Shown here in pieces: positions 1 through 64,000 of a DNA stretch of 64,000 bases. The notes under the pieces are model-generated. The model was not told the DNA's origin. It ran no database searches and worked only from the letters and a program-made list of their open reading frames with translations. The stretch comes from the human T2T-CHM13v2.0 reference genome, Homo sapiens: NCBI RefSeq assembly GCF_009914755.1, contig NC_060941.1. One strand, given 5' to 3'. Every line of letters begins with the position of its first letter. The stretch's first letter is position 1. Made by a program: the position numbers and the translations under genes.

Positions 1-51
1 ATATTAATGTGCATTACATAGGCAAGGAGTTATGTGATCAAATAGGTTTGA

Positions 52-588
<537 letters not shown>

Positions 589-892
589 CTAACCTGCAAG
601 AGGGGCATGGGGAATGAATTCAGTGCTTCCCAAGTGAACCTGACCACAGAACCTTTACAGAGCACCCGGCAGGATGAGAGTTCCACGGCGCAAACTTTGG
701 GAACCCTCTGCCCCCATCCCCCTCTATGCCCTTGTGTGCCATGCTTACACCCTGCTACCACCTGGATATTCTGGTGTCTGGGGAGGCACTGTCACCCCTC
801 TTGACCATTGGCATGGGGCGGGGTGGCTGGAAGGGCTTACCTGGGCCAGGGCAGCTGTCTCAGGCCTCACCCTCACCCACCTTGTCTCCTAG

Positions 893-18780
<17,888 letters not shown>

Positions 18781-19020
18781 CCGCACCCTGCCCCACCCCC
18801 GCCATGTCCCACTAGGCGTCCTCCCGACTCCTCTCCCGGAGCCTCCTCAGCTACTCCATCCTTGCACCCCTGGGGGCCCAGCCCACCCGCATGCACAGAG
18901 CAGGGGCTAGGTGTCTCCTGGGAGGCATGAAGGGGGCAAGGTCCGTCCTCTGTGGGCCCAAACCTATTTGTAACCAAAGAGCTGGGAGCAGCACAAGGAC
19001 CCAGCCTTTGTTCTGCACTT

Positions 19021-19026
19021 AATAAA
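19021..19026 (+). terminator. ITGB4: ITGB4 polyadenylation signal
   Basis: AATAAA 240 nt after the stop codon. Confidence 0.9.
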
Positions 19027-19181
19027 TGGTTTTGCTACTGCTAGGCCCTGCCTTGCCCATTCTTCTGGGGCCTGAGAGGTGCTCCCCTAGGGTAGGGGAG
19101 CGGTTCTGACATCCCCCATTCTCTGACACCCAAGCATACACCCACCTCTAGAGGAGGCAGGTACCACATTGGAGGCACAAG

Positions 19182-19187
19182 TTTATT
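19182..19187 (-). terminator. GALK1: GALK1 polyadenylation signal
   Basis: TTTATT on + (AATAAA on -) about 95 nt after the stop. Confidence 0.88.
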
Positions 19188-19257
19188 GAGCACCCGGATA
19201 TGGAAGATGGCACCGGGCACAGAGCCGTGGGACTGGCCTGCAGGCCCCGCACCCTCA

Positions 19258-26600
<7,343 letters not shown>

Positions 26601-26881
26601 CCTTCCCTCTGGACTTCGGGAAGAACCAATGAGCACTCACTAGAGTGAGAATAGCCCTGAGTGGCACTTGGCATGACCAGGATTTCTGAGCTGCCCTTCC
26701 CTGGCGCTGGTGACTTTCTATGTGCCTCACCACCCACCACCACCCACACAGCCAGAGCAATGGAGCTGGCACCCGGTTGACCTGGGATTCCCAAAGGGAT
26801 CCCCTAGGTCCCCAGGGCCAGCAGCTGTGAGAGGTCATCAGCCTCTGATCACCGGTCTCCAAGAGGGTGACCTGACACTCA

Positions 26882-27193
<312 letters not shown>

Positions 27194-27727
27194 TCAAAAA
27201 AAAAAAAAGACAAGTTTGGTGGTGACCAGAGAGTCAATTTTACAAGCTCCTTTTCTAGGTAATACGCAACAGCTCCTAGCAATGGAGAATTGGACTAGGG
27301 TGGCGGTGGCCAGCAGTGGGCCCAGCCCCTCCCTTAAGGACCTGCCACAGCTGTCCAGGTAGGTTGTGCTGTTGGCCCCAGCAGGCACTACTTCAGCCCA
27401 GAAGCCCTTGTCTCAGAGGCGTGGCCTTGTTCCCAGTCAGGCACTCTTCTCTTGCTATCCTGCATCCTAAACCTGCTGGCCGGCCCCAACTGCTGCCTTG
27501 ATACCTGTCCACAGCTGCCCACCCTACATGGAACCTTGAAACTGAAAGACTGAAATGTAAGCAGCTTGCTTGGGGTTAGGGTGGGAGTAGTGTGGGGAGT
27601 TATGGCCAGGGATTTAGCTTGGGGCCTGCTCAGGGGTGTGCCCAAAGAGTGGGGAACTGCATTCCAAGGGCAATTCTGAAAACTCTTAGAAGAAAACATA
27701 GGGGTACAGTTTTGTGACATTGGTTAG

Positions 27728-28330
<603 letters not shown>

Positions 28331-28349
28331 TGAGCCAATGCGGCCAGGC

Positions 28350-30482
<2,133 letters not shown>

Positions 30483-31270
30483 TCAGGCTTGGTGGTGTGT
30501 GCCTGTGGTCCCGACTACTTGGGAGGCTGAGGCAGGAGGATCACCTGAGCCCAGAGGTTGAAGGTGCAGTGAGCCGAGATCACGCCACTGCACTCCAGCC
30601 CAAGCAATTCCAGATGTCATCGGATGACCTGCTCCTTTTGAGCACACTTCAGTAAAGCATTTTTTGGCACAGCCAACACCAAACAAATCATACCATGAGT
30701 GGCCCTTGGGCTGGTTGAAATGGAATGAAACTCACAAACCATACCTCCCTACAAGGGCCCATTCTATCAGGGCAGAGGTGAGCGAAGCAGCCCCTTCTCT
30801 GCATGCCTTTTACTCACCTCACCTCTGACACCCAACAGTGCTGAGCCCTCATCTCCACTCTTCCTATTATATGATCTCAGGTAAATGAAGTGACCTTTCT
30901 GGGCCTCAGTTTCTTATGTGTAAAATGGGGCTAGAGATTGCTCCCAGACATGCTGTTGTAAAAGGAACTGAATGAGATCATCTTCATAAAGTGCCCAGCC
31001 CAGCAGCTGGCACTTGGTACGCACAGAATAAATGTTTGCTATTCTTATCAGTTGTCCATTAATTCAACAGGCATTATGGTACTCTCCTATATGCAATTGG
31101 CCAGAAAGATAAATGCCTCAGGCTCTCACGGTCTGATTGGGAGGCAGACAGTCACAAATCTGACCCCCTCTGTCTGCGATAAATGTTGAGTAGAGCTTTC
31201 TGAATAGGAGAAGAGAGAGCAGGGATTCTGACCAGTTAGAAGTCCACACCCTTATCTTTATTTCCATTGA

Positions 31271-31470
<200 letters not shown>

Positions 31471-31606
31471 TAGTAGGGACAGGGTTTCACCGTGTTGGCC
31501 AGGCTGGTCTCACACTCCTGACCTCAGGTGATCCGTCTGCCTTGGCCTCCCAAAGTGCTAGGATTATAGGCGTGAGCCACCTCAGCTGGCCAACATGACC
31601 ATTTGA

Positions 31607-31880
<274 letters not shown>

Positions 31881-31960
31881 TGACATCAAGTGATCCGCCC
31901 ACCTCGGCCTCCCAAAGTGCTGGGCTTACAGGCGTGAGCTACCACACCCAGCCTGTTTTA

Positions 31961-32466
<506 letters not shown>

Positions 32467-33492
32467 CTACTCAGGAGAACGAGGCAGAACAATCACTTGA
32501 ATCTGGGAGGCAGAGGTTGCAGTGAGCCGAGATGGCACCACTGCACTCCAGCCTGGGCTGCAGAGTGAAACTTCGTCTCAAAAAAGAAAAAAAAGTTGGC
32601 ATAAGGCGAAGCATGTCCGTTTGTTCAAGATGGACTCTGAAACATTGATTTTATTTGGGAAATGTGTTTACTGTCTTTTTTGAATCCCATCTAGTGTGTT
32701 ACTGAAATTTGTTCAGAGTGAAGTCTCCTTTGACCTTTGACCCTCCCCCCATTTCCTGGCCAGATGTCTCAGGATTAGCGGGGAGGTGGCATGGTAATGG
32801 AAACACTTCACCCTGAGCTTTGTCCTCTGCTATGCTGGCTGAGAAACTTGCTTGTATCTTGCTGATTATCACGTAGGGCTGAGGCGTCTGGAGAGAATTC
32901 TGGGTTATATCCACCACTGGGACATACTAGCCAGTGGTGGGAATACCATGCGTGCCAGCCAGGTGTCTGGTGACCTAGACAGGCTTAGAGGTGGGTTTTT
33001 TTGTTTTTTGTTTTTTTTTCAGTCAGGGTCTTGCTGTGTCACCCAGGCTGGCGTGCAGTGTCACCATCACAGCCCACTGAAGCCTTCAACTCCTGAGCTG
33101 AAGCAATCCTCCCATCTCAGCCTCCCAAGTTGCTGAGATTACATGGGAAAGCCACTGCACCTGGCTCTAACAATGTTTGTCTAGGCCGCGGAAAGATGTG
33201 ACCTACCACTGAGGACAGGCACTCCAAAATGCCTCTTCTCCACGGGAGTCCGTGTCTGTCTTCTACACAAAAACCAAATCCTTGGGCCCTCCTTGCTCAA
33301 CTTGGCCTTTGTTTATGTTTCACGGGACGATACACTTGACGCAGCCCTGGCTTCTATGTTGCAGTCACAGCCTGATTCCCTGATGGACTTAGGTCCGTGG
33401 CTCCCGGTGTTTTCAGAGACTGACATCTTGCTCCCAGCAGATGGCTCACTACCTTACCCATTCTGGGAGATTCCTTTTATTGTTTCTTCTAG

Positions 33493-34147
<655 letters not shown>

Positions 34148-37100
34148 TAACCAAAGCTTTTGGGAACCAGACTGATTCTTTGCCACCCATGCTGGGAGCA
34201 GATCCAGCCAGCTGTGCTTGGGGGCTGCTGGGGCCATTTGGTTTGGTCAGCAGTCACTCCTGGAACTTCTGCTATGTGTCAGGTGTGATTCCAGGGGCAG
34301 ACACACTCATTCCCTGCCTTCGGAGCGCCAGGAGCTTCTCGTCTCCCTGCGGTCTCAGATGCCCCTGCTCAGATAACCCAGCTGCAAGTCTTGTCTTTAT
34401 TTGCTGCCCCTACTCTGTCCCTGAAGTTCCTGCCCTCTAGGTTGACAACCACCCTGCTGCTGGCCAAGGAGCATGTCCAGACCTACAAGATGCAGCTGAC
34501 AGCTCAGGGCCGAGGCTGTCTCATCTTGCGCCTCACACTGGCTGGAAAGCTGCTGGCACTGCAGCTGCCCAGGCCTCAGACCGCTGGTGGTGGGCAGATG
34601 GATTGAGACTAGCTGCAGGTGCGGAGCTGGGGAGGGAGAGCCCTGTGAGGGCCGTGATGCCTGGGCTGTGGACCCAAGCCCCTCCTGACCCCTCTGCTTG
34701 GCCCCCTGGCTCAGTGCCTGGCAGAGAGGAGCTTATGGGGAAAAATGTGGCCAACGTAGGAGGTGGTACGTGAATAGGGATTTAACGGAGCCCAGGTTCC
34801 ACCTCCATGAGGACAGGCACAATCCCTCACACACCCCTCAGCAAAGGCCACCTGCCCTAAGCCTGCAGCCCATCTCCCTCTCCTTCCCTGGAGCCCTCTT
34901 GTCCCTGGTACTGGTGACGTCTGAGATGAACTTCTCCCTTTCTGCCCACCCTCCATCCCACTGTGTGTATCCCCAGAACTGCAGCTTCCTGATGAGAGCT
35001 CGCAGCTGCCAGCGAGAAGGCCCCAGACCCTGGCTGCCTCACCACGTCCCTCTCTCTGCACCCTTTTCCAGATCACGCATGGCCTTACCGCCCCTCCAGG
35101 AGCTACAGCCCCACTGAAGCCCCCACTTCTTGCTTTTCCAGTGGGGGGTGACTGTAGGGCCTCTTAGCTTTCTCCATGGGGGACGGGTCATGAGGTAGGA
35201 GGTGGGCTGGGCTCGAGTGGAGAGACCTCTGCTCGGGAGACGGCTAAGAAGCGCTGCTCCCAGGTGTGCTTGACCTGCAAGATTGGCCCCTGCTGGCCAC
35301 CGGGCATAGTGCTCAGGTGAAGACACCAGAACATGGTGGGGCGCATCCCAGAGAAATCCTGTGACTCTGCTTGGAGGGAGACAGTGTCTGGTGGGATCAC
35401 TGATAGCCAGGGATTGCTGGGCCGTCAGCAGGACCACAGGGAGTAGGAGTCCCCAAGGGGAGGATAATATTCTCCAGCCCCTTCTCACACCACAGCCCCT
35501 CGCAATAGAGGCCTTGTGCAAACTCCTCTGTGCGTAAACACAGGGCTGTCTCAGCTGCACCCACCTCGGCCTGCAGCCTCCCTCATTCCCCAGACCTGCT
35601 GACAAAGGGATCAGGGAGGGAAAAGGCCAGCCACCCGGCCCAAGAAGAGGGCATCCTTAGTCTTCTGAGGGTACTGTAGAATTTGGGTTGGCAACCCAAC
35701 AGGGGCCTACCCCTTCTCCCCTTCTTCTAGCCTTACCTTGGAGGAGGATGCTGGAAGGCCAGCTTTCATGCAGCAGTTGCTGGTCAGAAGCAGGCCCAGC
35801 TTGATAAGAGTGGTCCAGGCTGGTGACATCCTTGTGATCAGGGCATCTCCCTGAGAAATGCCCACAGGGGCAGGCAGGAGCACCATAGGGGTGAGGGAAG
35901 GAAGAGGCTGTGAGGGCCCGGGCAAGGTGCAGCCAGCTTAGCCTCAATGGGACTGATCAGTGCCTGGGGTGGGGCTGAGAGAGGTGGACTGCGATTCCTT
36001 TGGCAAGATGATTAAAATGCTCCTGCTCCAAGGGATGAGGAGAGAATGTCCAGGATAGGGGCTCAAAGAACTCGTGCCCAGTGGACCACAGCACCCCCTG
36101 TAAGACAACTGCAGAAGGGGTGAAAACTACCCACCTGGCACTTCTCTATGGCGGGCTAGACTGGCCATAGGCCTCAGTCTCTGAATCTGAACACAGGCTG
36201 GGGCCATCTTGCAGAAACCATAGGGCAAGCCCTTGTTTCCTGCTGATTGAATTGCAGACAGCTGACCGTGTTCCGCAGTGTTCCTCCCTCTACTGACCTA
36301 CCTGAAGGTGATTCAGGAGAAAGGGATTGCTTTCCCAGGGCTGCAAGACCCCACCCTGACACCTGACACCAGACAGTGCTTGCAAGGAGCCAGGCAGGGG
36401 GAGCTGAGCAGCAGACACCACTGTTGGGGAATCATCCAGTGAATCGATGAGTTGGAAACTGTTAATTTCCAGTCCAGGCAGTCAGCTCAGGGCCTCTTCT
36501 CCTTCCCTTTGGCTGATGGTCCCTAGGCCAGGACCAGTGGACCAGGTGCTAAAAGTATCCAAGGTCCTGACAGGACTCTGGCTCCCAGAAATTCTGAAAC
36601 CCAAGCCACTCCACTTGTCCTGAAGCCCTTAGCCTGTGTCCTCAAGAAGGTGGCTGGAAGACCACTTGTTCATGATGAAGTTGCAGGTCAGGAGCTGGGT
36701 CCACTCTTAGTGAGGGAACACCCGTTGCCCTTCATTTCTCCCGTCTTCCTCTTCACCCTTCCTTTTCCTTATTCTGCAGTTACACTGTGGACCCCTGGTT
36801 CTGGGTAAAACAACCCTGCTTCATCTCAAAACTGACTGCTATGTGGATCAGATGATTGAAGTTTAAGGGACAAATTATGTCCCGTTTTCAGATTGAAGGT
36901 GGTATAATTAGAATATTGGTGGGTAAGCAATTTGACCTTATTTTCCTGAGACATGTCCCTATACAAATAAGTCACTGGGTCCCCACCTCACATCACCATG
37001 GTATGGGTAGGTAGAACGACCGCATAATTTGCCAAATTGGGACAGAGAACAGTAAACACAGGCACTATTAAATACACTTCAAGCCTGTAATCCTAGCACT

Positions 37101-37343
37101 TTGGGAGCTCGAGTTTGAGACCAACCTGGGCAACATATGGAGACCCCGTCTCTAAAAAGTAAATACACCAGCTGGGCGCAGTGGCTCACACCTGTAATCC
37201 CAGCACTTTGGGAGGCCGAGGTGGGCAGATGACGAGGTCAAGAGATGGAGACCATCCTGGCCAACATGGTGAAACCCCGTCTCTACTAAAAATACAAAAA
37301 TTAGCTGGGCATGGTGGTGTTTGCCTGTAGTCCCAGCAACTCA

Positions 37344-37469
<126 letters not shown>

Positions 37470-37673
37470 TCAGCAGGCACAGACTGGCACTGTCCTGGGC
37501 CAACTGTCACTGAGGTCACCTCAATAGGGAGCTTCCTTATTATTGAATGCGCACGTCCCAGCCCCAGATGAATCAGAAGTCAGTGCTTTTTGGACATTGC
37601 CCCAAACTTTTTGAAAGACATTATCATTTGAATGAAAACCATTGAGAAATGAGAAAATCTTAACTTCAAAAAT

Positions 37674-40406
<2,733 letters not shown>

Positions 40407-40882
40407 TCACCTAAGAAAGACGCCCCGAAGATAAGGCCGCCGCGCTCACCCGGGCCGCCCCCCAGGGCTGCGGGGGGAGGAACAGATCCTGGCCCCACCG
40501 CCGGGCCTCCCGCCTCCCCGCGCCCCACCTCGCGGCAGCAGATGGCCGAGGGCCGCCAACCTCCTCCCCCTCCCCTAATGACTCAGGCTGCGAGGAGCGG
40601 CAGCCTCCCCCGGGAGGGGGAGCGCGGGGAGGAGTCACTTCCCTTCCTCGACGGGCGGAGGCCCGACTGCCCGGAACCCGGCGTCGGGACCTCTGAATCA
40701 CCGCCGGGAAAAGGCGGGGACACAGTTCCAGAACAAAGCCCCAAGGGGAAACCTCCCGGCCCCATACCCGACCCGACGCCAGCGGCCCGAGCAGCCCCCG
40801 CCGCTCGGCTCCCAACGGCCGCGGCGCGCGGCGCCAACGGTTGGCAGAACCTGAAGCCGCGGGTAAACCTACGAACGCCTAC

Positions 40883-41003
40883 CCAACGCCGAAGTTTTAG
40901 GCCACTTCTCCGACCGCCGCGCCGCTTCCGCTGCCCGAGGAAGAGCCGCAGTCGACGAGCGAAAAACCAACACCGCCCAACGAACGACCAAACCGCTCTG
41001 CGC
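40883..41003 (-). other. H3-3B: H3-3B non-coding exon 1 (5' UTR; TSS approximate)
   Basis: Starts about 25-30 nt below the TATA box. Donor GCGTTGG|gtaggc at 40883/40882; acceptor ttcttag|GTGAAAGAAAATG at 40410. Confidence 0.85.
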
Positions 41004-41027
41004 TCCAAGCCCCCGCGTCGCCTCCGT

Positions 41028-41360
41028 TTTTATAGGCACGCTTCACGCTGCGTCTCTGCGTCATAGAACCCTTATTTGCATACACCAACGACTTTTTCTA
41101 TTGGTGGGCGCTTTCGCCGACGCGCTGACATCCCCCGACACAAAGGCCGTGCTTCGGCACTGTTCCATGATTGGTGCATATCTACGCCGCTGATTGGCTG
41201 TTAAAGTGGCCTAATGATTGGATGGATGCAAAGAGGAATGGACGAATCAGAGTTTAGCACTAAGCGGCCCTTCTGATTGGATAAAATGGAGCTATGTTTG
41301 GATCCTTCCCTTGGTTCCAAAGCTCTGCAATAGAAAGTCAATGCAAATGAATTGCATTGG
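41028..41360 (-). promoter_or_regulatory. H3-3B: H3-3B promoter: TATA, CRE/TRE, octamer and six CCAAT boxes
   Basis: TATAAAA 41034-41028; TGACGCA 41063-41057; ATGCAAAT 41081-41074 and a second octamer at 41341-41348; ATTGG at 41100, 41170, 41193, 41217, 41276 and 41356. Confidence 0.9.
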
Positions 41361-42189
41361 TCTCTATCAGAATGAGCAGGAGTCTAAACTCACAGGCATC
41401 AAGCGAATGCTATGCACCCAGAGAGGCTACTTTAACAAAATTTTTGTAAATATTTTCCGATGTAAAATAAAATGTGTTCCCTGGATTATTTACCTTTCAT
41501 AATATTTTGATAGTTAAGTGCGTAGTGTGAGAATTAGAATTCAGTAAATCATGTTATATTATCAAGTATTTCATATATCATGCACATACATTTTTAACAA
41601 AAAGCAGGTCTCTTGGTGGGGTGGGAAGGGGTAAATAATAAATACAAATAAACATGTTAATAAATTATTTTAGAGGAACTGTTTTGTATGTTTTTAAGGT
41701 GTCACAAAATATTTTTTGATTTCCATATGCTTAAACAAGAGGTAACTTACTAAGCAACATGTTACTTGAATTATGTACTTCAAGTGAATGAAATGACTAC
41801 AGCTAGAAAGTAAATAGTCCTACTATAGTATTTGCATGTCCATAAAGAATAAACAAAAGATAACTAAACTAGATATGTGCCCTTTTGTTTAATAGCATAT
41901 CCTGGCAGGTATTACTTCTGAAGAAACATGACAAATGTGTAAATATGCTAATCCCTACCTTTGCCTAAGTAAATGTCTTGGGTAGATTGTAATAGTCAGT
42001 TCTTCAGTTGCCTCAAGTATATAAAATACCATAGCAGGCTTAAGGTTAAGACTAGCCAAGCAAAGCCCAGAAAATTGAAATAGAGCCTTGGGCATTCTAC
42101 TCTATAGTTCTGATGCTGGTCCAGCAAATATTCTAAACTATTAAAAGAAAAAGTAGCAGATACAGGTATGCATAGGTTTCAACTAAATT

Positions 42190-44362
<2,173 letters not shown>

Positions 44363-45767
44363 TCAAAAATGTTTATACAATGAAAAAAAGCAGAAGAAAA
44401 CAAAACAAACAAAACCCAACAGTGAATGTGATGTAGTCTTGTAGGCTACTGTCCTAGTTCCTCTTGTTACCAACTTGCTGAGTAACTTTGTGCAAGTTAC
44501 TTAGCTTCTCTGGGTTTCGGTTTCCTCTTTTGTAAATTAAGCAGTTTGGATGATATCATCTCCCAACTCCACCAGTACACACTTATTCTGAAGCTCATGA
44601 TATACATCTATTATTTAAAATCCAGTGCTGTGAACTCTATTTCTTCAGTCAGATCACACTTGAGTATTGTGAGGCTAACATAAACCAAGTAACTTGCGTT
44701 TAATCATAGGATTAAAGCAATATACTACAACTTTTATTTGTCCTTTTGTAATTTTTCATTTTCAAACGCCCCTAGTGGCTAAACGATTTAGCCTGTTTAG
44801 GAAAAACCAGTTTCTCAACTCTGTGATGTGGCTTCTGATGTGAGGGAACTTGGAGCTAAATAAAATAAGTATGTGTCACTCAAACATTAACGATTTTCCA
44901 TTAGCCCCACCACCCTTCATCCCTAAGGTTATTTGGAATGTGTTTCTTTAATGAGATAATCATTTGTTAATATAATCCCATCTAAGAAAATATAAATCAA
45001 AACCAGTGGATTTGAAATAGATTCAATATGAAAAACCAAATTAAATGACAACGGTTAAAATATCTACGGAGAACATTCTAAAACTCACAGAAACAAATGC
45101 CTAGGTCTGGGGCATCTGGCTTATTTTATAAAGTGAAGAACTTTGCTTGACTGGTGGGAAGCAGAGAGGGGAAAGATAATGTCCCAAGTAAAAAGGCTGA
45201 CGTCCAGACAAGAAAACTAGAGTGGATAAATACGGGCACGCCCTACTCAAACCCAGGCCTTTCCTCTGGACCCTGTGATGCTTCTCAACACTGGCAACTT
45301 GTCAGTGTACCTCAGAGACTATTCTAGGCGGAGATTAAATTCGTCCTTGGCCCTTAATGTACTGGAAACAAGTTGGTCAGGCCAGGTGTCAGGCTGAGAA
45401 AGCACACAAGTCGTGGAGTTCCAGGTGTCGAGTTTGGCAAAGGTAAATGAAGCGCCTCGGCAAAGGCGCGGGAACTGTAGCGTGCGGTGTACCTCCTCCT
45501 TAGCAAAGCTTTCTCAATGCCTCTTAGGTTAGACCCGCCGCAGGGATGAAGGGGTTGCTGGCGGATTGCAGGTGCCTGCAGCACAGGGCCCAGAACTAAG
45601 AACCGACAACACAGATTCTTAAGCCCTGCTTGGAGCACTGCTCTGAGCTGGCATTAGAACCGAACCTAGCTGTACTAAGTATAAAGGCAAAGTAGTTATG
45701 ACACTGTTGGCAGTGAAATTATACTTGGAACTCTTTCGCAGAAATCGCTAGGGCCTCCCTAGCTCTG

Positions 45768-45854
45768 GGCCCCTTCTCCTCCAGGCGCTCCAGTTTCATG
45801 GAAAGGCTTCCCTATGAAACTGAAAACGCGCTGGTAAGAAGGAGAAATGCGACC
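45768..45854 (-). ncRNA. MIR4738: microRNA hairpin miR-4738
   Basis: 87-nt imperfect inverted repeat: CTTCTCCTCCAGGCGCTCCAGTTTCATGG ... CCTATGAAACTGAAAACGCGCTGGTAAGAAGG. The arms match miR-4738-5p (ACCAGCGCGUUUUCAGUUUCAU) and -3p as I recall them. Confidence 0.85.
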
Positions 45855-46127
45855 GGACTGCAATTCCCAGAAGCCGTCGCAGGCCCTCAGCATCCGGGAC
45901 ACTAGCAGCAAGGATCCCTGGGTATTGTGGTCCTGTGCTTTGCCAGCAACCCTCTGCCGACGGTAAAATTCCAGCCGGACATAGAACCACAACTCCCAGC
46001 AACCCCTGCTGCCGTGTGGGGGGTCTTCACGTTCTCGTGGCGCGGCGCAGGCGCACTGGGTCCTCGGCGCGGACCGCGCAGACTGAATAATAAAAGGGGA
46101 GCGGCGAAGAGGCAGGAAGACAAGACC

Positions 46128-46231
46128 ATGTCGAAGGGCCCCGGGCCCGGCGGCTCCGCAGCTTCCTCGGCGCCCCCGGCCGCTACCGCTCAGGTGCTGC
46201 AGGCACAGCCCGAGAAACCGCAGCACTACAC
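46128..46231 (+). CDS. UNK: Unkempt (CCCH zinc-finger/RING RNA-binding protein) first coding exon; the rest of the gene lies beyond the window
   Basis: GACCATGT start encoding MSKGPGPGGSAASSAPPAATAQVLQAQPEKPQHYT; donor TAC AC|gtacgt; CpG island. Confidence 0.93.
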
Positions 46232-47819
46232 GTACGTAGAGCCCCCCCCCCCCGCCGCGCGCGCACGCCTGACGTCAGCGGCCAGCGTGAGTCACGCGCG
46301 CAGGGAGAGCGCGAGGCGGCCTCTTCCTCCCCCCCTTCCTCCTCCGGCCCGGCCCAGACCGGTTCCAACCTGCTGGGGCCGGTCCCAACTGCCTCCAACT
46401 GCCACCAACCTCTGGTCGGGCTGTGGGGCGGGAAACTCGGTCCCGGCCGCCGAGTGGGGAAGGCGGGAGCTCGGGATGCAGAGTGCACTCTCCCTAGGCC
46501 AGGCCTTCGAGGCCTAACTGTTCCTCAGACCATAAAACCACAGTAGTAGGCTCCTTTGGGGCAGTGAGAAGTCCAAGACACAACCAAGAGGAGTTCCGTG
46601 GGGTCCAGCCCCAGAACCCACCTATGAATGATGATTAACGTGAAGTCCTGTCAGGAGATTCCGTGCAGTTTGCGCAGGAAGCCTTTTGTGTCCCTAAGGC
46701 TCGTAGGTTGTCCACGAGGGCCACACTTGCTTGAATTCACAGTCGACGTAGATAAACATGCAAAGATGGAAACGTGTCCGTGCGTGCCCATGACCGTTTC
46801 CCTCGCGGGCTGTGCGGAGCCTGAGTCTGGGAGCCCGAAGGTGATGGGTTCCAAGTATGTCTGCAGGCTCAGCAGAAATGTAGCATTAGAGGGAGCCCCA
46901 AATACTGACACTACAGGAGTCCAGCAGGATGGGAAAACCTCTTCCTGGAAGTCTTGCATCTGTGTGCTTTTAGGTCGCTGTCTTCATTTCCTTCAAGCCA
47001 CGTTAAGCATTCCCTAGAGTTAGGTGATGTGGGAGAAAGATGAATAAGGGGCGGTTTCTCCTGTTAAGCAAAATGTTGCTTTCCATTTTCCCTGATGCTC
47101 TGTGAATGCCTCTCATCCCCATGGGCTCCTGAGTGATGTGCATGTTTAAAAGGATCCCCAGCTGCGAGAGGTTTTGGAACCTGGGGGGTTGAACAGCTCT
47201 TAAGTTGTTCAGTGAACGAAGAACAGAATCATCTGTTGGAGTAGAAAGAACTCAAACCAGTCAGGAGGAACTCTTGTTATAGAAGACCTTGGGAAACTGT
47301 TCTGGGGTTGGGGAACATTGGTTATAGGAAGTGTATGGTTTCTTTGTGGGATTCTCTGTTGTTGGCTGAAATCATTTAAGCTTCTTGACTACAGTCTGAC
47401 TCACGTTAACCATTCCTTTTCTGATATGGACATTGCTTTCCTGGTCCTTTCTTACTGGAGATCTTTCGCAGTCTTTCCATTGATTTTGGTGAGATGTTCT
47501 TAGCTCAAAGACTACTGATGAGTTGAATGGTGTAGTCTTGATTTTCGAATCTGGAAACTTCACGTAATTGGAACTTCTTTATAATCTCTGGTTGCTCAGA
47601 TCACTGTTTTTAGCAAAATAAACACATTTTGAGTCACGAGAGTCTTGGCTTCAGCAACTTGTGTTTCTGTGTTGTGTTGTCATTGAGCATACTATGGAAT
47701 CTGTAATAGAAAGGCTTTCTTATTTTGGAATTGACAGGTGAAACAAGTGAACAGCTGATTAAATGTCAGTATCTGAGTCTTTGTCCTCTTGATGCTCATT
47801 TGTTTAAAACCTGTCTTTC

Positions 47820-52244
<4,425 letters not shown>

Positions 52245-53934
52245 TCATTGTTTTGACCCCATGAGAGGAAGTATACCTCAAAGACTAATCATGTCTTCAT
52301 GCCTTCAACTGCAGTGACTGCAGTCGGTTCTCAGACTTCTTAATTTTAATGCCCTCATGTTAAAGGAAAATGAAATTCTAGTTTAGTGAAGGTTTGCAGG
52401 AGTTTTCTGGCCACTTGGTGATTTCTTATAGGTCGACAGAGAATAAATACTTTATAGCTTCATCTATCTAGGCATCATTTAAATTTAGGACTGGTTTCCT
52501 GGGCATCGAATTAAACAAAGATAATGTAGCAATACTTCCATAGATAACTCTTTTCAGGCAGTTTTGTCAGTTTATGTATTACGTAAATGTCATTAACTTC
52601 ACTTGATTGCATCTGATTGTATTTTGGAAAATCCTGGACATGAACATGTATTTAAGTCATTATTGCAAATTACAATAAAATCGTGCATGCATTAGTAGAG
52701 TACTACTTGTTGCACAACAGAAGTCATTGGAAGCGTTGCTGAGCAACCTCAGTGAGAACGAGCTACATTACCAATAAACATTTCTGGATCTTATTTACTT
52801 GTTTATCAAGTAGAACTAATTTCTTGCAGGACAGAAATTAGGAGCTCATTGTAGCCTTCATTTAATCCCACAAAATCCCCGTTAAGTGTTAAGTGCCCTT
52901 GCTAAGGGTAGATTCTTAAACTTAACACCTAGTTGATATTTGCTATTATCTAAATTATTAAAGTCAAGATTTGCTTAATGGTTAAGTTTTTTTGTTTTAA
53001 TCCAGCTATGTTAGATACTAAAGAAGGCTTCCCCACAACCCATATGCATCTGCTTTGACTGGTGGTTTCTATCATCCTACAAAGACTGTGACTTATTGGT
53101 GAGGGCAGCTGGACAACTCTGAGAGCAACTTAGAGAAATCCATCTTGGGCACACTCTATAAAGGAGCTCCTTCTCTGCAAATAGCACCCCAGATAAGTGC
53201 ACAAAAGCAAGATACCCTCGTGGACCTACACGTCCTCCCGCTTTTCAACACCCTGATGCCTGAAGGTGAGGTCTCTTTCCTGTGTGTCTTAGAAGCCATG
53301 AGCACGCTTAGGTAACTAGAGCCCTGCCACAGCCTGAGCAGCACAGCACACATCTGCAGGCTTTCCTGCCAGACCTTTACCTAAAGGTAATTTTTCTCAT
53401 TAGGAGAGACTCCAGGTCAAGAGTGATGACAGTAAGGTTGCATTTAAAGCTGCATTACATTAAATAGTGGACTGGTCTAGTGATTATTTTCCCACACTGG
53501 GCAATATTTGCTTAATGATTAAGTTTTTTTGTTTTTGTTTTTGTTTTTTTTAATCCAGCTATGGTTGATACTAAAGGAGGTTTTCCCACTATCCGTATGC
53601 ATCTTCTCTGTTTTGAGATTGCAACTATGGACAGTTATGGCTAATCCTAGTAGATTGTCTTCCCTTTTAACATCTTGGATGAATTTGGGTCACACTAATT
53701 GTTATGTGAAGATGGATGTTGAATGTAAGTTTCTCTGCCATTCTTAGCCAATATATAAAAATTACATTAGCCTAATTGCTAACAATGCCAAGAATTTAGG
53801 TTTACTATCCCTCTGGACAATGTAGCTTCTTGTTTTCTTACCATATAGATAACTCTATAGATTCACCCCAGCCAGTCATCTTAAAATACCTGCATAGGCA
53901 GCAGAGGTATCTGTGGAGAAAGTGCATGGGATAA

Positions 53935-54095
53935 TAGGTACAGGGTGATTTTGGGAGTGATGGAAATATTCTGGAATTAGATATGGTGAAGGTTACATAA
54001 TGTGGGTGAATACACTAAAAACCACTGAAATGTACAAGTGGTGAGTTTGAGTGCTCTCTGAATTATATCTCAAATTGTTAAAAAGTTAATTAAAA
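53935..54095 (+). mobile_element. L1MB-like 3' end fragment
   Basis: GGAGTGATGGAAATATTCTGGAATTAGAT...ACTAAAAACCACTGAA...GAATTATATCTCAA. Confidence 0.65.
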
Positions 54096-55560
54096 AATCA
54101 GTGTATATGAGTCCCTCTTACCATAGAGAGGGCTTCAAGCGCATGGCCTATTGCCAAGGCTCAGCAACAGTGGTTCAGTGTGGGAAAGCCTGTGGTTTGC
54201 GCAAAGCTCCTTGGTGCCCTTTTCCCAGCTTTCTCAGTGGCTTAGGCCCTGTGTATCTATTCTAGTTGAATGCCGCCATGTTATAAGTCTGTGGAGATGT
54301 TTTGAGATAAGAAATACGTATTCAGAAAACAAGTTTGAGACTCTTAGGTGCTGGTAATTATACTTTACCTTGTCTCCAACTTGATAGCCATTCCAGGGAA
54401 CAAGCAGATTTTTAGCAATGCCTTCATAAGATGAATCATGTCTACTTCCTGGGGTGGGTGGGAGGTGGAAGAGAAGTTTGCTGTCCTGCTAAAATGTAAT
54501 AGAGTCCATTCTTCAGGTATCGTGAGTGTTTTAAGGTTTACATGGGCATTTCTTTAAGGACAGGCCATGTGTTTTAGGCATTTAAAATGATATCAATGGC
54601 TATACTATATTAGTTCAAGTAATCACAACAAACTTTTTATTATTTCTCTATAAAATCCCTCAACTTTCACCCCTTTTTTCTTTGCCAGTGTGTAGAATTT
54701 GACAGCAGTATCAAGAGCTGAGGAGAAGGAGAAGATGGAAAGGAGTCTAGCAACTTAAAAATCTCACAGCATTCTCTGTGAGGTGACCTTTTTTCCTGTT
54801 GGTGGCTCAATTTCTTTAGGACATAAAGAAGATACTGAGGCCTGTGACAGCCTGTGACAGTATCATCAAGTCGTATCTGAACTTATTGAACTGTTTCCTC
54901 CCCTTCCTTATTCTTTATTCACAGTTTGCTTTTCATGTGCATAAGTTGACTCATTTGTTTCCTGTTAGCATTTGAAACACCATATAGCCACCATAAGTCC
55001 TGACAAAATGACTTTTAATAAGGAGGGGGAAGGTCCATGTCCCACCTTCCTATGAAATTTTGGCCTATTCACAAGTCTACCCCCACATAAGAGAAGTAGT
55101 TATGTTCTGTAAAGAAGAGGTTGATAAAAACCTTTAGCATGGTGTTTTGTGACTTAGAAGTTTTAAGTAGTCGTTCTTATATCTAAGCATTTATTAATTT
55201 TGGTAAGAACATTACTATACGTTTCTGATGTCACTTTTACTGTTAAGAGGTGCCAGGGATCTGGTGACCTGTCACTTCAGGATTTGTGTGAATCAGACCA
55301 TCTAAATATAATATAAATTAGAGACTGGTACTTGTATTTCCTGATTAAAAACAAAGTAACGTCTGTTTTACTATTGAAGTAAGAGTACTTTATAATGAAT
55401 ACAAAAATGTATATTAAATATCCAGTAGAGCATGCTAAAGTGAACATTTCTGTTTTTATTTCAGCAACTTATTTTATGGTATTGTAGTTATGGCCTGTCC
55501 GAAACTCTCTGACATATTCTAAACAGCTTTCAGAGAGTCACTGAGGCTTATTTGCTACTA

Positions 55561-55882
<322 letters not shown>

Positions 55883-58800
55883 TCAAAAAAAAAAAAAAAA
55901 TGCTTAGTTAATAGTCAGCATGGTAGTTAAGAGTACTGACTCCAGGGTCACACCACCTGGGTTTGAGGCCCAGCTCTGTCAGTTACTAGCTGTGAGATCT
56001 TGGGCAAGTGACTTACCTCTTTGTGTATCAGTTTCCTGAGAATAGGAATATTACCTGTCTCATGGGGTTGTTATAAGGGTGAAATAAATGAGTTCATACA
56101 TGTAAAGCGCTTAAAACAGTGCTTGCCACTTAGCACAGCGTAGGTACTGTTCTCCGCCATTATTTGAACAGGGCCCTAGTCACTGCTTTCAGTTGCATTG
56201 CTCCTTGCTTCAACAGCCCTGATTGAATGCCTTCTTTAGTTGCATCCACACTAAAATAGATCCTTCAGTTCCTAGGGCACGCACGGGGCAGCAGCATCTT
56301 CAGAGAACAGTTCTCTCTTCCACGTCCACTTGAATTCTTATTTCATTCTCCAGTCTTTGTAGCGCCTCCATCATACTGCTTGTATCTTACATGATGGATG
56401 TGTGTTCTAAACTGACCCATGCAGTTTAGGGCCAAATACGTTGTTGTACAGAAAACAATGTACAAAGAACATGTTAGTTTAAACATATTACTAAAGGGTC
56501 ATAAAACTGGAGGTTTTCCAGGCTAGCTTTTTCAGGTTAGCTATGTACAGAAAAACTTTGTGGGCTTTTTGTTGTTGTTGTTGTTGTTGTTGTTTTTGGT
56601 TTTTGAGACAGGGTCTCGCTCTGTTGTCCAGGCTGGAGTGCAGTGGTGTGATCTCCGCTCACTGCAACCTCCGCCTCCCGGGTTCAAGTGATTGTAGTGC
56701 CTCAGCCTCCTGAGTAGCTGAGATTACAGGCACGCGCCACCACACCTGGCTAATTTTTGTATTTTTAGTAGAGACGGGGTTTCGCTATGTTGGCCAGGCT
56801 GGTCTCATACTCCTGACCTCGAGTGATCTGCCCGTCTTGACCTCTCAAAAGTGCTGAGATTACAGGTGTGAGCCACCATGCCTGGCCAGAAAAACTTTGG
56901 ATAAAGTCAAGGTATTATATAATTTGGGGGAGGATGAACGGGGGTTTGTAGTACTCTCGAATATTCTCTAACATCAGTGACGTGAGTGACCCTTATATGA
57001 ATCTTCCTCAGTTTCACCAGCTCTAGGCCCCACAGGGCAAGGGGACAGTTATAGAAAGAAGGGACCATGGACACACAGGACTAATTGCACACCCTTCCTG
57101 GCTCTTGTTAGTTCTTGGGGCCAGGACAGCTCACAGGTGTCAGAAAGTTCCAGTGAGCCCCAGTGAAAAGTGGGCTGAAATAATTGCCAGTGATTGGCTC
57201 CCCCACTGTAAAACACTGACTTGCTTGAGTGCCCGTAGCACTTGAACTGTGGGTTGCTGTGTGTGTGTGCACGGGCGTGTGTGCCCAGGTGCGGTAGGGA
57301 GTTTCATCGCATCTAGGAGCTTCATAGTAGCCATAAGATCATATTGTATTTACTCTGACTAAAGGCCAGTGTGGGATCAAAGACTCCCTTAAAGGTTCAG
57401 ACACACTTACAAATTCACCAGACACTTATTTTATTTGCCTGAATAATACTCCCTGAGCTTGCTTTTTCTGCCAGAGAGAATATTCTAAATCAGGATCACT
57501 TTAGAAGATTTGGAAGCCACATCTCTATAGCTGTGTAGTGTGTCAGATCCATCCAAATATTTAAAGCTTTTTTTTTTTTTTTTGAGATATGGTCTTACTG
57601 TGTCACCCAGGCTAGAGTGCAGTGACGTAATCATAGCTCACTGCAGCCTTGAACTCCTGGGCTCAAATGATCCTCTCACTTCAGCCTCCTGAGTAGCTGG
57701 GACTGCAGGTGTTTACCACCATACCCGACTAATTTTTTATTTTTAAATTTGTTTTGTGAAGTCAGGGTCTTACTGTGTTGCCAGGCTGGTCTGGAACTTC
57801 TGGCCTCAAGCAGTCGTCCTGCCTCTGCTCCCCAAAGTGCTGGGCCTGAGACACCACACCCAGCCTAAACTAAAAGCCATTTTTAGTAACTCCCACCAAT
57901 GTGGTTACTGTTACAAAGTTGTATGGTTTCTGGGTCATGTTTGGTATCAGAATGTGTATGTATATCCTTATAAATATGGAATGTAGAACTGATAATAGTT
58001 TACCTATCAGATTTGCAAAAATAAGGAAAGATTTTTAGCAGCTTGTAACAAACATATACATACTTGGATAAATAATTTAGAATTTTAACCCATGGCTCAT
58101 ATGCTCTTACAATATTCTCTTTGAGGGTAAAACATACTTTATTCTTAAACTTAAAGAACCTTTGATAAGCCGTGAATTATGATCTCAGTGACTACATTTC
58201 TTTTTAGGAGTTATATGTGGGGGAAGGAAAGAAGTAGCTAGCAGGGTTAACATGGAAAGCAGGAGATTATAGACAAGCATCATTTGAGCCTTTGGATACT
58301 ACAAATAATCTTCAAAAATGACAGGTTTTTTGGCTTTTTGTTTTTCCTTTCCTTTAGTGCTAGTTGCAGAATCCTATCATATTGTGGTTAGATTTCAATA
58401 AAGAATGTTTAAGATTAGGACTATGTCTTGCTTTTTAAAAAGATCCTATATTCATGTTAAAGCTTGTATATATTTGTTTTTTGTTTTTGTTTTTGTTTTT
58501 GAGATGGAGTTTCACTCTGTCCCCCAGGCTGGAGTGCGGTGGCGCAATCTCGGCTCACTACAACCTCTGCCTCCCAGGCTCAAGCAGTTGTCTGCCTCAG
58601 CCTCCCAAGCAGCTGGGACTACAGGCATGTGCCACCATACCCAGGTAATTTTTGTATTTTTAGTAGAGATGGGGTTTCCCCATGTTGGCTAGGCTGGTCT
58701 CGAACTCCTGACCTCAGGCGATCCGCCCGCCTTGGCTGTCCGAAGTGCTGGGATTACAGGCATGAGCTACCACACCTGGCCTATACTTGTTGAAAAAGAT

Positions 58801-59224
58801 GAAATTCAATTTTTATAAGACTGGCTGTAATAAAATGAACATTAGTAGCTTATTAGGGATATGGGCAGATCTGTCAGATTGCCCTGTCTTTGCCAGCTGC
58901 TGTGTGAGGGTCATGAGTAGTGACACTAAGTGGCCAGGAGAGCAGCAGGAGCTGCAGGAACAGGTGTTTCCTCACTGGCCGCTCCATCTTGAAAACTCAT
59001 GGCCCATTACCCAAGGCTGAGGGGCATCCAGAGTGAGTTATTCCACCGGCTCAATCTCTTGTCCCTTTTGTTGGGCTTACATCTTGCTGTTCACTGCATG
59101 TTCCGGGATTCATGAAGTCCTGAGCAAATCTGGTGTTGCAGCGCCATCTCTTTCTGTTGGCTTGTCTTAGTTGTCTGGAGGCCATCATTGTCTTGCCTAT
59201 ATGTCTCTGTACGCAAATCTGTAG

Positions 59225-59552
<328 letters not shown>

Positions 59553-61105
59553 TGATCCCCCCACCTCAGCCTCCCAAAGTGTTGGGATTACAGGCACGAG
59601 CCACCACGCCTGGCCTAATTTTTGCATTTTTAATAGAGATAAGGTTTTGCCCTGTTGGCCAGGCTGGTCTTGAACTCCTGACCTCAGGTGATCTACCCAC
59701 CTTGGCCTCCCAAAGTGCTGGGATTATAGGCATGTGCCACTACACCAAACCACGGTTAATTTTTGTATTTTTAGTAGAGATGGGGTTTTGCCATGTTGAC
59801 CAGGCTGATCTCGAACTCCTGGCCTCAGGTGATCCACCTGCCTTGGCCTCTGAAAGTGCTGGGATTACAGGCATGAGCCACCATGCCTGGCCGATACCCA
59901 GCTTTTGTCAGTAGTCATCATGATACCCATTGGTTGTTGGAGGAAATAGAAACAGGAATTAATCTGTAGTGGCTGTGCATGGTGGCTCATACCTGTAATC
60001 CCAGCACTTTGAGAGACTAAAGAGGGTTGCTTGCTGGGCACGGTGGCTCACGCCTGTAATCCCAGCACTTTGGGAGGCTGAGGCAGGCAGATCATGAGGT
60101 CAGGAGATCGAGACCATCCTGGCTAACACAGTGAAACCCCGTCTCTACTAAAAATACAAAAAAATTAGCCAGGCGTGGTGGCGGGCGCCTGTAGTCCCAG
60201 CTACTCAGAGGCTGAGGCAGGAGAATGGTGCAAACCCAGGAGGCGGAGCTTGCAGTGAGCCGAGATCGGGCCACTGGACTCCAGTCTGGGCGATAGTGCG
60301 AGACTCCATCTCAAAAACAAAAAAAAAAAAGAGGGTTGCTGGAGGTCAGGAGTTTGAGAGCAGCCTGGGCAACATGGCGAAACCTCATCTCTACAAAAAA
60401 ATACAAAAATTAGCTGGGTGGGGTGGCAGGTGCCTGTAGTCCCAGCTACTCGGGAGGCTGAGGTGGGAGGATTGCTTGAGCCTGGGAGGCTGCAGTGACC
60501 TGTAATTGCACTACTGCACTTCAGCCTGGGTGACAGAATGAGACCCTTTTTCAAAAAAGTTAATCTGTAATGGTCTCTGCACATTCCCAGCACCAATGAC
60601 AAAAGAGCCAGATGCCAGCAACCGACTCTGTGTGTGAGGCGGAAGATCTCAATTTTAGTGTTCAGGTGAGGAACAAAGCTGAGCAGACGTGATGTGGAAG
60701 AGAGAGCTTACTGAGTTAATTGCCAGGAGATGTATCTAAGTCAGAGGTTGGAGTTGCTCCTCTGTGTTTTGCTGGGTTCGTGCAGAGCTGCTTTTGTACC
60801 AGGTTTCTACCACTTGGGGTGCTTTTTGCTTTTCTTTTCACTTCCCACATCTCAAGCACCTGCTGTGGGTCAGCTCTGTGCAGGGGTACAAAGATGATCG
60901 ATGTGGCAGTGTACAAAACAGTCAGAATCCACTGTGGTGGCTGTACCAGCAGTATTCACATAGTGCAGTAGGAACATGGAAGCGGGGGCAGGCAGGGCCA
61001 GGGAACCCTCAGGGTGATCTAGACCCAGGGGACAACATGATCAAAAGTATGGAAATGTAAGGCTGTGATGTGATGGGGCATACCAACTGTTTAGCGCAGA
61101 GGTCA

Positions 61106-61238
61106 CCTGTAATCCCAGCACTTAGGGAGCAGAGGCCAGAGGATAGCTAGAGCCCAGGAGTTTGAGACCTGCTCAGGCAATACAGCGAGCCCCCTTTCTC
61201 CACAAAAAGGGGAAAAAAAAGACAAAAAAACCCAAGTG
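61106..61238 (+). pseudogene. BC200 (BCYRN1)-derived retrocopy, 5'-truncated
   Basis: Monomeric Alu with BC200-diagnostic GAGGATAGCT, GAGACCTGC and TTCTCCAcAAAAAGG..AAAAAAAAGACAAAAAAA; 14-bp TSD TAG(C/A)GCAGAGGTCA at 61092-61105 / 61239-61252. Confidence 0.75.
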
Positions 61239-61243
61239 TAGAG

Positions 61244-62330
<1,087 letters not shown>

Positions 62331-62820
62331 TAGTAGAGACGGGGTTTCACCATGTTAGCCAGGATGGTCTCGATCTCCTGACCTCATGATCCGCCCGCCT
62401 TGACCTCCCAAAGTGCTGGGATTACCGGTGTGAGCCACTACACCCAGCCAGCATACCATGTTTTATACGTTCTTCATCACCAGTGCATACCTCTTATGTC
62501 AAAAGAAGAGAGGAAGAGAAAAATGCACTTCAAGTATTTTACTTTTAAGGCTCGGTGGCATGTGGATTATTTGTTAACACATTTGGTGGCAAAGCACCCA
62601 ATAATAAAGATAGCTGTGACTGGGCATGGTGGCTTATGCTTGTAATCCCAGCACTTTGGGAGACCGAGGCAGGAGGACACCTTGAGCCCAGGAGTCAAGA
62701 TTGCAATGAGCTGTGATTACACTACTGCACTCCAGCCTGGTAACGGAGTGAGACCCTGTCTCTTTATTTAAATAAAGAAGGAAATATTCCTTTAAAATTT
62801 ATTTTTCCTTTTTTTTTTGA

Positions 62821-62970
<150 letters not shown>

Positions 62971-64000
62971 TAGTAGAGACGGGGTTTCACCATATTGGCC
63001 AGGTTGGTCTTGAACTACTGACCTTGTGATCCACCCATCTCAGCCTCGTAAAGTGTTGGGATTACAGGTGTGAGCCACTGCACCCGGCTCCCCCCAGCCT
63101 TTTTTTTTTTTTTGGAGACAGAGTCTTGCTCTGATGCCCAGGCTGGAGTACAGTGGTGCGCTCAGCTCATTGCAACCTCAACTTCCCTGGTTCAAGTGAT
63201 TCTTGTGCCTCAGCCACCCAAGTAGTTGGGATTATAGGTGTGAGCCACCACGCCTGGGTAATTTTTTGTATTTTTAGTAGAGATGGGATTCTCCATGTTG
63301 GCCAGGCTGGCGTCAAACTCCTGACCCTAAGTGATTTGCCCGCCTTGGCCTCCCAAAGGGCTGGGATTACAGGAGTGAGCCACTGCGCCTGACCTAAAAA
63401 TTTTTTTCTGACCATTGCTTGCTTTTCTGGGAATCTTGTGATAAGTGCTTTGTCTGATAATGCTGATGGATTTTTTCAGCACAGATGTCTTTTTTTTTTT
63501 TTTTTTTTTTTTTTTTGAGACAGGGTCTCGCTCTGTCACCCAGGCTGGCATGCAGTGGTGCAACCGTAGCTCACTGCAACCTCAAACTCTTGGGTTTAGT
63601 GATCCTTTCACTTCAGCCTCCCAAGTAGCTGGGACTACAGGTGCATGCCTGGCTTAGTTTTTTAAAAAAATGTTTTAAAACTGTTTTAGTGATGGGGTCT
63701 TGCTATGTTGCCCTCAAACTCCTAGGCTCAGGTGATCCTCCCACCTCCGCCTCCTGTGTTGCTGGGATTACGGGGATGAGCCACTGCATGCAGCTAGGAA
63801 TATTTCCTTACAGCAGAATTTCTTCACAAGAATTAAAACTACATTTTTGTAGTTTCAGTTGCAGGCTACAACTGAAGCAGGTTTCTGAGTGGCTCATTTG
63901 TTAGCTAGGCAAGGAAAGCCATTTACTGATGTTGAGTTAATTAAATTGTGTTTGACTGCAGCAGCTGGAGAAGTGTGTCCAGATAAAACACATTTTTGTT

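What the first reader, a model, noticed from the sequence alone, without database searches (positions are those of the whole stretch)
52965..53724. Tandemly duplicated splice-acceptor + 27-codon micro-ORF module in UNK intron 1
Seen: two diverged copies about 550 nt apart, in repeat-free sequence, share ATTTGCTTAATG(G/A)TTAAG, a poly-U tract, TAATCCAG|CT and an ATG. Copy A (ATG 53008) reads MLDTKEGFPTTHMHLL*; copy B (ATG 53561) reads MVDTKGGFPTIRMHLLCFEIATMDSYG* (TAA 53642-53644). Over the first 16 codons there are no indels and 38/48 nt are identical. Six of the 10 differences are at third positions and five codons differ synonymously (GGC/GGT, TTC/TTT, ACA/ACT, CTG/CTT, CTT/CTC). Each copy has a good donor downstream (A: TTG|GTGAGG 53098 or AAG|GTGAGG 53265; B: AAT|GTAAGT 53724). 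Inference: this pattern suggests purifying selection on a small paralogous peptide pair, MxDTKxGFPTxxMHLL, encoded out of frame with UNK on cassette exons, i.e. a possible unannotated micropeptide system inside an RNA-binding-protein gene. The sample is small and the codon bias alone is not statistically decisive.
Basis: partly seen in the sequence, partly recalled or inferred. Interest (0 to 1): 0.8.

Follow-up and report, generated by a model that had tools for sequence, protein, structure and literature searches.

The report
Duplicated non-productive UNK exon start
A roughly 100-base piece holding a splice acceptor and the start of an exon was copied once inside the first intron of the human UNK gene, giving two already annotated alternative exons that break the UNK reading frame; the small ORF in the second is already listed as a young translated ORF, so the case is largely ordinary.

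Summary
Window 52965-53057 and 53502-53610 are two copies of one segment: 81 of 93 aligned bases are identical, with a 16-nt T-tract indel. The flanks show no similarity, and there is no third copy in the human genome. Each copy is a branch-point/poly-U/AG acceptor plus the first 52 nt of a RefSeq-annotated alternative UNK exon. Spliced to exon 1, both exons stop the UNK frame within 3-5 codons.

The "unannotated micropeptide" reading is only partly right. Copy B's ORF is already in the GENCODE Ribo-seq ORF catalogue as c17riboseqorf151. It starts at ATG 53256 in exon A, is spliced 53265>53559, and carries a "replicated" type name. A published evolutionary analysis calls it young (Primatomorpha) and not alignable further out, with primate PhyloCSF -6.89 and 0 mass-spectrometry studies. 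Copy A's ORF is not among that table's three UNK rows, and its ATG lies inside the truncated UNK ORF.

The synonymous excess between the copies is real but weak (dN/dS about 0.15; simulation P 0.03-0.06). The acceptor half (2/41 mismatches) is better kept than the ORF half (10/52).

Most likely this is a lineage-specific duplicated non-productive exon start with incidental translation.

The parts
46053..46231 (+). UNK exon 1. It holds a single ATG, at 46128, and ends with two bases of a codon.
   Evidence: Hub annotation; one search finds one ATG in the exon, at 46128.
52965..53005 (+). Copy A, intronic half: ATTTGCTTAATGGTTAAG block, T-rich tract, AATCCAG acceptor. The block contains a yUnAy-type branch-point candidate TTAAT at 52975-52979.
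   Evidence: This half has 2 of 41 mismatches to copy B. The branch-point assignment is inferred from the recalled consensus.
53006..53265 (+). Alternative exon A, 260 nt, which shifts the frame. Read from exon 1, the UNK frame stops at TAA 53019-53021.
   Evidence: RefSeq exon in the hub table; one search gives a 39-aa truncated product.
53008..53058 (+). Micro-ORF A, MLDTKEGFPTTHMHLL*. Its ATG lies upstream of, and is overlapped by, the truncated UNK ORF.
   Evidence: It is not among the 3 UNK rows of the Ribo-seq ORF table.
53256..53265 (+). First 10 nt (ATGCCTGAAG) of the catalogued ORF c17riboseqorf151, at the 3' end of exon A.
   Evidence: One search gives hg38 chr17:75792010-75792019, which is the window coordinate plus 75738754. 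Exon and intron lengths match.
53502..53558 (+). Copy B, intronic half: the same block, a T-tract longer by 16 nt, and the AATCCAG acceptor.
53559..53724 (+). Alternative exon B, 166 nt, which shifts the frame. Read from exon 1, the UNK frame stops at TGA 53566-53568.
   Evidence: RefSeq exon in the hub table; one search gives a 37-aa truncated product. Use of its donor is shown by the chr7 retrocopy.
53559..53644 (+). Second part of c17riboseqorf151 (MPEA-MVDTKGGFPTIRMHLLCFEIATMDSYG*).
54689..55444 (+). Alternative terminal exon joined to exon B in a processed retrocopy. ATTAAA lies about 25 nt before the end.
   Evidence: The hub table lists exon 54689-55439. Searches show the exact 53724|54689 junction and the retrocopy ending at 55444.

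Best explanation
A short local duplication of about 93-109 nt copied a functional 3' splice site (branch-point block, poly-U tract, AG) together with the first 52 nt of an exon to a place about 540 nt downstream in UNK intron 1. The published alignment-based classification places this in the lineage leading to primates. As a result the intron carries two alternative exons, A (53006-53265) and B (53559-53724). Both shift the UNK frame and give a stop 3-5 codons after the junction with exon 1. Some of these transcripts end at an intronic poly(A) site near 55440. They are therefore non-productive or short UNK transcripts. The shared ATG-led reading frame is a passenger of the duplication. In transcripts carrying A and B, ribosomes that finish the 39-codon truncated UNK ORF can start again downstream. 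The first longer ORF they meet (ATG 53256, spliced into exon B) is the one picked up by ribosome profiling as c17riboseqorf151. Shown here: the duplication, its limits and uniqueness, the frame consequences, splicing of the exon B donor, and the catalogue entry with its published age class. Inferred: reinitiation as the route of translation, the absence of a peptide function, and the dating.
For: Duplication limits and lack of flank homology come. Only two copies were found in the genome, by BLAST with the 111-nt core (2 candidates, 2 scored). A degenerate back-translated DTKxGFPT pattern gave the same two places (2 forward and 0 reverse hits, against 1+1 for the reversed control). Both flanks are single copy. 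The hub table lists exons 53006-53265, 53559-53724, 53006-53724 and 52152-53265. UNK-frame stops fall at 53019-21 and 53566-68, and after the first stop the next ATGs are 53044 (4 codons) and 53256 (31 codons across the A>B junction). The catalogue row reads c17riboseqorf151, dORF, 'primatomorpha - young', mode 'unknown', 0 MS studies, PhyloCSF primates -6.89, mammals NA. A processed retrocopy on chr7 carries the exact 53724|54689 junction and ends at 55444 (808 of 843 aligned bases identical). This shows that exon B spliced to the intronic terminal exon was a real germline transcript. The acceptor half is better kept than the ORF half (2/41 against 10/52 mismatches; Fisher P=0.06; P=0.009 that the intronic half would show so few mismatches at the exon half's rate). 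The ORF half's divergence (K=0.22) is of the order expected for neutral decay since an early-primate duplication (rates recalled). No RNA family or fold signal was found.
Against: The differences between the two ORF starts lean towards synonymous sites. NG86 gives Sd 5.5 of S 10.5 against Nd 4.5 of N 37.5, so dN/dS is 0.15. Fisher's test on rounded counts gave P=0.005, though the rounding inflates it. Random placement of 10 substitutions gave 4 or fewer amino-acid changes in 4.6-4.8% of trials. It gave that together with an intact ATG and no stop in 2.6-2.7% of trials, or 5.5-5.6% when the ATG was protected. In both copies the ATG sits directly after the acceptor, and copy B's has a good context (G at -3, G at +4). 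The primate PhyloCSF of -6.89 is only mildly negative for 32 codons, and the authors themselves caution about very short ORFs. I could not look at any non-human genome, RNA-seq or Ribo-seq data myself. How a 100-nt piece came to be copied 444 nt away is unexplained.
Confidence: 0.6

Rival explanations
1. The duplicated module is kept for an RNA-level role. The two exons would be regulated 'poison' or premature-termination exons that tune UNK output through nonsense-mediated decay or intronic polyadenylation, and selection would act on the splice signals and exonic enhancers rather than on a peptide.
For: Both exons give a premature stop far upstream of later junctions. The branch-point/poly-U/AG half is the best-conserved part (2/41 mismatches). 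The exons are annotated (hub table), and exon B's use is old enough to have left a retrocopy with K=0.043.
Against: No data here show regulated inclusion or NMD sensitivity. The published class says the region is not alignable beyond Primatomorpha, unlike the deeply conserved poison exons of splicing factors (recalled). UNK is known as a cytoplasmic translational regulator (recalled), so self-regulated splicing is not expected. One search for 'unkempt' plus 'poison exon' found 1 paper, a general review seen only in the search listing.
Confidence: 0.22
2. One reading: MxDTKxGFPTxxMHLL is a small paralogous peptide pair under purifying selection, that is, a functional primate micropeptide system inside UNK.
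For: Paralogue dN/dS is 0.15, with 6 of 10 differences at third positions; simulation P is 0.03-0.06. There are no indels over the 16 codons. Copy B's frame is reported as translated in a replicated catalogue entry. With the annotated Alu-derived exon 48072-48154 included, the UNK start codon also reads into this same frame.
Against: Primate PhyloCSF is -6.89, mammalian PhyloCSF is NA, the class is 'young', and there are 0 MS studies. Copy A is not in the table's 3 UNK rows, and its ATG lies inside the truncated UNK ORF. The two ORFs end differently (16 against 27 codons), and homology stops at codon 17. There is no other copy in the genome, and none in the UNKL gene. The sample is 10 substitutions, chosen after inspection.
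Confidence: 0.07
3. The conserved upstream block is a DNA-level element, and its duplication is unrelated to splicing or coding. The near-palindrome TTAATGATTAA / TTAATGGTTAA resembles a homeodomain, HNF1-type dimer site (resemblance recalled from memory).
For: The 18-mer is identical in both copies except for one base at the centre of the palindrome. Genome-wide, the pattern with up to 2 mismatches is about four times as frequent as its reversed control (434+435 against 112+120).
Against: The motif resemblance was not tested with any tool. The block sits exactly where a branch point is expected, 28 and 44 nt before annotated acceptors. The excess over the control may simply reflect AT-rich palindromic composition.
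Confidence: 0.04

Closest known systems
GENCODE/TransCODE Ribo-seq ORF c17riboseqorf151 (UNK, class dORF)
   Different: The catalogue ORF starts four codons earlier, at ATG 53256 in exon A, and crosses the A>B splice junction. In what I could read, the catalogue and the evolutionary study do not mention the paralogous copy A or the duplication; the mode of evolution is given as 'unknown'.
Evolutionarily young, non-canonical human ORFs on non-productive transcripts (Sandmann et al. 2023, PMC10032668)
   Same: Short, primate-restricted, negative PhyloCSF, no MS support, and sited downstream of a premature stop.
   Different: Here the ORF start came with a duplicated splice acceptor, so two related ORF starts exist 553 nt apart. 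Most young ORFs in that study (63.0%) were classed as arising de novo from non-coding sequence.
Poison (premature-stop) cassette exons of RNA-binding-protein genes
   Same: Alternative exons in an RNA-binding-protein gene that bring an in-frame stop soon after the junction.
   Different: The classical examples are deeply conserved and autoregulated (recalled). This pair is reported as not alignable beyond Primatomorpha, and nothing here shows regulation.

Membership tests
Catalogued translated non-canonical ORF (GENCODE Ribo-seq ORF) | ATG-started ORF of at least 16 codons that maps on an annotated transcript structure | tested here: met
   ORF B has 27 codons from 53561, or 31 from 53256 across the A>B junction. 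ORF A has exactly 16 codons on exon A.
Catalogued translated non-canonical ORF (GENCODE Ribo-seq ORF) | Listed with ribosome-profiling support | tested here: met
   This is met for copy B only. One search shows the row c17riboseqorf151, and one search shows that 'riboseqorf' names were given to ORFs called as replicated. Copy A is not among the 3 UNK rows of the 7,264-ORF table.
Conserved functional micropeptide | Coding-type conservation across species (positive PhyloCSF, or amino-acid conservation beyond primates) | tested here: not met
   Taken from published values, not my own computation: PhyloCSF primates -6.89, mammals NA, class 'primatomorpha - young'. No non-human genome was available to me.
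Conserved functional micropeptide | Purifying selection between the paralogues (dN/dS well below 1, significant) | tested here: inconclusive
   dN/dS is 0.15 on 10 differences; simulation P is 0.026-0.056 depending on conditioning.
Conserved functional micropeptide | Peptide detected | not testable with these tools
   The published table gives 0 MS studies for c17riboseqorf151.
Poison / NMD-coupled cassette exon | Annotated alternative exon with AG acceptor and GT donor | tested here: met
   Hub RefSeq exons 53006-53265 and 53559-53724; the AG and GT are seen; the exon B donor is joined to 54689 in the retrocopy.
Poison / NMD-coupled cassette exon | Premature stop in the host frame upstream of a later exon junction | tested here: met
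   TAA at 53019-21 lies 244 nt before donor 53265; TGA at 53566-68 lies 156 nt before donor 53724.
Poison / NMD-coupled cassette exon | Transcripts rise when NMD is blocked; inclusion is regulated | not testable with these tools
   No expression data were available.
Transposable-element-derived exon | Many related copies dispersed in the genome | tested here: not met
   Searches find only the two local copies. Searches show single-copy flanks. The one exact 18-mer match elsewhere (chr2) extends to only 25 of 28 bases.
Structured RNA element | Rfam match or unusually stable or covarying fold | tested here: not met
   0 matches at E up to 1; z-scores +1.44 and +0.16; 1 of 21 pairs has a double change, consensus energy -4.35 kcal/mol.

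The most novel reading that the evidence does not exclude
The 16-residue motif MxDTKxGFPTxxMHLL is a primate-born peptide that has been kept in two paralogous UNK exons by selection on the protein. It would be produced either by reinitiation after the truncated UNK ORF, or as the C-terminal tail of a short UNK N-terminal isoform when the Alu-derived exon 48072-48154 is included. That would make it a rare case of a young micropeptide that has already duplicated.
Probability: 0.07. Interest if true: 0.6.

Novelty: already known. Interest (0 to 1): 0.2.

Why it matters
Its importance is limited. The exons are in RefSeq, and the ORF of copy B is already in the public reference set of translated non-canonical ORFs, where it has been classed as young and unconstrained. 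That ORF's start, together with its splice acceptor, has a local paralogue. This explains the catalogue's 'unknown' mode of origin as, at least in part, a small intragenic duplication. It also gives a clean example of how copying about 100 nt can create a second alternative exon. If the weak synonymous excess proved real in a primate alignment, the pair would be a useful test case for early selection on new micropeptides.

Tried and rejected
Transposon fragment: rejected. The core and both flanks are unique in the genome. The chr2 18-mer match does not extend.

Larger tandem duplication of about 550 nt: rejected. Flanks on both sides align no better than shuffles (z -0.6 and 0.0).

Insertion with a long target-site duplication: considered, because the chr7 retrocopy has about 100-nt flanking repeats. 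However, the 444-nt spacer has no A or T tail and no parent elsewhere.

Structured RNA: rejected.

A third copy in UNKL or elsewhere: none found. The 27-aa protein search did not even recover copy A, so that particular search is insensitive.

In-frame alternative UNK N-terminus: rejected. None of the ORFs that stay open to the end of exon A or exon B is in the phase needed to join exon 2 (with phases worked out by hand).

Searches that led nowhere: earlier scan findings were not open. Three literature searches on UNK/unkempt with poison exon, microprotein or NMD terms returned no paper on these exons (listings only).

Not run: the search for homologous proteins and the protein atlas. The peptide is shorter than or near their lower limits, and micro-ORFs of this kind are rarely in protein sets. 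No vertebrate genome collection was available.

Full report
**1. The observation**

The repeat finder and a local alignment give two direct copies, 52965-53057 and 53502-53610. Of 93 aligned bases, 81 are identical, and copy B has 16 extra bases in the T-rich tract. The core alignment scores z=25 against shuffles. The 444-550 nt on either side of the copies align no better than shuffles, with z -0.6 downstream and 0.0 upstream.

ATG 53008 reads MLDTKEGFPTTHMHLL*. ATG 53561 reads MVDTKGGFPTIRMHLLCFEIATMDSYG*. Over the first 48 nt there are 10 differences, falling 1/3/6 on codon positions 1/2/3. Homology ends at codon 17, where copy A has TGA and copy B has TGT.

**2. Is it a repeat family?**

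It is not. A whole-genome BLAST with the 111-nt core found 2 candidates, both scored, and both are the local copies. A degenerate back-translated pattern for DTKxGFPT found the same two places, with 2 forward and 0 reverse hits, against 1+1 hits for the reversed-pattern control. A protein search with the 27-aa peptide found only itself, so that search is insensitive.

The 18-mer ATTTGCTTAATGRTTAAG has one further exact match, on chr2. That match extends to only 25 of 28 bases. Both flanks (52231-52964 and 53058-53501) are single copy. No copy lies in UNKL or anywhere else in the human genome.

So a segment of only about 100 nt was duplicated, locally. The mechanism is unknown.

**3. What the copies are**

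Each copy consists of three things:
- the last 41-57 nt of an intron, made up of a conserved block with a TTAAT that fits the recalled branch-point consensus, a poly-T tract, and AATCCAG;
- the AG|CT junction;
- the first 52 nt of an exon.

The hub's RefSeq table lists exons 53006-53265, 53559-53724, 53006-53724 and 52152-53265, so both acceptors and the donors at 53265 and 53724 are already annotated.

UNK exon 1 has one ATG (46128) and ends two bases into a codon. Joined to exon A, the UNK frame stops at TAA 53019-21, giving a 39-aa product. Joined to exon B, it stops at TGA 53566-68, giving 37 aa. Exons A (260 nt) and B (166 nt) both shift the frame. None of the ORFs that stay open to their 3' ends is in the phase needed to join exon 2 (with phase arithmetic by hand). 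These are non-productive exons with respect to UNK.

**4. Independent evidence that exon B is spliced**

A genome search with 52231-54688 scored 40 of 618 candidates. They were the query itself, one chr7 place, and 38 copies of an old interspersed repeat.

The chr7 place (L014 2207-3054, minus strand) holds window 53620-53724 joined exactly to 54689-55444. It has the following features:
- 808 of 843 aligned bases are identical, K=0.043.
- A short A run follows its end.
- Direct repeats of about 100 nt flank it.

It is a 5'-truncated processed retrocopy of a transcript in which exon B is spliced to the annotated intronic terminal exon (54689-55439). That exon has ATTAAA about 25 nt before its end. 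The transcript therefore existed in the germline some tens of millions of years ago; the dating uses recalled neutral rates. The retrocopy does not cover the shared motif.

**5. The ORF is already catalogued**

In supplementary file 1 of Sandmann et al. 2023 (PMC10032668), a whole-word search for UNK found three rows. I read that supplement's header and first part, and several passages of the main text. The middle row is:

- ID and peptide: c17riboseqorf151, MPEAMVDTKGGFPTIRMHLLCFEIATMDSYG*
- Position: hg38 chr17:75792010-75792019 and 75792313-75792398
- Biotype: dORF
- Conservation class: 'primatomorpha - young'
- Mode of evolution: 'unknown'
- MS studies: 0
- PhyloCSF: primates -6.89, mammals NA (column names)

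With an offset of 75738754, these coordinates are window 53256-53265 plus 53559-53644. The exon lengths (10 and 86 nt) and the intron length (293 nt) all match.

The other two rows are c17norep167 (the unspliced read-through from ATG 53256) and c17norep168 (further downstream). Copy A's ORF is not listed.

According to the paper:
- 'Young' means the amino-acid sequence is not conserved in non-primate mammals.
- 'Primatomorpha' is the oldest reconstructed ancestor with the intact ORF structure.
- Young ORFs as a class had PhyloCSF scores like untranslated controls.

The main text of the 2026 catalogue update (PMC13010147) states that 'riboseqorf' names were kept for ORFs called as replicated, and that 'norep' marked ORFs not replicated.

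**6. How it is probably translated**

In exon1+A+B transcripts, the only ATGs after the UNK-frame stop are 53044 (MHLL*) and then 53256. Reinitiation after a short 39-codon ORF is the simplest route to the catalogued ORF and fits its 'dORF' label. This step is inferred.

Copy A's ATG (53008) lies 11 nt upstream of that stop and inside the truncated UNK ORF. It is therefore poorly placed for either scanning or reinitiation.

One exception is worth noting. If the annotated Alu-derived exon 48072-48154 is also included, the UNK ATG frame runs directly into the MLDTK/MVDTK frame, giving products of 79 or 90 aa. I do not know whether that exon combination exists.

**7. Is the peptide under selection?**

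NG86 on the 16 shared codons gives S 10.5, N 37.5, Sd 5.5, Nd 4.5, and dN/dS 0.15. The other two frames give no such pattern. Fisher's test on rounded counts gave P=0.005, but that treats fractional sites as counts and rounds 5.5 up.

A direct simulation placed 10 substitutions (6 transitions, 4 transversions) at random on either copy, with these results:
- 4 or fewer amino-acid changes: 4.6-4.8% of trials.
- The same, together with an intact ATG and no stop: 2.6-2.7%.
- The same, with the ATG protected: 5.5-5.6%.

The signal is nominal.

Against a coding constraint, the intronic acceptor half has 2 of 41 mismatches and the exonic half 10 of 52. Fisher's test gives P=0.06, and the probability of so few intronic mismatches at the exonic rate is 0.009. 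If synonymous sites (pS 0.52) were the neutral clock, the duplication would be far older than the published age of the region, and the intronic half would need very strong constraint.

It is simpler to take the exonic 19% divergence (K 0.22) as roughly neutral for an early-primate duplication (rates recalled), to see the splice signals as the constrained part, and to put the third-position excess down to chance. The published primate PhyloCSF (-6.89) and the lack of MS evidence point the same way.

**8. Other readings**

No Rfam family matches, and neither copy folds better than shuffles (z +1.44 and +0.16). The two-sequence consensus fold is weak, at -4.35 kcal/mol with 1 of 21 pairs showing a double change.

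A regulated poison-exon role is possible but untested here. The palindromic core TTAATGRTTAA resembles a homeodomain dimer site from memory only.

Three literature searches returned nothing on these exons or peptides. The main texts of PMC13275300 and PMC11909976 do not mention c17riboseqorf151.

**9. Verdict**

The new detail is that the ORF start and its acceptor have a local paralogue. This accounts for part of the 'unknown' origin given in the catalogue.

Probabilities are about 0.6 for a lineage-specific duplicated non-productive exon start with incidental translation, 0.22 for an RNA-level regulatory role, 0.07 for a selected peptide pair, and 0.04 for a DNA-level element, with the remainder unassigned. 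Interest is low.

Noticed in passing
L014 2207-3054 (G000:C7:56678606-56679453, minus strand) compared with window 53620-53724 + 54689-55444: A 5'-truncated processed retrocopy of a short UNK transcript (exon B spliced to the intronic terminal exon). 808 of 843 aligned bases are identical. It is followed by a short A run and flanked by unusually long direct repeats of about 100 nt.
   Followed up: partly
window 48072-48154: An annotated alternative exon made from the tail of an Alu (CAGCCTGAGGGACAAGAGCAAAACTCCGTCTC plus an A-rich run). Including it puts the UNK start codon in the same frame as both micro-ORFs, giving predicted products of 79 or 90 aa. Whether any transcript combines these exons is unknown.
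   Followed up: partly
window 53928-54097: An old interspersed repeat about 200 nt downstream of exon B. 38 of the 40 scored genomic matches (of 618 candidates) hit this stretch, at 73-84% identity. The family was not named by any tool.
   Followed up: no
window 52973-52986 and 53510-53523: A near-perfect palindrome, CTTAATG(G/A)TTAAG, inside the conserved upstream block. The only difference between the copies is the central base. With up to 2 mismatches, the 18-mer pattern is about four times as frequent genome-wide as its reversed control. Its likeness to a homeodomain dimer site is recalled, not tested.
   Followed up: no
window 53256-53315: The same ATG 53256, read without splicing at 53265, gives MPEGEVSFLCVLEAMSTLR*. 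This is listed as the non-replicated Ribo-seq ORF c17norep167.
   Followed up: yes
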